Source: Candidatus Woesearchaeota archaeon (GTDB taxonomy: Archaea > Nanobdellota > Nanobdellia > SCGC-AAA011-G17 > UBA489). From it: DNA of 64,000 nucleotides. A model generated the notes under the pieces. The model was not told where the DNA came from. It was given only the letters and a program-made list of their open reading frames with translations, and searched no databases. The stretch covers positions 18,395 through 82,394 of the forward strand of contig CAYFJW010000004.1 of assembly GCA_964343875.1 (NCBI GenBank), given 5' to 3'. The position numbers were made by a program, and so were the translations under genes. Positions within the stretch are counted from its first letter, which is position 1; every line of letters begins with the position of its first letter. Below, piece after piece: positions 1-64,000 of this stretch.

Positions 1-541
1 CACGCTCTTCTAAATATGGTTTGAGGGCTTTAACGAAGCTTTTGGAAAGGATGATATTACGATCCTTCTTGCCCTTTCCTGCCCTTACTGTGCCCATGTT
101 CTCATCTAGATCTAAATCATTTACACGTAGTTTAACGGCTTCTGAAACTCTTAATCCTGAGGAGTATAGAAGCTCAATTAGAAGGCGGTGTTTAGGGTTT
201 TTGGCAGCTTCTAAGAGACTTTTTACTTCATCCATTGTAAGAACTGTAGGTAGTTTCTTTTCGATCTTAGGGGCTTTTATATCACCCATAATGTTTTTCT
301 TAAGAACGTCTTTGAAGTAGAACTTAATTGATGATAAGGCTAAGTTTATTGATGCGGGTTTTAGTTTTTTAGACGTCATTAAATGTGCAATGTACCTCTT
401 TAGATCTTGTTCTTTTATCTGTCTGGTGGGCTTTTGTGCGTAGTTTAGGAATTCTAAGTTTTGTCTAATGTAATTCTTAATTGTAACATCAGAATATCCT
501 CTAATTTTTAATTCCGTTTCTAAGTCTTCTAAGATCTTACA
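1..541 (-). CDS. Tyrosine recombinase (XerA/XerC-like integrase), N-terminal SAM-like domain and start of catalytic domain; 3' part lies beyond the window; no in-frame ATG at the 5' end
   Basis: Minus-strand translation gives LEDLETELKIRGYSDVTIKNYIRQNLEFLNYAQKP...LTMDEVKSLLEAAKNPKHRLLIELLYSSGLRVSEAVKLRVNDLDLDENMGTVRAGKGKKDRNIILSK. This contains the canonical G-x-R-x-x-E first catalytic Arg box and the gKGkK-R motif of phage-integrase-family recombinases. The ORF track misses it because it runs off the window edge and lacks an ATG. Confidence 0.75.
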
Positions 542-815
542 TCACCTTTTTGTTCGTATAATCTAAGAGAATAAATGTTTATATATTTATGGAGCGTGTA
601 AAGTAACTAGTGAATATTAGGAAGAGTCGAAGAGGAGGGGTGGAAAGGAAAGTTCATGATAGGCCGCTTCCTAGACTTCTTGATCCTTTTCATGCTAGAG
701 GGGTGTTTCCTATTAGGCGTGTGAGGGTTGATAGACCTTACTTCCCAAACAAACCAAAACCTGGGCCAGTTTATTTGGGGCCTGTTAGGAGAGGTAGATA
801 CGTGGGTGTTGCCTA

Positions 816-1532
816 GTGGGGCGTGTCCCCAAACCTGAAGTTCTTGATCAATTAGTAGAAATTAGCTTAGATGAGTTTAACAATGGGCACCACATTAAGG
901 ATCTGCCAGAGTTTAATGTTGCTTTTACAAGATATCCTTTTGAGAGAAAGCCAACTACTGCGAAAGATAGATTGAGCAAGGGCGTTGGTTTTAGAACAGG
1001 TGCTAAAAAGGATGCCTGGATGGAAAAGGCTGAGGCGTTTGCTAAGAGGAATCATAGATTTAGATATTGTGCTTTTGAGAGGACAGAAGATACAGTACTT
1101 AGATTCCGTCGGAAGACATCTGCGATTTCTAGGTTAATTATTGAATCCTACCTTGGTCTTGAACATGAGTATTCTCATCCTGATAAGTTAATAGTTGTAA
1201 TGGATGGCCCTGAATTTGGTAGGGGTGATGGAATGGGGGCAAGATCAAAAGCTGTTGTTGAAGAAAACTTGAGAGAGTATGGGTTGGAGAGCGAAGTCTT
1301 CTTTCGTGTTCGTGCTGACCAAGGTCAAAAACATCCAGCGGCATACATTGCAGATAGACTTGCATATCTGATTGCTGTTATGTATCGTGATAGTCTTCCT
1401 CGTTTGGAGTGGCCATTCCCAGAAAGAAGGGTGGATCTTAGTTTGCCACTTCCAGTTACTGCGGATGAACTAAGGTATATGGCCAGATTGTTAAAAAAGG
1501 GTTCTAGAGGCGGGTCTCACAGCTTTGAATAG
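816..1532 (+). CDS. Hypothetical protein; C-terminal half weakly resembles the DUF3800 / RNase-H-like pattern (IVVMDGPEF ... AAYIADRLAYLIA)
   Basis: 238-aa ORF with GC above the window average and no antisense competitor of comparable length. Motif resemblance is from memory only. Confidence 0.45.
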   Translation: MGRVPKPEVLDQLVEISLDEFNNGHHIKDLPEFNVAFTRYPFERKPTTAKDRLSKGVGFRTGAKKDAWMEKAEAFAKRNHRFRYCAFERTEDTVLRFRRKTSAISRLIIESYLGLEHEYSHPDKLIVVMDGPEFGRGDGMGARSKAVVEENLREYGLESEVFFRVRADQGQKHPAAYIADRLAYLIAVMYRDSLPRLEWPFPERRVDLSLPLPVTADELRYMARLLKKGSRGGSHSFE

Positions 1533-1591
1533 TGGATTCGTATAATATACATTATATGAAATTTTATAAACATTCAATTTATTAAATTCCT

Positions 1592-2224
1592 ATGATCCCA
1601 AGAGATTTAAGGCTGGTCCTAGTGGGAGTAATTAGCACCCTGGTCTTTCTTACTATTGCGCTCTCTCTCATTCTTTACTCTGAAATACTTCGGGAACACC
1701 AAGGAGTTGTAGCCTTTTTATCACTTCTCATATTGATCCTTGTATTCGTAGGAGATAAGTGGTGGGATCGTGAAAGGAGAAGAAAACAAAAGATAAATGC
1801 CTTATTGGCATTGTCAAGGCAGACGGACTATCTCAAGAGGAATCTTAAGTATGTAAAAGGGGCCATCCCTAAAAGGATAATGCCTGTCCATATACTTTCT
1901 TTGTATAACATTTCTTGGGAGCACTTTCCCATCTCTGTAGATGGTAAGAGCACTAGGGATTTGTATGAGCTTGCCACATTCATAGACGATAAGATACGTA
2001 CCCTAAATGAGAGGAGAGCAGAAATACTACAAATAGTACTTACTTACGACACAGTGGAAAGGAAAGAGGCGATGGTGGAAAAGTACTATAAATCTTTTGG
2101 GGAGGCCATAACTGAGGCGCTTGAAGGATTGGTAGATGGCTTAAATGCGATCACTACCATATTTTATAGGTGGGGCATTTACCCTTTAGATGGTTCAACA
2201 AGATTAACCAAATTATTGAAATAG
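1592..2224 (+). CDS. Membrane protein (2 N-terminal TM helices plus soluble domain), hypothetical
   Basis: 210-aa ORF with hydrophobic N-terminus (LVLVGVISTLVFLTIALSLILY, FLSLLILILVFVG). Confidence 0.45.
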   Translation: MIPRDLRLVLVGVISTLVFLTIALSLILYSEILREHQGVVAFLSLLILILVFVGDKWWDRERRRKQKINALLALSRQTDYLKRNLKYVKGAIPKRIMPVHILSLYNISWEHFPISVDGKSTRDLYELATFIDDKIRTLNERRAEILQIVLTYDTVERKEAMVEKYYKSFGEAITEALEGLVDGLNAITTIFYRWGIYPLDGSTRLTKLLK

Positions 2225-2225
2225 G

Positions 2226-3014
2226 GTGAAATTTTTTGATCTTGTTCAAAAAGCTTATTATCTTATCAAAAAGGATAAAACTATGGTATTGAAAGGTGAA
2301 GTTGTTGGCAGGCGGGATATTGAAGAAATTCGGCGACTATTTCTTGTTGCGTTTACAATTAGCATATTTATGCTAATGACTATCGAAAGATTTCTCAACC
2401 TTAAAATTGCAGAGGATATACTCACCCATACACCAAATGAGCTAACTCTGCGTTTTTCAATTGGAGTAGGTATCTATGTTTTTGCGTATCTCTTCTTTGG
2501 GGCCTGGAAGGAGCATCATAAGAACCTAGCCTCTTGCCTGATTTATTCGCTGAAGATAAACATTTTTCTTATGGGGGTTCTCATTCTTCATGCTGGTACG
2601 GTCTCAGTCTCTTACTTATGGGACACCTATTTGGGGTTGATAATTAATGGATGGATTGTTTTCCTAATCAACCATCAAGTTGTGTGGAATGGATTTCCTT
2701 TTCTAACATTCTTTTTTGCATCTTTGGGAGTGATATACGAGAATGTAAAAACATTTAAGCTTCTGGAAGAGGGTTTTTTTGTGTTTCAAATTAAAAAAAT
2801 AATTAAAAGAACATTCTCAAAACCAAGGATTAAAGCTAGTATTCATTTTAGTCTGGTTCTGGGTGTGACATTGTGGGCCACTACAGTCTATAGGGCTGCA
2901 GAGGGTAAACATTGGGCGTTTTATATAGGTGCATGGTTACTAATTGCATTTATCTTGTTAATTTTCGGTGGGTCTTTTTTAGACATTTTAGACAAAGAAA
3001 AAAAGTTCACATAA
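2226..3014 (+). CDS. Polytopic integral membrane protein, hypothetical
   Basis: 262-aa ORF starting 2 nt after the previous stop, with multiple hydrophobic segments. Confidence 0.45.
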   Translation: MKFFDLVQKAYYLIKKDKTMVLKGEVVGRRDIEEIRRLFLVAFTISIFMLMTIERFLNLKIAEDILTHTPNELTLRFSIGVGIYVFAYLFFGAWKEHHKNLASCLIYSLKINIFLMGVLILHAGTVSVSYLWDTYLGLIINGWIVFLINHQVVWNGFPFLTFFFASLGVIYENVKTFKLLEEGFFVFQIKKIIKRTFSKPRIKASIHFSLVLGVTLWATTVYRAAEGKHWAFYIGAWLLIAFILLIFGGSFLDILDKEKKFT

Positions 3015-3075
3015 CATATCTTAGGCGAAGTATAATCCGCCCTGCCAGTAGAGCCCCCAGCGAAGCCGAAAGAGA

Positions 3076-3204
3076 CTATTCAGGCACTTCCTGCCTAAAA
3101 CCGCACTTCTTGCAGTATCTGATGTGGAAGGAACCATCTGAGAATTTATGTTCTCCGTCGTGGAGTTTATCACCACATTCTGGACAATTTTCTTTGAATT
3201 TCAT
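3076..3204 (-). CDS. Small C4 zinc-ribbon protein (42 aa), not in the ORF track
   Basis: Minus-strand ORF MKFKENCPECGDKLHDGEHKFSDGSFHIRYCKKCGFRQEVPE with CPxCG...CKKCG. It overlaps the antisense + ORF 2912..3208, which looks spurious. Confidence 0.5.
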   Translation of the reverse strand: MKFKENCPECGDKLHDGEHKFSDGSFHIRYCKKCGFRQEVPE

Positions 3205-3241
3205 GTGAAAATTACTTGTTAGCAATGCTTAAAAGTTTTAG

Positions 3242-4180
3242 CTATGCTGCCTGGAATTTTGGACTCAAGAATCTTGCACTTTCAAGTATCCGTGGCATGT
3301 TTACTGGGGCAACTTCTTCTGGGTTCTTACCTGAAAGTTGTGCAAGGTCATTAAGCAATCTAACATATGCAGGTGTTACTTCAAAACCGCCCACAACTGG
3401 GGAGAACCTAGTATAATGTCCTGGTTCTTTAGCAGGCCTGTAAACTGCAGGGCATAATTGCGGCTTGTCCATTGTGAGAATTGAATCTACTCCTACGGGG
3501 ATAATGCCTCCCTCTTCACGTATTGCCTGATATTGTCTTGTACGCCTCATGTTTCTGTGTTCCATTTTTTGGTCTTGAATTCCAACGCCTCTGTATGTAA
3601 TGGCTTTTGCAAAATGAGCCTTAACTCTATCTACAAGCTCTCTCTTTTGCGACAAGAATAAATCTCTGTCTTCCAAATACCTTCCCCGTGCTTGGTTTTG
3701 AGCGACAGAGGTAAGAAATTCGTAGTTTTCGGAGTCGCTTAATGCATCAAAGTGGGCAACTGCTTGCCTGAATTCTGCTGTGTCGGGTGTTTGGAATCCT
3801 TGTAATACGTCAGATGTAAGTTGTTTTCTTTTGCTCCTTAGAGCGTCTGTAATTGCTCTATAGACTCTTGTAGCAGAGCTTCCGCTTACAACCTCATCAA
3901 TACCCATGAGATGAATTCCGTGGTCTTCATCAACCACCTCATCTAGAAAATTGCCCATCCAGTCCCTCATGACTAATTGGACTTGAGCAATACCGCTTGA
4001 TGCCGGCATATAGAAAACCTTCTGTGGATCAAAATCCTCACCAACGATGTGCATTGCATCTATGAAGGGTACAGAGCCCATCATGGGAGCTATAATTGCG
4101 TCTGGTGAGCTTTCATGGAATATCTCTGCGGCTTCTGCCATCCCTCGTTTAAAGTCCACTAGCGCTTCTCTAAAATTCAT
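3242..4180 (-). CDS. Hypothetical protein with an N-terminal phosphoribosyltransferase-type (PRTase) fold motif and a C-terminal domain of unknown function
   Basis: IHLMGIDEVVSGSSATRV matches the type-I PRTase PRPP-binding signature (four hydrophobics, D-D/E, two hydrophobics, S/T-G-x-S/T). Local GC is elevated relative to the window. Confidence 0.45.
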   Translation of the reverse strand: MNFREALVDFKRGMAEAAEIFHESSPDAIIAPMMGSVPFIDAMHIVGEDFDPQKVFYMPASSGIAQVQLVMRDWMGNFLDEVVDEDHGIHLMGIDEVVSGSSATRVYRAITDALRSKRKQLTSDVLQGFQTPDTAEFRQAVAHFDALSDSENYEFLTSVAQNQARGRYLEDRDLFLSQKRELVDRVKAHFAKAITYRGVGIQDQKMEHRNMRRTRQYQAIREEGGIIPVGVDSILTMDKPQLCPAVYRPAKEPGHYTRFSPVVGGFEVTPAYVRLLNDLAQLSGKNPEEVAPVNMPRILESARFLSPKFQAA

Positions 4181-4244
4181 GTTTCTGCGTGGAAAGTTGA
4201 TTATTTAAAACTTCCTATTTGTAATTACCTCAGAATGACAACAG

Positions 4245-4898
4245 TTATTTCTTCTTTGGTTCTGGCTCGGGCTCGGCCTCCTTTGGCTGTTTGACTTCGT
4301 TATCCTTGAAATAGGACTTTCCTTTCTCTGTAATGGCTATATAGGTCTGTTTGCCCTTTCTTAGCTTGTGGATGAATCCAGCATCTACGAGGATTCCAAT
4401 GTACTCAGAAACCGTGGATCTTACCTTGTCGTAGGATTTACCAGGGTAGAGGTCAGAAGCCAGCGTTTTTAGAGCAGTCCACTCTTGGCCGGACTCTCTT
4501 TGGAAGGCACCCAACCTAAAAAATATGGCTTTTTGTGTTTCAGTCAAGTCGTCCAAGGGGGTTCGTTCTATTCTCGGAGGTAATTTTTCGTTTTCATAGT
4601 CATAGTATGGTTTTTCTTTTGAGCTCTCTCGAGTTTTTGGCTGCTTTTGAAGGGAATTTTCCCTGTCTGCTAGGTAGGACATGACTTGGCCGATCTCCTC
4701 TATCCTGGATTCCATGTTTTTGAATCTGTCACTGTATTCTTCGTCCCTTGTTTTGAAAAAAGAAAGCCAATCACGGACTACTTTGATGTCCGACTTGATC
4801 CTTGTGAAGGAATGTTTCAAGTTTTCGGAGATTTGATTGACGTGATCGAGCGCTTTGTTAACTTCCGACCTCTTTTTTCCAAAGAACAAAAACCCCAT
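4245..4898 (-). CDS. Coiled-coil plus C-terminal winged-helix (MarR/TrmB-like) DNA-binding protein; paralog of 5516..6157
   Basis: C-terminal TETQKAIFFRLGAFQRESGQEWTALKTLASDLYPGKSYDKVRSTVSEYIGILVDAGFIHKL has a wHTH pattern. The N-terminal half is heptad-like and the tail is lysine-rich. Confidence 0.55.
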   Translation of the reverse strand: MGFLFFGKKRSEVNKALDHVNQISENLKHSFTRIKSDIKVVRDWLSFFKTRDEEYSDRFKNMESRIEEIGQVMSYLADRENSLQKQPKTRESSKEKPYYDYENEKLPPRIERTPLDDLTETQKAIFFRLGAFQRESGQEWTALKTLASDLYPGKSYDKVRSTVSEYIGILVDAGFIHKLRKGKQTYIAITEKGKSYFKDNEVKQPKEAEPEPEPKKK

Positions 4899-4902
4899 GC
4901 GA

Positions 4903-5110
4903 TTTAGACGTAGACGTTATTTATAAATGTAACTCATGTGTAGGAGACGTCCCTCTACATTCGTAGACGGGTGTAGACGTGTCGTAGACGGTTCGTAGAC
5001 GCGTTAATCGACGCTTTTTATAAAGAAAATGACCATTTACAGACGGGATCGACGCATTTTTGAAGGTTTTTCGAGAAATTCGAAAAGTGAGAAAAAGGTC
5101 ATCGACGCGT
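4903..5110. repeat. Iteron array: at least 6 direct copies of (C)GTAGACG followed by 3 copies of ATCGACGC, in the intergenic region between two paralogous wHTH genes
   Basis: tagacgtagacg (4905-4916); gtagacg at about 4963, 4973, 4984 and 4994; cctctac (inverted) at 4951; atcgacgc at about 5007, 5047 and 5101. Confidence 0.65.
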
Positions 5111-5515
5111 AAAAATTTTTGAAAAAAAGTTGAAAAAAGGCTAAATTCTTTCGGTTGAGGTTTTGTGAGGGTTAGAAGGGAGCCTGAGGAGGGATGAAAA
5201 AAGTAGAAAAAAGGTGCTGAAAGGTACGCTTATTTTGGAAAAGGGAGGAATAGGAAAGAGGGTGGTCAGGAATACCCTAGAATGGGAGAAGTGAGAAAGA
5301 AAAATAGGTATTGTTGGTGGACGGGGAGGAGCCGAGAAAGGTGCAGGATCTGCCCTATTTCCCATAAGTGAGAGCTAGTCATGAGAAGAGGGCTCCAAAA
5401 GTATCTATTTTAGGCGTTTTTGTGAGAAAATGATGCGTCGACGGAGGGTTTGAAGAGTGATTAACTCGGAAGAATACTGCTTTATTTCGAAAAAGTGAGA
5501 GATGAATTGAAAGAA

Positions 5516-6157
5516 CTACTCAAAAAGCGTAGTTTGATCAGTTGGATTCTCTCTGAGACGGATCAATTTATTGAGAAGGTTTAGGTCGTGAAAGTCTTCT
5601 TTTACCAAAAGTGAGGTTTTACGGTTGAAATGCCTCTCTTTCTTTAATGGGAGGCCTTTGGCCATTAGGCGGTTTGCAACGCCTCTAACGGTCGGTTCTG
5701 TTAGATTTAGGTGATTTGCAAGAAGTGAGTAGTTGACTTCTCCTTGCTTTTCTAGGTCTAAAATAGCCATGAACACCGAGAATTCCCTATCTGTGAGGGT
5801 TTTGAACTGTTTCTCAAAGTCCCTCTCTAGGGCCTGTAGGGTCTTTTTCGGAATGTTTTGTTGTCTTTCGTTGATGGTTGTTGACTGTTGATCGTTGACT
5901 GTTGATCGTTGATGATCGTTGATGACCCCTTTATTTCCAGTGGAGGCCTCTTTAAAGGAGGCTAAAATGGTCTTTATTTCTGTTATACCTTCTTTTAAAT
6001 CGTTTATTTTTAAATTAATCTCCTTAATCTCTGATTTATTGGATTTGGAGGTGCTTTCAAGGCTTCCTAGGCCTGTTTTTAAACTTGAAATGTCGTTTTT
6101 TACATTAGAGAAGGAATTCCTTATCTTTTCCTTAAAGGAGCTATCATCTTCTGCCAT
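5516..6157 (-). CDS. Coiled-coil plus winged-helix DNA-binding protein with an internal Q/N/D-rich tract; paralog of 4245..4898
   Basis: C-terminal REFSVFMAILDLEKQGEVNYSLLANHLNLTEPTVRGVANRLMAKG is a wHTH. The internal VINDHQRSTVNDQQSTTINERQQ tract is encoded by GTTGATCGTTGAC tandem repeats at 5870-5930. Confidence 0.55.
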   Translation of the reverse strand: MAEDDSSFKEKIRNSFSNVKNDISSLKTGLGSLESTSKSNKSEIKEINLKINDLKEGITEIKTILASFKEASTGNKGVINDHQRSTVNDQQSTTINERQQNIPKKTLQALERDFEKQFKTLTDREFSVFMAILDLEKQGEVNYSLLANHLNLTEPTVRGVANRLMAKGLPLKKERHFNRKTSLLVKEDFHDLNLLNKLIRLRENPTDQTTLFE

Positions 6158-6270
6158 TTTAGAGGGGATATTGGGGGCATTAGAATTATATAAGTCTTAC
6201 TTGTTGATCACTGTTGTTCATTGTTGATGATCGTTGATCATTGTTGACTAACCCCTTTATTTCCCATGGA
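5870..6270. repeat. GTTGAT(C/G)GTTGA(C/T) tandem repeats, with a degenerate second copy of the 5870-5945 segment at 6187-6270 in the intergenic space
   Basis: tgacccctttatttccagtgga (5925-5945) recurs as taacccctttatttcccatgga (6248-6270). The second copy encodes MGNKGVSQQ-stop, a truncated duplicate of the TGNKGVINDHQ segment of the 5516..6157 protein. Confidence 0.6.
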
Positions 6271-6784
6271 AATCCTTAGAAATCTTGTAGTAGAGCGCCA
6301 GGAAAGCCTCTTTTTGGGGTTTTAGGCCTACGGCGAGGAGTTTTTTAACTAGGTCTTGCCCAACGACCTTTTCTGTGCCTGTAGGAAGCTCGTAGCGCAC
6401 GATTTGGACAAGGGTTGGGCGGGATATGAATCCCTCATTTACCTGCAAACAGAGCTTCTGACCTGTTTCAATGCTTTTCACGACTAAATTGAATAGATTT
6501 ACCCTGATATCTCCACGGATGAATATATCTTTTTTGGCTTTAGCGAAGCCATTTGATAGGAGGAGCTCCTCTAGCATCGCTTTTATGGTTTGTTTGGCTG
6601 ACTGTTTGGGATTGTTTAGTGTTGATTGTTGATGATTGTTTAGTTCGATTACACGGCCTAGATAGGCTGAAACCTTTTGTTTAGGGTGCCTCTTGCTTCT
6701 TTTACGTCGTTTTGTAAGAACTAGGTATGCATATTTCCTTATACTTCCAGAAGTGTTTTTTCTTGTCTTAGTTCGTATATACAT
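6257..6784 (-). pseudogene. IS1634-family-like (IS4 superfamily) transposase N-terminal fragment, 175 aa, truncated at the duplication junction
   Basis: N-terminus MYIRTKTRKNTSGSIRKYAYLVLTKRRKRS...KQKVSAYLGRVIEL resembles the IS1634 transposase N-terminal pattern (MFxRxKxxKNGK.Y.YLVES.R...K..Q..LxxLGR). Full-length IS1634 transposases are about 450-550 aa, and there is no DDE domain here. Family resemblance is from memory. Confidence 0.4.
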
Positions 6785-6836
6785 ATGGTAGTGGGCACTA
6801 CAAAGAGATATATAAAATTAATGGAATTAAGAAGTG

Positions 6837-7289
6837 TTAGGATGCCTTTGGCTTGCCTTTTTCCGTAGCTTTTTCGGATTCCTTGGACTTTACTGCTATC
6901 CTTGGTAGGGATATGTGTGGTGGTAATCCTACTTGTTGTGATAATGAGAGTGCCATGACCCCGCATTTTGAGAAAATGTAATTTACTAATTGTCCAGAAA
7001 GTGAGGGATCAATCTTTGAGTGCTTGTCCCAATCCTCTAGGACCTTGTCTCTGGTTGCTTTGTCTGTTAGGAAGTGGATATGACCTATGATCTCTGTTTT
7101 GGCTACGTTTGGTAAGTAATCTACTTTGTATGAGAATTTGAATTTGAGTAGTGATTGGCCTGTTATTCCGTCAGGTGTTGGGTATTCTGCAATATCTAAG
7201 AACTTTATTCCGTTTTTTGCTTCTATCTTGCCTGTTATTTGGCCTGTCTTGTCTACGGATATTTTGTCCAGAGTAAAGTGAATTATCAT
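6837..7289 (-). CDS. Hypothetical protein
   Basis: 150-aa ORF with typical local codon usage; no recognisable motifs. Confidence 0.4.
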   Translation of the reverse strand: MIIHFTLDKISVDKTGQITGKIEAKNGIKFLDIAEYPTPDGITGQSLLKFKFSYKVDYLPNVAKTEIIGHIHFLTDKATRDKVLEDWDKHSKIDPSLSGQLVNYIFSKCGVMALSLSQQVGLPPHISLPRIAVKSKESEKATEKGKPKAS

Positions 7290-7324
7290 TGTGATGGGTT
7301 GATATTAGGGGATTATAAAACTTA

Positions 7325-9205
7325 CTATTTGGCTCTCTTAATCTTTCTTAGTAGGCTCTCGTGGCCCTTCCACTCGAGTGCCTCTTCGAGGATTGTTTCA
7401 AGTTTATCCGCTAGTATGATTTTTACCTTTCTTTTATTTTCTGGGCTTAGAAGGATATCATTGGCATTTGCTTTTGGTACAATTACTGTTTTGATTCCTG
7501 CCTGGATTGCAGCTTCAATCTTTTGTGTGACTCCTCCGACTGCTAGAACTTCACCTCTAACTGATAATGATCCTGTCATGGCTACATTTTGTTTTATTGG
7601 TACTTTCTTTAATGCTGAGATAATTGCTGTTGCTACTGCGATTGATGCTGAATCCCCTTCTACGCCACCGGACTCGGATGCAGTTTGTAGGAATTGGATA
7701 AAAATATCATATTTTTCTTTGATATCTTCTCCGAAGTATTTTAAGATGATTGCTGAAACATTTTGAACTGCTTCTTTTGCTATTTCTCCAAGCTTACCTG
7801 TTGCTATGAAGTCAGATCTCTTTCCACCAGGGGTAACTTCTGATTCAATTGGTAAAACTAAGCCGGAGAAGTATGAATCTGATCCCATTACTGCTAGTCC
7901 GTTTACTCGACCTACTCGAGATCCAGTTGTAACAATTACTTCGTATTTCTTTTTGTTTTCAATATACTTGTCTACTATTTGTTGTTCTAGTGTTCTTGCG
8001 AATTTCTTAGCGTTGATTACATGGATGGGTTGGACATATTTTGATTTTTGTTCAAGTGCTAAATCTCCTGCTGCCCTCACTAGGCCACCTAGCTCTCTTA
8101 ATCTAAGTGTGAGTTTCTTAGATGTTCCAGACCTTATTCTTGCTTCTTGGACTATTGTATCAACTGCTTCTTTTGTGAAGTGCGGGATTTTTTTATCTTT
8201 GTTAACTTCTTGTGCTACGAAGACTGCTAATTTGTATTGGTTTTCTGGAGTGTCATTCATTGAATGATTCATGTTTATTTCATAGCCATAACCTCTTATC
8301 CTGGATCTCAATGCCGGGTTCATTCTCTTTATTGTATCGGGGGTTCCAGCTGCTACTAAAATAAAGTCTGTTGGTGCTTCTTCTGAACGAACCATTGCAC
8401 CCGATGATCTTTCTGATTGCCCTGTTATTGGATATTTTCTTTCTTGCATGCATGTAAGTATCTCTTGTTGTGTTGCTGGGTCCATGTTGCCAACTTCATC
8501 TATGAATAATACTCCCTTGTTTGCTTTGTGTATCATCCCTGGAACTAGCCTTTCGTATGCTGGTGTTCCTAATCCTCCACTTTGTAATGGGTCGTGTAAT
8601 ACATCTCCTAAAAGTGCTCCTGCGTGACTTCCTGTTGCGTCAATGAAAGGTGCTTTTTCTTTTCTTGAATTGTCTATTAACATCTTAGGGACTTTTACTC
8701 CCTTTCTTGCTTTTTTATTTAAATTGAGGAATAAGATGAATATTGCTATGAACATCATGGATGAAATTAAGGATGCTGCCGCCATAATATCTCCATATTG
8801 TTTTCTAACCCACCATGGAGAGAATATTGATATTGCTATTAAGACATAGAAGAAGATCATTTGACCTTTGAATTGTTTTAAGGATTCTATTTTGAATTTG
8901 TTAACGTGTTTTGTTCCTTCTCCTCTTGGGAATGTTTTGATTATTGGATTGTGTTCATCTGATGGGTTGTCAAAGGATAAAACGTCATCTAATTCACTCT
9001 TGGGAATAAGTTCAGCCAGTGCTTGACCGGTCAAAGATTTACCTGTTCCAGGTTCTCCAATTAAAAGAACGTTTCTTCTTTGTTTTGCAGCTTTTCTTAT
9101 AATATCGACCGCTTCTTCTTGACCAACAATTTGGTTAACGGTAGATGAACTAGTCTCTATGTCTTTAGTTGTTTTAAACTTCTTAACAGATTTGGAACTA
9201 GCCAT
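7325..9205 (-). CDS. lonB: Archaeal membrane-bound ATP-dependent Lon protease (LonB)
   Basis: Walker [10 protein letters not shown]; a membrane-insertion segment with 2 TM helices inside the AAA+ module; C-terminal Lon proteolytic domain with catalytic Ser context ([19 protein letters not shown] ... [24 protein letters not shown]); 626 aa. Confidence 0.92.
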
Positions 9206-9231
9206 TTTCAGTTTAGTAATGGGTGAAAAAA

Positions 9232-9495
9232 TTAAAGTATGTCTTCTTCAGATACAACCACGAAGTCCCCAATTGCAATAACTGAAGAGTATGGAATAAG
9301 AAGGCTGTTATTCGGATCTCTTTCAAGGTCTAATGCTTCAGTGTAAGTTGTTGCGTTTTTTAGCACTATTTGCATTAGCTCGCCTGTTCTTACTTCAAAG
9401 CTTATGTTGCCAACCTCTCCAAATCTTTTGCCAGATTTAGTTACAACGGTTTTACCTAGAAGTTGTTTTGAGTAGTTTTTTTCTTCTTCTGCCAT
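9232..9495 (-). CDS. PRC-barrel domain protein, likely starting at the internal Met MAEEEKNY
   Basis: [36 protein letters not shown] fits the PRC-barrel pattern. The upstream 30 codons of the track ORF overlap the neighbouring gene. Confidence 0.5.
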
Positions 9496-9559
9496 TTTAC
9501 TTAATTTAACCCCATTTGGTATATAAATCTTTTTGTGTTTGTTTTTGTTTTTAAAGGCC

Positions 9560-10207
9560 TTAGACGTTTGATAAAACTGAATCAATAAATGGTTTAGGGA
9601 ATGCCGACAATAAGGAGATTGCCTTAATTTTGGGTGTTATTGTTACCCTTTTTTCCCTGTGTTCATTTAAAAAGATGGATAGTTTTGTTTTGTCTTGAAG
9701 GTTGTTTAGTATGGTCAGTATTGAAATTGTGAATGCTGAGTCAATATCTTCTTGGGATTCACTATTAAGGGATTCTAGGATTTCTTCTTTTGTGAAATTT
9801 ACTCCTTCGGTTATAGATATCTCTTCTGAGAGGAGATTTTCTAGTGATTGGTCTGAGAAGATGAATATTTTGAAGTATTGGTCTGTTAGGACTTCATTGT
9901 TGTTTGAGAAGTCTTCTTTTAGTGTGGATAGTTCTTCCTCTGAGTATGTGCTTGGTTTAGAGTCTAGGAAGTTGATGGACACTGCTGATTTGTAGGTGTT
10001 TTCCTTTTCATAGATAAATAAGGAGTTAGAGGTTTGTAATTGGCTTAGGCTTTTGGCGTCTGAAACAACCACTGCTACGATTATTAATGAAATTATAAAG
10101 AATATTACAAATGTTATGAAAATGGCCCTTGTTACGCTTTTTATTATGAAATAAGCGATCACAAATATGATTGCTGCTATAATTGGAATCAAATAAAAAA
10201 GAGCCAT
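9560..10207 (-). CDS. Membrane-anchored protein (2 N-terminal TM helices), hypothetical
   Basis: 215-aa ORF with hydrophobic N-terminus (LIPIIAAIIFVIAYFII, FITFVIFFIISLIIVAVVV). Confidence 0.45.
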   Translation of the reverse strand: MALFYLIPIIAAIIFVIAYFIIKSVTRAIFITFVIFFIISLIIVAVVVSDAKSLSQLQTSNSLFIYEKENTYKSAVSINFLDSKPSTYSEEELSTLKEDFSNNNEVLTDQYFKIFIFSDQSLENLLSEEISITEGVNFTKEEILESLNSESQEDIDSAFTISILTILNNLQDKTKLSIFLNEHREKRVTITPKIKAISLLSAFPKPFIDSVLSNV

Positions 10208-10610
10208 GGCTGTTTAAAAAAGAAGTAAGTTATAAATCTGTTGATAGAGTCACACCTTGATTTCTTATGGAATAAAAATTAAGAGAAAAAAGGTGTGGAT
10301 TAAGAGTAGAAAACGTAAAAGTAAAGAAGAAGGTCTGTATTTACTGTTTTTTGTATTTTATTATATTTTACTTATAAGATTAATTATTATATTATATTAT
10401 ATATTATAATATTTATTTTATTATTTATATTTTCTATTTATTATTTTATTTTTTGATTGTTGATGAGATTGGTGGTGATTAGGATGTTGATTGTTTCCGG
10501 GAATTTCTATTTTTGTTTATAAATAATATCTCCATTGGAAACTATGGTGTGAGAGTTTTATTTGGTATCACAGATATACTTAAATAAAATCTGCAGTTTT
10601 AGCAGGATTA
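10207..10610. promoter_or_regulatory. Candidate chromosomal replication origin (oriC): two inverted ORB-like boxes flanking an AT-rich unwinding element, immediately upstream of cdc6/orc1
   Basis: ORB-like tccattggaaactatggtgtgag at 10531-10553 (+). Its inverted partner tccataagaaatcaaggtgtgac is the reverse complement of 10247-10272. An AT-only tract lies at about 10370-10450. The core ctCCAtTGGAAAc matches the archaeal mini-ORB consensus TCCAGTGGAAAC with one mismatch. Confidence 0.6.
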
Positions 10611-11828
10611 ATGGTAGATGTTAAGAATTTTCTGAGAGATTATGCGAAAAAAGAGAGTTTATTCAAAAATAAGAAGGTTTTACAATCTAACTACACTCCT
10701 GCTAAGGTTCCATACAGAGAAGATCAAATCAATGTTCTTGCAGGTATTCTTGCACCTTCCTTGCGTATGGAGAGACCAAGTAATATTTTTCTTTATGGTA
10801 AGACTGGAACTGGTAAAACACTTGCGATCAAGCATGTTACTGATCAAATAAGCGATGTTGCTAAAGAAAGCAAACTTAATTTGAGAGTAATATATCTCAA
10901 TTGTAAGCTAAAGAGGATTGCTGATACAGAATACAGGTTAATTGCACAAATTTCAAGGGAATTAGGTCATGAGATACCTCCTACAGGGTTGCCTACTGAT
11001 GAAGTTTACAAAATATTCGTTAAAACTGTTGAAAAGGAAAAGATGCTACTCCTTTTAGTTTTGGATGAAATTGATGAGGTTGTAAAAAATACAGGAGATA
11101 AGATTTTGTATAATTTAACAAGATTGAATTCTGAATTGGAAAATAGTGAGATATCTATTGTTGGAATTAGTAATGATTTAATGTTTATTGATCAAGTTGA
11201 CCCGAGAGTGAAGAGTAGTTTAAGTGAGGAAGAACTTGTTTTTCCACCATACAATGCTATACAATTACAAAAAATATTGAAAGAAAGGTCAGATATATCT
11301 TTTGAGAAGAGTGTTATTGGTGAGGGCGTTATTGAGAAGTGTGCAGCTTATGCTGCTAAAGAGCATGGTGATGCTAGAAGGGCATTAGAGTTATTGAGGG
11401 TTGCTGGAGAGTTAGCTGAGCGAAATAACTCTGAAAAAATTGCAGTTAAGTTTATAGATCAGGCCGAGGAAAAAATTGAAAGAGACAGAGTTGTGGATAT
11501 TGTTTCTACACAACCTAAACAATTTAAAATAACACTGTATAGTATTTTACAGTTCTCAAATTTATGTTCAAAAAATGGAAATTCCCAAGACATATACACA
11601 GGTGATATCTACGAATTGTACAAAGAAAATTGCTTAAAATGCGGCACGAAACCCCTAACACAAAGACGAATTGGTGATATTATAGCAGAATTAGATATGT
11701 TAGGCATAATCAACGCTAGGGTGATAAGCAAAGGGAGGTATGGTAGGACGCGGAGGATTACGTTGGGAGTTCCTGAAAACATCACGAAGAAGATTAACGA
11801 TATGTTAAAGGAAGGACTTGGTTTATGA
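10611..11828 (+). CDS. cdc6: Orc1/Cdc6 replication initiator
   Basis: AAA+ Walker A LYGKTGTGKT, Walker B LLLVLDEIDE, sensor and C-terminal winged helix; 405 aa; placed beside the predicted origin. Confidence 0.92.
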   Translation: MVDVKNFLRDYAKKESLFKNKKVLQSNYTPAKVPYREDQINVLAGILAPSLRMERPSNIFLYGKTGTGKTLAIKHVTDQISDVAKESKLNLRVIYLNCKLKRIADTEYRLIAQISRELGHEIPPTGLPTDEVYKIFVKTVEKEKMLLLLVLDEIDEVVKNTGDKILYNLTRLNSELENSEISIVGISNDLMFIDQVDPRVKSSLSEEELVFPPYNAIQLQKILKERSDISFEKSVIGEGVIEKCAAYAAKEHGDARRALELLRVAGELAERNNSEKIAVKFIDQAEEKIERDRVVDIVSTQPKQFKITLYSILQFSNLCSKNGNSQDIYTGDIYELYKENCLKCGTKPLTQRRIGDIIAELDMLGIINARVISKGRYGRTRRITLGVPENITKKINDMLKEGLGL

Positions 11829-13495
11829 CACCAGAGATAAAAAAGGAAGTTTTAGAATCTTTTTTAGAAAAAGGTTTTTTATTAGCTCCGGATATTTTAG
11901 AGGAAGAGGGTTTTGATTCTGATTTTTTGAACTTAGTTGATACAAGGATATTGTCTAAGGACAAGCCGGTTGTTATTGGGTTGGATATTTACAAGGGTGT
12001 TTCTAGGAAAGGAGTTACTGGTATTAATTGGATTGAGTTTGAGAAAAGTAGGGTTTTGCATGAGAAGGGTAAGACCAACAGAGTTTATTCTTCTTTTTTA
12101 GAGTTAATATTTGACGAGCCCAAGGAAGAAACAGGGTTTACAATAATAAAAAAGGAAGAACCTGAAGAAAAAGTTGAGGAAGTTCAGGTTGAAGTTGAGA
12201 AGGGCCAAACTAATTTGTTGGATGCAGGCTATCCATTGAAGGTTGTTACTAGCTATGGTGATGAATCAAAGTTGAGAGAGGTTAAGGATTTTGTTAATCA
12301 TTACAAGAGTAGATATAATTTTTTGAGGAAGATTGTTGCTGGGAGGCAGGAGATGCAGAACGTAATTTCTATCAATCGTGTTTCACCTAAAGAGAGAGGG
12401 GAGAAGGTCGCTCTTATTGGTCTTGTGTATGATAAGAGGATCACTAAGAAAGGGAATACGATGATCACTCTTGAGGACACCACTGGCACAATCAGAGTTA
12501 TTTTTGATGCGAATAAGGCTAAAGGTGTTGAGTATTTATGTAATGATGAATTAATTGGTGTTGTTGGAACTGTTAATGAGAACTTTATGTATGCCACTGA
12601 TTTAATTTTTCCTGATATTCCAGAGAAAGTTGGAACAAAGACATATAATGAAGAGGTTTGTGCCGCCTTTATTTCTGATGTTCATGTTGGTAGTACGTGG
12701 TTTATTGAAGATAAGTTCTTGGAATTAATAGACTGGTTGAATGGTCAACATAAAGATCCCGAACTTGTTGAGCTAAGCAAAAAGGTGAAGTTCTTGTTTA
12801 TTACTGGAGATATGGTTGACGGTGTTGGTATTTATCCAAACCAAGATAAGGAACTAAATATCAAAAGTATAAGGGGGCAGTATGATAGGTGTGCTGAATT
12901 CATTGGGATGATTCGTGATGACATACAAGTTGTTATGTGTCCTGGCAACCACGATGCTAGGAGAATCGCTGAACCGCAACCACCCTTAGAGTTGTATGCT
13001 GAGTCATTACAAAAAATAAAGAATTTAACATTAGTTTCAAATCCAGCGATGGTTAATGTTTTGGCCAAAGATGGCTTTGAAGGTTTTGATATTTTGATGT
13101 ATCATGGGTACAGCTATGATTACTACGCTGCGAATATAGGGCCCGTAGCTCAGGATGGAGGGTATGATCGTGGTGATTTGATCATGAAGTTTTTGTTAAA
13201 GAAAAGACATCTTGCTCCTGTTCACACTTCTACATTATTTGTTCCCAATGGGAAGGATGACTATCTCGTTATTGATAAGGTTCCAGATATTTTTGTTTCT
13301 GGCCATATTCACAAGAGTTCTGTTTCGAAGTATAAAGGCGTTACAAATATAGTTGGTTCTTGTTGGCAGTATAAAACAGACTTTCAGGAAAAAGTAGGGC
13401 ACCATCCAGAGTATTGTAAGGTTCCTGTCTTTAACTTTGGCACTGGCAAAACAAGGGTTATAGATTTCGCACCAGAGGGAGAAAATGAAAATTAA
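11825..13495 (+). CDS. polB: DNA polymerase II (PolD) small subunit DP1
   Basis: OB-fold region followed by a calcineurin-like phosphoesterase domain (DVHVGS, GDMVDG, GNHD motifs); start overlaps the cdc6 stop (ATGA). Confidence 0.9.
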   Translation: MTPEIKKEVLESFLEKGFLLAPDILEEEGFDSDFLNLVDTRILSKDKPVVIGLDIYKGVSRKGVTGINWIEFEKSRVLHEKGKTNRVYSSFLELIFDEPKEETGFTIIKKEEPEEKVEEVQVEVEKGQTNLLDAGYPLKVVTSYGDESKLREVKDFVNHYKSRYNFLRKIVAGRQEMQNVISINRVSPKERGEKVALIGLVYDKRITKKGNTMITLEDTTGTIRVIFDANKAKGVEYLCNDELIGVVGTVNENFMYATDLIFPDIPEKVGTKTYNEEVCAAFISDVHVGSTWFIEDKFLELIDWLNGQHKDPELVELSKKVKFLFITGDMVDGVGIYPNQDKELNIKSIRGQYDRCAEFIGMIRDDIQVVMCPGNHDARRIAEPQPPLELYAESLQKIKNLTLVSNPAMVNVLAKDGFEGFDILMYHGYSYDYYAANIGPVAQDGGYDRGDLIMKFLLKKRHLAPVHTSTLFVPNGKDDYLVIDKVPDIFVSGHIHKSSVSKYKGVTNIVGSCWQYKTDFQEKVGHHPEYCKVPVFNFGTGKTRVIDFAPEGENEN

Positions 13496-16400
13496 TGAAG
13501 AAACCAAGAATTACTTTGAAGAAATAGATTCAGAAGTAAATGTAGCGCTTAATTTAGCTAACAAATGTAGGTTGGCAGGCCTTGATCCAGAGGATCATGT
13601 TGAGATTATGTTGGCAAAGAACATGGCAGAAAGAGTAGTTGGACTAATTAGTGTTGTTGCACCTGAGTTGAAAGAGTCCGGGATGGTTGATAGAATTAAA
13701 GAACTTGAGGAGAAGTATGGGATGCAGGATTGGCGGGTTGCATTGACTGTTGCTTTGGAGACGGCCCAGGAAAAGTTTGTGAAGTTTGAAGACAAGAAGA
13801 AAGCTATGGAAATAGGTTTAAGGGTTGGTATTGCGTATATTACTAACGGAGTTGTTTCTTCTCCTTTGGAAGGTTTTACTAAATTAGAGATTAAACAGAG
13901 AAGGGATGGGAAGGAGTATATTGCTTTGTTTTATTCTGGGCCAATGAGGAGTGCGGGCGGAACTGCAAGTAGCGTTTCTTTGTTAATTGGTGATTACATA
14001 AGACAAAACATGGGGTATGAACCTTATGATCCTGAAGAAGTTGAAGTAAAAAGACATTGTACTGAGTTAGCGGACTATCATGAAAGGATTACAAACTTAC
14101 AGTACTTTCCTTCTGTTGAGGAAATAAGTTTTTTAGTCAACCATATTCCTATTCAGATTGATGGTGATGCAAGTGAGAAGTTGGAAGTTAGTAATTATAA
14201 GGGTCTTGACAGAGTTGAAGCTGATAGGATAAGAAACGGTGTTTGTTTGGTTACTGGTGAGGGTATTGCTCAGAAAGCGCCAAAAGTTTGGAAACAACTT
14301 GCTAATTGGGGGAATGACTTTGGTTTGGATAATTGGAACTTCTTGAAAGACTTTGTGGACTTACAAAAAAAGATTAAAGCTAAACAAGTTGAAAAGAAAG
14401 ATGGGGAGGAGGAAGAGAAATTAAAACCAGATTATACCTTCATTAAAGATATTGTTGCTGGCAGGCCAGTGTTTAATCATCCTTTAGCTAAAGGAGGGTT
14501 TAGGCTTAGGTATGGTAGAACGAGGGTTTCAGGCTTCTCTGCCGATTCATTGCATCCTGCTACAATGGCTGTTTTGAAAGATTATATTGCTATTGGGACA
14601 CAGTTGAAAGTTGAACGGCCGGGCAAGAGTACAATTATTTCTGTTTGTGATGCAATTGAAGGACCAATTGTTAAATTAGAAGATGGTTCCGTTTGTAAGT
14701 TGGATTCTGTTGAGAAAGCTAATGCTGTTAAGGATAAGATCGATGAAATAATTTATTTAGGGGATATATTAATTTGTTATGGGGACTTTTTTAATAGAGG
14801 GCATGGTTTAGTTCCTGTTGGTTATTGTGAAGAGTGGTGGGCCCAGGAGCTACTTGAGCTTGCAGGGAAAAAAGGTAGTGGGTATTTTCCTGAGTTATTG
14901 GAGAAAGTTAAGAAAGATTATTTTTGTGATGTTTCACTGGAGGAAGCCTTTAGGTTGTCTGAAACTTTTGGTGTTGCATTACATCCTAAGTATACATATA
15001 ATTTTTGTGCGCTTACGATGGATGAATTAAAAGCTTTGAACGATTGGGTTTCTAAAGGGAGTTTTTTGGAGTCAAAGGTTGTTTTGCCGTATACCGGTGA
15101 TGATATTGCTAAAAGATCTTTGGAGTTGTTAGGTGTGCCTCACAAAGTTGTAAGTAATGAATATGTTGTTGTGTTTGGCGTTGATTCTAAGTTGTTGAAG
15201 TTTTATTTTGATAAAATTGATTTTGGCAAAGGAGACGTTCTAGAGGCCCTAAACAAGAAGTTCCCTATTGCGAATAAACTTGGTACAACTATTGGTGCAA
15301 GGATGGGCAGGCCTGAGAAAGCAAAGATGCGAAAGCTTACGGGGAGCCCACATGTTTTGTTTCCTGTTGGAGATGAAGGGGGGCGGTTGAGATCCTTTCA
15401 GTGTTCCGTTGATGTTGGGAAAGTTAATAATCAGTTTCCAATTTATTCTTGTGAATGTGGAAATGAGTCTGTTTATTCTACATGTGAGGTTTGCGGTAAG
15501 AAAACAAAGAAGAAGTACCTTTGTAAGAAATGTGGCATGACCGAAGTTAAGTGCCATCCTGAGATGATTACCGAGTATAAAACATGGGATCTGGATATTG
15601 GTAAATACTATAATAGTGCGATTAAACTTTCAAAGATTAATAGGAGCATGTTACCCGAACTTGTTAAGGGTGTTAGAGGAACAAGTAACAAGAATCATAT
15701 TCCTGAACATTTAGTTAAGGGGTTGTTAAGGGCCAAGCACAAAATCTATGTTAATAAAGATGGGACGACCCGTTATGATATGACCGAGATGCCGATTACA
15801 CACTTTAAGGCTAAAGAAATTGGAACAAGTGTCGGGCAGTTAAAGAAACTTGGTTATTTGAAGGATGCTTTTGGTAAGGACTTAGTTGATGATGATCAAG
15901 TTTTAGAGTTGAAGATACAGGACGTGATTATGCCTGCTTCTCAGGATGCAATGGATGAGGGCTCAGACCTTGTTTTTGAGAGGGTTGCACAATTCATTGA
16001 TGATTTGCTTGTTAATGTGTATGGTGAGAAAGAATTCTATAATGTTAAGGATAAGCAGGATTTAGTTGGACAGTTAGTTATTGCATTGGCCCCCCATATT
16101 AGTGCGGGTGCTGTTGGAAGAATAATTGGTTTTAGCAATACACAGGGAATCCTCGCACACCCTTATTTCCACAGCATGGTTAGGAGGGATTGCGATGGTG
16201 ATGAACTTTGTTGCATAATGTTAATGGATGCAATGTTAAACTTTTCAAGACAGTATTTGCCTGCACATAGGGGAAGCACACAGGATGCACCATTAGTTCT
16301 TACAAGTATTTTAACTCCTGCTGAAGTTGATGACATGGTTTTTGATATGGATGTTTCTTGGAAGTATCCTTTAGACCTGTATAGGGCTGCGATGAAGTAT

Positions 16401-16946
16401 GGAAAGCCGTGGGATATTAAGGTTGATCAACTTGGCGGAAGGTTGGGAACGGAGAAACAATATTATGATATGGGCTATACTCATGCAACTTCTGATCTAA
16501 ATGCTGCTGTTTCCTGTAGTGCGTATAAGATTTTGCCTACAATGGACGAGAAGGTTCAGGGGCAGATGGAAATTGCGAAGCAAGTTAGAGCTGTTGTTAC
16601 AGATGATGTTGCAAGGTTGGTTATTGAAAGACATTTTATTAGGGATATTAAGGGTAATCTGAGGAAGTTCAGTATGCAGCAGTTTAGATGCATTAAATGT
16701 AATGAGAAGTATCGTAGGCCTCCTATTGCGGGACACTGTACACACGGAAAGTGCTTTGGTAAGATTGTGTTTACGATTTCCCAGGGGAGTATTGTGAAGT
16801 ATTTGGAACCTAGTTTGAAATTAGCCGAACAGTTTAAGATTTCTTCTTATTTACAAGAGACATTGGATATAACTAAAATGCGAGTTGAAAGCATATTTGG
16901 TAAGACTCCGGAGAAGCAAGAGGGTCTTGTTAAATTTTTTAACTAA
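13485..16946 (+). CDS. polC: DNA polymerase II (PolD) large catalytic subunit DP2, no intein
   Basis: 1153 aa, overlaps the DP1 stop. Internal Cys clusters (CECGNESVYSTCEVCGKK...CKKCG) and the C-terminal Zn module CIKCNEKYRRPPIAGHCTHGKC are typical of DP2. Confidence 0.9.
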   Translation: MKINEETKNYFEEIDSEVNVALNLANKCRLAGLDPEDHVEIMLAKNMAERVVGLISVVAPELKESGMVDRIKELEEKYGMQDWRVALTVALETAQEKFVKFEDKKKAMEIGLRVGIAYITNGVVSSPLEGFTKLEIKQRRDGKEYIALFYSGPMRSAGGTASSVSLLIGDYIRQNMGYEPYDPEEVEVKRHCTELADYHERITNLQYFPSVEEISFLVNHIPIQIDGDASEKLEVSNYKGLDRVEADRIRNGVCLVTGEGIAQKAPKVWKQLANWGNDFGLDNWNFLKDFVDLQKKIKAKQVEKKDGEEEEKLKPDYTFIKDIVAGRPVFNHPLAKGGFRLRYGRTRVSGFSADSLHPATMAVLKDYIAIGTQLKVERPGKSTIISVCDAIEGPIVKLEDGSVCKLDSVEKANAVKDKIDEIIYLGDILICYGDFFNRGHGLVPVGYCEEWWAQELLELAGKKGSGYFPELLEKVKKDYFCDVSLEEAFRLSETFGVALHPKYTYNFCALTMDELKALNDWVSKGSFLESKVVLPYTGDDIAKRSLELLGVPHKVVSNEYVVVFGVDSKLLKFYFDKIDFGKGDVLEALNKKFPIANKLGTTIGARMGRPEKAKMRKLTGSPHVLFPVGDEGGRLRSFQCSVDVGKVNNQFPIYSCECGNESVYSTCEVCGKKTKKKYLCKKCGMTEVKCHPEMITEYKTWDLDIGKYYNSAIKLSKINRSMLPELVKGVRGTSNKNHIPEHLVKGLLRAKHKIYVNKDGTTRYDMTEMPITHFKAKEIGTSVGQLKKLGYLKDAFGKDLVDDDQVLELKIQDVIMPASQDAMDEGSDLVFERVAQFIDDLLVNVYGEKEFYNVKDKQDLVGQLVIALAPHISAGAVGRIIGFSNTQGILAHPYFHSMVRRDCDGDELCCIMLMDAMLNFSRQYLPAHRGSTQDAPLVLTSILTPAEVDDMVFDMDVSWKYPLDLYRAAMKYGKPWDIKVDQLGGRLGTEKQYYDMGYTHATSDLNAAVSCSAYKILPTMDEKVQGQMEIAKQVRAVVTDDVARLVIERHFIRDIKGNLRKFSMQQFRCIKCNEKYRRPPIAGHCTHGKCFGKIVFTISQGSIVKYLEPSLKLAEQFKISSYLQETLDITKMRVESIFGKTPEKQEGLVKFFN

Positions 16947-18099
16947 GCATTAGCTTAGCATAGAAGATTAATGTTGGGATCATTAAAGAACCCATTAACA
17001 CCGTTTTTGAAGTTTTTAATCTGTAAGGGAGGTAGCCTATTACGCTTGCGATAATCATAAAGATAAAACCAAGGACTCCTGAAAGAGCGAGCGTAATTGA
17101 AGAAATTAATACTATGGTTGCACGGCTTAGTTTCTTTGTACTTATGTTGTTTCTAAGTTTTACAAATGCTCTAGATAGTAGGATGCATGCAAGTGTGCAA
17201 GGAAATAAAACCATCAGTGAAACTGAGAATAGGTTAAATATTTCTGATAAGTTTGTGTAGCCCAGTTCTCTTATTACTGCGACTGCCCCGTTTCTAGACT
17301 TGTTTAATTCAATCAGCATTACGAGGCTGAAGAGAATGTTAACTGTGTTTAGGCAGCCAGTTAGTATGAGATAATCCCCCTTTGATTTGTTTTTTGTTAT
17401 TGTGGTTTGTATTGTGGCTGCCTGCGCAGGGCCTACGGATGGGAGGAAAGAGAAGAAGGATCCAAAGAATAAGGATTTTGTGATTGTGTTCAAGCTGTTT
17501 TTTGTTATTTCTGGTTCTGTTATTTTTTGTTGTGTTTTATTCTTTTCTGAGTTAATTAGTAATGCCGGGATTCCAAATAGCCCCGTGAAAATTGCTAGTA
17601 ATGGTTCATTTATTTGTGAGTTTAGTGCAACATACCCAATTATTCCAGATAAAATGAAGATTCCTGCTGCGATTAGTTTGTTTTTTTGGTGAAGTATTAG
17701 GAATATTGCAGTTAGTAAAAGGAATAAGGGAATTATTTTTTCGATTGTATAGTATGTTGGCTTGATTACCTTTAACATTAAGGGTATTAACGCTGAGATA
17801 AAAATTAGGGAGAGGACCGATCCGACTAGAGTTAGTAGAACTGCTTCATGTGCTTTTCCCTGTTGCGAATATTCCTGTGAAGGATGTAATGCTAGTGCTG
17901 ATTCTGGGTCAGGAGATGAAAGATGTATGGTCGGTATTGTGTTAAGGAATGTATGTGCGATGGCGGTTATGAAGATGATTGTTATGATTCCATTGAAGTT
18001 TACATTTGATAGAACAGTTGCAACTAGATTTGGATGTATGCCTGGAATGAGCCCGGTGAATGTCCCTAGCAGGATTCCGGCGAGCGTTTGGATTAACAT
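16939..18099 (-). CDS. TctA-like / DUF112 family integral membrane protein
   Basis: N-terminus ILLGTFTGLIPGIHPNLVATVL matches the TctA/DUF112 signature; about 10 TM helices; converges on the polC end. Confidence 0.5.
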   Translation of the reverse strand: MLIQTLAGILLGTFTGLIPGIHPNLVATVLSNVNFNGIITIIFITAIAHTFLNTIPTIHLSSPDPESALALHPSQEYSQQGKAHEAVLLTLVGSVLSLIFISALIPLMLKVIKPTYYTIEKIIPLFLLLTAIFLILHQKNKLIAAGIFILSGIIGYVALNSQINEPLLAIFTGLFGIPALLINSEKNKTQQKITEPEITKNSLNTITKSLFFGSFFSFLPSVGPAQAATIQTTITKNKSKGDYLILTGCLNTVNILFSLVMLIELNKSRNGAVAVIRELGYTNLSEIFNLFSVSLMVLFPCTLACILLSRAFVKLRNNISTKKLSRATIVLISSITLALSGVLGFIFMIIASVIGYLPYRLKTSKTVLMGSLMIPTLIFYAKLMLS

Positions 18100-18210
18100 T
18101 CTATGGTGTTGAAAACATCCTTTAAATCCTATTTTTGGATGTTTACGGCATATTTACGGCGTTTTTGATAGGAAGGCTTATAAATTAACAATCGTTAATC
18201 CTGATCTAAA

Positions 18211-18594
18211 ATGGAAAGCGACCTAAGAGTTATTCAACCTCAGGAGATTGAGGCGTGGTATGTTTTACCTCTGATTAGAAAGGAGTTAGCATTGGCAATG
18301 AAGTCAGAAGGGCTTGATCAAAAAAGTATTGCCAAGTTCCTTGGTGTTACTGCGGCGGCTGTTTCCCAATATGTGAATAATAAGAGAGGGAATGACTATT
18401 CTATTGATGATTCTTTGAAGTCTGACTTTATTGATTCTGCTAAAATAATTGCTAGAGATCCTAGTTTGATTTTTGCTGAAGTCCAGAAGCTATTGAAACT
18501 TCTTTGGAAGGAAGGGATTGTTTGTGAGATTCATAAATCTAAGAGCTGGCACCCAAAACATGAGAAGTGCGGCATTTGTTTTGAAAATGAGTAA
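18211..18594 (+). CDS. HTH DNA-binding protein with a C-terminal Cys cluster; candidate regulator of the downstream Fe-S assembly operon
   Basis: KSIAKFLGVTAAAVSQYVN resembles a sigma-70 region-4-like HTH (DUF134/UPF0251-like). C-terminal C-x16-C-x2-C. Overlaps the iscS start by 8 nt. Confidence 0.5.
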   Translation: MESDLRVIQPQEIEAWYVLPLIRKELALAMKSEGLDQKSIAKFLGVTAAAVSQYVNNKRGNDYSIDDSLKSDFIDSAKIIARDPSLIFAEVQKLLKLLWKEGIVCEIHKSKSWHPKHEKCGICFENE

Positions 18595-19753
18595 GGAAAT
18601 CTATTTGGATAATTCTGCTACAACCAGAATGGATATGGAAGTTAAGAAGGAGTTTGGCAAGTATTGTGTAGATGTTTATGGCAATCCTGGGAGTTTTCAT
18701 ACCGAAGGTTTGAAAGCTAAGCAAGCAGTTGCAAATGCACGTGAAAGAATTGCAAGGATATTGAATTGTAAAAGTTCTGAGATTGTTTTTACTTCGGGTG
18801 GAACTGAAAGTGTTAATTTAGCGATAAAGGGCTTGGCTAATGCGGGGAATAAGAAACAGATTATAACTACTAAAATTGAGCATCCTGCTGTTTTGGACAC
18901 TTGTGAGTTTTTGGAGAAGAAAGGGTTTGATGTGGTTTATCTGAACATTGATGAAGAAGGTGTTGTTGATATCGAACAATTAAAGAATGTTATTTCTGAG
19001 AGTACTTTGTTAGTTTCAATTATGTATGCTAATAACGAAATTGGAACTGTCCAAAACATTGCTGAGATTGGTAAGGTTTGCAAGGAACATAATGTTAAGT
19101 TTCATACTGATGCCTGCCAGGCTACAGGTTATTTGGATCTAGATGTTGCTAAGTTAAATGTTGATTTGATGACGTTGAATGGAAGTAAGGTTTATGGTCC
19201 TAAGGGCGTTGGTTTGTTGTATGTTAAATCTGGAACCGTGATTGAGCCGTTGATTCATGGAGGTGGGCAAGAGAATAATAAAAGATCTGGAACTGAGAAC
19301 GTCCCAGGAATAATGGCTTTTGCCAAGGCTTTAGAGATTAGCGAAGCTAAAAGAGATAAAGAAGTTGTTAGATTGACTAAGTTGAGGGATAAGCTGATTA
19401 GTGGTATCCTGAATACAATTCCTAAATCTAAGTTGAATGGTCATCCGTCGATGAGGCTGCCGAATAATGTGAATGTAAGTTTCTTAGACGTCGAAGGAGA
19501 GGCGATATTGCTTTATTTGGACTCTAAAGGAGTTTATGCATCTAGTGGTAGTGCCTGCACCTCTAAGACTCTTGATCCGTCCCATGTTGTAGTTGCTTTA
19601 GGTGTTCCTTATGAGTATGCTCATGGAAGTATTCGTTTTACACTGGGAAGGGAGACTACAGAAGGTGATGTGGATTATGTATTAGAAATATTACCGGAGA
19701 TTGTTTTTAAGTTGAGAAAAATATCGCCCTTTAATGTGGAGGTGAAGAAATGA
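18587..19753 (+). CDS. iscS: Cysteine desulfurase (IscS/NifS family), starting at MSKEIYLDNSATT
   Basis: Class-V aminotransferase fold with PLP-Lys context (TLNGSKVYGPKGVG) and active-site Cys loop (SSGSACTS). The first 23 codons of the track ORF are upstream read-through. Confidence 0.9.
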   Translation: MSKEIYLDNSATTRMDMEVKKEFGKYCVDVYGNPGSFHTEGLKAKQAVANARERIARILNCKSSEIVFTSGGTESVNLAIKGLANAGNKKQIITTKIEHPAVLDTCEFLEKKGFDVVYLNIDEEGVVDIEQLKNVISESTLLVSIMYANNEIGTVQNIAEIGKVCKEHNVKFHTDACQATGYLDLDVAKLNVDLMTLNGSKVYGPKGVGLLYVKSGTVIEPLIHGGGQENNKRSGTENVPGIMAFAKALEISEAKRDKEVVRLTKLRDKLISGILNTIPKSKLNGHPSMRLPNNVNVSFLDVEGEAILLYLDSKGVYASSGSACTSKTLDPSHVVVALGVPYEYAHGSIRFTLGRETTEGDVDYVLEILPEIVFKLRKISPFNVEVKK

Positions 19754-20403
19754 AGCTGGAAGTTATTGGAGCAGGGGTTAGTAAGGAGGGCAAGGATTGG
19801 TTTTATACAGAGAAAGTAAAAGATCATTTTTTCCATCCAAGGAATATCTTTAGAACTGTTGATGAGGTTAAAGATTTTAATGCTGATGGAGTTGGTTTGG
19901 TTGGGAGTCCTGCTTGCGGTGATGGAATGAAGATGTTTGTTAAGATTGAAGATGATAAAGTTAAGGATGTAAGGTGGCAAACTTATGGTTGTGGTACTGC
20001 GATTGCAAGTACTTCTGCGTTTAGTGTGATGTTATTGGAGAATGGTGGGTTGAAGATTGAAGAGGCTTTAAAGATTAAGCCTAAAGATATTGCTGATTAT
20101 TTGGGGGGCATCCCTCCTAGGAAGTTTCATTGTAGCGTTTTGGCTGATAAGGCTTTTAGGGAAGCAGTTAATGATTATTTTAAGAAGAGTGGACAAGAGG
20201 AGAGGGTTGTTGAAGGAAGTGCCAAGATTGTTGACAAAATATTAAAGATCACAGACCATGATATTGAGCATGCTGTTTTAGAAGGCGCGTTTGATTTTGA
20301 AGCCGTTCAAAAGAAAACTAAGGCTGGAATTCATGATAAAGAGTGTATTCCTGAAGTGAATAGGTTGATTAAAGTTTATAAAGAGAAGTATTTTGGAGAT
20401 TAA
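19750..20403 (+). CDS. iscU: IscU/NifU-type Fe-S scaffold with extended C-terminal domain
   Basis: GSPACGDGMKMFVKI, QTYGCGTAIASTSA and FHCSVLADKA are the three conserved IscU Cys motifs; start overlaps the iscS stop. Confidence 0.85.
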   Translation: MKLEVIGAGVSKEGKDWFYTEKVKDHFFHPRNIFRTVDEVKDFNADGVGLVGSPACGDGMKMFVKIEDDKVKDVRWQTYGCGTAIASTSAFSVMLLENGGLKIEEALKIKPKDIADYLGGIPPRKFHCSVLADKAFREAVNDYFKKSGQEERVVEGSAKIVDKILKITDHDIEHAVLEGAFDFEAVQKKTKAGIHDKECIPEVNRLIKVYKEKYFGD

Positions 20404-20986
20404 AATGGAGAAACTGGAGACTAAGAGAATTACAAAAGATATGACTATTGGTTCTATCTTGGAGTGTCATGCTGATAAGGCTATGAGGCTGTCTGAAATT
20501 ATGGCCGAAGCTGGATTGCATTGCGTTGGTTGTGGTGCTGCAACATTTGAAACACTTGAACAAGGCGTGATAGGCCACGGTTTTGATGAAGGTGTTTTAA
20601 ACAAACTTTTGGATAAGTTGAATGATGCTCTTGAAGAAAAAGAGATTGTTGTTGAAGAGGGGGAGCCTGTTGTTTTAACAGATGCGGCCATTGCTAAGGT
20701 TAAGGAAATAATGGCCAAGGAGAAGAAAGAGGGCTATGGTTTAAGGGTGGCCGTACTTGCTGGTGGTTGTGCAGGTTATTCATACGCCCTTAATTTGCAG
20801 GAGAGGCCTGAGAAAAGCGATGTTGCGTTTGAAGTTAAAGGTGTTAAGGTCTTTGTTGATAAGGAGAGCATCCATATCTTAAGTGGTACTGAAATTAATT
20901 ACATTGATTCTTTAGAAGAAAGTGGGTTTAAGTTCAGCAATCCTAATTCTAAGGGTAATTGTGGTTGCGGGAAGTCCTTTAATTGA
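20393..20986 (+). CDS. Fusion of a DUF1858 (redox-disulfide) domain with an A-type Fe-S carrier (IscA/SufA/HesB)
   Basis: N-terminal TIGSILECHADKAMRLSEIMAEAGLHCVGCG; C-terminal LRVAVLAGGCAGYSYALNL ... NPNSKGNCGCGKSF with the three A-type-carrier Cys. Confidence 0.7.
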   Translation: MEIKMEKLETKRITKDMTIGSILECHADKAMRLSEIMAEAGLHCVGCGAATFETLEQGVIGHGFDEGVLNKLLDKLNDALEEKEIVVEEGEPVVLTDAAIAKVKEIMAKEKKEGYGLRVAVLAGGCAGYSYALNLQERPEKSDVAFEVKGVKVFVDKESIHILSGTEINYIDSLEESGFKFSNPNSKGNCGCGKSFN

Positions 20987-21121
20987 GTCTTAAGATTGTG
21001 TAGCCTATAATTGAGCAGAGAATCGTTAATGCTAGCAGTCTTTTTTCTAAAATTAATAATTTCATGTTTAGTTTAAGTGAGGGTTATTCATATAGTTCTC
21101 TTTAGAAATGCCGGAATAATT

Positions 21122-21376
21122 TTAACAATATGTTACTTCTAGATCCCTGTCAACCCATCTGTAGTTTGTTAGTTTTGTTTCACAACAGTTTGTGAACGTT
21201 GTTGTCCTTGGTGTTGGAGATTGTGCGAATTCATAACACATACCTAGTTCTGCTGGTTTTTCTGGTTGTGTAGCCACAAGCCCAGTTGGGTTTGTAATCA
21301 TTTGTGCAGATAATAAAGTCGAAGCTAGAATAAATGTTACAGCTAGAACGAAATTCCTATCAGCTCTTATTTCCAT
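21122..21376 (-). CDS. Small secreted Cys-containing protein, hypothetical
   Basis: Signal-peptide-like N-terminus (FVLAVTFILASTLLSA); 84 aa. Confidence 0.35.
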   Translation of the reverse strand: MEIRADRNFVLAVTFILASTLLSAQMITNPTGLVATQPEKPAELGMCYEFAQSPTPRTTTFTNCCETKLTNYRWVDRDLEVTYC

Positions 21377-21414
21377 GGGATTTTTGTTGGGATTGGACTA
21401 TTTAAATGTTTCAT

Positions 21415-22089
21415 TTATTTGCTGTTTAAGCCAGCGTATTCGTCATTTATGACGTCAATGATCTTTTCAGCTTTTTTCTCGCCCATTTTGTTTATTTTCC
21501 TTAAATCAAGCTCTTTCGCCGTGAATAAGTGTCTTATACTTTTGAACTGTTTTAGGAGAGATTTTGCTAGTGTTGGTCCTACCCCTGGGAGTGATTCAAC
21601 AATGTATTCTTGTTGTTCTTTTATTGTTGGGGCCTTTCTTTTTGGAATTAGTGAATAATGTCTTGCTGGTTTTTCCATTCTTTTTGCAATTACTGAAAGC
21701 AATGATGCAGTGTCTTTTGATGTTTTTGTATGTATTGTTGGTATTTGGAAATCAATCGCAATTGATGCAAGCATTCCTCGGATTGCATTTGGGTGGAAAT
21801 TTCTTAGTGTGTAGATGTTTTTGTCACCTTCAATTATTAGTAATTGTTTTGTGAAGTTTCTTTTTAGTTCTAATAGTTGTCTTAGAATTCTTTTGTCCAT
21901 TATTGAGTTCAGGAAGTCAACTTGTGTTTTCTTTTCTATTCCTAGTGCATGAACATTTCCTTTGATGTCTTTTGTTTCAATTATGAAGTCGGCTACTTCT
22001 AGTTGCTTCATCTTTACATCAAAACCTTTCTTAGCTAGGTCTATGACTATTCCTGATTTCTTTTCCCTGTGATCAACTAGTATCTTCAT
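21415..22089 (-). CDS. XPF/Hef-type ERCC4 nuclease domain with C-terminal HhH2
   Basis: ILVDHREKKSG, LEVADFII, ERKtqvDfl-type segment GIEKKTQVDFLNSI, IIEGD, and HhH LPGVGPTLAKSLL. Overlaps the upstream helicase gene by 17 nt in another frame. Confidence 0.8.
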   Translation of the reverse strand: MKILVDHREKKSGIVIDLAKKGFDVKMKQLEVADFIIETKDIKGNVHALGIEKKTQVDFLNSIMDKRILRQLLELKRNFTKQLLIIEGDKNIYTLRNFHPNAIRGMLASIAIDFQIPTIHTKTSKDTASLLSVIAKRMEKPARHYSLIPKRKAPTIKEQQEYIVESLPGVGPTLAKSLLKQFKSIRHLFTAKELDLRKINKMGEKKAEKIIDVINDEYAGLNSK

Positions 22090-23572
22090 TTAAGTTCCTC
22101 TTCATGTAGTTTAGTAGGTTATGCATCTTAACTTCTTTTCTTTTTGCCGTCCAAAGCATTGCTTCATCTAGGGTTTTTTCAGCTATGAGGTTTATTATCT
22201 TTCCTGGCTTTATTCTCGCAACCCTTCCAGAACGCTGTATCTTCCTTATTTCGGAGGCTGTATGGTCATAGAATATTGCCAGGTCTAAAGAGCCTATTGA
22301 GATTCCTTCCTCTCCAATTGATGTGCAGATTAATGTGTTGAACTCGTTTTTGTTGAATTTATCTATTGTTGAGAGTTGATATTTTTGTGTTACTCCATTC
22401 TTTTGTCCAACCAATGTTGTTGGTTTTATTTTGTTTAGGTTAGATAGTTCTTTTTTTATTTCGTCTACTGTGGATCTGTAATTTGCAAAGACAATTACTT
22501 TTAGGTTGGGATTTGTGTTGTACTCTTGTTTTAATATTTCTAGTAATTTTTTGAACTTTGGATGTTGTTCTTTTGATTTGACTAATTCATCTGTTAGTTG
22601 GATGCTTTTTTCGACTAGTTTATTTTTAATTAGGTTTTTTGATGCCTTACTGCTTTCATTTTTTAGTTTATTGAAGTAATCACTTAATGCCTTTGGGGTT
22701 TGTGTTTCAATTAGGCCTATTGCGTGGTTTACCTTAATCATTTCCGCCACTTCTGAAACTCCACGATATGCGGCGAAATCTCCACTTTTGATTCTTTTTT
22801 GGAAGCTTTTTTGGTACATCAATAAGTCTGTTTTGTTAATTGCTGATGGGGGTTTTGTAAATCCATATTTTTTTAATCCCGCTGCCTTGGCCTTGTAGAA
22901 GGATCTAAGGTTGTTTTGAATCTTTTGAAATTTATCTGGAAGTTTGACTTTGATGTTTTCATTCTCTTTTGTTTGTAAGTGGTCTGATAGATCTTCATCT
23001 ACCTCTGTTCTGAGTTCTATGTTTTTTATGAATAAGTTTGAACACACTTCAGATACTTTCTCTTTTGTAGCTCCAGGTGATGCTGTTAATGCTAGTATTA
23101 ATTGATTTTTTGCCTGAGTATGATACTCTTTTGCTACAATTGTATTTGCAAACCTTTCTTTTGAGCGGTGACATTCATCGACTATTAAGAGAGAAGTGTC
23201 TTTTAGAGATATTCTTTTGTTTTTTAGATCAAATTGTATTGTTTGAGGTGTTGCTACGATTACTTGGGAGTTGTTGAATAATTCTTTTCTTGTTTTGGGT
23301 TTTATTGTTCCTGTTAGTAGTGTGACTTCTTCCTTTGGTATGTTTGTTGAATCTTTGATTTCTTTTGCTATTTGTGAAGACAATGGTTTTGTTGGAGAGA
23401 CAATTATGGCCTTACTTTTTGGGAACTTGTTCAGCCTTTCAACTAGGAGCATTATTGCAAGCTTGGTTTTTCCCGTTCCTGTCGGTAGGCAGACTAACGT
23501 GTTCTTGTTCCCTATTGAATTGTGGATGTTTTTTTGGTATTCTCTTGGTGTGAACTTCTCTATTCTGTACAT
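22073..23572 (-). CDS. hef: Hef-like SF2 helicase (helicase half of Hef)
   Basis: Walker A LVCLPTGTGKTKLA, DECH box (LIVDECHRS), C-terminal helicase motifs (TSIGEEGISIG, QRSGRVAR); 499 aa. Confidence 0.85.
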   Translation of the reverse strand: MYRIEKFTPREYQKNIHNSIGNKNTLVCLPTGTGKTKLAIMLLVERLNKFPKSKAIIVSPTKPLSSQIAKEIKDSTNIPKEEVTLLTGTIKPKTRKELFNNSQVIVATPQTIQFDLKNKRISLKDTSLLIVDECHRSKERFANTIVAKEYHTQAKNQLILALTASPGATKEKVSEVCSNLFIKNIELRTEVDEDLSDHLQTKENENIKVKLPDKFQKIQNNLRSFYKAKAAGLKKYGFTKPPSAINKTDLLMYQKSFQKRIKSGDFAAYRGVSEVAEMIKVNHAIGLIETQTPKALSDYFNKLKNESSKASKNLIKNKLVEKSIQLTDELVKSKEQHPKFKKLLEILKQEYNTNPNLKVIVFANYRSTVDEIKKELSNLNKIKPTTLVGQKNGVTQKYQLSTIDKFNKNEFNTLICTSIGEEGISIGSLDLAIFYDHTASEIRKIQRSGRVARIKPGKIINLIAEKTLDEAMLWTAKRKEVKMHNLLNYMKRNLNEDTS

Positions 23573-23612
23573 TTTGGCTAATCCTTAAAAACCCTCGTCT
23601 GTTGGAAGGAGT

Positions 23613-23888
23613 ATGATTGTTCAATTGTTTGGGATGTTGGATGTTTATATTGGTTTGTTGCTTGTTTTGGCTAATTTTGGTGTGTCTGGCCCTTTTGTGA
23701 TGATAGCTATTGTTTTACTCCTTATTAAATCTCTCGTGTTTTTTGGTGGGATGTTGAGCTTTTTGGACATTTTTGGGGGGCTGATGCTTTTGGCTATGTT
23801 ACTTGTAGGGATATCGGTCTATCCATTAGTTCTCTGGTTGTTTGTGTTGTGGTTCTTGCAGAAAGGGCTCTTCAGTTTCTTGCATTAA
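23613..23888 (+). CDS. Small membrane protein (3 TM helices), hypothetical
   Basis: Sits in an intergenic gap with no overlap; strongly hydrophobic 91-aa ORF. Confidence 0.35.
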   Translation: MIVQLFGMLDVYIGLLLVLANFGVSGPFVMIAIVLLLIKSLVFFGGMLSFLDIFGGLMLLAMLLVGISVYPLVLWLFVLWFLQKGLFSFLH

Positions 23889-24638
23889 CTATTTCTCTTT
23901 TTTAACGTACACAAGAATGTAATATGCTATCATCATTATTAGTGATAGAAGGACTCCAAGGAGAATCGAACCCCCGAAGGTTAGCGCTTTTGATAGATAA
24001 AATGAAAGTATTATTGCTGCTAGTGAGAAAATGTATAGTGCTGGCGTGCCCATGAAGACCCATGTACCATTTAGTCTTGAAAGTGGTAGCATTGTGGAGA
24101 AAGCAATTGAGAAGGGGATTATTGAAATGATTGCAAGGTTTGAGTTGATATTGGTTATGAAGATTGCGATTATTGTTAATGTTATTGGGCCCATTAACGA
24201 GATCAGTGCTAGTTCTCTATCTGTTGGTTTTTCAAACTTCTTTCCCGCTCGTCCTGTTTTTGAACCGGTGTATTCTGGGCAGAGTATTGCAGAGAAGAAT
24301 AATTTACCTAGGCTTAATACAGAAATTAAGACTGGAAATATGGCCCAGGCAGGAAACCCTTTTCCCCAAAATCTCGTAGACCTTGTGATCCCATATCTCT
24401 TTATATGCCAGAGTGAAAACTTTGTTGATATCCCTTTTCCAGCAGAGTAAGATTTTGTGATCTTTACGAAGATCATTATGAATATCAAAGACATTACAAA
24501 TTGGAGAATAAAGTTCTTTATCCAGAAAAAGAGGTTAAAGACGGACGAACCATCATCAAAACCGAAGACAATGGCGAGAATAAAAGCAGCAATAACTATT
24601 GCTTTAAGTTCTTGCCAGTTTGTTTTTTCATTGGCCAT
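23889..24638 (-). CDS. Polytopic membrane protein, hypothetical
   Basis: 249 aa with about 7 hydrophobic segments. Confidence 0.45.
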   Translation of the reverse strand: MANEKTNWQELKAIVIAAFILAIVFGFDDGSSVFNLFFWIKNFILQFVMSLIFIMIFVKITKSYSAGKGISTKFSLWHIKRYGITRSTRFWGKGFPAWAIFPVLISVLSLGKLFFSAILCPEYTGSKTGRAGKKFEKPTDRELALISLMGPITLTIIAIFITNINSNLAIISIIPFSIAFSTMLPLSRLNGTWVFMGTPALYIFSLAAIILSFYLSKALTFGGSILLGVLLSLIMMIAYYILVYVKKEK

Positions 24639-25303
24639 TTTTGTTTTTTCAGTAAGTTTGTTATTCCACTGATATGTCCAGCCCCAACAACCGCGACCAC
24701 TTTATTATTATCTCTTGCAATTTTATATAAGCCTTTTGACATGTGTATGTCTCTGTTTATTATTAGTATCTTGTATAATGAAGGGTAAAAGACCTTCAAT
24801 TGTTGTGAGAGTTCGATTATCTTGTCTTCTGAGGGAACTTTTGAAATGTCAAATCCTCTGTGTTTCTTTTTTATGAATAAAACTTTTAGAAACTCCTTTG
24901 CGAATCTTATTTTTTCTTTCCATGTTATGTTCTTTGATATTTCTTTTAGTGTTGATTTAATGTCTTTGTCAATTAGTGCTATAGGGATGTTTTCTTTTTT
25001 TGCAATCTTTGCTGCTTGTTTCATTTCTGCTCCGGGGGACGATCTAGTTATCTTACTTATTTTTTTCTCAAGCCATGCTCCGAGTAGGCCGAAGATGTAA
25101 CCTTTAATTCCAATTTGTCTTATTGCTTTTATGACCGAGCCTTTTTTCCTTTTGTGGACGATTGTAAGGAACCTGTCTCTGTCTAGTTCGACTGCAACCA
25201 CATTTGGCTTCTCTTTTAAGATGGTATTTTTAACATCGGCTAGGCTGTCTTTTGACACATGAGAGGTGCCAACAAATACGATATTTTTAAATTGCTTTAT
25301 CAT
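24596..25303 (-). CDS. TraB/PrgY/GumN-family protein
   Basis: NIVFVGTSHVSKDS ... VVAVELDRDR ... KVVAVVGAGHISGI match TraB-family signatures. Confidence 0.7.
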   Translation of the reverse strand: MIKQFKNIVFVGTSHVSKDSLADVKNTILKEKPNVVAVELDRDRFLTIVHKRKKGSVIKAIRQIGIKGYIFGLLGAWLEKKISKITRSSPGAEMKQAAKIAKKENIPIALIDKDIKSTLKEISKNITWKEKIRFAKEFLKVLFIKKKHRGFDISKVPSEDKIIELSQQLKVFYPSLYKILIINRDIHMSKGLYKIARDNNKVVAVVGAGHISGITNLLKKQKWPMKKQTGKNLKQ

Positions 25304-25371
25304 ATGGGTAAATAATACGGAAACTTTTATAAAGATTGGGCTATCAATTAGCTTGTTTTGGAGGATTACAA

Positions 25372-25677
25372 ATGCTTAAGCTAAAAAAGATGACTTCGGT
25401 GTATGACATGAAAGTATTTACTGATTCTGGTGATTATTTTGGCGATGTGGAAGAAGCAATTGTCACCATGACTAAGATTTTTGGTTGGAGAATAAGAGCA
25501 ACTAGAAATTCATCGCTTTCCAAGGTTCTTGGTGGAGCAAAAGGCGTTATAGTTCCTCACAGATTAGTTAAGGCTGTGGGAGATATTATGGTAATAAGTA
25601 AAACAGCAATTCCAGAATATGGAGAGGTTGGCGAGGGCGAACCTGTTGCTGAGGAAAGTATGCAAGAAGGAGCTTAG
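25372..25677 (+). CDS. PRC-barrel domain protein, likely starting at MLKLKK
   Basis: KKMTSVYDMKVFTDSGDYFGDVEEAIV ... GVIVPHRLVKAVGDIMVI fits the PRC-barrel fold. Confidence 0.5.
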   Translation: MLKLKKMTSVYDMKVFTDSGDYFGDVEEAIVTMTKIFGWRIRATRNSSLSKVLGGAKGVIVPHRLVKAVGDIMVISKTAIPEYGEVGEGEPVAEESMQEGA

Positions 25678-25702
25678 TTCCAAAAAAAGATGAGGTGATT
25701 AG

Positions 25703-26242
25703 TTGGTTTCTCCACTATACGGTTCGATAGAGTTTATGAAATCCTTTGGGATTTTTGATATAGTTTTACCTTTCTTATTAGTTTTTACAGTTATATTTGG
25801 TATCCTTGAAAAGACGAAAGTTTTTGGGAAGGAAGGGGATAGTTCTAGAAAAAACCTTAATGCGATGGTTGCTTTTACTATTGCGTTCTTTGTTGTTGCT
25901 GCGACGCAGATAGTTGCGTTGATGCAGACTGCCTTACCTTATATGATGTTTTTGTTAATACTGATAATTATGTTTATGATCTTGTTTGGTTCTACAATTG
26001 GGGAGGGTGAGTTGAACCTTTGGGAACAGTTTACTAGTAAGAAAACAAAAGGGATATTCGCTTTTGGAATCTTCATTGCGATAATTGCTATTGTCCTTGG
26101 GGCGATGGGGATGCTTGAGAGCTTGATAGATTGGTTGTTTTTGCATGTTACAGGTCCTGTGCTTTCTACAGTGATTCTATTATTGATTGTTGGGATCTTT
26201 ATGTGGATTGTTGTTGGTGGCAAGGACGAGAAAAAGGAATAA
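25703..26242 (+). CDS. Paralogous 4-TM membrane protein, first of three tandem copies
   Basis: Shared N-terminal pattern FGIFDIVLPFLLVFTVIFGILEKTKVFG with the next two genes. Confidence 0.5.
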   Translation: MVSPLYGSIEFMKSFGIFDIVLPFLLVFTVIFGILEKTKVFGKEGDSSRKNLNAMVAFTIAFFVVAATQIVALMQTALPYMMFLLILIIMFMILFGSTIGEGELNLWEQFTSKKTKGIFAFGIFIAIIAIVLGAMGMLESLIDWLFLHVTGPVLSTVILLLIVGIFMWIVVGGKDEKKE

Positions 26243-26307
26243 TTATTCTATGCAAAAAGTATTAAAAGGGATTAGTCCTTGGAATATTGTTATGAGGTGT
26301 GGACTGA

Positions 26308-26865
26308 ATGGATTTTTATGAGCTCCTGGGGAACTTTGATCAAATAGGTGGTTTTGATCTGTTGTTACCCTTTATTCTTGTGTTTACTTTGGTGTTTGCA
26401 GTCCTGCAGAAGATTAATCTGTTTGGGAGTGGCAAGAAGAATATCAACATGATTGTTTCTTTGGTAGTTGCGATCTTCTTTTTGAACAATACTTACTTGA
26501 TATTCATACTTCAGAAGTTCTTGCCTAATGTGTCAATTATATTAATAGTGTTCTTGATGTTCTTGTTATTGATTGGTGTCTTCGGTGGTGAGACGGATTT
26601 CAAAGAGGGAATGCTTGGATGGGCATTTATAGTTTCACTAATTGCGATTGGTTTTGCATTGTTTTCAGATATGTTTAATCCTATGTCCAGCCAAGGCGGA
26701 GGAATATCTGCGTGGTGGTATGAACTCATTGGACCTGGAAACACTGGGATGGTTTGGGCATTGTTCTTTTTAGTGATATTTATATTCTTTATTACGAGGG
26801 ATCCTAATCCTGAAAAGGGATTTGGTCATTACATAGAACAGTTAGGGAAGAAGATTAAGAAGTAA
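26308..26865 (+). CDS. Paralogous 4-TM membrane protein, second of three tandem copies
   Basis: GGFDLLLPFILVFTLVFAVLQKINLFG parallels the first copy. Confidence 0.5.
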   Translation: MDFYELLGNFDQIGGFDLLLPFILVFTLVFAVLQKINLFGSGKKNINMIVSLVVAIFFLNNTYLIFILQKFLPNVSIILIVFLMFLLLIGVFGGETDFKEGMLGWAFIVSLIAIGFALFSDMFNPMSSQGGGISAWWYELIGPGNTGMVWALFFLVIFIFFITRDPNPEKGFGHYIEQLGKKIKK

Positions 26866-26866
26866 G

Positions 26867-27382
26867 ATGGCAACAATATTAGAAGCAAGCGGGTTGGGAA
26901 GTATCGTTAGTATGATCCTTGTGTTCTTGTTTGTTTTTGTGGTTGTTTTTGCACTGTTGAAAAAAGCTAAGTTTTTCGGTGGCGATGGATTTGATGCAAT
27001 TATTGCGTTTGTGTTTGCTACATTTACTATAATGGTTCCCGAGACTCAGGTTGTTGTTGGGAATTTCTTACCTTGGTTCTTCATATTCTTTTTGTTAGCG
27101 TTAGTTATATTCATGTTCTTTATGTTCATGGGTGTTAAAGGGGAGACTATTGGAGGCCTTGCTAAAGAGCCGTTTATACAAGTGATTGCTATCGGAGCTA
27201 TTATTGCATTGTTCTTTATTTCGATGACAAAGGCATTTGGACCTTTCTTGTTGGTTGATCCTAGTGCTACTGGATTTTGGGCAACCACTAAAAGATTTAT
27301 ATTTACTAGGCATTTCCTGGGCGTTGTAGTGCTGTTCTTTGTTGGTGCTTACTCTATTACCTTTTTGTCGGGTAATGATTAA
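26867..27382 (+). CDS. Paralogous 4-TM membrane protein, third of three tandem copies
   Basis: GSIVSMILVFLFVFVVVFALLKKAKFFG parallels the first two copies; starts 2 nt after the previous stop. Confidence 0.5.
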   Translation: MATILEASGLGSIVSMILVFLFVFVVVFALLKKAKFFGGDGFDAIIAFVFATFTIMVPETQVVVGNFLPWFFIFFLLALVIFMFFMFMGVKGETIGGLAKEPFIQVIAIGAIIALFFISMTKAFGPFLLVDPSATGFWATTKRFIFTRHFLGVVVLFFVGAYSITFLSGND

Positions 27383-28078
27383 TTATTTTTTAAGATCTTT
27401 TAGAATCTTCTCTAGTTCCTTTACGTTGTTTGTTAAAGGATTGATTATGTTTGAGAGTAGTTTGCCTAGCGCCTTTATTTCTACTCCTACATCTGTTACT
27501 GATTCATCATATTCTCTTACTTTTCCAATAACTGAGTTTTGAAGGTTTTCAAATCTGTTTTCAACTCTCATTACTTCCTGTTTGATTGCATCAATGTCGT
27601 TTGAAATTTTATCTTTCCATGAAAGGATGTCTCCGAATTCTTCCGTCATCTTCTGCCATTTTTCATGGATAATTGATTCTGCAATTTCTTCAATGTCTTC
27701 AGTTGTTGCACCCAGATTTGATGAAGGATAATTAAATGATTCTTGTTCTGGCCAAGCTTGTGGTTGGTAACTTTCTTGCATTGGTTCCATTTGCGGTTCT
27801 TGTATTGCTGGTTCTGATGGTGCGGGTGGTTCGGGGGTCGTTGGTTCATTGCCTTCTGAATACAGAACTGAAGGTTCCATTTTACCTGGTGATTCAGTTG
27901 GTGGTTGTGCTACTGGCTCTGCTGTAGGGCTTGCTTGTGATTTGTTAAGCGCTTCAGAAATTTGTTGGAAAGAATAACCTTCTCCTTGAAGGGTTTGGAT
28001 TATCTCTGTATTTGATTTTCCACTGCCTTGGAGCTCGTGTACTTTATTTATTGGCGTATCTTCTGGCAATCTCATCAA
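27383..28078 (-). CDS. Hypothetical protein: N-terminal HTH-like segment, Pro/Glu-rich linker, C-terminal coiled coil
   Basis: 231 aa with a PTAEPVAQPPTESP...TTPEPPAPSEP low-complexity linker and a heptad-rich C-terminus. Lies divergent from the pilus ATPase gene. Confidence 0.5.
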   Translation of the reverse strand: MMRLPEDTPINKVHELQGSGKSNTEIIQTLQGEGYSFQQISEALNKSQASPTAEPVAQPPTESPGKMEPSVLYSEGNEPTTPEPPAPSEPAIQEPQMEPMQESYQPQAWPEQESFNYPSSNLGATTEDIEEIAESIIHEKWQKMTEEFGDILSWKDKISNDIDAIKQEVMRVENRFENLQNSVIGKVREYDESVTDVGVEIKALGKLLSNIINPLTNNVKELEKILKDLKK

Positions 28079-28091
28079 CCTCTTTCATAAT

Positions 28092-28469
28092 TTACTCGTT
28101 TATTTCAGATTTAAACCTTTCTAATCTCTTTTCTAGTTGTTCATCTGTTACTAATTCAATAACATTAAGCATATCCATATATTTCTCTAGTACTTTGATT
28201 TGATCTTTCTTTGCAAAAATGCTCATTTCCTTGACTAAATCTCTTACAACGTCTTGTGTGTTTTGTGTTCCTAGCCTTGCTTTCTTTGTTTCAAGGGAGA
28301 TGTCTCTTATTTCTTTCATTAATTTTTTGTATTCTTCAATCATGTTTTGATTGATTACGAGAAGTCTTTCTGTTAAGATATTGTATTTGTTTTCAAGAGC
28401 CCTTATTCGTCCGTTAAGGTCTGCGATTATGTGGCTCGGGTCTGTTTGATTGAATTGTGGGCCTGGCAC
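28092..28469 (-). CDS. Coiled-coil protein, hypothetical
   Basis: 125 aa, heptad-rich (ALENKYNILTERLLVINQNMIEEYKKLMKEI...). Confidence 0.45.
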   Translation of the reverse strand: MPGPQFNQTDPSHIIADLNGRIRALENKYNILTERLLVINQNMIEEYKKLMKEIRDISLETKKARLGTQNTQDVVRDLVKEMSIFAKKDQIKVLEKYMDMLNVIELVTDEQLEKRLERFKSEINE

Positions 28470-28575
28470 TTTCCTCTTTTTACCTCTTGGTGGTCTTAGG
28501 TGGCGGCTTATTTAAATACTTTGTTAGATTTTTGAGGGGAGCAATTTATATAAATTTGACAGTTAGAACTAATGT

Positions 28576-30858
28576 ATGGCTTTTCAAAAAGAGGGAGTTT
28601 ATCAGGTAATTAGGGAGGGGAAGGAAGAAGTTTTGAAGGTTAATGCGGCTGCTTGGTCATATACTCCTTCCGTTGAAGATGTTCCCAATGTAATGGCTGA
28701 TGTCATCGATATGTTGGTTGCTTCTCCAGGCATAAAGAGGATTATATTCAATCAGAGAAAGAAATTTGTTTATTCTTATGACCAAACACAAATGTTGTTA
28801 GAGGTTGCAGGAATTTATGCACATTTGATAAAAGGTAAAAGAGTGTTAAGTATTTCTCAATGGGGTTTTGATGAAGTTAGTTCTAGGTTCTATGGCGATA
28901 AGATTAGTGAGATTCAACATTTAGTTATGGGTTTGTTAAGAAGCGATCCTCTTGGTGCTTTCGTTGAGACTAAAAGAATTTTGAGAGAGGAGAAAATATT
29001 ATTGCAAAGAGACAAGGATGAAAGGATTGCCAAAGCGAGAACAAATTATATTTCTTTGTTGACTGATATGGTTGAGTTGTTGAAGAAAACCCGTTTGGTT
29101 CAAGTTGTTAAAGATAGGCTTGATGGTTTTCATTTAGGGGATAGGAGTTTGTATCGTGATATCTTTCGGGCAACAGTTACACCCGACTTTATGTATACTC
29201 GTTTGAGAGCGAATCCTCCATTGGATGGTGAGGAATTAGATTATTATTCAAACGGAAGTAATGAAATTACAATATTTAGAATGCCGAATGATATTAAGAC
29301 GTATTATCATGCTGTTCCAATCGAGTTTAAGTTAAGGGAAGATGAGTATGAATTATTGGATCTAGCAAAGAGTGTTTTAGCAGGGCATAAACCCCGAAAT
29401 GAGGAGTTTTTAGACCCTGGGAGGATGAGGACTACGTTCTACAATATTGGAAGAGATTTGTTGGATGAGCTTGCGAAGAACAAGGGTTATGATATCCCTT
29501 ATGAAAGAATTTGTGAACTTGCAAAGATTTTGGTTAGGTATACTGTTGGATTTGGGTTAATTGAGGTGTTGCTGTCGGATAAGAAAGTTCAGGATGTTAC
29601 AATTAATAGCCCTATTGGAAAGTCTCCAATATTTTTAGTTCATCAAGATTACGGAGAGTGTTTTACAAATATATTGCCTAGTTTTGATGATGCAGAAAGT
29701 TGGGCAACAAAGTTTAGGTTAATTAGTGGAAGGCCATTGGATGAAGCGAATTCTGTTTTGGATACGGAGTTAGCAATTCCCGGTGCAAGAAGTAGAGTTG
29801 CAATTATGACTAGGCCGTTGAGTCCGCAAGGTTTGGCTTTCGCTATGAGAAGACATAGAGATAGGCCTTGGACATTACCCTTATTTGTTAATAATAGAAT
29901 GATTAGTCCGCTTGGTGCGGGGTTAATTAGTTTCTTAATTGATGGTGCAAGAACAATGCTTGTTGCTGGAACAAGAAGTAGTGGTAAAACAAGTTTACTT
30001 GGGAGCTTTTTAGTTGAAATAATGAGGAAGTATAGGGTGATTACAGTTGAAGATACATTAGAATTGCCTGTTGAATACATGCGTAAGTTAGGGTACAATA
30101 TTCAAAATATGAAGGTTAGGTCTGCATTGACTAAGGGTGGCTCTGAGCTTGGCGCTGATGATGGGATCAGGACTAGTCTAAGGCTTGGGGACAGTAGTTT
30201 GATTATTGGAGAGGTTAGGAGTTTGGAGGCTAAGGCTCTTTATGAGGCTATGAGGACTGGTGCTTTAGCTAATGTTGTTGCAGGCACAATTCACGGTGCA
30301 AGTCCGTACGGTGTTTATGATAGAGTTGTTAATGATTTAGAAGTTCCTAAGACAAGTTTTAAGGCAACCGATGTGATTGTTGTTGCGAATCCTGTTAAGA
30401 CTGCAGATGGTTTGAGTAGTTGGAAGAGAGTTTTACAATTAACAGAAGTTAGAAAACATTGGCAAGATGACCCTTTAACCGAAAGAGGTTTTGTTGATTT
30501 AATGAGGTATGATACTAAGAAAGATGAGTTAGTTCCAACTGCAGACTTGTTGAATGGTGAAAGTGAAGTTGTTAAGGCTGTTGCAGGGAGTGTTAGGGAA
30601 TGGGTTGGAAATTGGGACGCTGTTTGGGAAAACATAATGTTAAGAGCGAAGATAAAACAAACCTTAGTTGAATATGCAAACAAAACGGGGAACAGGGAAA
30701 TTTTAGAATCTAACTTTGTTGTGGCATCTAATGATATGTTTCATCGTTTGATTGAACAAGTTAGAGGGGAAGTTGGAGCAATAGATTCTAATCGTGTATT
30801 TTATGAGTGGGACGATTGGGTTAGAAAATCAATAAAAAGCACTAAGAAAAAAATTTAG
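28576..30858 (+). CDS. Type IV pilus / archaellum-type secretion ATPase (FlaI/PilB/VirB11 superfamily) with a long N-terminal extension, 760 aa
   Basis: GFGLIEVLLSDKKVQDVTINS, Walker A-region LVAGTRSSGKTSLLG, Walker B / Asp box SLIIGEVRSLEA, His box AGTIHGASP. Confidence 0.85.
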   Translation: MAFQKEGVYQVIREGKEEVLKVNAAAWSYTPSVEDVPNVMADVIDMLVASPGIKRIIFNQRKKFVYSYDQTQMLLEVAGIYAHLIKGKRVLSISQWGFDEVSSRFYGDKISEIQHLVMGLLRSDPLGAFVETKRILREEKILLQRDKDERIAKARTNYISLLTDMVELLKKTRLVQVVKDRLDGFHLGDRSLYRDIFRATVTPDFMYTRLRANPPLDGEELDYYSNGSNEITIFRMPNDIKTYYHAVPIEFKLREDEYELLDLAKSVLAGHKPRNEEFLDPGRMRTTFYNIGRDLLDELAKNKGYDIPYERICELAKILVRYTVGFGLIEVLLSDKKVQDVTINSPIGKSPIFLVHQDYGECFTNILPSFDDAESWATKFRLISGRPLDEANSVLDTELAIPGARSRVAIMTRPLSPQGLAFAMRRHRDRPWTLPLFVNNRMISPLGAGLISFLIDGARTMLVAGTRSSGKTSLLGSFLVEIMRKYRVITVEDTLELPVEYMRKLGYNIQNMKVRSALTKGGSELGADDGIRTSLRLGDSSLIIGEVRSLEAKALYEAMRTGALANVVAGTIHGASPYGVYDRVVNDLEVPKTSFKATDVIVVANPVKTADGLSSWKRVLQLTEVRKHWQDDPLTERGFVDLMRYDTKKDELVPTADLLNGESEVVKAVAGSVREWVGNWDAVWENIMLRAKIKQTLVEYANKTGNREILESNFVVASNDMFHRLIEQVRGEVGAIDSNRVFYEWDDWVRKSIKSTKKKI

Positions 30859-30861
30859 CAG

Positions 30862-33009
30862 GTGAAATTAATGCCTAAGAAAACTGATGACATAATTAGG
30901 GAGTATGAGAAGAAGCTTGAGGATGAGTATGGTCCTGGCTATGTTGAAGCTTTTGAGCCAGATTTGGTGAATAAAGAATATGAATTGTTTCGTTCTGAAG
31001 TTTTAGAGAGGAAGGTTACCAATTACGAGAAGTGGTGTTATGCTGCTGAAAAAATAATAAAGATTTCTCCATCTAAGAGGGACTTGCCGGAGTTAAAGAA
31101 GAGTATTGAAATTGCCCATTTGAATGTTACCCCTGAAGCTGCTGCTAGTTTTGGAGCTTTGGTTGCTTTTGGGTTGATACTTTTTGGTGTTTTGGTTATG
31201 GGGATAACTTATGCTTTTGGGAGTATTAGTTTTTTCTTTCCAATATTCTTGATTATTGCTGGTGCCTTGGCGATAAAACCTCTTAGCAATATTCCAATTT
31301 ATTTGGCCAATCGTTGGAGATTGGAAGCAAGTAATCAGATGGTTCTTTGTATTCTGTACATTGTTATGTACATGAGACATACAAGTAATTTAGAACATGC
31401 GGTTAAGTTTGCCGCAGGGCATATTGGGCCACCATTGAGTTTAGATTTTAAGAAAGTGTTCTGGGATATTCAAACTGAGAAGTATTTTAGTATTAAGGAA
31501 AGTTTGGACAAATATCTTGAGAACTGGAGAGATTATAATTTAGAATTTGTTGAATCTTTCCATTTAATTGAGGGTAGCCTGTATGAACCAAATGAGTCTA
31601 GAAGGGTTATGTTGTTAGAGAAAGCGTTGGAAGTTATGCTTGAAGGGACTTATAACAAGATGTTGCATTATGCACACAATTTGAAAGGACCCATTACATT
31701 GCTTTACATGCTTGGTGTGATATTGCCCATTTTGGGTTTGGTTATTTTTCCGTTGATTGGAAGTTTTATGGGTGGCGCTGTTAAGTGGTATCATTTGGGA
31801 ATGTTGTACAATGTTATTTTGCCGATTGTGTTGGTTATTATGGGGAGTAATATGCTTGCTAAGAGACCTACGGGTTATGGTGAGAGTGAACTGTTGAAAA
31901 GTAATCCCGAGTTTAAAGTTTATGAACAATGGGTTGTTAATGATAAGGTTGTTCCTGTAAGCCCGAAGGCTGCCAGTATACTGGTTGGCGGCGTGATTGT
32001 TTTAGTTGGTTTAATGCCTTTGTTGATACACTTAATTAATCCTGGTTATGAAATGTCTCTTGGTGCACTTGGTCCATTTTTAGATTACAAAGGCGAGAGT
32101 GGGCCATATGGTGTTGGCGCATTAATCATGGGGATGCTAATTCCTTTAGGAATTGCAATTGGTGTTTCAATGTATTACGGGATTAAGACCAATCGTTTAA
32201 TTAAGATAAAGAAAAAGGTTGATAATCTTGAAGAAGAGTTTAGTGGTGCTGTTTTTCAATTAGGGAATAGGATTGGTGATGGCATTCCTGCAGAAGTAGC
32301 CTTTGGTGAGGTTGCGAGGACAATGAGCGGGACTCCAACGGGGAACTTTTTTAGCACTGTTGATAGAAACATACGTAAGTTGGGTCATGGGATGAGCAAG
32401 GCTGTTTTTGATTCAAGAGTTGGCGCGATATTATTGTTTCCTAGTAATCTGATTCATAGCACTATGAAGGTTTTGGTTGAAAGTGCGAGAAAAGGTCCGA
32501 AGGTTGTTAGTGCAAGTTTGATTACCATCAGTAAGTATGTTGATAGAATAAAACAAGTTAATGAAAGGTTGAAAGATTTACTTGCAGATGTTTTGAGTAG
32601 TATGGTTAGTCAGATTAACTTTTTGACACCTTTGATTGCAGGTATTGTTGTGGGTGTTGGTAGCATGGTTACAACTATCATTGGTAAGCTCGGTTCCGCA
32701 TTTGATACTGTAGGGGGTGTTGGGGCAGAGGTTCCTTCAAATTTGGGTGCGCTTGCGAGCATAATGAATATAAAAGATGCAATTCCAGGTTACTTCTTCC
32801 AGTTGGTTGTTGGTTTGTATGTGTTAGAGATTACGATAGTATTGACAATACTAAGCACCAGCATTGAGAGAGGGATGGATAAAACTACTACGAGGCACAG
32901 GATTGGTAAGAATGTTAAGAAGAGCATGTTGCTGTATATGGTAGTTGCTTTGATTGGAGTGGTGTTGTTTAATTTGTTGGCAAATGCTGTTAGCTTCGCC
33001 CCATCATAG
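30862..33009 (+). CDS. FlaJ/TadC/PilC-like polytopic membrane platform protein
   Basis: 715 aa with more than 8 TM helices; positioned immediately after the ATPase as in archaeal type IV pilus and archaellum loci. Confidence 0.7.
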   Translation: MKLMPKKTDDIIREYEKKLEDEYGPGYVEAFEPDLVNKEYELFRSEVLERKVTNYEKWCYAAEKIIKISPSKRDLPELKKSIEIAHLNVTPEAAASFGALVAFGLILFGVLVMGITYAFGSISFFFPIFLIIAGALAIKPLSNIPIYLANRWRLEASNQMVLCILYIVMYMRHTSNLEHAVKFAAGHIGPPLSLDFKKVFWDIQTEKYFSIKESLDKYLENWRDYNLEFVESFHLIEGSLYEPNESRRVMLLEKALEVMLEGTYNKMLHYAHNLKGPITLLYMLGVILPILGLVIFPLIGSFMGGAVKWYHLGMLYNVILPIVLVIMGSNMLAKRPTGYGESELLKSNPEFKVYEQWVVNDKVVPVSPKAASILVGGVIVLVGLMPLLIHLINPGYEMSLGALGPFLDYKGESGPYGVGALIMGMLIPLGIAIGVSMYYGIKTNRLIKIKKKVDNLEEEFSGAVFQLGNRIGDGIPAEVAFGEVARTMSGTPTGNFFSTVDRNIRKLGHGMSKAVFDSRVGAILLFPSNLIHSTMKVLVESARKGPKVVSASLITISKYVDRIKQVNERLKDLLADVLSSMVSQINFLTPLIAGIVVGVGSMVTTIIGKLGSAFDTVGGVGAEVPSNLGALASIMNIKDAIPGYFFQLVVGLYVLEITIVLTILSTSIERGMDKTTTRHRIGKNVKKSMLLYMVVALIGVVLFNLLANAVSFAPS

Positions 33010-33069
33010 GGATTAGGAGTATTTAAATAAGTGAAAACGATTATAAAGGATTGAATCTGGTGTTTTAAG

Positions 33070-35472
33070 ATGGTAAAAGGGGTAAAGGACTTTATTTTGA
33101 ATGGAAGGACTCGTTTTGTCTTTTTGTTTTCTTTGGTTTCTTTGTTTGTTTTAAAGAGTGTTAATGCAGTGGTGTATTTAGGGCAGACTTATACTGGTTG
33201 GAGCGCTTTTGGCTATGGATTCAATGATTTGCAGAGTTTTTATTATGCTTATCCAGGCTGGATTGATTTTGTAGTGTTGTTTGCGTTGTTTTATTCTGCT
33301 GCGCTTGGTGTGTTTGGTAAGAAGTTTGAGGAGAATAATGCTGGAAAGGGATTGGCAGTTGCAATTGGTCTGGTTCTGTCTTTAAGTGTTGCTTTGTTTG
33401 AAGCTGCGCAAGGAATCTATATGTGGCAATGGGGTGCGCCACTTGTAGTTGTTGGTTTATTAGTTGCGGTGTTCTTTGGAGTGTATCATTTATCTAGGAA
33501 AATGAGGCTTGCAGGATTAACTGCATTTTTGTTGGCTGCGGTTATTACTTATTTGGTTTGGTTGGCAATTACTACTTGGACTGGCATGGGTCAAATGACT
33601 TTCATTAGTTTTACAATGGGTAATATTGATTTAGGTAATTGGTTGTTCTGGGTTTTAGTTGTTATTGGTTTGATTGCTTTGTTTGCATTGTTAAAGTCTT
33701 TGTTTTCTGGTGATGATTTCGGTGGCCGAGGACGACGTGGTCCTAGAGGTCCTCGTGGGGGTCCTGGACAGCCAGGTAGGACTGGAAGAAGTGGTAGGCG
33801 TGGCGGTAGAGGAGATCCTGGAGATAAGGGTCCGCATGGTCCAACTGGTGCTGAAGGGATAGTCGGTCCACCTGGCGATCCCGGAGGAAGAGGTCCGTCT
33901 CCTGTACCTGGTGTTCCTGGTGGAGGAACTACTCCTGGTGAACCCGGACAATTGGCGTTGCCTCCTGGTCCTGTTATGAAGGTGCTTGGTCCTGGTGAAC
34001 CCTGGAAAACACAAAAAGTTGATCCAGTTAGAATTAGAAGATTGGGCCAGATTTACAACAAGATAAGATCGCTTATAGGTAGGAATTCAAAATTGACATT
34101 ACAGTTAATCTCAGTTCTTCATGAATTGAAGAAGGGTGTTACTGATGAACCTTCCCTAGCAACTTCAGAAGGAAAGGTACAAAGAAGGATTGACAAATTA
34201 ATAAAAGAACTTACTTTGTTTAATAGGACATTGTTATCTAAGACTATAGACCTTGATGGTATTGAAAACATGCGTGCTTATTTTAAGGGCATATTGCTTG
34301 AAATGAATAAAATTATGAGAGAGCTTAGTGCAGTTTCTTCTCTTAAAGATTATATCAGGAGAGCTAACAGGATTGCACTTACTATTTGGGAAACGGACAT
34401 TAAGCAATTAAGTAAGGCTGTTCGTGTTCTTAAATCTGGGAGTAGAGAATATTTGGGGAATAATGTAGGTAAATTAACGATGCTCCAATTTGTACAAGTT
34501 TTAGTTGTTTGGAAAAAGAATTCTGGCCGGATTGTTAGAGGGGTTACTGATGGGCCTGGGGATGAGGGCGAGGTTCAAGGACATGATGTTGTCGCATTTT
34601 CTAAGGATATTTACAGGAAAATTGCTCTTGGTTGTCATACAGACAAAACTAGAGGGTACGACGAAGGAACAAGGGCAAGATTAAGAGCTATATTTGAAAG
34701 GGCAGTTCAAGCATATAAGGAAGGAGATCACCAGGAGTTAGTTAGACTTAGAGATGAGATGATTAGCATAATTGGCGATACTAAAAGTGGGGAAGGACCG
34801 AAGGCCTTAAAATCTGGGACAAGTATTGAGGCATTGGAAGATATTCTTTCTGTTCCAATTGCAATTCCAAGATCAAGAAGAGGGATCTTTGTAACAAAGA
34901 AAAAGATAAGGGAGCTTAATGTTCCCCAGTTTGCTTCTTATGTTTTGTTTTCATCAACATCTAATAGATTAAGTGATGCATATAAACTTAGGGAACAAGT
35001 GACTTCGGTGATTCCAAATGCCTTTACACAATTGACTGAAATGAGGAGACTTTTAGATAGGGCAAATTATTATGTTAAAAATTCTAGGAATTATCGAGCT
35101 TTCGTTGAACAATATGAGGAGTTGATGGCTCTTAAACCTAAGATTGATCAGTTGGCTAATGGTATGAAGGCCAATCGGTTGAATTCTGCTGCCAAAAGAG
35201 CATATACAAATCTTATTGAGAGTACTGAGTTTAATAGAGCCTTTTTGAAGAAGTTTGGACAGAGGGCAACAACCGGAGGTTGGGAGGTTGTATTTTCTGA
35301 TCCAAAGAAGGTTGCATTTATCCTAGAGTATCCTAGGAAAGATGGTGGCCAAAAGTTATTGTGGAGATATTTTAATTTATCATACGATGCATTGATTTCA
35401 CTGGATGCAATGCTGAATAAGTTGAAAGATGGTCCTGTTAGACAAATAAAGAAGGATTGGAGTAATCCATGA
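33070..35472 (+). CDS. Membrane protein with 20 consecutive collagen-like G-X-Y triplets and a long alpha-helical C-terminal domain
   Basis: About 5 N-terminal TM helices, then GGR GRR GPR GPR GGP GQP GRT GRS GRR GGR GDP GDK GPH GPT GAE GIV GPP GDP GGR GPS (aa about 216-275). The encoding DNA at about 33715-33900 is a strongly GC-rich island. Confidence 0.7.
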   Translation: MVKGVKDFILNGRTRFVFLFSLVSLFVLKSVNAVVYLGQTYTGWSAFGYGFNDLQSFYYAYPGWIDFVVLFALFYSAALGVFGKKFEENNAGKGLAVAIGLVLSLSVALFEAAQGIYMWQWGAPLVVVGLLVAVFFGVYHLSRKMRLAGLTAFLLAAVITYLVWLAITTWTGMGQMTFISFTMGNIDLGNWLFWVLVVIGLIALFALLKSLFSGDDFGGRGRRGPRGPRGGPGQPGRTGRSGRRGGRGDPGDKGPHGPTGAEGIVGPPGDPGGRGPSPVPGVPGGGTTPGEPGQLALPPGPVMKVLGPGEPWKTQKVDPVRIRRLGQIYNKIRSLIGRNSKLTLQLISVLHELKKGVTDEPSLATSEGKVQRRIDKLIKELTLFNRTLLSKTIDLDGIENMRAYFKGILLEMNKIMRELSAVSSLKDYIRRANRIALTIWETDIKQLSKAVRVLKSGSREYLGNNVGKLTMLQFVQVLVVWKKNSGRIVRGVTDGPGDEGEVQGHDVVAFSKDIYRKIALGCHTDKTRGYDEGTRARLRAIFERAVQAYKEGDHQELVRLRDEMISIIGDTKSGEGPKALKSGTSIEALEDILSVPIAIPRSRRGIFVTKKKIRELNVPQFASYVLFSSTSNRLSDAYKLREQVTSVIPNAFTQLTEMRRLLDRANYYVKNSRNYRAFVEQYEELMALKPKIDQLANGMKANRLNSAAKRAYTNLIESTEFNRAFLKKFGQRATTGGWEVVFSDPKKVAFILEYPRKDGGQKLLWRYFNLSYDALISLDAMLNKLKDGPVRQIKKDWSNP

Positions 35473-35509
35473 GGAAATATTTAAATAGATTTAAGATGGT
35501 GATAAGAAG

Positions 35510-35932
35510 ATGGCAGAATTATTAATACTTCCGGCAATTTATTTGGGAGTAGTTATTGGGCTATATGAGGCAATTCTGATGCATAGGGATGTGAGTGTTC
35601 CTGCGCATAGATTTGGCCATATGATTCATGCTTTAATATTTGCATTGGTTGCAGTTTTTGCAACAATGAATGTTGACTTTGTATTTTCTGTAATTCCTGC
35701 ATTAGCTAATATCAAGTTTGTTGGAAACCCTTTAGTGTTTAGGATTGGAATTGGTATTATTGCTATGTTTAAAATACATGCAATTAGTGCGGCTGCTCCT
35801 GGAATGGCTGGTGGCAGTGTTGGTTTGAAGGAGAAGTGGAGTCATAGTTTTATTATCGGGGCGTTGATTGTTGCGGCACCTTACATATGGCCTTTTATTG
35901 AGCCAGCTGTAGGGTTCTTGCCAGGAATTTAA
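35510..35932 (+). CDS. Membrane protein, hypothetical
   Basis: 140-aa hydrophobic ORF. Confidence 0.4.
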   Translation: MAELLILPAIYLGVVIGLYEAILMHRDVSVPAHRFGHMIHALIFALVAVFATMNVDFVFSVIPALANIKFVGNPLVFRIGIGIIAMFKIHAISAAAPGMAGGSVGLKEKWSHSFIIGALIVAAPYIWPFIEPAVGFLPGI

Positions 35933-35933
35933 A

Positions 35934-36185
35934 ATGTTTGAACTTTTGAGTGTGGCTTCTTATTTACCATTTTTATTAGTGCCTACTGTGTTGATAATTG
36001 TAATGTTGTGGGAACTGATTTGGAAGGGATTTGCTCTCTGGAGATCTGCGAAGAATGGGCAGAAATATTGGTTCATTGCAGTTTTAATAATAAACTCTGT
36101 AGGAATATTGCCAATTATTTACTTGGCTTTCTTTTCTGGAAGAAAACCTAATAAAAGGACTGGTAAGAAAGTTAAAAGAAAGTAG
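35934..36185 (+). CDS. Small membrane protein of the PLD-nuclease N-terminal (PLDc_N) type
   Basis: LIWKGFALWRSAKNGQKYWFIAVLIINSVGILPIIYLAFF fits the PLDc_N small-membrane-domain pattern. Confidence 0.45.
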   Translation: MFELLSVASYLPFLLVPTVLIIVMLWELIWKGFALWRSAKNGQKYWFIAVLIINSVGILPIIYLAFFSGRKPNKRTGKKVKRK

Positions 36186-36734
36186 TTATTTCTTTTTATC
36201 GTGTGCGTGATGTTTTCCTGTTGTTCTTTCAAAGTATGGGAGTATTTTAACAAACCTTGGAATTCTTGAAATTGGTCTGATAAATCGCATTGCAAACCTT
36301 GATCTTGATACTTTTCCTAGTTTTTCTGCTTCACTTACAATCCTTGCTGTTTCTTTTTCAACAGCGGTTACTTCTTTTATTCCAATACCTGCGTGTAGTG
36401 CTGATTGACTCTCTTGCAATGTGTCAGAGAACCTGAATAGTAAATATGCTTCTTCTGCCGCTCTTAGGAATAAGTAAAAGGGAAATACTGCAATTATGTC
36501 AAGCCAGTAACTTCTTATGAATGTTTTTACCTTTCTTACTCTTATGAACTTGAATATAAGGTCTATTACAAAAAGGGATATTATTGTGATGTCTGCAATT
36601 TCTATCCAATGCTCGTAAGCGTGTGCGATATCTTTGAAGAAGAAAGTGATTATGATCACAACTAAGAGAGCTAGTAATGCGTATGGAATTAATTTGTCAA
36701 CTAAGTGCTCTAGCTTGTGAAACCCCTTTTTCAT
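36186..36734 (-). CDS. Voltage-sensor-domain-like membrane protein without a pore domain
   Basis: S3-like YWLDIIAVFPFYLFL and S4-like SRSRFAMRFIRPISRIPRFVKIL with basic residues at roughly every third position; the ORF ends 20 aa after S4. Confidence 0.5.
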   Translation of the reverse strand: MKKGFHKLEHLVDKLIPYALLALLVVIIITFFFKDIAHAYEHWIEIADITIISLFVIDLIFKFIRVRKVKTFIRSYWLDIIAVFPFYLFLRAAEEAYLLFRFSDTLQESQSALHAGIGIKEVTAVEKETARIVSEAEKLGKVSRSRFAMRFIRPISRIPRFVKILPYFERTTGKHHAHDKKK

Positions 36735-36913
36735 GTAGTTATGGCACTTTTTCTTTATTTAAATTTAACTTGGAAAGGCTTAAATATTTTGTTAGGGGTT
36801 AGTGGGTTATGAGAGGGGAGCTTGGTCTTAGGCAATTAGTGATTTTGATATTGGTTATGTTGTTAGGTTTTATTTTAGCTACGATTATAAATAATATGAT
36901 CGGTGGTCTTTAG

Positions 36914-38071
36914 ATGGTGGTCTTGACTAAACTTAAAAAAAAAGGAGATTTAAGACATAGTACTTTAATATTACTTATTCTTGCTGGGGTGGGACTAATC
37001 ATTTACTCTTTCTTTTTTGCAGATGTTAAAGAGATTATTGAGACGACTACAGAAGATGAGGTTTGCAGAACGAGTGCTGCTTTAAAGACTAAAACAAAGG
37101 GACCAGTGGGCACGGAATCTCCAGTTAGCTTAAAGTGTGCTATTAATGACTTTAAATCAGATGCTAAATCAAAAGAGGAAGTCAAGTTAGAAATTGCTAA
37201 AGAGATGTATCGTTGTTGGTATAAATATGGGGAGGGCCAGTTAGATTTTTATGATAGTTGGGATTTTGGTGTAAGTGACACTCATTGTTTAATCTGTTCA
37301 AGAATTAAGTTTGATGAAGATGTTGAAGAAATAACCTTTGGAGAATTTGGTGCTTATTTGAACTCTCCATTGCCAGGAAGGGAAGAAACTTTTGCGGAAT
37401 ATTTTACAAAAACACCTCACGCTAAGATACAAATAGGGCCCAAACCTGGAGAGGGTACAACTGCAAGTTCTTTGATGGAGCTAGATAAAGGAACATATGT
37501 TGTTTTTAGAGTGAACAAGCATAATGAAGATAACCAGGCGATTGCTTCTTTGTTTACAAGCGAAGAAGCGGATTTATCTTATACTGCTTCCGGTGTGCTT
37601 GCTGCAGAAGGCGCGGTTTATCAGGGTGCTAGAAGTTATGCATTGGGTGGTGAGGTTATTGGTGGTTTCCAAGATGCGAGTGGAAATTTGTTTTTTTCAC
37701 ATGCGGATGATGCTGGCAAATATTTTGTGAGGGATGCTTCTGGAAAGTTTGTATCTGGTTTTGGATCGACAAAGTTCAATTCTATTGCTGAAATGAATAG
37801 TTTTGCAGTTGGTAAAAATCTGAAGGTTGTTTCAAAAAGCTCTGCTAGGACATTGCTCCGGAAAACTGCTAATCTTGGTGAGAAAGCTGCAATAGGTGTT
37901 GCTTCAAAAGTAGTTGGAAAGAAGGTTGCGGGAAAGCTTATCCCTGTTGCCGGATGGGCGTTGGCAGTTTATGATGCAGTTAGTGCAATAGCGTGGGCAG
38001 ATGAGCTTCACCCAGCGGTTGTGCTTTATGGGGTAAATGATATAAATGCTGCCTGTGATACATTAGCATGA
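36914..38071 (+). CDS. Secreted or membrane-anchored protein, hypothetical
   Basis: N-terminal TM/signal anchor LILLILAGVGLIIYSFFF; 385 aa; Gly/Ala-rich C-terminus. Confidence 0.45.
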   Translation: MVVLTKLKKKGDLRHSTLILLILAGVGLIIYSFFFADVKEIIETTTEDEVCRTSAALKTKTKGPVGTESPVSLKCAINDFKSDAKSKEEVKLEIAKEMYRCWYKYGEGQLDFYDSWDFGVSDTHCLICSRIKFDEDVEEITFGEFGAYLNSPLPGREETFAEYFTKTPHAKIQIGPKPGEGTTASSLMELDKGTYVVFRVNKHNEDNQAIASLFTSEEADLSYTASGVLAAEGAVYQGARSYALGGEVIGGFQDASGNLFFSHADDAGKYFVRDASGKFVSGFGSTKFNSIAEMNSFAVGKNLKVVSKSSARTLLRKTANLGEKAAIGVASKVVGKKVAGKLIPVAGWALAVYDAVSAIAWADELHPAVVLYGVNDINAACDTLA

Positions 38072-38080
38072 GGTTTTTAT

Positions 38081-38215
38081 ATGGAAGTTGGTGAGTTAGC
38101 AGGAATTTTAATTTTTATTACAGTACTGGTAATTTTAATTTTTTTATTAACTGGTGCAGGAGATAAAATGTTTAGTTTAACTGATAGGCTTAGGGAGTTG
38201 TTGATTTTTAGATGA
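38081..38215 (+). CDS. Small hydrophobic protein (44 aa), not in the ORF track
   Basis: MEVGELAGILIFITVLVILIFLLTGAGDKMFSLTDRLRELLIFR; sits in the gap before the pilin genes. Confidence 0.3.
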   Translation: MEVGELAGILIFITVLVILIFLLTGAGDKMFSLTDRLRELLIFR

Positions 38216-38355
38216 TGCTTGGGAAAAAAGGAATGGATCTCATGGTCGGAAGGCTGGTTAAAATATTGATTGTTATCCTTGTTTTAGTTGTTATTTTTTA
38301 TTTTTTAAAAAGGGTTTCTGATGCGGGAAACCTCTTTTTAGGGATGTTTGACTAG
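38212..38355 (+). CDS. Short pilin-like protein (47 aa) with the MxLGKKG class-III-signal-like N-terminus, not in the ORF track
   Basis: MMLGKKGMDLMVGRLVKILIVILVLVVIFYF. Its first 22 nt (atgatgcttgggaaaaaaggaatgg) are nearly identical to the start of the next gene at 38392. Confidence 0.4.
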   Translation: MMLGKKGMDLMVGRLVKILIVILVLVVIFYFLKRVSDAGNLFLGMFD

Positions 38356-38391
38356 CATAATGTTTAAAAGGATAAGAGTTGTTATTTTCGG

Positions 38392-40101
38392 ATGGTGCTT
38401 GGGAAAAAAGGAGTGAGTCTTCCTATAAATCTGATAATTATTATAATTATTGGACTTTTTGTTTTTGGGGCAGCTTATTTTGGTTTTATTAAACCTTCAC
38501 AAGAAGGAAGTAGCGTATTTGGAGATCAGCTTGATGCGTTTAAGGATAAAAAATTTAGCTTAATGGATTTTGATACGCTAACAAAAGAAGAAAAACAAAA
38601 AATTGCAGAGGATAGTCCTCGGTCTATTGTAGAAAATACACTAAACTCTATTGATGGTTTAATTCCTGGAGACTGTAATAGGGCTAAGAAGATTGCGGAG
38701 TTACTGAGGAATGAGAAAAAAGTATCTGGCTTTGATAAAGATTTTGAACTTACGGTTGCTGATATTGAGATACTGGATGATCTGATCCAAAAAGCTGATG
38801 GTTGTATCAAACAAGGAGGGGTTGATTCTATTGATGCACAAATTAGAAATATCAATGGTTTAATTAAATCTGGAGAGGACGGGTTAGGGTCTTGCAGTAG
38901 TGCAAAGTTAATTTCTGAAGGTCTTCTGAGTAGCGGGGTTCAGAGAAGTGATGGGGCGGTCGTAATGCCAGACCAATCTCAAGAACTCCAGATTAAAGCT
39001 GCAATTGAAAGGGCAGACCTTTGTATCGAGGTTTATGAGGTGCCTTTGAGAGAAGAAAAAGAAGAAATAAGGAAGGCAAATGATAACCTAATAGCTGAAA
39101 AAGAATGGTATGGTGTGTTGTTGAAGGATTATGATGCCGCCCTTAAAAGATTTAAACTAGATGTTCCAAGAGTCTTTGATTTTGAGAGTGAGTGTAGTAA
39201 TGAGAATAAAAACCAGTGGGAACTGTTATCTGGAAGGACACAAGATACTAGGACTAAGGTTGTAGGAGAGGAGGGTGATTATTCTGGTTTAGATAGGAAG
39301 GAAAAAGAAATTATATTCTCTCTTGACGATCAAGCAGATTATTTTAATTTTGTTTGTAAGATGCGGGATGGAGATTGTAAGAGGTCTTATTATTCTCCCT
39401 CTAAATTTTTTGAGTTTTCTGATGTAGATTTACCTAGGGAATTGAAATCTGAAGAAATATATGCTGTGTACAAATTAGAAGAATCTCAATGTTATAAGGG
39501 TAAAAAAGATTTTGTTAATTCATGGAAAAGTTTTGAAGATGTTAAAGAATCTGATAAAGATCAAAGCTTGTATACTGCCTTTTTTAGTGATTATATTTCA
39601 ATGTTGAATGTGGATATTTTAGATTATAGCTTTGCTATGATGAACAGCATGAAATATGTTGAGGAGAAAATCACAAGTTATGGTGGGAATGATGATGAAG
39701 AACTTGCGGCATTTAGGAATGATAATATTATTGGTTGCCCATGGGACTTTTCCGATTATGATGAGAATATCAATAGCAATCCTGAGCATTGTAGTAGCTT
39801 TAACTATGCTGTTGTGAGCAAGTTTTTGGGTCCCTATGGATTGGATATATTGGATGACTCTCTTAGTGGGTCTGAACAGTTGTTGTTAGCTGTTGAAGAG
39901 GGATGGATACTTGATCCCGTATTATGTTATTGGAGAACTTCGGGGGACAATACTTGTAATTCTTGTAAGTATGGTTCTTATCAGGGGAAGTTAAATAGCT
40001 GTGGAGAATATTTAGAACAGAGTACTTGTGAATTGAATTCTTGTGGTCAGAATGCTCCAGGTGGTTGTAGGTGGACTGGTTCGAAGTGTATTGAGAGTTA
40101 G
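38392..40101 (+). CDS. Large pilin-like / surface protein with class-III signal peptide and Cys-rich C-terminus (candidate adhesin)
   Basis: MVLGKKG|VSLPINLIIIIIIGLFVFG N-terminus; 569 aa; more than 20 Cys, concentrated C-terminally. Confidence 0.55.
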   Translation: MVLGKKGVSLPINLIIIIIIGLFVFGAAYFGFIKPSQEGSSVFGDQLDAFKDKKFSLMDFDTLTKEEKQKIAEDSPRSIVENTLNSIDGLIPGDCNRAKKIAELLRNEKKVSGFDKDFELTVADIEILDDLIQKADGCIKQGGVDSIDAQIRNINGLIKSGEDGLGSCSSAKLISEGLLSSGVQRSDGAVVMPDQSQELQIKAAIERADLCIEVYEVPLREEKEEIRKANDNLIAEKEWYGVLLKDYDAALKRFKLDVPRVFDFESECSNENKNQWELLSGRTQDTRTKVVGEEGDYSGLDRKEKEIIFSLDDQADYFNFVCKMRDGDCKRSYYSPSKFFEFSDVDLPRELKSEEIYAVYKLEESQCYKGKKDFVNSWKSFEDVKESDKDQSLYTAFFSDYISMLNVDILDYSFAMMNSMKYVEEKITSYGGNDDEELAAFRNDNIIGCPWDFSDYDENINSNPEHCSSFNYAVVSKFLGPYGLDILDDSLSGSEQLLLAVEEGWILDPVLCYWRTSGDNTCNSCKYGSYQGKLNSCGEYLEQSTCELNSCGQNAPGGCRWTGSKCIES

Positions 40102-40138
40102 AAACTTTTAAATACATCAAAAAATGTGGAGATAACAG

Positions 40139-40558
40139 ATGAGAAGAATTGGTGTTTTGGGAAGGTATTTTAAGGATAAGAGGGGTGTAGAACTTACTCT
40201 TAATACAGTTATAATTGCTATTCTTGTTGTGCTTGTTCTTATTGTTCTTATTGGATTTTTCCTTGGAGGGACTGGGAAAGCTAAATCACAGATACAAGAT
40301 CTTTTTGGTTCAAGTACTAGTGCTTCTTCGGTGAGTATTGCGATTGAACAGTGCAAGATCTATTGTGATCAAGTTAAGGATTCTGGTATGACTGCTGAAC
40401 AGGCTAAAACATCTCTTTATTGTACGAAAAGTTTTAAATTAGACACTAATGGGGATGGTGTGGCAGATTTAGAGGGCGGATCGGATAGTAAGGAGATAGA
40501 TTACAAATGTAGTGGTCCTCCTTTGTCCGTTGTGTGTAATCCGGTCGTAACTTGTTAA
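40139..40558 (+). CDS. Type IV pilin-like protein (class-III signal peptide)
   Basis: FKDKRG|VELTLNTVIIAILVVLVLIVLIGFF; Cys-containing C-terminal domain. Confidence 0.55.
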   Translation: MRRIGVLGRYFKDKRGVELTLNTVIIAILVVLVLIVLIGFFLGGTGKAKSQIQDLFGSSTSASSVSIAIEQCKIYCDQVKDSGMTAEQAKTSLYCTKSFKLDTNGDGVADLEGGSDSKEIDYKCSGPPLSVVCNPVVTC

Positions 40559-40613
40559 ATAATAAATGGGGTTTGCTCAATAAGTTTATAAGTGTGTGAG
40601 CTGTCTTTGTGAG

Positions 40614-41129
40614 ATGTTTAATGGCAAGAGGGGACAGTCCATAGGAATGTTTGAATCTATTCCTGGTATCCTTCTTGGGGCTATAATTACTATTGCAATT
40701 GTGGGTGTCATTGCAGCTTTTTGGACTCTGTTTTTCAATACAGGAGGGATTGATTCTACAACGAGGAATACTTTTGATTTGGTTGTTAATGATATTTTAG
40801 ATATGCAGGGTTTAGATGAGCCATCTAGAAATGTTAATATTCAGTTTGAAGATGAGTACACATTGGTTGCGTTTAGTAAGGATTCATGGAGTGTTGGGGC
40901 ATGTAGGGGTCTCGAAATTGTTAGGCCCTTAAAAAGCTGTGAGGGGGCCTGTATCTGTATTTGCATGAATGAGCAAGGAGAAAATATGTGCAATGTAAAG
41001 AATGTAATCTGTAGGGATTTTGATAACATTGATTTGGATTTTGAAGGAGAATGTAATCTAATTGATGGAACTGGTGAGCCACAAAGTATTCAGCTTAGAC
41101 AAACAAACAACAAGTTCAACATCACTTGA
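40614..41129 (+). CDS. Type IV pilin-like protein, likely starting at MFNGKRG
   Basis: NGKRG|QSIGMFESIPGILLGAIITIAIVGVIAAF. Confidence 0.5.
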   Translation: MFNGKRGQSIGMFESIPGILLGAIITIAIVGVIAAFWTLFFNTGGIDSTTRNTFDLVVNDILDMQGLDEPSRNVNIQFEDEYTLVAFSKDSWSVGACRGLEIVRPLKSCEGACICICMNEQGENMCNVKNVICRDFDNIDLDFEGECNLIDGTGEPQSIQLRQTNNKFNIT

Positions 41130-41170
41130 TTTATCAAAAACCATTTAAGGTTAAAGTCTATCTTTTTGGT

Positions 41171-41560
41171 ATGAATAAAAAAGGGACTTCGTTATGGTAT
41201 ATCTGGCTCGTTCATTTTTTCTTGGTAGTGGTTATATTTTTAACACTCTATGGTAAGGTTGTAGCAAGTAAGGATGATACGGGTTATAACTTAGATTTTT
41301 ACGCAAAAGATATAGCTTATGGGGTTGAAGGAATGTTGTGGGCAGATGGAGATATTTCTTATGTATACCCACTCAAAGAGAAATATGATATCCAAATTAA
41401 TAATGATATTGGGCTTGTTTTTGTGAAAAAGGGTATGGCTCAGGAAAGTTATCCTTTTAGGGTGCGACCTGGATTCTTGGTGAAGGTTGAACCTTCTTTT
41501 TTGGATGGAGAATTAGAGAATCCTTATTTGATTAGTAAGGTGGAGAGTGAAGTCACATGA
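41171..41560 (+). CDS. Pilin-like protein, likely starting at MNKKG
   Basis: MNKKG|TSLWYIWLVHFFLVVVIFL. Confidence 0.45.
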   Translation: MNKKGTSLWYIWLVHFFLVVVIFLTLYGKVVASKDDTGYNLDFYAKDIAYGVEGMLWADGDISYVYPLKEKYDIQINNDIGLVFVKKGMAQESYPFRVRPGFLVKVEPSFLDGELENPYLISKVESEVT

Positions 41561-41970
41561 GTTTTATGACTACAATGATGATGATTAAAGCGATTGCAGC
41601 TGTGATCATAGTTACTGTTTCTTCTTTTGTTTTTGTGGCTATCCTTGGCAGTCATTTAGGGAGAGAAGTCTATACAGAGGATATTGAATTTTCTTTGGCA
41701 AAAGAGCACGTAGTTAATGTTTTTACAGAGGATGGTGTGACTACAAAAAAAAGTTGGGATGAGTTTGAGATGATGGAAGATCCTAGGTTTGCCATGAAGG
41801 TGGAACTTGGGGAAGAGAGTTATATTTCTAATTCTCGGCTTTATGAATATGGAGGTCTTTGTTCAATTGATGGGGCCTTTATTATGTGTAGTCCGGAATT
41901 CAATGACTTCTATTTGGTTGATGGTGATTTAGAAAGCGCAAAGCTTAGTGTGGTGATTGAAATTGGATAA
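41557..41970 (+). CDS. Pilin-like / membrane-anchored small protein
   Basis: N-terminal hydrophobic helix IKAIAAVIIVTVSSFVFVAIL; start overlaps the previous stop. Confidence 0.4.
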   Translation: MSFMTTMMMIKAIAAVIIVTVSSFVFVAILGSHLGREVYTEDIEFSLAKEHVVNVFTEDGVTTKKSWDEFEMMEDPRFAMKVELGEESYISNSRLYEYGGLCSIDGAFIMCSPEFNDFYLVDGDLESAKLSVVIEIG

Positions 41971-42439
41971 GAAGGGTCTGTTTGGAATATCTGAAACATT
42001 TGCAATATTCTTGTTAGTAATTGCTTTTGTTGGCTTTTGGCTTGCTTTTGAGATCGCAGATAGTTTTGGCTCTGGAGATGGGGAGTTGGTTTCATATGAA
42101 ATTGAGGAATCTAAAGAGTATGGCCTGGTGTTTTTAAAAACACCTTTAGAAATTGATGGTATTAAGATGACTTTTGCAGATTTAATTGTTGAAAGTGTGG
42201 AAAGTAAAGATTATGAACTACTTGAAGAATCTTTGGATGAACAATTTGATGAGTCTGAGATTTATTGGTTGGTCTTAGTTCATGATTCTGAGGGTAATCT
42301 GGTTAAAAAATTAACAAGATCTGGATGGTCTTCTAAGGGCGGGCAGAGGGAAAATATTCAGGAAATTAGGGTTCCTGGTTATAATGAAGATGAATTGAGA
42401 ATAAGTCTAAGATTAACTGGGGGAGAGAGGCTAGTTTAG
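41957..42439 (+). CDS. Pilin-like protein (class-III signal peptide)
   Basis: LDKKG|LFGISETFAIFLLVIAFVGFWL. Confidence 0.5.
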   Translation: MKLDKKGLFGISETFAIFLLVIAFVGFWLAFEIADSFGSGDGELVSYEIEESKEYGLVFLKTPLEIDGIKMTFADLIVESVESKDYELLEESLDEQFDESEIYWLVLVHDSEGNLVKKLTRSGWSSKGGQRENIQEIRVPGYNEDELRISLRLTGGERLV

Positions 42440-43261
42440 ATGGCATTGAATTGTTTGAAATCAAAGAAAGGACTTCTTATTGAAGGGACTGCAATAGTAA
42501 TCGTATTTCTCTTAAGTACAGCTATGGTTTATTTGTTGTGGGATAATACTGAGAGTCATGAAGAATTAAAGATTGGACAGATGTTGTTGGATGTTTATAG
42601 GGTAGAGGAAAAAGTAGAGGAATTTGAATACTTTTTTGTGAAAAGTGGCGAATATTCCTTGTTAAATGGACTGAAAAATAATATCAATGTTGGTCTGCTT
42701 GATGGTACTAAATGTAGTGTTCTATATGACTTGGAAAAGGGTGAAGAATGTTATATTGAGAATTTAATTGATGTTTTTGGAGAGAATGTTGCTGAAAAAA
42801 CGAGTGAGCATTTCATAGAAGAATTTGATAATAGTGTGTATGGTTTGAATTTTAAAAAAGTGAGATTTAAAACCCAAAAAGTGAATAAGGAATTAATTTT
42901 AAATATTAAAAGTGATGAGAAAATTGATTTTGGTAGGGATGCTGAGAGAAAAATGGTGTATAATGTTTCAATAGACTTTAATACTAAACTAGAATTTGCT
43001 TTTGATGAGTATCTTAAGATGATTACACCATTAAAAAATAATTTAGCTTGTTTGGAAAGTCTGAGTGATATAAACTCTGAGGGTTCAGCAGTGAGTAATT
43101 GCCTGAATGCCTACCCAGAATTTTCGAATTTAAAGAAAGAAGGAGGGATCTTATCGTTTGATTATACTGTTAAAGGTGTTTTATTTGAAAAGAAATTAAC
43201 TGGGCCTTTTAGATTGGATATTGAGGGGTTCAGGAGGGCTACGATGGCCAGTATCGCCTAA
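42440..43261 (+). CDS. Pilin-like protein (class-III signal peptide), 273 aa
   Basis: KSKKG|LLIEGTAIVIVFLLSTAMVYL. Confidence 0.5.
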   Translation: MALNCLKSKKGLLIEGTAIVIVFLLSTAMVYLLWDNTESHEELKIGQMLLDVYRVEEKVEEFEYFFVKSGEYSLLNGLKNNINVGLLDGTKCSVLYDLEKGEECYIENLIDVFGENVAEKTSEHFIEEFDNSVYGLNFKKVRFKTQKVNKELILNIKSDEKIDFGRDAERKMVYNVSIDFNTKLEFAFDEYLKMITPLKNNLACLESLSDINSEGSAVSNCLNAYPEFSNLKKEGGILSFDYTVKGVLFEKKLTGPFRLDIEGFRRATMASIA

Positions 43262-43318
43262 GCTTTTAATACATTCATGCTGGATAACAACAATCTATAA
43301 AAAGAGACTTCTCGTTTT

Positions 43319-44335
43319 TTGGTTAAAATGATGGGCCTAAGTCTTGATGAAATTGTTTCTCAAATTAAAGAAAAGAAGGGCTTGTCTGAAGAAGAGATTA
43401 AATTAAAGATTTCTCAGAAAAGAGACAAGTTAAGTGGTTTAGTTAGCGAAGAAGGTGCCGCCCATATTATTGCTAATGAGCTTGGAATTGATTTAATGGA
43501 ATCTATTCGTAAACATGGTTTGAAGATAATTAAGTTAAAGCCTGGGATGAGAGTGGGTGTTACAGGGAAGGTTGTTAAGAATTATGAAGTTAGAACTTTC
43601 ACAAGAAATGAAAGAACTGGAAAGGTTGGAAGTTTTTTGATTGGTGATGACTCGGGGTTAATTAGGATTGTTTTATGGGACGATAATCATATTGCTAAAA
43701 TGGAAAATGGTGAGATAAAACCGGATGCAATTATTAAGATTGAAAATGGAACTGTTAAGGAGAATAATGGTTACAAGGAAATGCATCTTGGCAACTTTAG
43801 CCAAATAGAAGTTAATCCCGAAGGTGTTGGAGATATACAGGTTGTACAAAGAAACAATTCTGCTGTTGATATGGGTGAATCTGAAGTTAAGATATCTAAG
43901 TTAAGTGATGCTAATACTGGGGACAATGTTACGGTGTATGGAACGGTTGTTCAATTGTTTGAACCAAGGTCTTATGATGGTTGTTCTGAATGTGCTAAGA
44001 AGGTTGTTGATGGGAAGTGTGGTGCACATCCAACTGCTACAGTGAAAAAGATTCCAATATTGAATTTTTTCTTAGATGATGGCAATGCTGGAATGCGGGC
44101 TGTTGCATTTAGAGATGCTGCGGCGAAGATGTTAGATTTAGATGAGGCGGGTATGGATGGTTTGATTGGAAATGCAGCTGCTTTTGAAGACATCAAAGTT
44201 AAGACGCTTGGGGCACAGAAGGTTTTGAGCGGCAGGGTTACTTCTAATGAAATGTATGACCGGAATGAATTTATGGTTAGAAACGTTCATGAGATGGAAA
44301 CTAAGGATGTTTTGTCTAAGGTGTTAAATCAATAA
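43319..44335 (+). CDS. RPA-like ssDNA-binding protein: N-terminal helical domain, OB fold, C-terminal zinc ribbon
   Basis: OB-fold segment VGVTGKVVKNYEVRTFTRNERTGKVGSFLIGDDSGLIRIVLWDD followed by CSECAKKVVDGKCGAHP. Confidence 0.5.
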   Translation: MVKMMGLSLDEIVSQIKEKKGLSEEEIKLKISQKRDKLSGLVSEEGAAHIIANELGIDLMESIRKHGLKIIKLKPGMRVGVTGKVVKNYEVRTFTRNERTGKVGSFLIGDDSGLIRIVLWDDNHIAKMENGEIKPDAIIKIENGTVKENNGYKEMHLGNFSQIEVNPEGVGDIQVVQRNNSAVDMGESEVKISKLSDANTGDNVTVYGTVVQLFEPRSYDGCSECAKKVVDGKCGAHPTATVKKIPILNFFLDDGNAGMRAVAFRDAAAKMLDLDEAGMDGLIGNAAAFEDIKVKTLGAQKVLSGRVTSNEMYDRNEFMVRNVHEMETKDVLSKVLNQ

Positions 44336-44365
44336 TTTTTTAAGTTAGGAGGTGTTTTAGGGAGT

Positions 44366-44761
44366 ATGGTAAAGGGAAGGGGAAGGAAGACAAAGGTTAG
44401 CGTCAAGAAGGGTAATGATTTTTTATCGATATTTATTTTAGTTGTGTTGTTGTTTATCTTTGCTAGTTTGCGTTTTGGCGGTTTTTTGACTGGGAGTGCT
44501 GTTTCTGATGTTCAACTTAGTGTTTCTGATGTTCAACTTAGAAATGAGGTTTGGAAGGTTGATTCTTGCAGTGTTCAATCGGCAGAAGATATGGCGTTAG
44601 AGCTTAAGTGGAACTATGGTTGTAGCGTTAATTATTGTCGTGAAGCGGCTTATGGGTTGGATTTGCCATTGGGCAATATTGCCGATTTAAACTGTGTTAC
44701 TAGTGATCAGAGAGCTAAGTGGGAAGGCCACTGTAATGATATCTTTGAGGCTATATGCTGA
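44366..44761 (+). CDS. Small pilin-like, Cys-rich secreted protein
   Basis: VKKG|NDFLSIFILVVLLFIFASL N-terminus; contains an 18-bp perfect tandem repeat (gtttctgatgttcaactta x2 at about 44499-44540) encoding SVSDVQL x2. Confidence 0.4.
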   Translation: MVKGRGRKTKVSVKKGNDFLSIFILVVLLFIFASLRFGGFLTGSAVSDVQLSVSDVQLRNEVWKVDSCSVQSAEDMALELKWNYGCSVNYCREAAYGLDLPLGNIADLNCVTSDQRAKWEGHCNDIFEAIC

Positions 44762-44897
44762 GATTTAGGCATTTACTGCACTTACTTTCTAGCACATATT
44801 TCTTTAAAAAATCCAGAGATTTAACGGTGTTGGCTCGAAAGAGCATATAAAATTAAAACCTTATGGGGCTTTTGCTAAGCAAGAGTAGGAGAATAAA

Positions 44898-45191
44898 ATG
44901 AAAAAAAACGAAAAAAGTTCTATGGACGCTGTTCCAAATAGGCCATTCAAAGAATGGAAAGCAGGTAATCTTAAGGTTGCTCTGTGGAAAAATAAGAAAG
45001 ACATGGAAGACGGTTCTGAGATCGAATTCAAGACAGTTAGTTTGACTAGAAGTTATAGGAAGACTGGTGAAGATATATGGAGACATGATGTGATTAATTT
45101 ACGTAGGAATGATCTTCAGAAAGCAATATTAGTTTTGCAGAAAGCACAAGAAGACTTGTTGTTGTTTGATGCAGGAAAAGATGATGAGTGA
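44898..45191 (+). CDS. Hypothetical small protein co-oriented upstream of radA
   Basis: 97-aa ORF ending 8 nt before radA. Confidence 0.35.
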   Translation: MKKNEKSSMDAVPNRPFKEWKAGNLKVALWKNKKDMEDGSEIEFKTVSLTRSYRKTGEDIWRHDVINLRRNDLQKAILVLQKAQEDLLLFDAGKDDE

Positions 45192-45198
45192 GGTGTGA

Positions 45199-46158
45199 TT
45201 GATGAGCAAGAAAGAGATTAAAGTTACAGATTTGCCTGGAGTTGGTGCAGCTACTGCTGAGAAATTGGCGGAGGCTGGCTTTGACTCTTTAATGGCCTTG
45301 GCAATTGCTAGTCCTGCAAAAGTTGTTGAGATTGCTGGCGTTGGGGAGGCACCTGCTAGGAAGATCATTAATGCTGCTCGGAATTCGTTGGACATGGGCT
45401 TTGAGAGTGGATTAGACTTATTGGATAAAAGACAGAGTGTTATTAAGATAAGCACTGGGTCTAAGAATGTTGATGAAATGCTTGGCGGTGGGATCGAATC
45501 CGGCGCAATAACAGAATGTTATGGTGCTTATGGTTCAGGTAAGACAAGTATTGCGCATCAATTAGCCGTTAATGTTCAATTGCCTAAGGATCAAGGTGGT
45601 GCCGAAGGTGTTGCTGTTTGGATTGATACTGAAGGGACATTGAGACCTGAGTATTTGAAACCGATTGCATCTGCTAAAGGAATGGATGCTGATGAGGCTC
45701 TTAAAAATTTTAGAGGTGTAAGAGCATTTAATTCCGACCACCAAATGTTGTTAGCTGAAAAAGTTGAAGACCTGATTAAGAAAGATGGTTTGCCAATTAG
45801 GTTAATTATAGTTGATAGTTTAATGGGACATTTTAGAAGTGAGTTTGCTGGACGTGGTACTTTGGCGGATAGGCAGCAGAAGTTGAATAAACATTTGCAC
45901 GCACTTTTGAAGATTGCAACACAGCACAATATTGCAGTGTATATTACTAACCAAGTAATGGCTAAGCCGGATACTTTCTTTGGTGATCCAACTGAGGCTA
46001 TTGGTGGGCATGTTGTTGCACACACAAGTACTGTTAGAGTTTATCTTAGGAGAGGTAAGAAAGGAACTAGAGTTGCTAAGTTGGTTGATGCACCTGCATT
46101 ACCTGATGGTGAGGCTGCATTTATGGTGACTAATGAAGGGATAAAGGACGTTGCTTAA
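45199..46158 (+). CDS. radA: RadA recombinase
   Basis: N-terminal HhH (LPGVGAATAEKLAEAGF), Walker A GAYGSGKTS, and the rest of the RecA/Rad51 core; 319 aa. Confidence 0.92.
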   Translation: MMSKKEIKVTDLPGVGAATAEKLAEAGFDSLMALAIASPAKVVEIAGVGEAPARKIINAARNSLDMGFESGLDLLDKRQSVIKISTGSKNVDEMLGGGIESGAITECYGAYGSGKTSIAHQLAVNVQLPKDQGGAEGVAVWIDTEGTLRPEYLKPIASAKGMDADEALKNFRGVRAFNSDHQMLLAEKVEDLIKKDGLPIRLIIVDSLMGHFRSEFAGRGTLADRQQKLNKHLHALLKIATQHNIAVYITNQVMAKPDTFFGDPTEAIGGHVVAHTSTVRVYLRRGKKGTRVAKLVDAPALPDGEAAFMVTNEGIKDVA

Positions 46159-46184
46159 CGTCCTCCTCCCGAAAAGCTTATATC

Positions 46185-46910
46185 TTGCGTTTTTTTGTTG
46201 AAATTATGACCCTAAAGAAGGTGGATTTCAATGAAGAATGGTATAATTGCCTAACTTCGAAGTCCGATGAGAAGGACGTGTTGATTAGCAAGTTTAAGGA
46301 TATTGTTGGGGGAGGAAAGCATAAATCTTGTCTTGAGATAGGTCTTGGGACAACAGCTCATTTTTCAGATAGCATTTCTAATCTCTTTGAGGATTACGCT
46401 ATAGTGGAGAAGGAAGATGTAAAAGTTGATCTCCCAGATAATGTTAGATTGATTAATTCTGATTGGGAAGAACTAGAACTTGACAGAAAATATGATGTTA
46501 TTCTTGCGTCGCATGTGATATACTACTTTAAGGACAAAGAGAAGGCAATACAGAAGATGTTTGATTCTTTGAATCCAGAAGGAATAGTTGTGTTTGTGGT
46601 TAACGGGAAAGATGCAGATTATGGTGTCTTAAAACTTAAATTTTCTGAATTGATTAATGAAGAATATCATTTCACCTATGACGTTCTTAGGGAAATCTTG
46701 GAAGGAAAGAAAATTGAGGAATTTTCTGTGCCTTCTACTGTTGGCTTTAAGAATGCAGAAGATTTATTCAACACTCTAAAGATTTCTTTTGATATGTATC
46801 CTGAAGAATATTTGTCGCTGAAGAAAGAAATGTGTTCTTTTTTTAAAGATAATTTTAAAAATAAGGTTATCTTTAATCAAAAAATTATTGTTTGTAAGAA
46901 GGATCTTTAG
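46185..46910 (+). CDS. Class I SAM-dependent methyltransferase-like protein
   Basis: Motif I-like SCLEIGLGTTAHF and post-I acidic residue; DVILASHVIYYF. Confidence 0.55.
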   Translation: MRFFVEIMTLKKVDFNEEWYNCLTSKSDEKDVLISKFKDIVGGGKHKSCLEIGLGTTAHFSDSISNLFEDYAIVEKEDVKVDLPDNVRLINSDWEELELDRKYDVILASHVIYYFKDKEKAIQKMFDSLNPEGIVVFVVNGKDADYGVLKLKFSELINEEYHFTYDVLREILEGKKIEEFSVPSTVGFKNAEDLFNTLKISFDMYPEEYLSLKKEMCSFFKDNFKNKVIFNQKIIVCKKDL

Positions 46911-46992
46911 GAAGAACTAGTCGAATTATTGGCCCAACTTTAGGAAATGCCTTTGCCAGAATATCTTTATTGACTTAGTTAAACAAGATAAG

Positions 46993-47064
46993 TAGGCGAG
47001 CGGAGAATTGAACTCCGGTCTTAGTCTCCGCAGAACCACGTACTATCCACTATACTACTCGCCT
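46993..47064 (-). tRNA. tRNA-Arg (anticodon GCG)
   Basis: Minus-strand sequence AGGCGAG-TA-GTAT-AGTGGATA-GTAC-G-TGGTT-CTGCGGA-GACTA-AGAC-CGGAG-TTCAATT-CTCCG-CTCGCCT-A folds into a cloverleaf. It has a 7-bp all-Watson-Crick acceptor stem, a D-loop with GG, U33, anticodon GCG, purine 37, a 5-bp T stem with TTCAATT loop, and a 4-nt variable loop. CCA is not encoded. Confidence 0.75.
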
Positions 47065-48151
47065 TTTTCATTTTTCTAATTTTAGCTGTATTCTTGGACC
47101 CAATCTCTTTGATCCATTTTTTTAACATTGTTGGACCATTCAACGTAATGGTGTACTTATAAACTGTGGGGATGTATCCAAGCTTTCTGAACATGCTGTG
47201 TAGCTGATCTATTAATCTTTTAGATTTTATTGTTATTGAAATTACTGGGTACCTCCTGTCCCTAAGGTAGATGCATCCATCTGTATCAAAGAGACCTCTG
47301 ATGAAGTGGAAGTAAATCTTTCTATTCCTTGTATCTAGTACTTTCTTAGGAATTTTTAGCTTTCCAACTTTTTTTCCTGTGGGAAGTTCTAGTTCCTTGT
47401 TCTTGAATTCACAAAGTGCCTTTGAATATATCTCAAATCCACATACACTATTGAGATGCATTAATCTTAAGTCTAAATTGTATAATTTTTTGTATAATCT
47501 TAGCAGGTGGCTTGTGAAATATTCTTTTTCCGTTTTGTTACATTTAACAGAAAAATAATTTTTTGTAGATAAGCATCCATCTCCCATGTGCACTCCTATT
47601 TCCTCGGCTAGTTCTTTTGACATAACCTCTGGAAGTGTCAGCTTTTTACATTTATCATGTTTACTAAAGCTTATTTTCTCTGAATTGAAGAAAACTTTCT
47701 CATTTGTGAAATAATTTTTGTTAGACTTTTCTAACTCTTTGGACTCTAACTCCCTCTTTTTTATTTTTCCTTGGACGGTCATTTTTATTAGGGCCTTTCC
47801 ATGCCTTTTCCATATCGTGTTTTTAACACATTTTGCTTTTTGCCTCATCAAATTTGAGTAGGCTTCTTCTCCAAGCTTTTTCCTTTGACATTGAGCAGAT
47901 CTTTTTCCACCAATCTTTCCTCCTTCTATGGCTCCCCAATTATTATCTTTTTTATCTAATATCTCACTTGGCTTTATTTCTGAAAGAATCAAGAAATCTG
48001 GGATATATCGATTTTCGTATCTATATCCCTTGAGTGTTTTGAAGTTAATTTTTAGCTTTTCTGCTAATTCTTTTAATGTTTTTGCGTTGTTTTTCTTCTT
48101 TAAAATACGGAAGAGCTTTTCTTTAGACTGTAGAGATATTAGAACTCTCAT
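47021..48151 (-). CDS. Free-standing double-motif LAGLIDADG homing-endonuclease-like protein
   Basis: Two LAGLIDADG motifs about 100 aa apart (IGVHMGDGCLS and IRGLFDTDGCIYL); basic N-terminal region; 376 aa. The last 14 codons overlap the 5' half of the tRNA-Arg on the same strand. Confidence 0.75.
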   Translation of the reverse strand: MRVLISLQSKEKLFRILKKKNNAKTLKELAEKLKINFKTLKGYRYENRYIPDFLILSEIKPSEILDKKDNNWGAIEGGKIGGKRSAQCQRKKLGEEAYSNLMRQKAKCVKNTIWKRHGKALIKMTVQGKIKKRELESKELEKSNKNYFTNEKVFFNSEKISFSKHDKCKKLTLPEVMSKELAEEIGVHMGDGCLSTKNYFSVKCNKTEKEYFTSHLLRLYKKLYNLDLRLMHLNSVCGFEIYSKALCEFKNKELELPTGKKVGKLKIPKKVLDTRNRKIYFHFIRGLFDTDGCIYLRDRRYPVISITIKSKRLIDQLHSMFRKLGYIPTVYKYTITLNGPTMLKKWIKEIGSKNTAKIRKMKKASSIVDSTWFCGD

Positions 48152-48246
48152 TTTGGTTCTCGAATGAATGTTTATTTGTTTAAATATTTTATCCAGACTA
48201 AACCGTAAGTATTTTCATTTTATACTGATTTAAACTTTGCATAAAA

Positions 48247-48936
48247 CTAATTCTCTCTTCGTGCAAGGTCAGTGTTTGGTAAGTTCTTCTCTTTTTGAAT
48301 AATAAAAATGTGGCCAGGATGAGACTCTCCATTTATTGTTGTAAAATCTGGATTTTCATAGTGCAAAATGGAAGAATTGTGACTTTCTATAAGGTCTTCC
48401 ATTTCTTTTTTGCTAAAATTGTGTGTTCTAAACCTTTCCGTTCCATCTTTGTTTTTAACAATTACTGTGCCATACTCCTTGGTTGTTTTTTTGTGTTCCA
48501 TATATCTAGCAGAATTATCCGTTTGTCCAAATTCTGATATGTGTAAAATTCCATTTGCTTTAAGAACCCTAAAAATTTCATCCATAACCCTCCTTCTTTC
48601 GTCAGGAGCCATACAAGCTAAAACAGCCTGCGAAATAATAACATCAAAAAAACTATCTTCAAAATTTAAGTTCTTTGCATTTTGAACCGAAAAATTAACA
48701 TCCTTGAGTTCTTTATTTTTTTGAGCCTCTTTAATTGCACTCTTATTTATGTCAATGCCATAAGCTTTACAATTTTTTTCTTTTAAAATATTGCATAATC
48801 TCCCATATCCACAACCCAAATCTAAAACAACCTTATCTGCTTCAATGTGATCAAATAGTTTCTTTGAAAAACTAGAAGTGGCTGGCACGTTCTTACCTTC
48901 AATTTTTTCCCATTTTTCGAAACTCACCTCATTCAC
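48247..48936 (-). CDS. Class I SAM-dependent methyltransferase
   Basis: Motif I VLDLGCGYGRL, acidic motif II YGIDIN, motif IV FDVIISQAVL. Confidence 0.7.
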   Translation of the reverse strand: MNEVSFEKWEKIEGKNVPATSSFSKKLFDHIEADKVVLDLGCGYGRLCNILKEKNCKAYGIDINKSAIKEAQKNKELKDVNFSVQNAKNLNFEDSFFDVIISQAVLACMAPDERRRVMDEIFRVLKANGILHISEFGQTDNSARYMEHKKTTKEYGTVIVKNKDGTERFRTHNFSKKEMEDLIESHNSSILHYENPDFTTINGESHPGHIFIIQKEKNLPNTDLARREN

Positions 48937-49034
48937 CCTGTATCCAATATTTTTATAATTTGCTTTTTGTGCAAAAAAGCCTTTTCTGGAGGTTTAGTAA
49001 GTTTTATAAATCCATTTCAGGGTTTTTTGGTAAG

Positions 49035-49211
49035 ATGGACAAGAAATCAAATAAGTGCGCTAGTACAGGCGTAGACATTACTAATGACAAGGGAAGCGTC
49101 ATTTTTGATTGCCCTGGATGTGGTAAACAGAAGGTAATAAGGTCTTATAATGCTAGACAGACATCTGCTCAGTATGTTTGTGGAGAATGCGGATTCATAG
49201 GTCCCAATTAG
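49035..49211 (+). CDS. Small C4 zinc-ribbon protein (58 aa), starting at MDKKSNKC
   Basis: CPGCGKQ ... CGECGF. Confidence 0.45.
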   Translation: MDKKSNKCASTGVDITNDKGSVIFDCPGCGKQKVIRSYNARQTSAQYVCGECGFIGPN

Positions 49212-49219
49212 GTATTAAA

Positions 49220-49498
49220 ATGGCTAAGGTAATTGTTACGTTTAAAGTTATGCCTGAAAGTTTAGAGGTTGATCTAAACGAGGTTAAAGAACTTCTTAAG
49301 AAGCAAATTACTGATTTTGATGGGATTATTAATGGTGAGATGACTGAAGAGCCGGTTGCTTTTGGTTTGAAAGCTGTTATGGTTAAGTTTGCTTATGATG
49401 AGTCTAAGGGAACAACTGATGATCTGGAAGATAAGTTGACTAGCGAAGAGATAGTTCAGAGTGTTGAAGTTGTAAGTGTTGGAAGGGCAATGGGATAA
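49220..49498 (+). CDS. ef1b: Translation elongation factor aEF-1 beta
   Basis: MAKVIVTFKVMPESLEVDLNEVKELLKKQI ... VAFGLKAV matches the archaeal EF-1beta pattern; about 92 aa. Confidence 0.8.
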   Translation: MAKVIVTFKVMPESLEVDLNEVKELLKKQITDFDGIINGEMTEEPVAFGLKAVMVKFAYDESKGTTDDLEDKLTSEEIVQSVEVVSVGRAMG

Positions 49499-49527
49499 TT
49501 TTTATATCTTGATCGTATTGTTTTAAC

Positions 49528-50049
49528 ATGGCAGAAGAGAAGAAGTGTATTTTTTGTGGAATTGCTGATGGGTCTATGCAGAGTGCAAAGATCTATGAAG
49601 ATGATTTAGTTGTTTGTGTTTTAGATATTTTTCCTGCTTCAAAAGGTCATGTTTTAGTTATTCCTAAGAAGCATATTGCTATTAGTGCGCAGTTGGACGA
49701 TAATTTGTCTGCGCATTTGTTTAATGTTGGGAACAAAATGTCTGCATTATTGTTTGAAGCGATGAAGGCACAAGGGACTAATTTGTTGATTGCAAATGGT
49801 GATGTTGCTGGGCAGAAGGTTGATCATTTGGTTTTACACGTTATTCCCAGGTATCCAGAAGATGGTGTTAATATTTCTTGGAATGCCGAACAGATTAAAG
49901 AAGATGAATTGAAGGATACTTTTGAGAAGATTACTTCTATGACTCAAGGTAAACGAGAAGTAAGGGAAGAACCAAAAGAGGAACCTAAGAAAGAGGTTGT
50001 TGAAGAGATAGAAGAAGAGACTTTTGATGAGGAAGAGAGGATTCCTTAG
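49528..50049 (+). CDS. HIT-family (histidine triad) hydrolase with acidic C-terminal tail
   Basis: HVLVIPKKHI and histidine triad DHLVLHVIPR. Confidence 0.8.
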   Translation: MAEEKKCIFCGIADGSMQSAKIYEDDLVVCVLDIFPASKGHVLVIPKKHIAISAQLDDNLSAHLFNVGNKMSALLFEAMKAQGTNLLIANGDVAGQKVDHLVLHVIPRYPEDGVNISWNAEQIKEDELKDTFEKITSMTQGKREVREEPKEEPKKEVVEEIEEETFDEEERIP

Positions 50050-50924
50050 ATAACTGGAAGGAATAGGGCCCCCCCAACGATTAATGTTACTATCGTGCCT
50101 ATTAGGAAAGGGGGTACGAAGGGAATGCCTTCCTTGACTAGGACTTGTTTTATGTTTGCTTTTTTTAGTAGCGATATTTCTTTTTTGTTTATCCCGTAGG
50201 GGTTGACTTTGTAGATTAGTTTTTTATTTTTGTAAACATCTTTTTGTACCCAGTCTCCCACTGTTAGTTTGTTGACTGGAGTTTCTTTGTACATGCATGC
50301 CAGTTCTGTGCTCTTTAGTGCGGTTATCAAGTAAGGAGCTATTAATAATATTAATGAAAGCGTCCCTATTAATAATCCTGCACTTGCAGGGAATATTGTG
50401 AAGGATGAAATGAACAATAGTGTCGCAATAATTAACATGCCTATTTTAATTCCAATTGTTTTATATGAGTTGTTTAGTTTTTTGAATTCTTTTTTGAATG
50501 CAACCTTGTTTTTTAGTGAAAGGTGTAGGGCAAAGAATATTCCATATATTGCCCCAATTATTAAGATGTTCAATAGTAAAATTGCTGGAAATGGAATTAT
50601 TGAAGTTTCTGCTAAGTAAGCTGGTCTTATTGCGAATGCAGAACCCAGTGCAGTTATTAGTTTTGTATCCCCTCCGCCCCACTGTCTAGTGTAGTACATT
50701 ATGTTTCCAAATATGAAGAATATTGCAAAGAAGATTAATGTTTGGACTATATAGGTTGAATCTTTTAATAGGATGGACTCTACCCCTCTGGTTGCGATCA
50801 CGAAGAAGAGTAAGCTATAGCTTAGCCAATCTGGGATTTCTCTTGTTCTTAAGTCTGAGAATGAGGCGATAGTTAGGATAACTAATGTGGCTGCTGTGAT
50901 CAGGATATCGAATAATACGATCAT
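50046..50924 (-). CDS. A24-family prepilin / preflagellin peptidase (PibD/FlaK/EppA-like)
   Basis: Catalytic Asp boxes SFSDLRTREIPDWL and RQWGGGDTKLITALG; polytopic; 292 aa. Confidence 0.8.
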   Translation of the reverse strand: MIVLFDILITAATLVILTIASFSDLRTREIPDWLSYSLLFFVIATRGVESILLKDSTYIVQTLIFFAIFFIFGNIMYYTRQWGGGDTKLITALGSAFAIRPAYLAETSIIPFPAILLLNILIIGAIYGIFFALHLSLKNKVAFKKEFKKLNNSYKTIGIKIGMLIIATLLFISSFTIFPASAGLLIGTLSLILLIAPYLITALKSTELACMYKETPVNKLTVGDWVQKDVYKNKKLIYKVNPYGINKKEISLLKKANIKQVLVKEGIPFVPPFLIGTIVTLIVGGALFLPVI

Positions 50925-50976
50925 TGCTTTATAAGCATCCGAATAGGTTTATAAACTTTTTAGATTTTTTTAGAGA

Positions 50977-52041
50977 GTGGTTTCTATCGTTGGGGCTGGA
51001 CCAGTGGGGAATTATTTAGCTAGTAAGCTTTCTTCTAATGGGTTGAAGGTTGATATTTATGAGGAGCATGCTAGGGTAGGAGTTCCTATTGCTTGTACGG
51101 GAATATTGACTTCTTACTTGTCTGATTTTGTAAAGGTTAGTGAAGATTACTTAGTGAATAAGATCGATAGAACTGATGTTTATTCTCCGGACGGTAATTC
51201 GGTGAGTATCAAATTGAAGAGGAATTTCATAGTTGATAGAACTTTGTTTGATGCTCATTTTGCCGAAGTTGCTGAGTCTAATGGCGCTAAATTGCATACA
51301 GGGTGTAAATTAGTTTCTCTGAATAAAAATGTAATGAAATTTAAGAATGGTCAGAGTGTTAAGAGCGATGTTATTGTTGGTGCGGATGGTCCGAATAGTG
51401 TTGTTGCGAGAAGTAGTGGTATCTTTGGTGATAGGAAATTCGTTGTTGGGCATCAGGCCAGAGTTAAGTTGAAAGAGAAAGTTGATCCTAACGTGGTTGA
51501 ATTCTTTTTAGACGAAGGGAATTATATTGGGTGGCTAGTCCCTGAAGATGATAAGGTTGTTAGGCTGGGTGTTGCTTCGCATGTAGGGACAGATAATTAT
51601 TTTAATAATCTTTTGAAGAAAAGGGACGGAAAAGTTTTGGGTTGGCAGAGCGGAGTTATTCCAGTTTATAGTCCAAAATTAAAAATTGAGAATGATAATG
51701 TATTTTTGGTTGGTGATGCTGCGACACAAGTTAAGGCTACGACTTATGGAGGAATTATTCCTGGGATGAATGCTGCAAATGTTTTGAGTGATGTCATTTT
51801 AGATGGCGGAAGTTATACCAAGGGTGTTAAGAAGACAATTGGTAGGTCTTTGAAGACACATCTACTTATTAGGAAATTAATGAATAAGTTTTCTAAGAGA
51901 GATTTTAATGAATTGGTTAAAATGTGTAATAAAAAATCTGTTAAGGATTTAATTTATGAACATGATCGAGAGTATCCTAAGAAGTTGTTACTTTCTATGT
52001 TGTTAAAAGAACCAAGATTTTTGAAATTTATTCGCTTGTAG
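50977..52041 (+). CDS. Geranylgeranyl reductase family FAD-dependent oxidoreductase
   Basis: N-terminal FAD-binding motif IVGAGPVGNYLA ... DIYEEH and GADGPNSVV. Confidence 0.7.
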   Translation: MVSIVGAGPVGNYLASKLSSNGLKVDIYEEHARVGVPIACTGILTSYLSDFVKVSEDYLVNKIDRTDVYSPDGNSVSIKLKRNFIVDRTLFDAHFAEVAESNGAKLHTGCKLVSLNKNVMKFKNGQSVKSDVIVGADGPNSVVARSSGIFGDRKFVVGHQARVKLKEKVDPNVVEFFLDEGNYIGWLVPEDDKVVRLGVASHVGTDNYFNNLLKKRDGKVLGWQSGVIPVYSPKLKIENDNVFLVGDAATQVKATTYGGIIPGMNAANVLSDVILDGGSYTKGVKKTIGRSLKTHLLIRKLMNKFSKRDFNELVKMCNKKSVKDLIYEHDREYPKKLLLSMLLKEPRFLKFIRL

Positions 52042-52426
52042 TTCTAATAGCATCTCTTATTTCTGGCATGTCTTCTAGTCTATCATTTCTTCTTCTGTTT
52101 CTTAGCGCTAATGCGCCTGCGCCGAGTAATGCCCCTGTTGCTACACCCGCGCCGACAGGTAGCCATGGAAATCTATTTTCATCTACAGTTCTTTCTTGTG
52201 CTGGTTGAACTGGTGCAAAATGATATCTTGTGTTGCTTTCAGAAGGACCATCTAATTTTATATGACAAGCTCCGTAGAATGCTGTTACTGCTAAAGTTGC
52301 TAGGGCAATTCTTTTTCCTAGGTTGGGGGAAATTGCATTTAGTCCATTATATGTTCCAACTGTAGCTCCCTTGATTAGCCTTCCCACGTCTTTTACAAGA
52401 CAATAATCTTCTTGTGTGTTTGTCAT
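52028..52426 (-). CDS. Hypothetical protein with C-terminal Gly/Ala-rich TM segment followed by basic residues
   Basis: 132 aa; local GC is clearly above the window average; LPVGAGVATGALLGAGALALRNRRRN. Confidence 0.3.
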   Translation of the reverse strand: MTNTQEDYCLVKDVGRLIKGATVGTYNGLNAISPNLGKRIALATLAVTAFYGACHIKLDGPSESNTRYHFAPVQPAQERTVDENRFPWLPVGAGVATGALLGAGALALRNRRRNDRLEDMPEIRDAIRTTSE

Positions 52427-52558
52427 TTTGTTAAAATCACTAATTTTGAGGGGGGATTGATGTTTATAAGCTTTACTCTTTTTGTCACTTTGAAGTAGTT
52501 ATTGATCTAGCTTCTTAGGTCTAAAAATGTTTAAATATGTTGTAGGGGCTCTAATTTT

Positions 52559-53071
52559 ATGCTTAATGGTGATTTGGGGACTTTAGTTCAAGATTATCAT
52601 TTTGAAAAGATTCCTGGGACTAGAGGGCACGAACGGAGTTTATTTGGTCCGGTTATGCCGGAGGAAGGGGATGAAGTTTTGGTTCCTGAGAACGAAGGGA
52701 TTGTGGGTTCACTAGAGCGCTTTTATTGTCATGATTACTCTGGTATGCTTCCTTTTTCTGGGATATTACATGATTTAGGTGGAGTTGCATTGGCACTTTT
52801 TGCAGGGGCCTCTAGACGTGTTGGGGCTTTGCCTGCTCTTGCCTTGGCTACAGGCGTTGCTTTTGTTCCTGAAGCTGTAAACTGGTCTTATGGTCATCTT
52901 GAAAGTAGCCAGGTTCCTCTCCAGGCCGGAATGGATGTTGGGAAAGTTGCACTCGGATATTTTGCAGGAAGATTTATTGGCGCTAGAAGAAATGAGACGT
53001 GTGTTGGCGATGTGATTAATTATGAAACTCGTTCGAGAGGATGGAAGCCTAAATGGTGGCCCAAAGGTTGA
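52559..53071 (+). CDS. Hypothetical protein (Ala/Gly-rich), elevated GC
   Basis: 170-aa ORF divergent from 52028..52426; GC content unlike neighbouring genes. Confidence 0.3.
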   Translation: MLNGDLGTLVQDYHFEKIPGTRGHERSLFGPVMPEEGDEVLVPENEGIVGSLERFYCHDYSGMLPFSGILHDLGGVALALFAGASRRVGALPALALATGVAFVPEAVNWSYGHLESSQVPLQAGMDVGKVALGYFAGRFIGARRNETCVGDVINYETRSRGWKPKWWPKG

Positions 53072-53118
53072 TTCAGCAAGATTTAAATATGCAGGAGAAC
53101 GGTTAATACGTAATTGAG

Positions 53119-54345
53119 GTGTTTAATATAACTAATAATTATAATTTTTCTAGGAGAAATAAAAAAGGAGCGGTGCCTGGTGCAGCTTATTTGGTAATGA
53201 TGATTGCCTTGTTTTTAGTTTTGTATGTTGTTATGTTGCCAGAAGGTGAAAAATTAGAGATTATGGGTGAAGATGGGGGTGTTTATCCGGGACAAGGAGT
53301 GCCTTTGGAGAATGGGAAACTTTTAGAGCCTTCTTCTTTGTTGTTGAGCGATAGTCCAGGATTGATGAAACCATTTTTGTATGATGTTACTCAGAGAAAT
53401 CTTGCTAGTGTTAACTTATTTTCCATTGAGGAACAAGACTATGAGTCTATTGCAAATAATCTACATTTAGAAAGTAGTGTGTTTAAGAGCGACCAGGTTG
53501 ACTTTGTTTTCACTGTTAATGATTTAGGTAATTTAAGAGACATTAAGTTGTTGTTCTTTGTTATTGAAGGTGAAGGTGAACTTGTTGTTAAACTAAACGG
53601 TGCTAAAATATTAACTGGCGAAGTTACAAATGAGATGTTGCCTTTAGTGTTGCCTAGATCGATGATTGGTGATGTGAATACATTAACATTTGAAGTTAAG
53701 AGTCCGAGTCTATTCCAGTTCGTTTCATCTAATGAGTATACCTTGAAAGATGTTGTGTTGGTTAAGAATTACTTAGTTCAGAATAATTATGAGGCAAGAC
53801 AATTTGTGTTATCTGGGTCTGAATTAGCCGATATTAATCATATGTCATTATTGTATCGTTTGAATTGCATGACTGTTAATGAGAATGGAAGGATCAGGAT
53901 AATGTTAAATGGGAGAATTGTTCATGATGCTTTGGCAGTTTGTGATGCTGGGGTAACTCAAGTTGATTTTAGTTTAGCTGACTTGATTGAAGGAAGGAAT
54001 GTTCTAGAATTTTCAGTGGATGCGGGACAGTACGTGCTGGAGAATCCGGTTGTTGAGATAGATTATACTCAGCAGGATTACTATAGGTATTACTTTATTA
54101 TGGAGCCTCCGGATGTGTTTGAGCTTGTGAATGGAGCAGATGTAGTTCTAAAGGCGCGATTTACTAATGATGAATATATTAAAGCAGGTACATTTTTTGT
54201 GAATGGGTATCCTGTTGATTTTGATACTAATAGGGATGAGTTCGTAACTAATCTGAATGGACTAGTTTATGAGGGCCAGAATGTAATAACCATTGTGCCA
54301 GACACTACATTTGAGATGGTGACTCTTGATGTCTTCCTTGCTTAG
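53119..54345 (+). CDS. Large pilin-like / surface protein with class-III signal-peptide-like N-terminus
   Basis: RRNKKG|AVPGAAYLVMMIALFLVLYVV; 408 aa. Confidence 0.45.
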   Translation: MFNITNNYNFSRRNKKGAVPGAAYLVMMIALFLVLYVVMLPEGEKLEIMGEDGGVYPGQGVPLENGKLLEPSSLLLSDSPGLMKPFLYDVTQRNLASVNLFSIEEQDYESIANNLHLESSVFKSDQVDFVFTVNDLGNLRDIKLLFFVIEGEGELVVKLNGAKILTGEVTNEMLPLVLPRSMIGDVNTLTFEVKSPSLFQFVSSNEYTLKDVVLVKNYLVQNNYEARQFVLSGSELADINHMSLLYRLNCMTVNENGRIRIMLNGRIVHDALAVCDAGVTQVDFSLADLIEGRNVLEFSVDAGQYVLENPVVEIDYTQQDYYRYYFIMEPPDVFELVNGADVVLKARFTNDEYIKAGTFFVNGYPVDFDTNRDEFVTNLNGLVYEGQNVITIVPDTTFEMVTLDVFLA

Positions 54346-54360
54346 TATGTTTTTTGAGGT

Positions 54361-55878
54361 GTGATGTTGGCAGAAAATACTGGAAGTGAAAATGCAGGCT
54401 CTTCACGAATGAGGAGGGCTTCAGAAAGAGTTAAGGCTGGGGCTAGAAAGGTTAAATCTGGCACTGATAGGTTTAACCAGTTTTCTGATGAGAAGGTTAA
54501 TTGGCAGGAGCTAATGAAATTTGCACTTGCAATTCTTGGGTTTTGGGTTGCTGCACAGTTTTTACAAGGATCTTTTTTACTTTGGATTGTTTGGTCGGCC
54601 TTAGGTTTGTTTTTGTTGTTTCAGGTTTTGAAATTTATTCCTGTTCCGTTATTTATTAAGAATCTTGTTAAGTTTATTGTGGTGTTTGGAATAATTGTAA
54701 TTGGTGTTATGTTTATTGTTTCAGGTTTTAGAACTGGTGGTTGGAAGGATTTATTGATTGGTGTTGAAGAAACTGGTGCCGAGAAAGCAGTTGGAACTTC
54801 CTTAGCAAAACTGTGGGGTAATATTATACACCCTGAAAGGATATATGAGGAGTATAGGGATTTTGATAAGGTGGATGTTTCAGAAGAGAGTGTTAAGAAG
54901 GGAATAGAATTCTTTGACCTTAGGACGAGGAGACCGTGGTTTGAGGAAGAAGATGAAATAACACTTTATGGTTCAGCAAGAATAACAGCACTGCCTGATA
55001 GCGATACGAAGGTTGCATTTAATTGTAATATTAATGATACCGATATTGAAAGCAAGGATTATGATCCCAAAGGGAAGTTAACCTTAAGGGGAATTGAAGG
55101 AAATTCAATAAATGTTTATGCTGGCCACGATGAAGTTGTTAGTTTTGAATGTAAGCTTAATGGAATCCCCTTGAATTTAAGTGAGAAGGCGAGGAAAGAT
55201 AAAGAAGAAGATTCAAGAACTTACACTTCTTTGGTTGAAGGAATTTATTATGATTTTACAACTACAACTGTGTTAAATATTTATAATGTGAAGAAAGAGG
55301 AGTATGATTTGTTAACTGATGCTGAAAATTTGATTCCTAATAAAAATTTAAATGGCAGGGTTTCAAGTGAATGTATAGAGGGCTGTGGGCTTACAACAGT
55401 TCCATTAACAACGGATCAATTAATACAAACCGAAATTGGTTCTAATTTATTGGGGATTGCTTTGAAGAAGGATGCTGATTGGTACGGGGAAATTGATAGC
55501 GTTTCAAAGATTGATGTTAGAATGCCCGACAACTTCCAATTAATTGCGTGCGATCATTTTGGAGGCGATAGTATTTTGGATGATAGTGATCCTTACCTGG
55601 CTGTGTTAAACCAAGATTTGAGGGACAAGGAATATGGAAGCGCACGGGACTTTTCATTTTATTGTGATTATAATATTGTGAGGCCAAGGGTATTCTTGGG
55701 GCCAAGTGAAATATCAGTTGATACCACTTATAACTACAAGGTTGAAGGGAAGAAAGCAGTTAAGATTATTGAGAAAAAGATAATAAGCACAGGAAATAAC
55801 GATAATATAGCTGATCCTGGGGCTGGAAGTGGCTCTAGTGGTGAAGGGGAAGGAGATACGAGGTATTATTATGCGTAA
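54361..55878 (+). CDS. Membrane-anchored large extracytoplasmic protein, hypothetical
   Basis: Basic N-terminus, then 3 TM helices, then a 380-aa hydrophilic domain. Confidence 0.45.
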   Translation: MMLAENTGSENAGSSRMRRASERVKAGARKVKSGTDRFNQFSDEKVNWQELMKFALAILGFWVAAQFLQGSFLLWIVWSALGLFLLFQVLKFIPVPLFIKNLVKFIVVFGIIVIGVMFIVSGFRTGGWKDLLIGVEETGAEKAVGTSLAKLWGNIIHPERIYEEYRDFDKVDVSEESVKKGIEFFDLRTRRPWFEEEDEITLYGSARITALPDSDTKVAFNCNINDTDIESKDYDPKGKLTLRGIEGNSINVYAGHDEVVSFECKLNGIPLNLSEKARKDKEEDSRTYTSLVEGIYYDFTTTTVLNIYNVKKEEYDLLTDAENLIPNKNLNGRVSSECIEGCGLTTVPLTTDQLIQTEIGSNLLGIALKKDADWYGEIDSVSKIDVRMPDNFQLIACDHFGGDSILDDSDPYLAVLNQDLRDKEYGSARDFSFYCDYNIVRPRVFLGPSEISVDTTYNYKVEGKKAVKIIEKKIISTGNNDNIADPGAGSGSSGEGEGDTRYYYA

Positions 55879-56878
55879 GATTGTTTTTTTGCTTTTAGCT
55901 GTATTGTTCTTAGCAGGGTGTTCTACAATGCCTACTTCTGTTAATAACCCCTTTTCATTTGGAAGTGGTTCTGAAGAGGGTGCTGGATTAGAGCAGGAAA
56001 ATATCCAATTTAGTGGTCCTCAAAAAGGAGTAGTTGTAAGTTTTAGGAAAGGGATACCAAGCGACCCTATTAATGGTCGGTTTGGTGTTATTGTTGATGT
56101 TGCAAATTATATGGATGAATTTGCTTCAGTTAAGTTGGATGTTTGGGATTCAACACCGTTAACTGGGTTTAATTCTATTAAGGATTCTCTAAAAGATGTT
56201 GGATCTGCGACGTTTGATGATCAAGGGAGGTTTTTTGAACCAGGGATTTTAACTACAGACCTGGGTAAATTTGAATATGTTGGCGTGAGAGATGGATCTG
56301 ATACACAATTTTTTGCGAGAGTTAGATATCCAGGTCATACTGATGCAGAAGTTACCTTTTGTGTAACTGATGTCTTTGGGGAAAGTTCAACCAACTGTCC
56401 TGTAAGTCAATCTTTGTCTGGAGGAGGTCTTGGTGAAGGAAATTCAAGGGCGCCTGTTACTGTTAGAAGCGTGAAAAAAACACATGGTGGCGGAGGTGGA
56501 TCTGCTGTACTTAATTTGGATATTCAAATAAGCGATGTTGGAAGGGGGAAAACTATTGATTTGTTTGATGAAGATCCTAAAAAGAATATTGTTGAATTTA
56601 ATATAATTCCTTTGGAAGGATTTTCTGATAGCATTCGATGTAGTTCAAAGGACGCAGTTGATCAGGCAGGAAGGCATGATTCTGGTGCAACAAATTTACC
56701 AATGCAAATACAGCTTGACAAGGGAAGTTCTGCTAATGTACTTTGTAGTGCGGAAGTTAGTGTTGATTCTGCTATAAAGAATGTTAGAGCTAGGATCAGT
56801 TTGGATTATCAATATGAATATCAGACACAAACTAGCAAAATTGATGTTGCTAGTGGTGTTTCAAGGGCGAGGTCATGA
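55871..56878 (+). CDS. Lipoprotein (lipobox LFLAGC), likely starting at MRKIVFLLL
   Basis: MRKIVFLLLAVLFLAGC|STMP. Confidence 0.5.
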   Translation: MRKIVFLLLAVLFLAGCSTMPTSVNNPFSFGSGSEEGAGLEQENIQFSGPQKGVVVSFRKGIPSDPINGRFGVIVDVANYMDEFASVKLDVWDSTPLTGFNSIKDSLKDVGSATFDDQGRFFEPGILTTDLGKFEYVGVRDGSDTQFFARVRYPGHTDAEVTFCVTDVFGESSTNCPVSQSLSGGGLGEGNSRAPVTVRSVKKTHGGGGGSAVLNLDIQISDVGRGKTIDLFDEDPKKNIVEFNIIPLEGFSDSIRCSSKDAVDQAGRHDSGATNLPMQIQLDKGSSANVLCSAEVSVDSAIKNVRARISLDYQYEYQTQTSKIDVASGVSRARS

Positions 56879-56917
56879 GGGTTAGTTTTTTAAAGAACAC
56901 AACACTCAGGAAATGAG

Positions 56918-57871
56918 ATGAGGATGAACAAAAGAGGGAATGTTTTGGTTTTATTCTTCTTAGTTGGTGCTTTGTTTTTGGCCGGATGTCAAGGAACAAC
57001 TGAAGATGCACCTTTAGAGGGGCCCTATGTTGGTGGAACTCAAGGATTACAATTTGCATTTCAAGAGGGAGAACCGCCTTTATCAGTTTTAGATGATAAT
57101 CAAGAATCATTCTTCTTTACACTAGTCGTTAGGAATCTAGGAGAGTATACTGTTCCAGAGGGAAGAGCAATTGCTTCACTTAGCGGTGTAGATGCGAATG
57201 CATTTGGAATGGGTTCTTTGGATACTAAGAATATAGTGGAGATTCATAGTATGTCTCCTGATCAAGGATTTGTAATTGAAGGTGCGGAAGAGTTACTAGA
57301 GTTTGAGGAAGCAAGTTATGTTAATGATGTTGCAACAACATTTAATATTCCAATAAGGGCGGACCTTTGTTATGATTACCATACCGAAGCATTGACTGCC
57401 CCCTGTTTGAAGCAGAATGTTGTGAAGCAATCAATTGGTGATGTTTGTGAGACAAATAATCCTGCATTGCAATTGTCTAATTCAGGTGGGCCAATACAGG
57501 TAAGTGGCATGAGGCAGAAAGCAATTGGTTCAAGTAAGGTTCAGTTTACATTTACGATTGAGAACGTTGCAGATGGAATAGTTTACTTACCAGATACATT
57601 TACTGATTCCTGTAGGGGCGAAGAAAAAAATAAGGATATGGTTAAAGTGTCTTTGAGAAATCCACAGGGCAACTTCGTTGCAGAGTGTACAGCTTTAGGA
57701 AAGAGTGATAGCGGTCAGATAAGGTTGGTCAATAAGAGGAAGGAATTAACTTGTACTGTAGATACTAGTGGCTTGCAGGAAGTTAGTTATCAAGATATCT
57801 TATTTGTTGATGTGGACTATATGTACAGGGAAGCAATAACCACTAACTTGAAAGTTGAGAATGCTATTTGA
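56918..57871 (+). CDS. Lipoprotein (lipobox LFLAGC), tandem to the previous one
   Basis: MRMNKRGNVLVLFFLVGALFLAGC|QGT. Confidence 0.5.
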   Translation: MRMNKRGNVLVLFFLVGALFLAGCQGTTEDAPLEGPYVGGTQGLQFAFQEGEPPLSVLDDNQESFFFTLVVRNLGEYTVPEGRAIASLSGVDANAFGMGSLDTKNIVEIHSMSPDQGFVIEGAEELLEFEEASYVNDVATTFNIPIRADLCYDYHTEALTAPCLKQNVVKQSIGDVCETNNPALQLSNSGGPIQVSGMRQKAIGSSKVQFTFTIENVADGIVYLPDTFTDSCRGEEKNKDMVKVSLRNPQGNFVAECTALGKSDSGQIRLVNKRKELTCTVDTSGLQEVSYQDILFVDVDYMYREAITTNLKVENAI

Positions 57872-57905
57872 TTAAATTTATATAGATATTTTCTTTGTTT
57901 GTTTT

Positions 57906-58466
57906 ATGGGTTTAGACGTGTTAAAGGAAGAGTATTCTAAATGTACTAAGTGTCCTGAGCTAGTCAACTACAGGTCTCAAGTTGTGTTTGGTTCTAGGCA
58001 TTTGAATAAGTGTCCTGTTATGATAATTGGTGAGGCTCCAGGAAGGGTGGAGGATGAGAAAGGCGAACCTTTTGTCGGGAGAAGTGGGCAGATTCTTAAT
58101 CAGTTTTTGGAAGAAATTGGGTTAACTAGGGATGATGTCTTTATTACGAATACGATATTATGTAGGCCTCCAGAAAATAGGAATCCAAAAAGCGACGAAT
58201 TAGTTAATTGTAGGGGCAGATTAGATAGGACAATTGAATTATTGGATCCAAAAGTGATTATTACACTTGGTAATTTTGCAACTAAGTATTTATTGGAGAC
58301 TAAGGAGGGAATTACTAAGGTTCGCGGGAAGGTCTATGAGAAGAATGGAAGGAATATTGTTCCGATGGCACATCCGGCTGTTGTGTTGTATAATGGTGGC
58401 TCTGAGACGATTATGACTCAGTTTAGGAATGATTTTGGGGTTGTGAGGGGTCTTTTGAGGGATTGA
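57906..58466 (+). CDS. udg: Uracil-DNA glycosylase, family 4 (Fe-S containing)
   Basis: CTKCPELV, IGEAPGRVEDEKGEPFVGRSGQIL, ILCRPP, HPA motifs. Confidence 0.85.
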   Translation: MGLDVLKEEYSKCTKCPELVNYRSQVVFGSRHLNKCPVMIIGEAPGRVEDEKGEPFVGRSGQILNQFLEEIGLTRDDVFITNTILCRPPENRNPKSDELVNCRGRLDRTIELLDPKVIITLGNFATKYLLETKEGITKVRGKVYEKNGRNIVPMAHPAVVLYNGGSETIMTQFRNDFGVVRGLLRD

Positions 58467-58519
58467 AGGAAAACTTTATATATTCTTGAATGTGTATTTT
58501 ACCATCTTATGGTGGTAAA

Positions 58520-59125
58520 ATGAAGAATTCAAAATTATGTACACTGGCGATTTTAACAGCTTTATTTGTATTAACTTTTAGTGCTGTTGCTGAAGCAAGT
58601 TATTTTACTGATTTTTATGGTCCTAGAGAAACTTTCTATAGGGGCGAAGATAGCCACGATAGATATTCAAATTCATTTAGTAACTATGGTTATTCTAACC
58701 GTGCTCTGACAGATTCTCGTTTAGGTAGCTCTTTTGATTCTGTTGCAAATGGGTATGCTAATAGTAATTATGGTCAATTTAATCAAAATGGCTACGTTGC
58801 TATGAGTGATGGTTATTCTTTTACAAAAAAGCCATGTAGTACAAGAACAGTCCGTGCTAATTTTGTTGGAAGATATGGAGATTATGGGATAGTTGAGAGA
58901 GTTTGTGATGGGATCTCTGGAGACTTTTACAAGGCTAATGATTATCGAAATAATGTGAATAATAGAGTCGGATATAACCAATATGATTATGGTTCTAATG
59001 TTCACCAAAATAACCAAAGAAATAATTATGATTTGAGGGAGAACTCAAACACAGGTTACAGGAATAGTGGCTATACTTACGGCCAAGAAACATCCTTTGG
59101 TGTTGGCACAAGAATTATTTTCTAA
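58520..59125 (+). CDS. Secreted low-complexity N/Y/G/S-rich protein
   Basis: Signal peptide MKNSKLCTLAILTALFVLTFSAVAEA; body rich in NY, GY, SN repeats. Confidence 0.45.
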   Translation: MKNSKLCTLAILTALFVLTFSAVAEASYFTDFYGPRETFYRGEDSHDRYSNSFSNYGYSNRALTDSRLGSSFDSVANGYANSNYGQFNQNGYVAMSDGYSFTKKPCSTRTVRANFVGRYGDYGIVERVCDGISGDFYKANDYRNNVNNRVGYNQYDYGSNVHQNNQRNNYDLRENSNTGYRNSGYTYGQETSFGVGTRIIF

Positions 59126-59919
59126 CCTATATGGTACATATAGTTAGGTACTTCTTCTACTTGTTTCGGTTTGCTTTTTGCTTCTTGTTTCTTTTTTGAT
59201 TTCTTTATTTTTACTTTCCCTTCTTGTGGAATTACGACTTCAGCCTCTAGTTCTTTGTCTATCTTTTTCTCATTTAAGTTTAAGTTTAGTTTTTTATTAA
59301 GATGCTTTACTACTTTCCTTGCTTCATTTAGCCCGATGTAACCAGGATTTTCAAAAGTTTCAACTAGCATTGTAATTGCAGGTATTCTTTTTCTTCCTGC
59401 GAGTCCTGGAAGTAGGCCTGTAACTCCCACTATTGGGCCTATGAATTCGTGTAATTGTTTTTCTGTCTTTCTACCGTGTGCGTATTTTTTCAACATGTCT
59501 TTGTTATTTGCTGTGAAGTACATGCTAGGATCGTCCGGTACTTCTTGTAAGGCTATCCCTCCAAGAGTTATGATTTCTTTTCCCTTTGTCTTTTCAAACG
59601 CTTCAATTAGGGTGTTACAGAATGAATGACATGAGTTCTCTGTTGTTGGTTGAACATCCCCTGATAGTAAAAGAATGTTTCTTCCCTTAATTTTGGCAGA
59701 GTAGATCTCTATGCTGGGTAGTTCGATTAGGTTGCTTTCGTTGACGAATACGTAATGTGGCATTTCATTTGATCGCATTTCGTATAGTTTCTTAGCATTG
59801 AGAGCGTCAATTAAGTATTCGACTGCAATCTTCCCAACGTTTCCAACGCCCGGGAGCCCTTCTATTAAGATTGGGTTCTTTGCAATATTCTTTGTTGTTT
59901 TATTAATTGTCCAACTCAT
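59122..59919 (-). CDS. PAC2-family proteasome-assembly-chaperone-like protein, probably starting at MSWTINK
   Basis: ILIEGLPGVGNVGKIAVEYL matches the PAC2 family signature. The upstream 11 codons of the track ORF overlap the nop10 frame. Confidence 0.65.
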   Translation of the reverse strand: MSWTINKTTKNIAKNPILIEGLPGVGNVGKIAVEYLIDALNAKKLYEMRSNEMPHYVFVNESNLIELPSIEIYSAKIKGRNILLLSGDVQPTTENSCHSFCNTLIEAFEKTKGKEIITLGGIALQEVPDDPSMYFTANNKDMLKKYAHGRKTEKQLHEFIGPIVGVTGLLPGLAGRKRIPAITMLVETFENPGYIGLNEARKVVKHLNKKLNLNLNEKKIDKELEAEVVIPQEGKVKIKKSKKKQEAKSKPKQVEEVPNYMYHIG

Positions 59920-60073
59920 TTTGTTTTTTTGCAATTCTCCTATATTTCCCATATTTATCTTCTGGACTAAATTTTGCAGGTTTTGGAGTTATTGTTTTAG
60001 AATTACACTCGTTACATTCCTTTTCCAATGTATATCCGTTGCAATCTTTACATTGCAGAATTTCTGTTTTCAT
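59903..60073 (-). CDS. nop10: H/ACA ribonucleoprotein subunit Nop10 (56 aa), absent from the ORF track
   Basis: MKTEILQCKDCNGYTLEKECNECNSKTITPKPAKFSPEDKYGKYRRIAKK with Zn-ribbon CxxC...CxxC and the conserved FSPEDKY(G)KYR motif. Confidence 0.8.
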   Translation of the reverse strand: MKTEILQCKDCNGYTLEKECNECNSKTITPKPAKFSPEDKYGKYRRIAKKQNELDN

Positions 60074-60867
60074 TTCTTTGGTTTGTGGACTTCAAAATGG
60101 CCTTTTTCTTTTTCTATCTCTGTTTTTATTGTTTCTAATATTTCTTCTGTTTGGCTTTCTAGTTCTTTTGGTTCTGATGCTGTGATTGTGATGTTGTACT
60201 TTGGTGCCGAAATGTAGTTAATTTTTACATTATATTCCTTCTTTTTTGCTAGTTCCATTGCCTTCTTTAATGTTTTCTTTATGGATTCAATTCCATCGCT
60301 TGTTGGGCAGGATAATTCTAAGTCCCTTATGTTCTTTATTTCTTTTGGTTTTAGTCTTATTTTTATTGTTTCTTCTAAAAGGTTACTAATTTTTTTGTCT
60401 AGCCCCATCTCTTCTAAGACATTAATTTCTCCTTCTGCCACTTCTTGGAATGCCTGACCTATTGTTTCATAGTCTTTGGATAATTTTGATTTAATGTCTC
60501 TGTGGATTTTTTGTGGGTCAAGTTTAAGTTGTTTGGAAATTGATTCAATTATCTTTTTACATTTGTCTTCTAATTTGATTTCTTTTAGTTTGTTTAGTTT
60601 TTGTCCTGTTGTAACCCTTCTCAATGATAGATCTAGGTTCCCGTATCTCTCATTTCTTCTTAGGACCTTGCAAATAATCTTTTTTCCTTCCTTAACGAAG
60701 TCTCTTATGGTTCTAATTCTTCCAGGAGAGATTTCAGAAATATGGATGATTCCTTCTTTATGTTCGTATTCTTCTAGTTCTACAAAAACTGTTGTTCTTT
60801 GGATTTTTTTAACTATGCAGACGACGATTTCTCCCTCTTCTGGGAATCCTTTTTTCTTTTGCTGCAT
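60070..60867 (-). CDS. eif2a: Translation initiation factor 2 alpha subunit (aIF2 alpha)
   Basis: N-terminal S1 domain (PEEGEIVVCIVKKIQRTTVFVELEEY...GIIHISEIS), helical and C-terminal alpha-beta domains; 265 aa. Confidence 0.88.
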   Translation of the reverse strand: MQQKKKGFPEEGEIVVCIVKKIQRTTVFVELEEYEHKEGIIHISEISPGRIRTIRDFVKEGKKIICKVLRRNERYGNLDLSLRRVTTGQKLNKLKEIKLEDKCKKIIESISKQLKLDPQKIHRDIKSKLSKDYETIGQAFQEVAEGEINVLEEMGLDKKISNLLEETIKIRLKPKEIKNIRDLELSCPTSDGIESIKKTLKKAMELAKKKEYNVKINYISAPKYNITITASEPKELESQTEEILETIKTEIEKEKGHFEVHKPKK

Positions 60868-61055
60868 TAGCTTAGTACCTCGAGAATTCTAGCCTTAATT
60901 ACTCCCTTGCCTCCACTTGGGTCTGCAAGTTCTTTTCCACAGACAGTGCAAATTACTTTAGAAGCAGGCTTTCCAAAAATTACTTGGTTGTTCTTACATT
61001 TTGAACATGAAACCTTGATGAACTTGCTCTTTGGCTCTCTGATTAAATCTTTCAT
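60867..61055 (-). CDS. rps27e: Ribosomal protein S27e, starting at MKDLIREPKSKFIKV
   Basis: C4 zinc finger VSCSKCKNNQVIFGKPASKVICTVCGKEL. Confidence 0.85.
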   Translation of the reverse strand: MKDLIREPKSKFIKVSCSKCKNNQVIFGKPASKVICTVCGKELADPSGGKGVIKARILEVLS

Positions 61056-61142
61056 TTTAGTGGTATTTTTCGATTTTTGTTTATAAATCTTCTCTTTTGA
61101 TTTTACGTAATGTTTATATATTTCTCTCTTTATAAATAAAAT

Positions 61143-61376
61143 ATGGGTAGGGTGAAGATAAAGAAGAGGGGTCCATCTAAGGTGCATGGTATCTTAGATA
61201 TTATAGCCGTTCTATTAGGGATACTTCTTGTTTTGATCTTGGCTTTTTCTGGCGGTTCATTGAAATACTGGAAGTATAATACATTTAATGGTCTTTATGG
61301 GCCCGTTGCGCCTTTGGTTTTAGTATTCTTTATAATAATACTAATTGTAATTTATTTGAGGTTTAATGAGAACTAA
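61143..61376 (+). CDS. Small membrane protein, hypothetical
   Basis: 77 aa with 2 TM helices in the gap between ribosomal genes. Confidence 0.3.
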   Translation: MGRVKIKKRGPSKVHGILDIIAVLLGILLVLILAFSGGSLKYWKYNTFNGLYGPVAPLVLVFFIIILIVIYLRFNEN

Positions 61377-61693
61377 GTTTTATCTTCTATTGCTAGTTTT
61401 TTAGCCCTGGTGCCAGAGGATTTTACTTGGGTTTTCTTGCAAGTCTTGCAAGTCAATCTGAAGTCTGATTTTTTTGATGTTTTTGCTCCAATTCTCTTCC
61501 ATGCAGAGATAGCTTTTCTTGAGAATTTTCCATGATTCCCAAATCCTGCTTTTGCGGAACCTCTTCTTGTAAGTCTTGCCATAGAACCTTTTTTTAGTGT
61601 TCCCCTGTCTCTCTTTTTAGCAAGAGCTACGGTGTGTTCCGTCTGGGCTTTACATTTTGGACAAAATGTTTTCTTACTTTTTGGAGTTTTCAA
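61373..61693 (-). CDS. rpl44e: Ribosomal protein L44e
   Basis: KTFCPKCKAQTEHTV ... CKTCKK zinc ribbon with a lysine-rich body. Confidence 0.85.
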   Translation of the reverse strand: MKTPKSKKTFCPKCKAQTEHTVALAKKRDRGTLKKGSMARLTRRGSAKAGFGNHGKFSRKAISAWKRIGAKTSKKSDFRLTCKTCKKTQVKSSGTRAKKLAIEDKT

Positions 61694-62315
61694 TTTCTAT
61701 TTCCTCTGCTCTTTTTCTTGTGATTAAGAGTTCGGCAGTTTTCTTTGGCAAAAAGGACATATCTTCTTGTTCGAATGGCCCGTAAATGTTCAAGTCATCA
61801 GCAACGAATTTGGGTACTGAGTGCAAGAATCTCACCATTCTGCCGTTTTCTGATTCGTTTTGTTCTGTTTTTATATCTTTTGGTGTTACTTCTTTTTCTT
61901 TAATTGCTACCTTTTTGCTCTTTAGGATGTTATGTAGTATTCCTTCCCTGTAGTTGTCTAGGAGTGCTAAGACTTCGGAGTATAGTCTTTTTTCTTCTGG
62001 GAGCATATTCACTCCAGATTCTTTGATATTGGCTCTTGACGAGAGCATTGCTAGATTTACAATTTTATTTTCCCTTTTTTCATAGAATTCTTTTATTATT
62101 TTTTTTGCATTTTCTAGTTGCAATTGTGTTTTTTTGGAATCTGAGGAGAATATCGAGTCTGAGGATTGCTCTGTTTTGAGGACTGCCTTTTTTTCTTCTA
62201 AGTATTGGGTTGTTTGACTGAAGAAGTCTTCATCTAGCTTTTGCAGTTCTGGATTGATCTTCTCCTTCCTGAGTAGCTCAAAGAGCGTTTCGAATGTTAA
62301 CATTAAATCCCCCAC
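61674..62315 (-). CDS. GINS-subunit-like protein (Gins51/Gins15 family), low confidence
   Basis: N-terminal LFELLRKEKINPELQKLDEDFFSQTTQYLEE resembles the GINS A-domain start. C-terminal VRFLHSVPKFVADDLNIYGPFEQEDMSFLPKKTAELL resembles the B domain. Confidence 0.4.
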   Translation of the reverse strand: MGDLMLTFETLFELLRKEKINPELQKLDEDFFSQTTQYLEEKKAVLKTEQSSDSIFSSDSKKTQLQLENAKKIIKEFYEKRENKIVNLAMLSSRANIKESGVNMLPEEKRLYSEVLALLDNYREGILHNILKSKKVAIKEKEVTPKDIKTEQNESENGRMVRFLHSVPKFVADDLNIYGPFEQEDMSFLPKKTAELLITRKRAEEIEIENSKK

Positions 62316-62389
62316 CGTAATCTATGAGGGAGGCTTATTAAATTTTATGGCTAGGAAAGCTTATAACCTCCTTTTAAAGGGATTTAGTT

Positions 62390-63334
62390 ATGAAGATCAA
62401 AGTAGTAGAAGAGGACTTTAGGGTTGAAGAGGTAGCTTCTTTTGATTTTAAGAAGTTTGATGAAATTGAAGGTCAAGTCTATGGTTGTTTTTTGCTTGAG
62501 AAGAAAAGAAGGAATACTCCAGAGGTAATCTCTGAAGTTGCTAGACGTCTAAGGATTAAGATGAGGTCTATTGGTTTTGGCGGAAACAAAGATGGGATGG
62601 CCGTTACAAAACAATTTATTTCTATTCCTTTAGATTCTGAAGATGTTTCTAGCGTTACTAATCTTGAGATTGATGGGGTTTCTTTGAAATTTGTTGGATG
62701 GTTAGAGGATAGAATTACACTTGGTAGTTTGATTGGGAATAAATTTGAAATTGTTGTGAGGGGACTTGAAAACGAAAAGGAAATTAAGGTTGATAAGGTG
62801 AAGAATTTTTTTGGAGAACAGAGATTTGGAAGTAATAACGTTGATGTTGGAAGGGCTTTGGTGTTAAATAATTTTGAAGAGGCTTGTAGACTACTTAAAT
62901 TAGATGTAACTGATAGGAATTTTGTGAATGCTCTTAGGGAGATAGATGCGAGGCAGTTGAGATTTTACGTTAGTGCCTACCAGTCATGGTTGTGGAATAA
63001 AGTTGCTGAAAAAGTTGAGGATGTTGAGGAAATTGAGCTACTTGGTTTTTTAACAGAGTTTGATAATGGGGTTATTTCTGAGCTATATGAAGAAATATTG
63101 CTGAAAGAAGGTGTTGTGAAAGAGAAATTTATGATTAAACAGTTGAAAGAAGCGAGTTTGGAAGGTTCTAAGAGGGGCTTGTTCATGGACGTTAAGGGGT
63201 TTTCTTATTCTTGGGGTGAGGACGAACTTTTGGATGGAAAGAAAAAATGTAAATTGCTTTTTGAGCTGGATAAGGGCTGTTATGCAACTGTCGTGGTGGA
63301 TTTTATTTTTGGTCCTTCTTGGAAAAGTATTTAA
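62390..63334 (+). CDS. truD: tRNA pseudouridine synthase TruD/Pus7 family
   Basis: Catalytic-Asp box IGFGGNKDGMAVTKQF and the NFFGEQRFG motif. Confidence 0.78.
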   Translation: MKIKVVEEDFRVEEVASFDFKKFDEIEGQVYGCFLLEKKRRNTPEVISEVARRLRIKMRSIGFGGNKDGMAVTKQFISIPLDSEDVSSVTNLEIDGVSLKFVGWLEDRITLGSLIGNKFEIVVRGLENEKEIKVDKVKNFFGEQRFGSNNVDVGRALVLNNFEEACRLLKLDVTDRNFVNALREIDARQLRFYVSAYQSWLWNKVAEKVEDVEEIELLGFLTEFDNGVISELYEEILLKEGVVKEKFMIKQLKEASLEGSKRGLFMDVKGFSYSWGEDELLDGKKKCKLLFELDKGCYATVVVDFIFGPSWKSI

Positions 63335-63357
63335 GCTATAGTGTTTAGTTTTTTATA

Positions 63358-64000
63358 TGAGGGGTGTGGATAGAGAGCGGAAGATGCTCCATGAGCACGA
63401 GATAGTTTTATCTTCATTTATGTTTGCATTTCTTGTTATAGGTATGTTTGTTTGGGGATTTGATGCTAGTGCATTGGATTACTCTGTGAATGGTGTTACA
63501 TTAGCGGATGGAACTTCTTTTAATGTTGTAGCGGAAAATGGTGTTGAAGAAACTGTTGACATTATTTTAGCTAATCCTTTAGAAGACAATCTTGATGGTC
63601 TTGCTATTGTTGTTTTGGAAATTGATTCGGCATGTGAAGTGTTAAGTGAAGAGGTTCTTGTTGAGGCTTCATCCGTTTGCGATACCTTTGGTTATGAATT
63701 TTTAGATGGTTCTGTTGTCTACCCTGGCGAATCTATTAGGATTAGGCTGATGTTCATTTCTGAAAACACTGTTAGTTCTGAAAGCGTCTTTAATGTGATT
63801 ACTACTGACGGAATTAAAACATTTACAGTTAAATTTGATTCCTCAGTTGATGGTGGTTTAGCGGAAGGGGATTTGTTTGATAATCCTTTACTTAATCTGT
63901 TAAAGGGTGCACTTGGTATAGATGGAGGGGCATCTGTTGAAGGTCTCTTAGATCCTATAACTTATGTAGATAGTATGACTAATTTGGGACTTACTCTACA
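63358..64000 (+). CDS. Secreted or membrane-anchored protein, partial at the window end
   Basis: Open frame from MRGVDRERKMLHEHEIVLSSFMFAFLVIGMFVWG to the window edge. Confidence 0.4.

Follow-up and report, generated by a model that had tools for sequence, protein, structure and literature searches.

The left end of the window (the whole 64,000-nucleotide stretch of DNA that was analysed) carries a recombinase gene, several recombination-like sites, a stretch of poorly known genes and a block of putative DNA-binding genes on the side of the predicted replication origin. The features are as follows.

1..541, minus strand: 5' part of xerA, 180 codons, cut by the left window edge
551..561, plus strand: dif half-site TGTTCGTATAA, between the TATA-like box of xerA and its start codon
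610..816, plus strand: open reading frame of 68 codons (h68) in the xerA-to-dif insert, questionable as a gene
816..1532, plus strand: h238, divergent RNase HII-like gene, the cassette between half-site and dif
1535..1562, plus strand: dif site GATTCGTATAA-TATACA-TTATATGAAAT (11-6-11, 28 bp), the sole match in the window at 8 mismatches or fewer
1592..2224, plus strand: tm210, orphan membrane protein, the first of two genes in the cassette flanked by dif and a second dif-like site
2226..3014, plus strand: tm262, orphan gene for a multi-pass membrane protein, the other member of that cassette
3004..3031, plus strand: second dif-like site AGTTCACATAA-CATATC-TTAGGCGAAGT, overlapping the tm262 stop codon, its orientation relative to dif ambiguous
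3076..3204, minus strand: conserved Zn-ribbon gene of 42 amino acids (CxxC...CxxC) with a conserved promoter, absent from the open reading frame lists
3242..4180, minus strand: h312, PRTase-like, from a small family, filling a variable slot that separates wH217 from the Zn-ribbon gene
4245..4898, minus strand: wH217, coiled-coil and winged-helix protein with weak wHTH matches, syntenic across Woesearchaeota
4899..5515, no strand: conserved non-coding gap (0.2-0.7 kb) with repeats and two TATA-like boxes
5516..6157, minus strand: wH213, coiled-coil and winged-helix paralogue whose linker carries DNA elements
5858..5944, minus strand: ORB-like 20-mer TCCACTGGAAATAAAGGGGT (5925-5944), then a 10-bp array (5858-5924), inside wH213
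6201..6270, minus strand: second ORB-like 20-mer at 6251-6270, which overlaps the stop codon of h175, and a 10-bp array (6201-6247)
6257..6784, minus strand: h175, conserved, N-terminus basic, with a 10-bp array inside the gene (6599-6652)
6837..7289, minus strand: h150, conserved, downstream of LonB and adjoining it in the closest relatives
10253..10549, no strand, given as context: predicted oriC, with inverted ORBs at 10253-10271 (minus) and 10531-10549 (plus) around an AT-rich stretch at about 10340-10450

These features were compared with 80 related loci, most of them titled Woesearchaeota, Nanoarchaeota or Nanoarchaeia and a smaller share 'uncultured Methanosarcinales' or 'archaeon'.

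The recombinase had been described, in a sequence-only reading of the window, as a partial integrase without a start codon, and a split SSV-type gene or a pseudogene had been suggested. The minus-strand reading frame does open directly after a TGA at position 541 (C-K-I-L-E-D...) and has its first in-frame ATG only at codon 55, but it is partial solely where it runs off the window edge: in the parent contig it comprises 288 uninterrupted codons (L001:13640-14506) and all of the catalytic residues R/K/HxxR/H/Y. The protein scored 259 bits against the NCBIfam equivalog model recomb_XerA_Arch (cut-off 220), covering model positions 2-262 of 263, its N-terminal SAM-like domain was covered from profile position 1, and its PDB matches were XerA (4a8e, 5hxy) and IntI4. 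Since the gene is whole apart from a canonical start codon, a partitioned SSV-type int gene was rejected. Judged from its sequence, the recombinase is a complete housekeeping chromosomal XerA that lacks only that start codon. Five contigs of the strain, namely that of the window and four others from other runs or assemblies, carry the same sequence at 100% identity.

The start position is occupied by ATC or ATT in the window and in L006, L007 and L024, and by ATG or TTG in the homologous place in L034, L062 and L063. The candidate ATC at 535-533 lies 6 nt after GGTGA, and 6-7 nt is the most frequent Shine-Dalgarno spacing, with such a motif seen in only about one third of the genes here. Conservation and spacing together suggest a near-cognate AUC, with GGTGA before it as Shine-Dalgarno sequence, as the probable start of xerA. 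Downstream of xerA, where a leftward continuation of a mobile element had been proposed, the flank goes on with h88, DUF192 and PAC2, the same genes that follow xerA in relatives.

The dif site lies 1 kb from xerA in the window, and many relatives have one dif-type site near xerA, often 33-140 bp away and with no insert. In 20 loci the best palindromic site was 33-2438 bp away from xerA, and loci without a strong site scored about 2-10, which is background. Of the 76 recovered metagenome contigs, about 20 also have a 24-nt dif pattern no more than about 100 bp away from a XerA homologue, and roughly ten more have it near one. The comparison with relatives shows a dif 33-140 bp from xerA to be the ancestral state. 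Within the 64 kb, the exact 9-mer TTCGTATAA is restricted to the half-site and dif, as it is at the corresponding places in L006, L007 and L060, and the half-site ranks third in the window by arm score (13.0). This half-site beside xerA may be a pseudo-dif or an operator, and its position in the 5' leader may serve autoregulation.

The stretch from about 560 to 4180 differs between close relatives, and in three of them the gene content between the XerA-type sites differs completely. The family profile of h238 matched RNase HII (PDB 1eke, E 2.5e-8); the family is rare, with only 32 representatives among 1.84 billion proteins, and its paralogues adjoin xerA in L006, L007 and L060 at 23-52% identity, as against 82-84% for XerA between genomes. 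Neither h68 nor tm210 has a family match or a homologue among the 80 related loci, and tm262 has no homologue in these loci or in JGI metagenome contigs. The second dif-like site reached a position weight matrix score of 19.4 (next candidate 7.8) and has counterparts in L006 (at 9585) and L007 (at 17592), which are 75-89% identical between genomes, with flanks at 18-38%; over all XerA-type sites the identity is 75-93%, and the 60-nt flanks are unrelated (18-40%). Beyond it, a 170-nt block at the Zn-ribbon gene is kept in L006, L007, L060 and L010 with third-position variation. A PRTase fold had been read into h312, and its AF2 model (pLDDT 93.6) agreed, the best PDB matches, along about 120 residues, being HGPRT-type phosphoribosyltransferases (E 8e-3, probability 0.99). 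A Pfam search with h312 found nothing, only 27 homologue clusters were recovered, none with a Pfam domain, and the two with a named source are from Woesearchaeota.

The segment at about 560-3030 is divided by XerA-type sites, which looks like site-specific insertion by the host XerA and not like an element with its own integrase. The scar of a single mobile element of about 7 kb, as originally proposed, gave way before a chromosomal XerA and a block syntenic with LonB, oriC, Cdc6 and PolD; a smaller insertion survives for about 560-3030, because the sites are conserved, the genes between them differ and many relatives have no insert. It is rather unlikely that the variable stretch came about through ordinary turnover of genes at a spot prone to rearrangement, with the second site and the half-site being regulatory or due to chance and XerA having no part in gene acquisition. 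In favour of turnover, near-palindromes are common in an AT-rich region such as this, h312 homologues move between unrelated housekeeping contexts (three are known in such places) without any sites, and neither an excised circle nor a cassette copy in another context was seen in JGI metagenome contigs or in the five identical contigs of the strain. Against turnover stand the site scores of 17-20 over a background of about 2-10, the retention of second sites in three genomes (L001, L006, L007) with a shared central GATATG and unrelated flanks, the coincidence of homology breakpoints with the sites, and the arrays of such sites in several relatives (L010, L046, L063).

To the right of this stretch, the block at 4245-7289 (the wHTH pair, the "iterons", h175 and h150) keeps its order beside LonB–oriC–Cdc6–PolD in dozens of Woesearchaeota, in relatives with LonB identities from 88% down to about 64%. 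The reading of wH217 and wH213 as paralogous coiled-coil wHTH proteins was borne out by hhalign (97.3% probability, E 2.5e-11, 159 columns; controls below 1%). The reported iteron array consists of five copies of CGTCTACG at 4909-5001 with 10-11 bp phasing (four exact, one mismatched), with no further exact copy in the 64 kb, and is joined by a second class of 10-bp arrays (5858-5925, 6201-6247, 6599-6652). The same gap holds four GCGTCGA, four AAGTGAGA and the two TATA-like boxes, and gave no Rfam match; in relatives the array upstream of wH217 is conserved by position, with lineage-specific units. The identification of h175 as a fragment of an IS1634-like transposase was rejected: the gene is full length and syntenic in 21 relatives, and had no Pfam or NCBIfam match at E<=0.1 and no tblastn match at E<=1 in 72,556 plasmids. 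Of the 80 related loci, 46 contain a homologue of h150, which gave no PDB or Pfam match. A plasmid or virus origin of the wHTH proteins found no backing either, as genes of the block had no match in plasmids or phages, the one wHTH gene searched had none among IMG/VR viral contigs, and PHROG and PADLOC searches gave no meaningful match.

With respect to composition, the three genes said to be GC-rich (816..1532, 3242..4180 and 4245..4898) indeed have GC contents of 0.423, 0.440 and 0.431, compared to 0.368 +/- 0.026 for 57 open reading frames on the right side. The suspected tetranucleotide deviation held for 3651-7300 (z 3.3), which also has raised GC3, and not for 1-3650 (z 0.4); the GC3 shift is inconsistent across relatives (p 0.07).

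Sequence analyses of wH213 revealed an ORB-like motif with strong synonymous-site conservation (P 1e-14 to 1e-26), and the second ORB-like copy is also present in L006, L007, L008 and L010. The ORB pattern is strongly clustered, with 63 of 76 matches falling within 4.7% of 1.3 Mb (P 2e-70). Inverted ORB pairs, 246-295 bp apart, adjoin cdc6, the motif of the wH213 ORB also flanks the AT-rich stretch beside that gene, and the predicted oriC lies directly upstream of cdc6 (start at about 10612).

The wH213/wH217 genes with their ORB and array could be an ancient plasmid-derived origin or partition cassette, captured and fixed beside oriC in the lineage ancestor, which may act as a second origin or centromere. 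For oriC3/WhiP of Sulfolobus, an origin captured from extrachromosomal elements has been proposed, and this speaks for such a history, as do a small DNA-binding protein gene with 10-11-bp iterons upstream, an ORB inside the module and the atypical composition in this genome and some relatives. We nevertheless regard it as unlikely: the module has no Rep, Orc or NTPase gene, its two ORBs are direct repeats that flank no AT-rich element, no extrachromosomal homologues were found and the GC3 shift varies among relatives.

That the ORB-like sequence is not a DNA element, and only mirrors a conserved peptide (S-T/I-G-N-x-G-V) encoded by unusual codons, is highly improbable. The peptide motif does occur in 30 of 36 orthologues, but Ser is TCC in 29/30 (background 12%), the first Gly is GGA in 30/30 and the second GGG in 25/25 (background 16%); the 20-mer lies in another frame in L060 (VPQEIKGS) and on the opposite strand in L014, a second copy that is non-coding or out of frame exists in five genomes, and the motif also marks the cdc6-adjacent origin. 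Finally, the notion that all of 1-7300 is what remains of a single integrated plasmid or virus, with a split (SSV-type) or decayed integrase and the wHTH genes and iterons as its replication or partition module, has a recombinase without a canonical start, phased direct repeats adjoining wHTH genes, a GC and tetranucleotide deviation and an integron integrase among the top PDB matches in its favour, and is refuted as stated and scarcely credible given an intact recombinase covering the full XerA model, neither the tRNA nor the att-like direct repeats expected at a junction in the 21 kb around the region, a wHTH/iteron/h175/h150 block syntenic with LonB-oriC-Cdc6 over an order-level range of genomes, plasmid, phage and viral collections without homologues, and a left flank of conserved chromosomal context.

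The left 7 kb is therefore best read, with a probability of about 70%, as a chromosomal origin-side neighbourhood of Woesearchaeota (DPANN) composed of XerA/dif, small cassettes specific to the strain and bounded by XerA-type sites, and a conserved DNA-binding block. The gene order is PolD-Cdc6-oriC-PRC-LonB-h150-h175-wH213-gap-wH217-(Zn ribbon)-variable stretch-dif-xerA-h88-DUF192-PAC2. In this clade, DNA would have been inserted at dif, with the RNase HII-like gene now between half-site and dif, and two orphan membrane genes between dif and the second dif-like site; XerA probably integrated or exchanged circular DNA carrying a dif-like site, as in bacterial IMEX/pdif modules, although no intermediate was seen. 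A further variable slot is filled by h312. Phased repeats of 10-11 bp, with a unit that differs between lineages, lie ahead of both wH213 and wH217. The wH213 ORB is most likely bound by Orc1/Cdc6, while the arrays would be acted on by the wHTH proteins or by intrinsic DNA curvature. Together these would make up an auxiliary nucleoprotein site, origin-organising or regulatory, at a distance of 4.3-4.6 kb from the unwinding element.

Compared to known systems, a dif site near oriC is unusual, as dif of the Thermococcales sits in the terminus region (PMC2958812). Intragenic ORBs close to an origin have a published precedent in dp1 of the Thermococcales, a gene adjoining oriC with ORBs inside it (PMC1904270), to which the wH213 ORB can be likened. 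The site-bounded cassettes, in turn, resemble the IMEX/dif (pdif) modules of bacteria.

The region, in a window of about 37% GC, comprises nine to ten ORFs that extend from a minus-strand tyrosine-recombinase ORF at the left edge to LonB. A sequence-only reading had interpreted it as the scar of an integrated mobile element over 7 kb. Its observations were largely right, but the recombinase is not a partial integrase, one gene taken for an IS1634 fragment is not a transposase, and the overall interpretation was wrong. The description that fits best is an origin-proximal xerA/dif module that carries cassettes and adjoins a conserved, ORB-bearing wHTH block. The features of the region in window coordinates are:

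1..541 (-), xerA, the tyrosine-recombinase gene, cut by the window edge
551-561, dif half-site, left arm matching at 9 of 11 positions, right arm divergent
816..1532 (+), h238, RNase HII-like gene
1535-1562, dif, GATTCGTATAA-TATACA-TTATATGAAAT, 11-6-11 palindrome of 28 bp
1592..2224 (+), tm210, membrane protein gene
2226..3014 (+), tm262, membrane protein gene
3004-3031, second full dif-like site, score 19.4 against 7.8 for the next candidate
3076-3204 (-), zinc-ribbon gene of 42 aa (CxxC...CxxC) with a conserved BRE/TATA-like promoter; also in the related loci L006, L007, L060 and L010
3242..4180 (-), h312, variable-slot gene
4245..4898 (-), wH217, coiled-coil wHTH gene
5516..6157 (-), wH213, coiled-coil wHTH gene, with an ORB-like 20-mer at 5925-5944
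6251-6270, second copy of the 20-mer
6257..6784 (-), h175
6837..7289 (-), h150
7325-9205, LonB protease gene
10253-10549, predicted oriC, immediately upstream of cdc6; inverted ORBs TCCATAAGAAATCAAGGTG (-) and TCCATTGGAAACTATGGTG (+) on either side of an AT-rich stretch of roughly 110 bp

The parent metagenome contig (L001) is 88.8 kb long, the window position being 14181 minus the L001 position, and four further contigs of the strain, obtained in different runs or assemblies, match it at 100% identity over the region. A LonB scan with one genome per species yielded 80 related loci, most of them titled Woesearchaeota, Nanoarchaeota or Nanoarchaeia and a minority "uncultured Methanosarcinales" or "archaeon", and each protein of the region was searched against them by tblastn. 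These searches revealed that the order PolD–Cdc6–gap–PRC–LonB–h150–h175–wH213–wH217, with a non-coding gap of 0.2-0.7 kb between the last two genes, was held over LonB identities from 88% to about 64%. On the parent contig, LonB is followed to the right by a PRC-barrel gene, a gap of 29% GC, Cdc6/Orc1 and two PolD subunits, while an 88-aa gene (h88), DUF192, a PAC2 proteasome chaperone and more housekeeping genes lie to the left of the recombinase. In many loci xerA lies 0.7-8 kb past wH217 and is then usually followed by h88 and PAC2. This synteny shows the right half of the region to be core chromosome.

Translation of the parent contig gave one continuous recombinase ORF of 288 codons, counted from the TGA at window position 541, with the catalytic R-K-H-x-x-R-H-Y residues all present (SGLRVSE, GKGKKDR, CHALRSS, LLGHSD, TQRYT). 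The integrase is full-length once its left flank is seen, though without a canonical start. It scored 259.1 bits with the NCBIfam model NF040815 (recomb_XerA_Arch), for which the curated equivalog cut-off is 220 bits, and spanned model positions 2-262 of 263 from residue 6. The SAM-like N-terminal domain is complete (PF13495 matched at positions 1-83 of 85), and among solved structures the recombinase is closest to IntI4 and to XerA from Pyrococcus abyssi and Thermoplasma. By these model matches, the recombinase is XerA and a complete protein. Since no part of it is missing, a partition of the SSV type, which had been one explanation for the absent start, is excluded; the window contains no other recombinase fragment.

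The lack of an in-frame ATG near the recombinase start was correctly noted, and it is evolutionarily stable across relatives. The xerA N-terminus reads GGTGA-TGT-AAG-ATT in L007, GGTGA-TGC-ATT-ATT in L006 and GGAGGG-GTT-ATT-ATT in the 59% identical homologue of L024, and a canonical start at the conserved XerA N-terminus is absent in all three. An ATG or TTG in other XerA homologues coincides with this ATC/ATT codon, 3 residues before the L-E-T-E-L-K motif, and GGTGA lies 6 nt upstream of the xerA ATC, the modal Shine-Dalgarno spacing in the window. From these positions we infer a near-cognate AUC/AUU start. A 1-nt insertion causing a frameshift (ATG-T-AAG) is an unlikely explanation: in L006 and L024 the ATG context is missing, yet the ATT is retained at the start position. 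The XerA proteins predicted by gene callers are too short, with 234 or 204 residues in this strain and 279 in one relative.

With up to 8 mismatches allowed, the 64 kb holds no match other than the dif site at 1535-1562, which shares 20 of 28 positions with E. coli dif. It falls within a 34-nt stretch directly downstream of h238 that is 97% identical to L007, where neighbouring proteins are only about 28% identical. An AT-rich palindrome downstream of xerA (L001 14554, ATTATAATAAT-TAATTA-AATATTATAAT) was rejected as dif because of its weak conservation and its likeness to low-complexity origin DNA. A palindromic arm model, built from 12 dif-type sites, was run over all related loci and gave a background of about 2-10 in loci without a strong site. 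The best site by this model was linked to xerA in 20 related loci; it lies 33-140 bp upstream of xerA in L017, L020, L022, L024, L051, L055, L056, L062 and L067, and 0.4-2.4 kb from it in the clade to which the window belongs and in a few further loci. In L008 (10204-11372), only xerA is reversed with respect to h88 and its other neighbours, and dif is 2.4 kb off.

A 24-nt degenerate dif pattern searched in public metagenome contigs matched 76 contigs; in about 20 of these a XerA homologue lies no more than about 100 bp from the pattern, and in some ten others it is within a few kb. The empty arrangement, dif beside xerA, was present in the nine named relatives and many metagenome contigs. The pattern also occurred on four human-gut contigs (L090, L099, L144, L150) with no XerA homologue of this type detectable nearby; these matches may have arisen by chance or mark the dif site of a different archaeal or bacterial lineage. 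Some archaea have an arrangement termed "xerA/dif module" (PMC2958812, PMC5357621), which the placement of dif near xerA fits.

Among close relatives only about 560-4180 varies. The exact 9-mer TTCGTATAA has two copies in the window, one in dif and one at 553-561, where it separates the xerA start from a conserved TATA-like box. This half-site is oriented as in dif; its spacer matches in part and its second arm diverges. The same two-copy pattern recurs in L006, L007 and L060. Counterparts of the 3004-3031 site in L006 and L007 have the common spacer GATATG. Across the window and these two loci the XerA-type sites are 75-93% identical and their 60-nt flanks 18-40%, which is about random. Gene content between the sites is unlike in each of the three genomes: L006 and L007 have unrelated ORFs at the position of tm210/tm262, and the xerA-dif segment holds one or two members of the h238 family. 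Arrays of multiple dif-like sites were found in L010, L046 and L063. Four such sites in L010 (16881-18984), 0.5-1 kb apart and scoring 11-19.5, lie downstream of an RNase HII-like gene and may represent a cassette array.

The insert in the window has no recombinase and lies between the host dif and a degenerate one-arm site, with empty sites in relatives. A reduced form of the mobile-element reading is plausible on this evidence, in which about 560-3030 would consist of Xer-site-bounded insertions. The cassettes would be inserted or exchanged at dif via the host XerA, as for IMEX/pdif modules. No excised form, recombinant junction or second context was found for any cassette, and the five contigs of the strain are identical over the region. 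The orphan membrane proteins tm210 and tm262 have no relative in JGI metagenome contigs, and no relatives of the cassette genes were found among the 80 related loci, both weak tests given the sparse databases for the lineage. An integron reading of the co-oriented ORFs beside the recombinase was rejected: the protein scores 230.5 bits with the integron integrase model TIGR02249, below the cut-off of 265; its alignment to IntI4 (2a3v) consists of two stretches that skip chain residues 181-236, the IntI-specific insertion being absent; and the ORFs are spaced by 2-62 bp, which is too little, or barely enough, for attC sites. A defence-island reading was dismissed as PADLOC gave only weak coiled-coil or wHTH noise.

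The h238 family has just 32 representatives among 1.84 billion proteins, and its members are 23-52% identical between genomes whose XerA proteins are 82-84% identical. No Pfam match was obtained for h238, and its AF2 model (pLDDT 38, from an alignment of only three homologues) was unusable. The family profile matched the RNase HII 1eke among PDB sequences (E 2.5e-8, 160 residues), and by this profile match h238 is RNase HII-like. The h312 gene occupies another variable slot; it has 27 homologue clusters only, the two with a named source being Woesearchaeota, and three homologues lie in unrelated housekeeping contexts. The earlier guess of a PRTase fold for h312 drew partial support. Its AF2 model (pLDDT 93.6) had HGPRTs as top Foldseek matches over about 120 residues of the N-terminal core (prob 0.99), but with an E of only 8e-3 and a TM of 0.36-0.38; the invariant D95-E96-x-V-S-G-x-S resembles a PRPP loop. 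A 170-nt conserved block between h312 and tm262 is the zinc-ribbon gene, which is absent from the contig annotation and too short for ORF lists. In a Woesearchaeota MAG with an h312 homologue (L088:13746-17601), a reverse transcriptase (RVT_1 and HTH_40) and a Bro-N protein break a ribosomal-protein/RNA-polymerase cluster. In another relative (L089:7608-8154), a DUF7557 and ParE-toxin-like pair lies beside ftsZ.

Pfam gave a significant match in the region for the recombinase only, the 213- and 217-residue proteins showing weak winged-helix and coiled-coil matches, and PHROGs, NCBIfam and PADLOC gave nothing for the region besides the recombinase. Profile alignment of wH213 and wH217 with hhalign (97.3%, E 2.5e-11; controls <1%) indicates that the two are true paralogues. 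Neither h150 nor h175 has a PDB or Pfam relative. The latter, the supposed IS1634-like transposase fragment, had no Pfam or NCBIfam match at E<=0.1, no plasmid match at E<=1 and a profile without PDB match; as it belongs at full length to the conserved block and no transposase model recognises it, the transposase assignment was rejected. Relatives of the wHTH proteins were absent from each plasmid, phage and viral-contig collection searched by single-protein scans, as were those of h312, and the scans for mobile-element homology of the wHTH genes, h175 and h312 (IMG/VR, plasmids, phages) were all negative. The att direct repeats and junction tRNA that an integration would predict are likewise missing: the 21-kb locus contains no tRNA and no direct repeats beyond chance. 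The sole tRNA in the 64 kb, tRNA-Arg GCG at 46992-47064 (-), lies at the negative GC-skew turn (47-49 kb) and is unrelated to the finding.

The GC richness of several genes, also read as a sign of foreign DNA, holds as an observation. The strongest tetranucleotide outlier of the 64 kb is the conserved syntenic block 3651-7300, not the variable stretch. The block has an elevated GC3 (0.51 in wH217, with a mean of 0.31 for the window), an elevation that only some relatives share (p 0.07). A foreign origin of the block was rejected given this inconsistent shift. Since the outlier is the conserved block and its GC3 is inconsistent in relatives, composition is no marker of foreign DNA here.

The block contains two classes of phased repeats. 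The 110 bp upstream of wH217 hold all four exact window copies of CGTCTACG and one single-mismatch copy, phased at 10-11 bp, and relatives have an array in the same place with a lineage-dependent unit (CGTCGACGAC, CTAAGACGT, GTTATATAACT or TCACTAAACAA). The second class consists of 10-bp arrays within h175, the h175–wH213 spacer and the wH213 linker, where the unit again varies by lineage (ATCAACAATC, CCGAACAATG, CACGCAACAA or AAGCAGTTAAGC); read directly, the linker peptide INDHQRST is the 10-bp unit translated in three successive frames. Candidate ligands of the arrays are the module's own proteins, or none if the arrays work via phased curvature. Two further motifs, AAGTGAGA (on the gene strand TCTCACTT) and GCGTCGA, occur at 5085-5500 in four copies each and nowhere outside the wH213-wH217 gap. 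CTCACTTTT is kept there at three aligned positions in six genomes and could be a terminator, promoter or binding site. The middle of this 600-bp gap aligns poorly among relatives, and a search of the gap for ncRNA in Rfam gave no match at E<=1.

Directly before the wH213 array lies TCCACTGGAAATAAAGGGGT, a mini-ORB dyad (TTCC...GGAA) followed by a G-string. Archaeal ORB elements have the core motifs "TTCC" and "GAA" and a G-string (PMC1904270, PMC1868953). In 30 orthologues, TCCACTGGAAATAAAGGGGT encodes S-T/I-G-N-x-G-V with a near-invariant synonymous choice: Ser is TCC in 29/30 (background 12%), the first Gly GGA in 30/30 and the second GGG in 25/25 (background 16%), with P values of 1e-14 to 1e-26. 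The 20-mer is intact in another reading frame in L060 (VPQEIKGS) and on the opposite strand in L014, and a second copy, before the spacer array and out of frame with h175, is present in five genomes including this one. These patterns show the 20-mer to be conserved as DNA. A degenerate ORB pattern had 76 matches in 1.3 Mb, of which 63 fall within the 4.7% made up by the cdc6–PRC gap or wH213 (P 2e-70). The cdc6–PRC gaps hold 31 matches, with inverted pairs 246-295 bp apart around an AT-rich stretch in 7 loci, and the geometry of the predicted oriC is repeated in at least 7 relatives. From codon choice, independence of frame and strand, second copies and concentration in the cdc6–PRC gap together, it follows that the motif is this lineage's ORB, a predicted Orc1/Cdc6 site. 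The intragenic copy lies 4.3-4.6 kb from the predicted unwinding element. The block may be an origin-associated nucleoprotein element of a kind not described before, with a predicted Orc1-bound ORB in the wHTH coding sequence and lineage-specific phased repeats bound by the two coiled-coil wHTH paralogues; it could serve as a centromere-like or replication-timing site or as a secondary origin.

We consider it possible, at a probability of roughly 0.3, that the single XerA and its dif serve here as a gene-capture platform, an archaeal counterpart of IMEX/pdif, next to a separate origin-associated nucleoprotein block. In Woesearchaeota, dif near the replication origin would then be a point at which small cassettes enter and replace one another. 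To our knowledge, Xer-dependent cassette capture has been described only in bacteria; if true in DPANN archaea, it would provide a route of gene flux in reduced symbiotic genomes without an element-encoded integrase. We also know of no work on origin architecture in this lineage, for which the intragenic ORB would be a concrete putative Orc1 target and a DNA signal overriding coding constraints. An ATG-less tyrosine recombinase, wHTH genes and iterons mimic a prophage scar, yet may be core chromosome.

Compared with known systems, the region recalls SSV-type ("suicidal") integrases in having a tyrosine recombinase with apparent loss of the N-terminal start. In those systems attP lies inside the int ORF, integration leaves Int(N) and Int(C) at the element ends, and the att direct repeats usually sit at a tRNA gene. 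In contrast, the gene here is unpartitioned, with the SAM-like N-domain contiguous with the catalytic domain, has no att duplication or tRNA target and scores as XerA. Iteron plasmid origins and ParR/parC centromeres likewise have repeats phased at 10-11 bp (also 20-22 bp) just upstream of a gene for a small, dimeric-looking DNA-binding protein. The repeat unit here co-varies with lineage, and unlike those systems the locus is chromosomal and syntenic in many genomes, with no Rep initiator or partition NTPase nearby; no plasmid homologues were found in the collections searched.

Bacterial IMEX (CTXphi, TLCphi, the gonococcal genetic island) and Acinetobacter pdif modules share with the region an insert without its own recombinase, bounds formed by the host dif and a degenerate one-arm site, and site arrays around unrelated accessory genes. 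The degenerate difGGI retains one arm and loses the other (PMC5357621). Here, in contrast, the host is an archaeon that lacks FtsK and has one XerA; the cassettes measure only 1-1.5 kb and encode an RNase HII-like protein or membrane proteins rather than phage or conjugation functions, and their mobility is putative. A literature search gave no report of IMEX or dif modules in archaea.

In Thermococcales, a cluster of ORBs and mini-ORBs lies inside the dp1 gene beside oriC (Matsunaga et al., 2007; PMC1904270). As here, the ORBs are in a protein-coding gene a few kb from oriC and are conserved across an order; the host gene in the region is a coiled-coil wHTH gene, not a polymerase subunit, and has one or two predicted ORBs, each followed by a lineage-specific 10-bp array. 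In archaeal XerA/dif chromosome-dimer resolution (Pyrococcus abyssi, Sulfolobus; Cortez et al., 2010; PMC2958812) there is likewise a single tyrosine recombinase passing the XerA equivalog model, with a 28-bp site of 11-bp inverted arms and a 6-bp spacer, as in the region. That site lies in the terminus region, whereas the module here is about 9 kb from the predicted oriC, has a xerA of a clade without a canonical start, genes between xerA and dif, and extra dif-like sites. In Sulfolobales dif is close to xerA, a "xerA/dif module" in review (PMC5357621), and the same closeness is found here.

What the first reader, a model, noticed from the sequence alone, without database searches (positions are those of the whole stretch)
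4903..5110. Dense iteron array between two paralogous coiled-coil wHTH genes
Six or more direct copies of GTAGACG (two abutting at 4905-4916, four spaced 10-11 bp apart at 4963-5000, i.e. one helical turn), an inverted CCTCTAC, then three ATCGACGC copies spaced about 40-50 bp. The spacing at one helical turn and the placement between two wHTH genes is characteristic of plasmid or viral replication-origin iterons, or of a centromere-like partition site bound by the flanking wHTH proteins. A 270-bp purine-rich tract (5130-5400, + strand) follows.
Basis: seen in the sequence. Interest (0 to 1): 0.6.

Follow-up and report, generated by a model that had tools for sequence, protein, structure and literature searches.

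The report
Cognate repeat array of origin-proximal regulator
The repeats are real: they form a conserved docking array for the DNA-binding protein encoded right next to them in a tiny (DPANN) archaeon, sitting on that gene's promoter 5 kb from the true chromosomal replication origin, and they are neither a plasmid nor a viral origin.

Summary
Eleven GACG cores lie on one strand in 4907-5104. Four TCGTAGACG units are spaced 10-11-11 bp apart, and three ATCGACGC copies are spaced 41 and 53 bp apart. No other such cluster occurs in the 64 kb window or in about 250 kb from 14 related genomes.

The window is a Woesearchaeota chromosome. Its canonical origin (an inverted ORB pair around a 97% AT stretch, next to orc1/cdc6-polD) is at 10207-10611, not here.

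The array abuts the TATA box of gene 4245..4898, which encodes a coiled-coil plus winged-helix protein. It is found upstream of every homologue examined. Across the wider family (392 representative clusters), the repeat sequence changes together with the protein's recognition helix while the roughly 11-bp period is kept.

Best reading: these are cognate iterons on which the neighbouring protein assembles cooperatively, covering its own promoter for autoregulation. A centromere-like or anchoring role near the origin, as in StbA/stbS, TubR/tubC or ParR/parC, is possible but unproven, and no motor NTPase is present.

The locus also holds a second strand-specific repeat (CTCACTTTT) and two ORB-like elements, one inside a coding region. 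Neither is explained.

The parts
4245..4898 (-). Gene for the 217-aa protein. It has an N-terminal aromatic-basic peptide (MGFLFFGKK), one long helix (residues 9-82), a disordered linker and a C-terminal winged helix (114-194). It is the proposed binder of the array.
   Evidence: ORF and translation. AF2 model, pLDDT about 90 in the wHTH. Foldseek gives a generic wHTH: PerR, ArsR, MarR, TubR, AspA. Family alignments. 392 representative clusters.
4904..4916 (-). Proximal operator: CGTCTACGTCTAA on the - strand, between the TATA box and the start codon (-18 to -6).
   Evidence: Sequence. Present in the close relatives L006-L008 but absent in L009-L012.
4920..4928 (-). TATA box (TTTATAAAT) of the 217 gene. 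Its start lies 29 nt before the ATG, which implies a leaderless or near-leaderless mRNA.
   Evidence: The TATA-to-ATG distance is 27-31 nt in 12 of the 13 related loci where the scan found a TATA (38 nt to a GTG in L017). Promoter function is inferred, not measured.
4940..4958 (-). Degenerate copy (CGTCTCCTAC) and inverted copy (GTAGAGGG) that fill the gap between the core array and the TATA/BRE.
   Evidence: Conserved in L006-L008.
4961..5001 (-). Core array: four 9-bp units CGTCTACGA (one is CGTCTACAC) with 2-bp spacers. Start-to-start spacing is 11, 11 and 10 bp. It spans -103 to -63 from the ATG.
   Evidence: The same four to seven units are present in all VRST-helix homologues.
5005..5027 (-). 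Fifth unit (GCGTCGATTA) fused to a second TATA-like module (TTCTTTATAAAAAG). This duplicates the proximal module of TATA followed by a CGTC site.
   Evidence: Conserved in L006-L012. Its activity and direction as a promoter are unknown.
5040..5110 (-). Distal sites: GCGTCGATCCCGTCTG (5040-5055) and ACGCGTCGATGA (5099-5110). They lie 41 and 53 bp further out, about 4 and 5 helical turns. The second is followed 16 nt downstream on the - strand (at lower window coordinates) by a CTCAC motif.
   Evidence: Conserved in L006-L008.
5433..5446 (.). Outlying palindromic site CCGTCGACGC, again paired with TTTTCTCAC (5422-5426).
   Evidence: Conserved in L006 and L007 but not in L008.
5087..5499 (-). Six CTCAC cores lie on the - strand at 5087, 5165, 5291, 5368, 5422 and 5495. 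Consensus TAACyCTCACTTTTcc.AAAT.rAG. Role unknown.
   Evidence: In the homologous intergenic regions of 15 loci there are 53 sense and 0 antisense copies. Spacing is conserved. The motif does not change where the iterons do.
5516..6157 (-). Paralogous 213-aa coiled-coil plus wHTH gene upstream of the intergenic region.
   Evidence: hhalign probability 94.6%. Syntenic in most loci. In L156 it is inverted away while the array stays with the 217-type gene.
10207..10611 (.). Context: the canonical chromosomal origin. ORB-like elements at 10250-10272 (-) and 10529-10557 (+) are inverted around a 97% AT stretch (about 10354-10460), next to orc1/cdc6 (10611-11828).
   Evidence: The same architecture is present in the 8 related loci examined.

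Best explanation
The array is the cognate binding site (iterons) of the coiled-coil winged-helix protein encoded immediately downstream (4245..4898).

Proposed mechanism:
- Each 9-bp unit CGTC(T/G)ACGA plus its 2-bp spacer takes one winged helix.
- The 11-bp period puts successive units on one face of the DNA.
- Several coiled-coil dimers, whose DNA-binding domains hang on roughly 30-residue flexible linkers, therefore bind side by side and cooperatively from about -210 to -5 of the start codon.
- The complex reaches the BRE/TATA. In this lineage it also reaches the TATA-to-start interval, so it controls the protein's own promoter, most likely by negative autoregulation.

The complex is a unique, origin-proximal feature of the chromosome and is not a replication origin.

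Shown:
- The cluster is unique in the sequence examined.
- It is conserved with the gene.
- The repeat sequence covaries with the recognition helix.
- Its position against the TATA box is constant.
- The canonical oriC lies elsewhere.

Inferred:
- Physical binding.
- Stoichiometry.
- The sign of regulation.
For: Uniqueness:
- Five of 6 GTAGACG and 3 of 3 ATCGACGC in the window lie here.
- This is the only dense GACG window in 64 kb.
- It is the only cluster in about 250 kb from 14 related loci, always upstream of the homologue.
- No phased site pairs occur elsewhere in the window.

Conservation with the gene:
- The array is present upstream of all 12 genome loci and of L043, and of distant homologues L155-L157 at 33-39% identity.
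- In L156 the paralogue was moved away by an inversion, yet the array stayed with the 217-type gene.

Covariation:
- Helix VRST[VL]SEY goes with CGTCKACGA. This holds in 8 loci of the matrix, including the 31%-identical L163.
- Helix [VI]RPMIS[ST]Y goes with CGTAACTTAC. This holds in two loci whose proteins are 39% identical.
- Helix IRS[TA]ITQF goes with GTTTACYKAAC. This holds in two loci at 48% identity.
- Helix VKAMISNY goes with CGTTAAGT.
- Helix VKSMVCDY goes with GTTCAYTGAAC.
- Helix VKGILSQY goes with CAAAACGTTTT, three copies at 11 bp.
- The motif-by-locus matrix is nearly diagonal. Spacings are mostly 11 bp or about 2x11 bp.

Promoter position:
- The TATA-to-ATG distance is 27-31 nt in 12 of 13 scored loci.
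- The arrays end about 5-40 nt before the TATA.

Protein:
- The model shows a confident wHTH, a long helix and a disordered linker.

Precedent:
- ParR/parC of R1 has two sets of five 11-bp iterons flanking the promoter, about one dimer per iteron, and autoregulates (PMC2241845).
- StbA/stbS has 9-bp repeats plus 2-bp spacers, an 11-bp cycle, in its own promoter (doi 10.1101/2022.04.29.490116).
Against: - There are no binding data. All evidence is comparative.
- The helical phase of the array relative to the TATA differs by about 4 bp between lineages, so strict stereospecific contact with TBP/TFB is not indicated.
- Orientation of units is not fixed. L155 has inverted pairs, and L156 has the opposite orientation.
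- A protein whose only detectable target is its own promoter is an odd stand-alone regulator. This suggests the complex itself, or the non-DNA-binding half of the protein, carries the real function.
- Only about 64 kb of this genome could be scanned, so other sites elsewhere cannot be excluded.
Confidence: 0.62

Rival explanations
1. The protein-iteron pair is the same, but its main purpose is structural. The array would be a chromosomal centromere-like or anchoring site about 5 kb from oriC. The multi-protein complex would be the handle by which the origin region is positioned or segregated, possibly tethered through the conserved N-terminal aromatic-basic peptide. Promoter coverage would be a by-product, as in plasmid partition operons.
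For: - The anatomy matches parC, stbS and tubC. These have split arrays of one-turn direct repeats in the promoter of the binding protein's own gene. For tubC there is also a roughly 500-bp repeat-rich non-coding region with two kinds of iterons (PMC2241845; doi 10.1101/2022.04.29.490116; PMC6009700).
- The site is unique in the sequence examined.
- Protein and site co-diversify rapidly. This is typical of self-contained centromere/CBP pairs (PMC9426499) and implies few other targets.
- The location between orc1/cdc6-oriC and a Xer-like recombinase is constant across the family.
- The family-wide N-terminal M.FWFFKKK motif is followed by a long coiled coil.
- StbA shows that a segregation system without its own NTPase exists.
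Against: - No ParA, actin-like or tubulin-like gene lies in the conserved block.
- Membrane binding of the N-terminus is only a resemblance recalled from other systems and was not tested.
- Structural hits to TubR and AspA are no better than hits to ordinary regulators.
- There are no functional data for any DPANN archaeon.
Confidence: 0.22
2. The array is bound by a different factor, such as the 213-aa paralogue, Orc1/Cdc6 or an unlinked regulator. In this reading it merely regulates the 217 gene, and the 217 protein does not recognise it.
For: - The paralogue is adjacent in most loci.
- Composite CGTCGAYGA + TTTTCTCAC sites suggest that two factors bind side by side.
- Binding has not been measured.
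Against: - Iteron sequence tracks the recognition helix of the 217-type protein in six helix classes. Two of these classes are replicated in independent loci.
- The array stays with the 217-type gene when the paralogue is displaced.
- ORB elements in these genomes look quite different.
Confidence: 0.1
3. The array is a set of replication-origin iterons. It would be a second origin, an auxiliary part of oriC, or the remnant origin of an integrated plasmid or virus.
For:
- Proximity to oriC (5.3 kb).
- ORB-like elements at 5925-5945 and 6251-6271.
- A tyrosine recombinase and a variable gene set lie beyond the 217 gene in this genome.
Against: - There is no unwinding element. Maximum AT in 4800-6400 is 0.78, against 0.97 at the cdc6-adjacent origin, which is by far the least stable DNA in the window.
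- No Rep or initiator domain was found in the neighbours.
- The array belongs to the conserved chromosomal side of the boundary, whereas the variable genes lie on the other side of the 217 gene.
- The recombinase is a conserved Xer-like neighbour across the family, not a marker of an insertion.
- The array is locked to a TATA box.
Confidence: 0.04
4. The element acts at the RNA level. The array would be transcribed from the distal TATA-like module (5014-5027) as a repeat-containing 5' leader, or the intergenic region would encode a non-coding RNA.
For: - A second TATA + CGTC module lies upstream of the core array and is conserved in L006-L012.
- Both strands of the intergenic region have mildly negative folding z-scores, about -2.3.
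Against: - There is no Rfam match.
- Units occur in either orientation in distant loci. This fits duplex DNA recognition, not RNA.
- Many T-runs on both strands would terminate archaeal transcription.
- Between the motifs, the sequence is unconserved even among close relatives.
Confidence: 0.02

Closest known systems
StbA / stbS of plasmid R388
   Same: - 9-bp direct repeats with 2-bp spacers give an 11-bp cycle.
- The repeats are arranged in sets within the promoter of the binding protein's own gene.
- The binder is an HTH protein with a second, non-DNA-binding domain.
- It autoregulates.
- No dedicated NTPase is needed (doi 10.1101/2022.04.29.490116).
   Different: - StbA is bacterial and plasmid-borne, with a PadR-like N-terminal HTH. 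It also has other stbDR operators on the plasmid.
- Here the protein has a C-terminal wHTH behind a long coiled coil, the site is chromosomal and archaeal, and no homology was detected.
TubR / tubC (type III partition; pBtoxis, C. botulinum c-st)
   Same: - The centromere-binding protein is a winged helix.
- The centromere is always upstream of tubR and is split into blocks of direct repeats.
- In c-st there is a roughly 500-bp repeat-rich non-coding region with two different iterons.
- The complex covers the promoter (PMC6009700).
- TubR chains are among the Foldseek hits.
   Different: - TubR works with the tubulin-like TubZ encoded in the same operon. No such gene is present here.
- The structural similarity is at the level of any wHTH (E about 0.02-0.04).
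ParR / parC of plasmid R1 (type II partition)
   Same: - Two sets of five 11-bp iterons flank the promoter.
- About one dimer binds per iteron, cooperatively.
- It combines a centromere role with autoregulation (PMC2241845).
- Cognate ParR-parC specificities diversify between related systems (PMC9426499), as seen here.
   Different: ParR is a ribbon-helix-helix protein with the actin-like ParM as partner, and the system is on bacterial plasmids.
Archaeal SegAB (Sulfolobales) and pNOB8 AspA-ParB-ParA
   Same: - Both are archaeal site-specific DNA-binding proteins whose strongest sites lie just upstream of their own operon (PMC12284271).
- AspA is a wHTH that builds a superhelical complex.
- AspA appears as a weak sequence hit (E 0.13).
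   Different: - SegB is a ribbon-helix-helix protein that recognises a 13-bp palindrome (TCTAGA-S-TCTAGA) at about 40 chromosomal sites, and it works with the ParA-type SegA.
- AspA spreads from a palindrome and has ParB/ParA partners.
- None of these partners or motifs is present here.
Iteron-type plasmid origins (RepA, RepE, pi)
   Same: Winged-helix proteins bind direct repeats next to their own gene and autoregulate.
   Different: Those iterons are usually described as about 17-22 bp (from my own knowledge, not checked here). They adjoin an AT-rich unwinding region and host-initiator boxes on a mobile replicon. None of these features was found here.

Membership tests
Iteron-type plasmid or viral replication origin | AT-rich DNA-unwinding element next to the iterons | tested here: not met
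   Maximum AT in any 80-nt window of 4800-6400 is 0.78. The only outlier in the window is 10354-10460 (0.97), next to cdc6.
Iteron-type plasmid or viral replication origin | Adjacent Rep-type initiator gene | tested here: not met
   Pfam, NCBIfam and PHROG scans of all neighbours gave no Rep, primase or helicase initiator. The only trace is a 0.007 E-value coiled-coil match to a plasmid DNA-binding protein model, far below its cut-off.
Iteron-type plasmid or viral replication origin | Located on a mobile replicon or integrated element | tested here: not met
   The array lies in a block syntenic with orc1/cdc6, PolD and LonB across Woesearchaeota. The viral-contig scan gave only high-GC chance hits.
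Archaeal oriC (ORB + DUE + Orc1/Cdc6) | ORB or mini-ORB elements inverted around a DUE beside orc1/cdc6 | tested here: not met
   These features are found at 10207-10611, not at 4903-5110. The array units bear no resemblance to the ORBs of these genomes.
Promoter-embedded centromere plus centromere-binding protein (parC/ParR, tubC/TubR, stbS/StbA type) | Array of short direct repeats at about one helical turn, in sets, in or upstream of the promoter of the binding protein's own gene | tested here: met
   Four core units are spaced 10-11 bp, with further units at about 4 and 5 turns and one between the TATA and the ATG.
Promoter-embedded centromere plus centromere-binding protein (parC/ParR, tubC/TubR, stbS/StbA type) | Cognate specificity between the protein and its repeats | tested here: met
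   The recognition helix and the iteron sequence covary across six helix classes. This is indirect evidence, not a binding assay.
Promoter-embedded centromere plus centromere-binding protein (parC/ParR, tubC/TubR, stbS/StbA type) | Partner motor NTPase (ParA, ParM or TubZ) in the same operon. This is not required for the StbA type. | tested here: not met
   No such domain is found in the conserved block or among the downstream genes.
Promoter-embedded centromere plus centromere-binding protein (parC/ParR, tubC/TubR, stbS/StbA type) | The site stabilises or positions the replicon that carries it | not testable with these tools
   This needs a stability or localisation experiment.
SegAB archaeal chromosome segregation | RHH SegB, ParA-type SegA, 13-bp palindrome TCTAGA-S-TCTAGA | tested here: not met
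   The protein is a wHTH. The repeats are direct and of different sequence. No ParA gene lies nearby. Motif taken from PMC12284271.
Autoregulated winged-helix transcription factor (MarR, ArsR, TrmB-like) | wHTH fold | tested here: met
   The AF2 model and Foldseek hits to PerR, ArsR and MarR. There are sub-threshold Pfam hits only, so the protein is not a member of a curated family.
Autoregulated winged-helix transcription factor (MarR, ArsR, TrmB-like) | Operator overlapping its own core promoter | tested here: met
   The array ends about 5-40 nt before the TATA in the loci scored. In this lineage a copy also lies between the TATA and the ATG.
Autoregulated winged-helix transcription factor (MarR, ArsR, TrmB-like) | One or two palindromic operators bound by a single dimer | tested here: not met
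   There are 8-12 mostly direct units over about 200 bp.

The most novel reading that the evidence does not exclude
The array, its coiled-coil winged-helix protein and the adjoining 600-bp repeat region form a previously undescribed, NTPase-less chromosomal centromere or origin-anchoring module of DPANN (Nanobdellota/Woesearchaeota) archaea. In this reading a membrane- or partner-binding N-terminal peptide and a long coiled coil tether a unique nucleoprotein complex. That complex lies 5 kb from oriC, beside ORB-like elements and the Xer recombinase gene, and would position or segregate the replication-origin region.
Probability: 0.25. Interest if true: 0.85.

Novelty: new variant of a known kind. 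Interest (0 to 1): 0.6.

Why it matters
Chromosome segregation and cell-cycle control are essentially unknown in DPANN archaea and poorly known in archaea generally. SegAB is the only described machine.

This locus gives a concrete and experimentally simple handle:
- It is a small protein family with 392 representative clusters.
- In 11 of the 13 contexts that reach far enough upstream it sits between orc1/cdc6-oriC and a Xer-like recombinase.
- Each member has its own predictable DNA target.

The natural helix-iteron covariation amounts to a ready-made specificity code for a winged-helix domain. It also provides a set of orthogonal protein-DNA pairs.

Even in the mundane reading, as an autoregulated regulator, two points stand. 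It also places the true oriC of these genomes.

Tried and rejected
- Pattern scans of the viral and metagenome collections with CGTCKACGAMNNGTCKACGA. Only L043 was a true homologous locus, so they say nothing about arrays in other contexts.
- Two earlier scan attempts failed on the 14-base rule.
- Rfam at gathering and at permissive thresholds gave nothing for the intergenic region.
- Single-strand folding of both strands gave only z of about -2.3, and no conserved small ORF was found. An RNA or peptide gene is therefore not supported.
- The sigma-70 promoter and terminator scan is uninformative for an archaeon.
- PDB sequence and fold searches of the 217-aa protein gave only coiled-coil noise and generic wHTH matches. 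AspA (E 0.13) and TubR hits are not significant evidence of relationship.
- I tested whether the CTCACTT motif is a half-ORB, since it shares AACyCTCAC with the G-string end of the oriC ORBs. Enrichment at oriC itself is weak (1.2 against 0.67 per kb), so I left the idea as unsupported.
- I tested whether the helical phase between the array and the TATA is conserved. It is conserved within lineages but shifted by about 4 bp between them.
- A phylum-wide single-copy 'winged-HTH' core orthogroup is mentioned in a 2026 Nanobdellota preprint. It could not be linked to this family because no sequence is given.
Full report
**What is in the sequence**

Between the start codon of gene 4245..4898 (minus strand; the ATG is complementary to 4896-4898) and gene 5516..6157 lies a 617-bp ORF-free gap. 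It is the longest such gap inside the window, longer than the 403-bp origin gap.

Reading the plus strand from the gene outwards, the elements are:
- TTAGACGTAGACG at 4904-4916.
- A TATA box, ATTTATAAAT, at 4919-4928.
- A degenerate copy GTAGGAGACG (4940-4949) and an inverted copy CCCTCTAC (4951-4958).
- Four units TCGTAGACG / GTGTAGACG at 4961-5001, with start-to-start spacing of 10, 11 and 11 bp.
- ATCGACGC at 5007, fused to a second TATA-like element (5014-5027).
- CAGACGGGATCGACGC at 5040-5055.
- ATCGACGC at 5101.
- An outlying GCGTCGACGG at 5435-5444.

**Is it more than chance?**

- Exact GTAGACG occurs six times in 64 kb, five of them here (1.4 expected).
- All three ATCGACGC copies are here (0.2 expected).
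- The GACG core occurs 11 times on one strand in 4907-5104. No other 210-nt window reaches five. The genome is also CpG-poor (observed/expected 0.53).
- Pairs of near-consensus 9-mers in 10-12 bp register occur only here, and never in 50 Markov shuffles.
- The region is base-for-base identical in five assemblies from different runs.
- The adjoining purine-rich tract is the most purine-rich stretch of the window.

**Where we are**

The window encodes Orc1/Cdc6 (10611-11828), both PolD subunits, LonB and other archaeal chromosomal genes. Homologues of the local proteins come from Woesearchaeota / 'Nanoarchaeota' MAGs.

The gap 10207-10611 is a textbook archaeal origin:
- Two ORB-like elements (TTCCATAAGAAATCAAGGTGTGA on the minus strand, CTCCATTGGAAACTATGGTGTGAGAG on the plus strand) are inverted around about 110 bp of 97% AT.
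- That AT stretch is by far the least stable duplex in the window.
- The same arrangement recurs in every related locus that reaches cdc6.

The finding lies 5.3 kb from that origin and has no unwinding element of its own.

**Conservation and synteny**

The 217-aa product of 4245..4898 has the following parts (AF2; alignments):
- a short aromatic-basic N-terminus (MGFLFFGKK);
- one long helix (residues 9-82);
- a disordered linker;
- a confident winged helix (114-194).

The 213-aa product of 5516..6157 has the same plan and is a true paralogue (hhalign probability 94.6%, E 7e-8).

In 12 species-level genomes the order is PolD - orc1/cdc6 - oriC - (215 aa) - PRC barrel - LonB - 150 - 175 - 213 - [about 600 bp] - 217. 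This order is preserved down to about 40% identity. What follows the 217 gene is variable.

Upstream of every homologue there are four to seven CGTC(T/G)ACGA units at 10-12 bp spacing, then a TATA box, then the ATG. The TATA start lies 27-31 nt before the ATG in 12 of the 13 scored loci.

In about 250 kb from these 14 loci, the only cluster of the motif is this one.

More distant homologues (33-39% identity) keep the array. One of them (L156) has had the 150-213 block inverted away and an arginyl-tRNA synthetase gene placed upstream. Even so, a phased array of the same core in the opposite orientation remains against the TATA of the 217-type gene. The array therefore travels with the downstream gene, not with the paralogue.

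**The decisive comparison**

An exhaustive profile search finds 392 representative clusters of this family, almost all full-length. Distant members keep the N-terminal M.FWFFKKK motif, the SF.N(V/I)K.D motif, the coiled coil and the wHTH. Their recognition helices differ.

I fetched eight such genes with their flanks. Each is again preceded by three to seven short repeats ending 10-40 nt before a TATA box. Spacings are mostly 11 bp or about 22 bp. The repeat sequence differs by helix class:

| Recognition helix | Repeat | Where seen |
|---|---|---|
| VRST[VL]SEY | CGTCKACGA | Window lineage, plus the 31%-identical L163 |
| [VI]RPMIS[ST]Y | CGTAACTTAC | Two loci whose proteins are 39% identical |
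| IRS[TA]ITQF | GTTTACYKAAC | Two loci, 48% identical |
| VKAMISNY | ATCGTTAAGT | One locus |
| VKSMVCDY | GTTCAYTGAAC | One locus |
| VKGILSQY | CAAAACGTTTT, three copies at exactly 11 bp | One locus |

A motif-by-locus count matrix is almost perfectly diagonal. This is the pattern expected if the winged helix of each protein reads the repeats in front of its own gene. It is hard to explain otherwise.

**Mechanism proposed**

- One winged helix binds per 9-bp unit.
- The 11-bp period aligns units on one face of the helix.
- Coiled-coil dimers with about 30-residue flexible linkers can reach neighbouring units in either orientation. This would explain why direct, inverted and reversed arrangements all occur.
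- Cooperative occupation runs from the distal sites (4 and 5 turns out) through the core array to the BRE/TATA. In this lineage it continues to the TATA-to-start interval, which is the classical position for archaeal repression.

I therefore favour negative autoregulation as the minimum function.

Binding, stoichiometry and the sign of regulation are inferences. Uniqueness, conservation, covariation and promoter position are shown.

**Beyond autoregulation**

Three things suggest the complex itself may be the product:
- No second target is seen in the sequence available.
- Protein and site co-drift freely, which a regulator with many targets could not do.
- The gene keeps a fixed address across the family. 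It sits after orc1/cdc6-PRC-LonB and directly before, or within a few genes of, a Xer-like tyrosine recombinase. In this genome the recombinase lies five variable genes further on.

The anatomy matches promoter-embedded centromeres:
- R1 parC: two sets of five 11-bp iterons flanking the promoter, and autoregulation (PMC2241845).
- R388 stbS: 9-bp repeats plus 2-bp spacers, an HTH protein and no dedicated NTPase (doi 10.1101/2022.04.29.490116).
- tubC: upstream of a wHTH gene, split, with two iteron types in a roughly 500-bp non-coding region (PMC6009700).

Against this reading:
- No motor NTPase is linked.
- The membrane-anchor reading of the N-terminus is only a resemblance.
- Structural matches to TubR and AspA are no better than matches to ordinary repressors.

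I give this reading about one chance in four.

**Rivals rejected or down-weighted**

- A plasmid, viral or second origin is contradicted by the chromosomal synteny, the lack of an unwinding element, the lack of a Rep gene and the lock to a TATA box.
- Binding by another factor is made unlikely by the covariation and by the L156 rearrangement.
- An RNA-level role lacks support.

**Other features of the locus**

The 'purine-rich tract' carries a second repeat family. There are six CTCAC cores on the gene-sense strand, with consensus TAACyCTCACTTTTcc.AAAT.rAG. In the homologous regions of 15 loci, 53 copies are sense and none antisense, and the spacing is conserved. Unlike the iterons, this motif does not change in distant lineages. 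It is therefore read by something conserved. Its role is unexplained.

Two ORB-like elements, each followed by 10-nt repeats, lie at 5868-5945 and 6197-6271. The first of them is inside the 213 ORF. Both are under DNA-level constraint.

**Verdict**

It is wrong about a plasmid or viral origin. The system is a new, archaeal, chromosomal variant of the iteron-operator / centromere-like kind. It is notable for its phylum-wide protein-DNA covariation and its fixed origin-proximal address.

Noticed in passing
window 5868-5945 (-) and 6197-6271 (-): There are two copies of an ORB-like element (TCCAnnGGAAATAAAGGGGT), each followed by three to five repeats of about 10 nt (ATCAACGATC / CAACAGT).

- One copy lies inside the 213-aa ORF, where it encodes STGNKGV plus an N/Q/S/T linker. 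The other overlaps the stop of the 175-aa gene, 114 nt upstream of the 213 ATG.
- The offsets (-114 and +212) are identical in four of the seven genomes compared.
- Lineage-specific repeat variants are shared by the two copies within one genome.
- In L009 the internal copy is read in a different frame, but the DNA is kept.
- The element uses the rare Ser codon TCC (6% of Ser codons genome-wide) in 11 of 12 orthologues and GGG in 12 of 12.

This points to a DNA-level function inside a coding region.
   Followed up: partly
window 5087-5499 (-), and homologous regions of L006-L017, L155, L157, L159, L160, L164: A strand-specific repeat, TAACyCTCACTTTTcc.AAAT.rAG, occurs 3-8 times per intergenic region.

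- In 15 loci, 53 copies are sense and 0 antisense.
- Spacing is conserved at about 126-135, 125, 77 and 78 nt.
- The motif is unchanged in lineages whose iterons have changed.
- The first copy lies 20-40 nt after the stop of the 213-type gene.
- Twice it is paired with a CGTCGAYGA site 16 nt upstream.

Its function is unknown. Candidates are tandem terminators or an insulator, sites for the paralogue, or something else.
   Followed up: partly
window 10207-10611: This is the canonical chromosomal replication origin. Inverted ORB-like elements (10250-10272 and 10529-10557) flank a 97% AT stretch, immediately upstream of orc1/cdc6-DP1-DP2. It also carries TTGATTGTTGATGA (10453-10466), which resembles the repeats that follow the ORB-like elements at about 5.9 and 6.2 kb.
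   Followed up: yes
left of window position 1 (L001 14520-15224), and L157, L159-L163, L165: A Xer-like tyrosine recombinase gene (PF00589 with SAM-like N-domains) is a constant neighbour of the 217-type gene across the family. It is often convergent and abutting. In this genome five non-conserved genes of unknown function (window 610-4180) are inserted between the two. The region just past the 217 gene therefore looks like a variable or insertion-prone spot.
   Followed up: partly
window 6257-6784 (-) and 6837-7289 (-): The 175-aa and 150-aa proteins have no Pfam, NCBIfam or PHROG match, yet they are syntenic with the wHTH pair across the clade. The 175-aa protein begins with a very basic segment (MYIRTKTRKNTSGSIRKYAYLVLTKRRKRSKRHPKQK) and carries its own NNHQQST stretch encoded by the same GTTGAT-type DNA repeat.
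   Followed up: no
window 9232-9585 (-) and 7325-9205 (-): A PRC-barrel protein gene and LonB lie immediately next to oriC in 11 of the 13 related loci that extend that far. From memory (not checked here), PRC-barrel proteins have recently been linked to archaeal cell division. If so, this origin-proximal block may be a cell-cycle gene island.
   Followed up: no
whole window: GC skew is positive along almost the whole plus strand (31 of 32 two-kb bins), whatever the gene orientation. It is weaker where genes are on the minus strand. It therefore cannot be used here to place the origin at kilobase resolution.
   Followed up: no

Follow-up and report, generated by a model that had tools for sequence, protein, structure and literature searches.

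An origin-type module upstream of cdc6-polD, conserved among Woesearchaeota and located within uninterrupted strand skew

A 403-nt intergenic stretch from a member of the Woesearchaeota (DPANN), at positions 10208-10610 of a 64,000-nt window (the whole stretch of DNA that was analysed), lies exactly between two divergent start codons and carries an archaeal origin-type module, which is conserved phylum-wide, is ordinary in kind and is expected beside cdc6. With a probability of roughly 0.6, we read this stretch as an Orc1-1-dependent replicator of the oriC1 type, which would also be the divergent promoter/operator of cdc6-polD. The first-pass annotation had named the site a candidate oriC. The architecture behind this proposal stood, with inverted origin recognition boxes (ORBs), an AT-rich duplex unwinding element (DUE), adjacency to cdc6-polD and conservation among relatives, whereas the switch of strand skew at 10.4 kb did not. 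The origin label is therefore partly supported, on structural and comparative grounds, but not as the site of a leading/lagging switch in this genome. Because the module is not the point at which composition switches in this lineage, its use in vivo may be partial, conditional or asymmetric there. The literature, as far as it was searched, contains no description of a replication origin from the Woesearchaeota.

Organization of the module

The order of origin, cdc6 and the two PolD genes, which had been proposed together with overlapping stops and starts, was confirmed by Pfam, the overlaps amounting to 4 nt between cdc6 and DP1 and to 11 nt between DP1 and DP2 (Table 1). The Cdc6 protein encoded in the window is 96% identical to that of one Woesearchaeota MAG. 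On the opposite side, the divergent gene is kept in the relatives L006, L016, L010 and L009, and the amino-acid composition of its product suggests a membrane protein; beyond it, on the upstream side, follow a PRC-barrel gene and LonB. Comparison with Rfam identified no known RNA in the intergenic region or at 4899-5515, the sole match in the window being one tRNA elsewhere.

Two ORB-like boxes, A and B, are located on opposite strands, 259 nt apart, with their TCCA ends directed toward an AT-rich tract and their G-strings directed outward. Box A can be written as TCCATTGGAAAC-TAT-GGTGTG and box B as TCCATAAGAAAT-CAA-GGTGTG, and in both a 4-nt spacer separates a TCCAnn(G/A)GAAA core from a G-rich tail. 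Box A had been positioned correctly by the first-pass annotation; its partner had been put in the right place, with a span (10247-10272 instead of 10249-10271) that is 3 nt too wide, and the identity of 19 of 23 positions claimed for the pair became 17/23 on recounting. The tract between the boxes, described at first as almost 100% AT over 10370-10450 and measured there at 96.3% A+T, has a core (10354-10433) with 2 G/C in 80 nt. This core is the most AT-rich 80-mer; the runner-up within the window contains 13 G/C, and that within a composite of 82.5 kb (defined below) contains 6.

The insert of TTGTTGAT-like repeats next to box A is missing in the 96%-identical relative L006 and in the other aligned species, and probably lies outside the conserved module; the same motif also clusters at 5868-5923, 6201-6248 and 6619-6636. 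In the TATA-like block before cdc6, T(T/G)AAATA is invariant among six aligned species and is followed by AAA in five of the six. From its sequence and position, TTAAATAAAA would be the promoter of cdc6-polD, whose leader would be short or absent, while ATTTATAA is the putative promoter of the divergent gene.

When scored with a matrix trained on relatives, the intergenic region holds only two boxes above 12 bits and no array of mini-ORBs, and no box of this kind is present within dp1. The 82.5-kb composite contains neither a second cdc6 gene nor a second inverted ORB-DUE module; the better ORB cluster with an additional cdc6 elsewhere, which the first-pass annotation had set against its own proposal, is absent from this composite.

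Table 1. Elements of the intergenic module, adjoining genes and distal boxes, in window coordinates.
Feature	Position	Strand	Description
Divergent gene	9560-10207	-	215 aa; no family match
TATA-like element ATTTATAA	10230-10237	-	23-30 nt upstream of the start of 9560-10207(-); read from sequence
Left ORB box (box B) TCCATAAGAAATCAAGGTGTGAC	10249-10271	-	matrix score 30.1 bits on 30-mer 10245-10274
AT-rich tract, putative duplex unwinding element	10340-10446		107 nt, 94.4% A+T; + strand 64% T
Insert of TTGTTGAT-like repeats	10455-10495	+	~40 nt, between AT tract and box A; lineage-specific
Right ORB box (box A) TCCATTGGAAACTATGGTGTGAG	10531-10553	+	58-80 nt upstream of cdc6 ATG; matrix score 34.6 bits on 30-mer 10528-10557
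TATA-like element TTAAATAAAA	10580-10589	+	22-31 nt upstream of cdc6 ATG; conserved block in six-species alignment
orc1/cdc6	10611-11828	+	405 aa; Pfam Cdc6_C, Cdc6_lid, AAA; presumed trans-acting initiator
PolD DP1 (small subunit)	11825-13495	+	Pfam and ORF coordinates
PolD DP2 (large subunit)	13485-16946	+	Pfam and ORF coordinates
Distal box 1, core TCCACTGGAAATAAAGGGGTCA (5923-5944)	5918-5947	-	inside gene 5516-6157(-); 13.7 bits; (A/G)TCAAC repeats follow
Distal box 2, core TCCATGGGAAATAAAGGGGTTA (6249-6270)	6244-6273	-	24.4 bits; ~90-115 nt upstream of the start of 5516-6157(-)

Conservation, tests against chance and the initiator

Two results are in line with a chance resemblance to ORBs within an AT-rich divergent promoter region. 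An inverted pair of 23-mers with at least 17 matches arises in 86% of shuffles of the AT-rich 403 nt, so the 17/23 identity of the boxes as an inverted repeat was dropped as evidence, and the 11-nt core taken by itself occurs in the window, at up to one mismatch, no more often than expected (21 matches vs 22 expected). The joint pattern of core and G-string (TCCATNNGAAANNANGGTGTGA, at most 3 mismatches) has six matches in the window vs 0.26 expected. The ORB-like core that had been claimed for both boxes was substantiated by a weight matrix trained on relatives only, with the window excluded (consensus ttTTCCAtAaGAAATaAaGGgGTgnGgGT): the scores of boxes A and B, 34.6 and 30.1 bits, are far above the null obtained from 50 shuffled windows, in which the best match averaged 11.7 bits and reached a maximum of 24.2 bits.

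The comparison with relatives comprised 45 cdc6 loci from species-representative genomes and 67 from metagenomes. In the 45 genome loci, the density of the core derived from the window is 2.86 per kb within 600 nt upstream of cdc6 vs 0.087 per kb elsewhere, and a (-) box, an AT tract and a (+) box precede cdc6 in most of the 36 that have more than 500 nt upstream of this gene. The same layout was found in 53 of 55 independent metagenome loci, a set that played no part in the training of the matrix; here the (+) box sits 50-280 nt before the cdc6 start and matrix matches show a roughly 40-fold local enrichment (109 in 54 kb near cdc6 vs 33 in 662 kb elsewhere). When six species with Cdc6 identities of 81-100% are aligned, their spacers have diverged, and the two boxes (left CACACC..TTTC.T.TGGA, right TCCA..GGAAA...GGTGT) and the TATA-like block are the only invariant elements; an equivalent AT tract lies between the boxes in relatives. 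A chance resemblance is refuted by the matrix scores, by the boxes being invariant islands inside a divergent spacer, and by a layout that is kept and locally enriched in independent loci.

The contigs of many relatives start within ~200 nt of cdc6. The AT tract of the module is evidently a place where assemblies are prone to break, which accounts for their ending just upstream of this gene. A misassembly at the AT tract was ruled out, since the junction is crossed identically in independent ENA and Logan assemblies and in many species.

The Cdc6 of the window scores 415 bits against TIGR02928, 349 bits against S. solfataricus Orc1-1 (2qby_A) and 311 bits against A. pernix ORC1 (2v1u), vs 163 bits against Orc1-3 and ~80 bits against the Orc1-2 class. 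As judged by these alignments, the initiator belongs to the ORB-binding Orc1-1 class. The Gly-Leu of the initiator-specific motif (ISM) and the winged-helix (wH) arginines in TQRR (HTH) and GRYG (wing) are retained in the alignment with Orc1-1, and mutation of these aligned residues in Orc1-1 lowers mORB binding (PMC3089459).

On a module of this established anatomy, initiator class, contact residues and phylum-wide conservation, binding of Orc1, loading of MCM and firing would be expected by analogy with characterized origins. Each inverted box would be occupied by a single monomer of the adjacently encoded Orc1-1-class initiator, with the winged helix on TCCAnnGGAAA and the AAA+ ISM on the GGTGTG G-string, as in the solved Orc1-ORB complexes. 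In view of these structures, TCCA cores that face the tract would presumably bring the winged-helix domains beside the DUE. ATP-Orc1 would then load MCM at the 107-nt tract of 94% A+T, where the duplex would open. Binding of Orc1 at the boxes probably autoregulates cdc6-polD as well, a proposal made because each box is located just upstream of a TATA-like element of the divergent gene pair.

Strand composition around the module

The GC skew of the window is very strongly positive. It was followed over a composite of 82.5 kb (window coordinates -9184 to 73334, of a contig of 88.8 kb), in which 71 of 86 genes have positive skew. To the right of 10.4 kb, the + strand GC skew at 4-fold sites is +0.31 in 47 plus-strand genes and +0.29 in 17 minus-strand genes, which is a pure strand effect; to the left, the values are +0.39 (11 minus-strand genes) and +0.10 (11 plus-strand genes), and on both flanks T exceeds A on the + strand. 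Regression separating gene orientation gave r(left) = +0.26±0.04 and r(right) = +0.42±0.04, with an orientation term of ~0. In archaea, skews are in general weak, with a third-position component of variable sign (PMC12999951); a 4-fold GC skew of about +0.3 that is independent of gene orientation is unusually strong for an archaeon.

Bidirectional firing of an origin in every cycle would be expected to give its flanks opposite signs. Over the 82.5 kb, neither GC nor TA skew at neutral sites (4-fold and third positions) changes sign at 10.4 kb, where the first-pass annotation had staked its proposal beforehand on a skew inflection; within this reach, the outcome speaks against it. A step of the raw GC skew at 10.4 kb was rejected as an origin signal, as it reflects a change in gene orientation while the signs at third positions and 4-fold sites stay constant. 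The sole reversal in the composite is a 1.4-kb block located ~13 kb leftward of the origin. Synteny across relatives ruled out that a switch is masked by a recent insertion or inversion of the left flank: the order wHTH gene, 175-aa gene, 150-aa gene, LonB, PRC, origin and cdc6 is common to L016, L009, L012/L058, L044, L017 and L015, and in L058 the shared gene order reaches further, to recombinase and MoxR genes. Skew is not universal among archaeal origins (PMC12999951, PMC4640148).

Among relatives with 62-89% Cdc6 identity, one sign mostly extends across both flanks (e.g. L061, L065, L071, L076, L077 and L080), and most relatives in the clade of the window are (+,+) relative to cdc6. L016 (90% Cdc6 identity) and L009 (81%) share the synteny and match the window in the orientation of the boxes and in the T-rich strand of the DUE, but have the opposite skew sign on both flanks. 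A canonical (-,+) switch in L012 was discarded, because longer flanks (L058, L069) revealed a gene-orientation effect with a 4-fold skew of ~0. Many species of the clade with 51-56% Cdc6 identity have a third-position, strand-level skew that turns from + to - at the homologous module; this clade includes an Undinarchaeota contig with z = +9.1 on the left and -8.9 on the right. This polarity, which is the reverse of the bacterial rule, is that of H. volcanii ori3, an experimentally mapped origin where the cumulative GC skew of third-codon and non-coding positions has a local maximum (PMC12999951). Unlike ori3, the module has a switch of neither polarity in the clade of the window; it marks a replication landmark in the sister clade, not in this one.

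The main rival to the oriC1-type replicator is a dormant or vestigial origin that has been retained as an Orc1 operator for the divergent promoters, while forks from elsewhere pass through in one direction. We consider this unlikely, although it fits the neutral-site skew of one sign on both flanks over 82.5 kb, the abutment of each box on a TATA-like element, and the opposite sign in L016 and L009, as expected if the locus lay within a replichore that runs in different directions in different species. A dormant cdc6-linked origin is known in Haloferax mediterranei (PMC4595724), and deletion of oriC and Cdc6 in Thermococcus kodakarensis has demonstrated that an archaeal origin can be dispensable (PMC5663688). 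Such complete ORB and cdc6 modules, unused or unneeded in normal conditions, would account for a conserved module without a skew switch. These precedents were obtained by replication profiling and genetics, whereas the present case comes from base composition alone, and H. mediterranei's dormant origin is not conserved in related species (PMC12999951), in contrast to the phylum-wide conservation found here. Moreover, a pure operator would not need the extreme AT tract that nearly all relatives have kept, in the sister clade skew does switch at the homologous module, and the 82.5 kb hold no other cdc6 and no other inverted ORB-DUE module. The oriC1-type replicator remains our preferred reading.

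An active but effectively unidirectional origin, with one fork only and one strand leading all round the circle so that no switch arises, appears improbable. The strong, orientation-independent skew, unbroken over 82.5 kb apart from the 1.4-kb inverted block, and the prevalence of (+,+) flanks in the clade of the window are compatible with it, and continuous skew without shifts has been proposed for one-strand modes of replication (PMC12999951, PMC7111523). However, L016 and L009 have the same orientation of boxes and DUE and yet the opposite sign, so direction would not be set by the module itself, and 82.5 kb represent only about a tenth of such a genome. Nor is any archaeal Orc1/ORB origin known to fire unidirectionally, which counts against this reading.

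Known origins and the distal boxes

The oriC1-type reading of the module draws on several characterized systems. In Pyrococcus abyssi and P. furiosus, oriC is located directly upstream of cdc6-dp1-dp2, with two long ORBs inverted around AT-rich DNA (PMC1904270, PMC4010727). The gene order and the inverted pair are the same in the window, and the TTCC and GAA motifs of the Pyrococcus ORB core (PMC1904270) are also present in boxes A and B. Pyrococcus differs by many 13-bp mini-ORBs and by a second ORB cluster inside dp1, whereas the window has two origin boxes only and carries its extra ORB-like boxes at a winged-helix gene 4.3-4.7 kb upstream. The skew of P. abyssi coincides with its origin, which is not the case here.

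In oriC1 of Sulfolobus, ORB2-DUE-ORB3 constitutes the essential core, and each ORB binds one Orc1-1 monomer with a defined polarity (PMC12141716). Inverted ORBs flanking an AT-rich DUE are likewise found in the window, whose initiator is closest to S. solfataricus Orc1-1; the Sulfolobus origin has, in addition, a third ORB as well as a ucm motif to which UBP binds, and differs in its G-string (GGGGT, vs GGTGTG in the window) and in a DUE that is far less AT-rich. The ORB in the A. pernix complex (PDB 2V1U), with a TCCAnnGGAAA-type core, a short spacer and a G-rich element, resembles the boxes of the window. A. pernix itself is unlike the window in being a hyperthermophilic crenarchaeon, in having several ORBs at each origin and in lacking polD adjacency; the ORB of its oriC1 measures 22 bp (PMC1904270).

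A textbook origin module in the midst of strong, uninterrupted skew raises the question of whether a cdc6-linked origin fires bidirectionally in ultra-small archaea, which can be addressed with existing metagenome reads. Should replication be asymmetric, either one fork leaves the origin or replication starts at a site that is not linked to cdc6. Independent of this question, the phylum-wide ORB consensus ttTTCCAtAaGAAATaAaGGgGTgnGgGT and the fixed layout of the module could be used to anchor and orient DPANN assemblies.

The search for additional ORB copies, which the first-pass annotation had recommended, yielded two ORB-like boxes 4.3-4.7 kb upstream (Table 1), the second of which overlaps the stop codon of gene 6257-6784(-). 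These distal boxes do not resemble a second origin, because they are in direct orientation instead of inverted and do not enclose an AT tract. An orthologue of distal box 1 is kept in L016, L009, L017, L044 and L058, many relatives in the two clades have minus-strand counterparts 3.8-5.7 kb upstream of cdc6, and distal boxes make up nearly all ORB-profile matches outside the origin. The gene that contains distal box 1 (5516-6157(-)) encodes a coiled-coil and winged-helix protein of a family restricted to Woesearchaeota, with 44 homologues; searches of Pfam, NCBIfam and PHROGs with the wHTH proteins returned only sub-threshold HTH and coiled-coil matches.

That the distal boxes simply follow from a conserved peptide, STGNxGV, was ruled out on three grounds: in most members the DNA of distal box 1 encodes STGNKGV, but L058 and P0015 read it in another frame, as VPLEMKGS; the box at 6244-6273 overlaps a stop codon; and in the distant clade the distal boxes are non-coding, being located 45-130 nt upstream of a coiled-coil and wHTH gene of the same architecture. 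The change of frame and the non-coding counterparts indicate that the constraint on these boxes acts on DNA. A wider proposal, which we put forward as tentative, is that the conserved Orc1-1/ORB-DUE-ORB module is not a strand-switch site and that the chromosome may be replicated asymmetrically, by a single fork or from a start unlinked to cdc6 with the module serving mainly as an Orc1 operator, the module acting together with the distal box pair.

One further, weak box (11.6 bits) is present inside cdc6 at 10745-10774(-); it occupies the same place in relatives and may reflect coding constraint.

Conserved distal boxes and their repeats

In the window and many of its relatives, cdc6 is preceded, at a distance of 3.8-5.7 kb, by a second set of ORB-like boxes with the consensus TCCAynGGAAAyAAAGGGGTC. 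All of these boxes are on the minus strand and lie within, or upstream of, a coiled-coil + winged-helix (wHTH) gene. Equivalents of the distal boxes were found in the close sister species L016 and L009, in the relatives' loci L017, L044, L058, L061, L062 and L065, in the distant 51-56% clade (L033-L037, L103, L107 and L111; named by Cdc6 identity), and in others. Since these boxes occur in different reading frames, overlap a stop codon, and are non-coding in the distant clade, the sequence comparison indicates that they are constrained as DNA. The gene order flanking the origin is different in the 51-56% clade (L031-L040, L103, L107, L111), where PolD DP2 is found beyond the origin, on its other side and on the opposite strand, and is followed by a gene for a Cas4-like nuclease with a C-terminal 4-Cys, the ORB-like boxes, and the coiled-coil/wHTH gene.

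Clusters of TTGTTGAT-like repeats border both distal boxes, are also present within gene 6257-6784, and constitute the lineage-specific insert of the origin spacer. In proteins of the wHTH family these repeats encode a frame-tolerant linker, INNHQQSST. Contigs of the window's own population in Logan end at 5863-5892, within the repeat adjoining a distal box, and the genome contigs of many relatives (L007, L008, L011, L013, L021, L022, L030 and L049) begin less than ~200 nt upstream of cdc6; the AT tract and the distal-box repeats appear to be assembly breakpoints.

The weak ORB-like match inside cdc6 is found at the same place (+134) in relatives L006, L011, L058 and L060. It may reflect coding constraint, or be a counterpart of the known intragenic ORB cluster of Pyrococcus, which is located in dp1.

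Features of the window and of one relative (window coordinates unless stated)
Feature	Position	Strand	Remark
Tyrosine recombinase gene	1-379, continuing to -325 in L051	-	Phage_integrase
Recombinase counterpart	14236-15105 (relative L058)		SAM-like N-terminal domains
Non-coding, G-rich region (617 nt)	4899-5515		iteron-like repeats
Distal ORB-like box	5918-5947	-	conserved second set
Distal ORB-like box	6244-6273	-	conserved second set
TTGTTGAT-like repeat clusters	5868-5923, 6201-6248, 6619-6636, 10450-10491	+	ATCAAC read on minus strand
Weak ORB-like match (11.6 bits)	10745-10774	-	inside cdc6
tRNA-Arg(GCG) beside LAGLIDADG-domain gene (47021-48151, -), and the gene's minus-strand neighbour	46992-48936		

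Recombinase gene and G-rich region

The tyrosine recombinase gene is located ~10 kb from cdc6. Its counterpart in L058 occupies the same place, which makes a chromosomal Xer-like gene the likelier identity and a prophage integrase the less likely one. The adjoining genes (816-4180) gave no family matches. They also had no match in the loci of relatives, none of which extends further than 6 kb upstream of cdc6 (~window 4611). The GC content of these adjoining genes is higher (0.35-0.44 versus ~0.37 in the remaining window).

The G-rich region, immediately upstream of a winged-helix gene (4245-4898, minus strand), contains four copies of GTAGACG at 4963-5001 with 10-11-nt spacing, one more at 4910, and three copies of ATCGACGC (at 5007, 5048 and 5101). 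It had no match in Rfam.

Strand asymmetry

Over the window and its contig extensions L051 and L055 (-9184 to 73334), strand asymmetry is very strong and independent of gene orientation, with a 4-fold GC skew of ~+0.3, positive in 71 of 86 genes, and T exceeding A. This is unusual, as archaeal skews are reported to be weak (PMC12999951). The sign is reversed in the sister species L016 and L009. Three genes at L051 5098-6521 (window -4087 to -2664) display a third-position skew of -0.5 to -0.84, opposite to all surroundings, which suggests a recent local inversion. The LAGLIDADG-domain gene and its minus-strand neighbour (48247-48936) belong to the small number of genes in the window with a slightly negative plus-strand skew at third positions.
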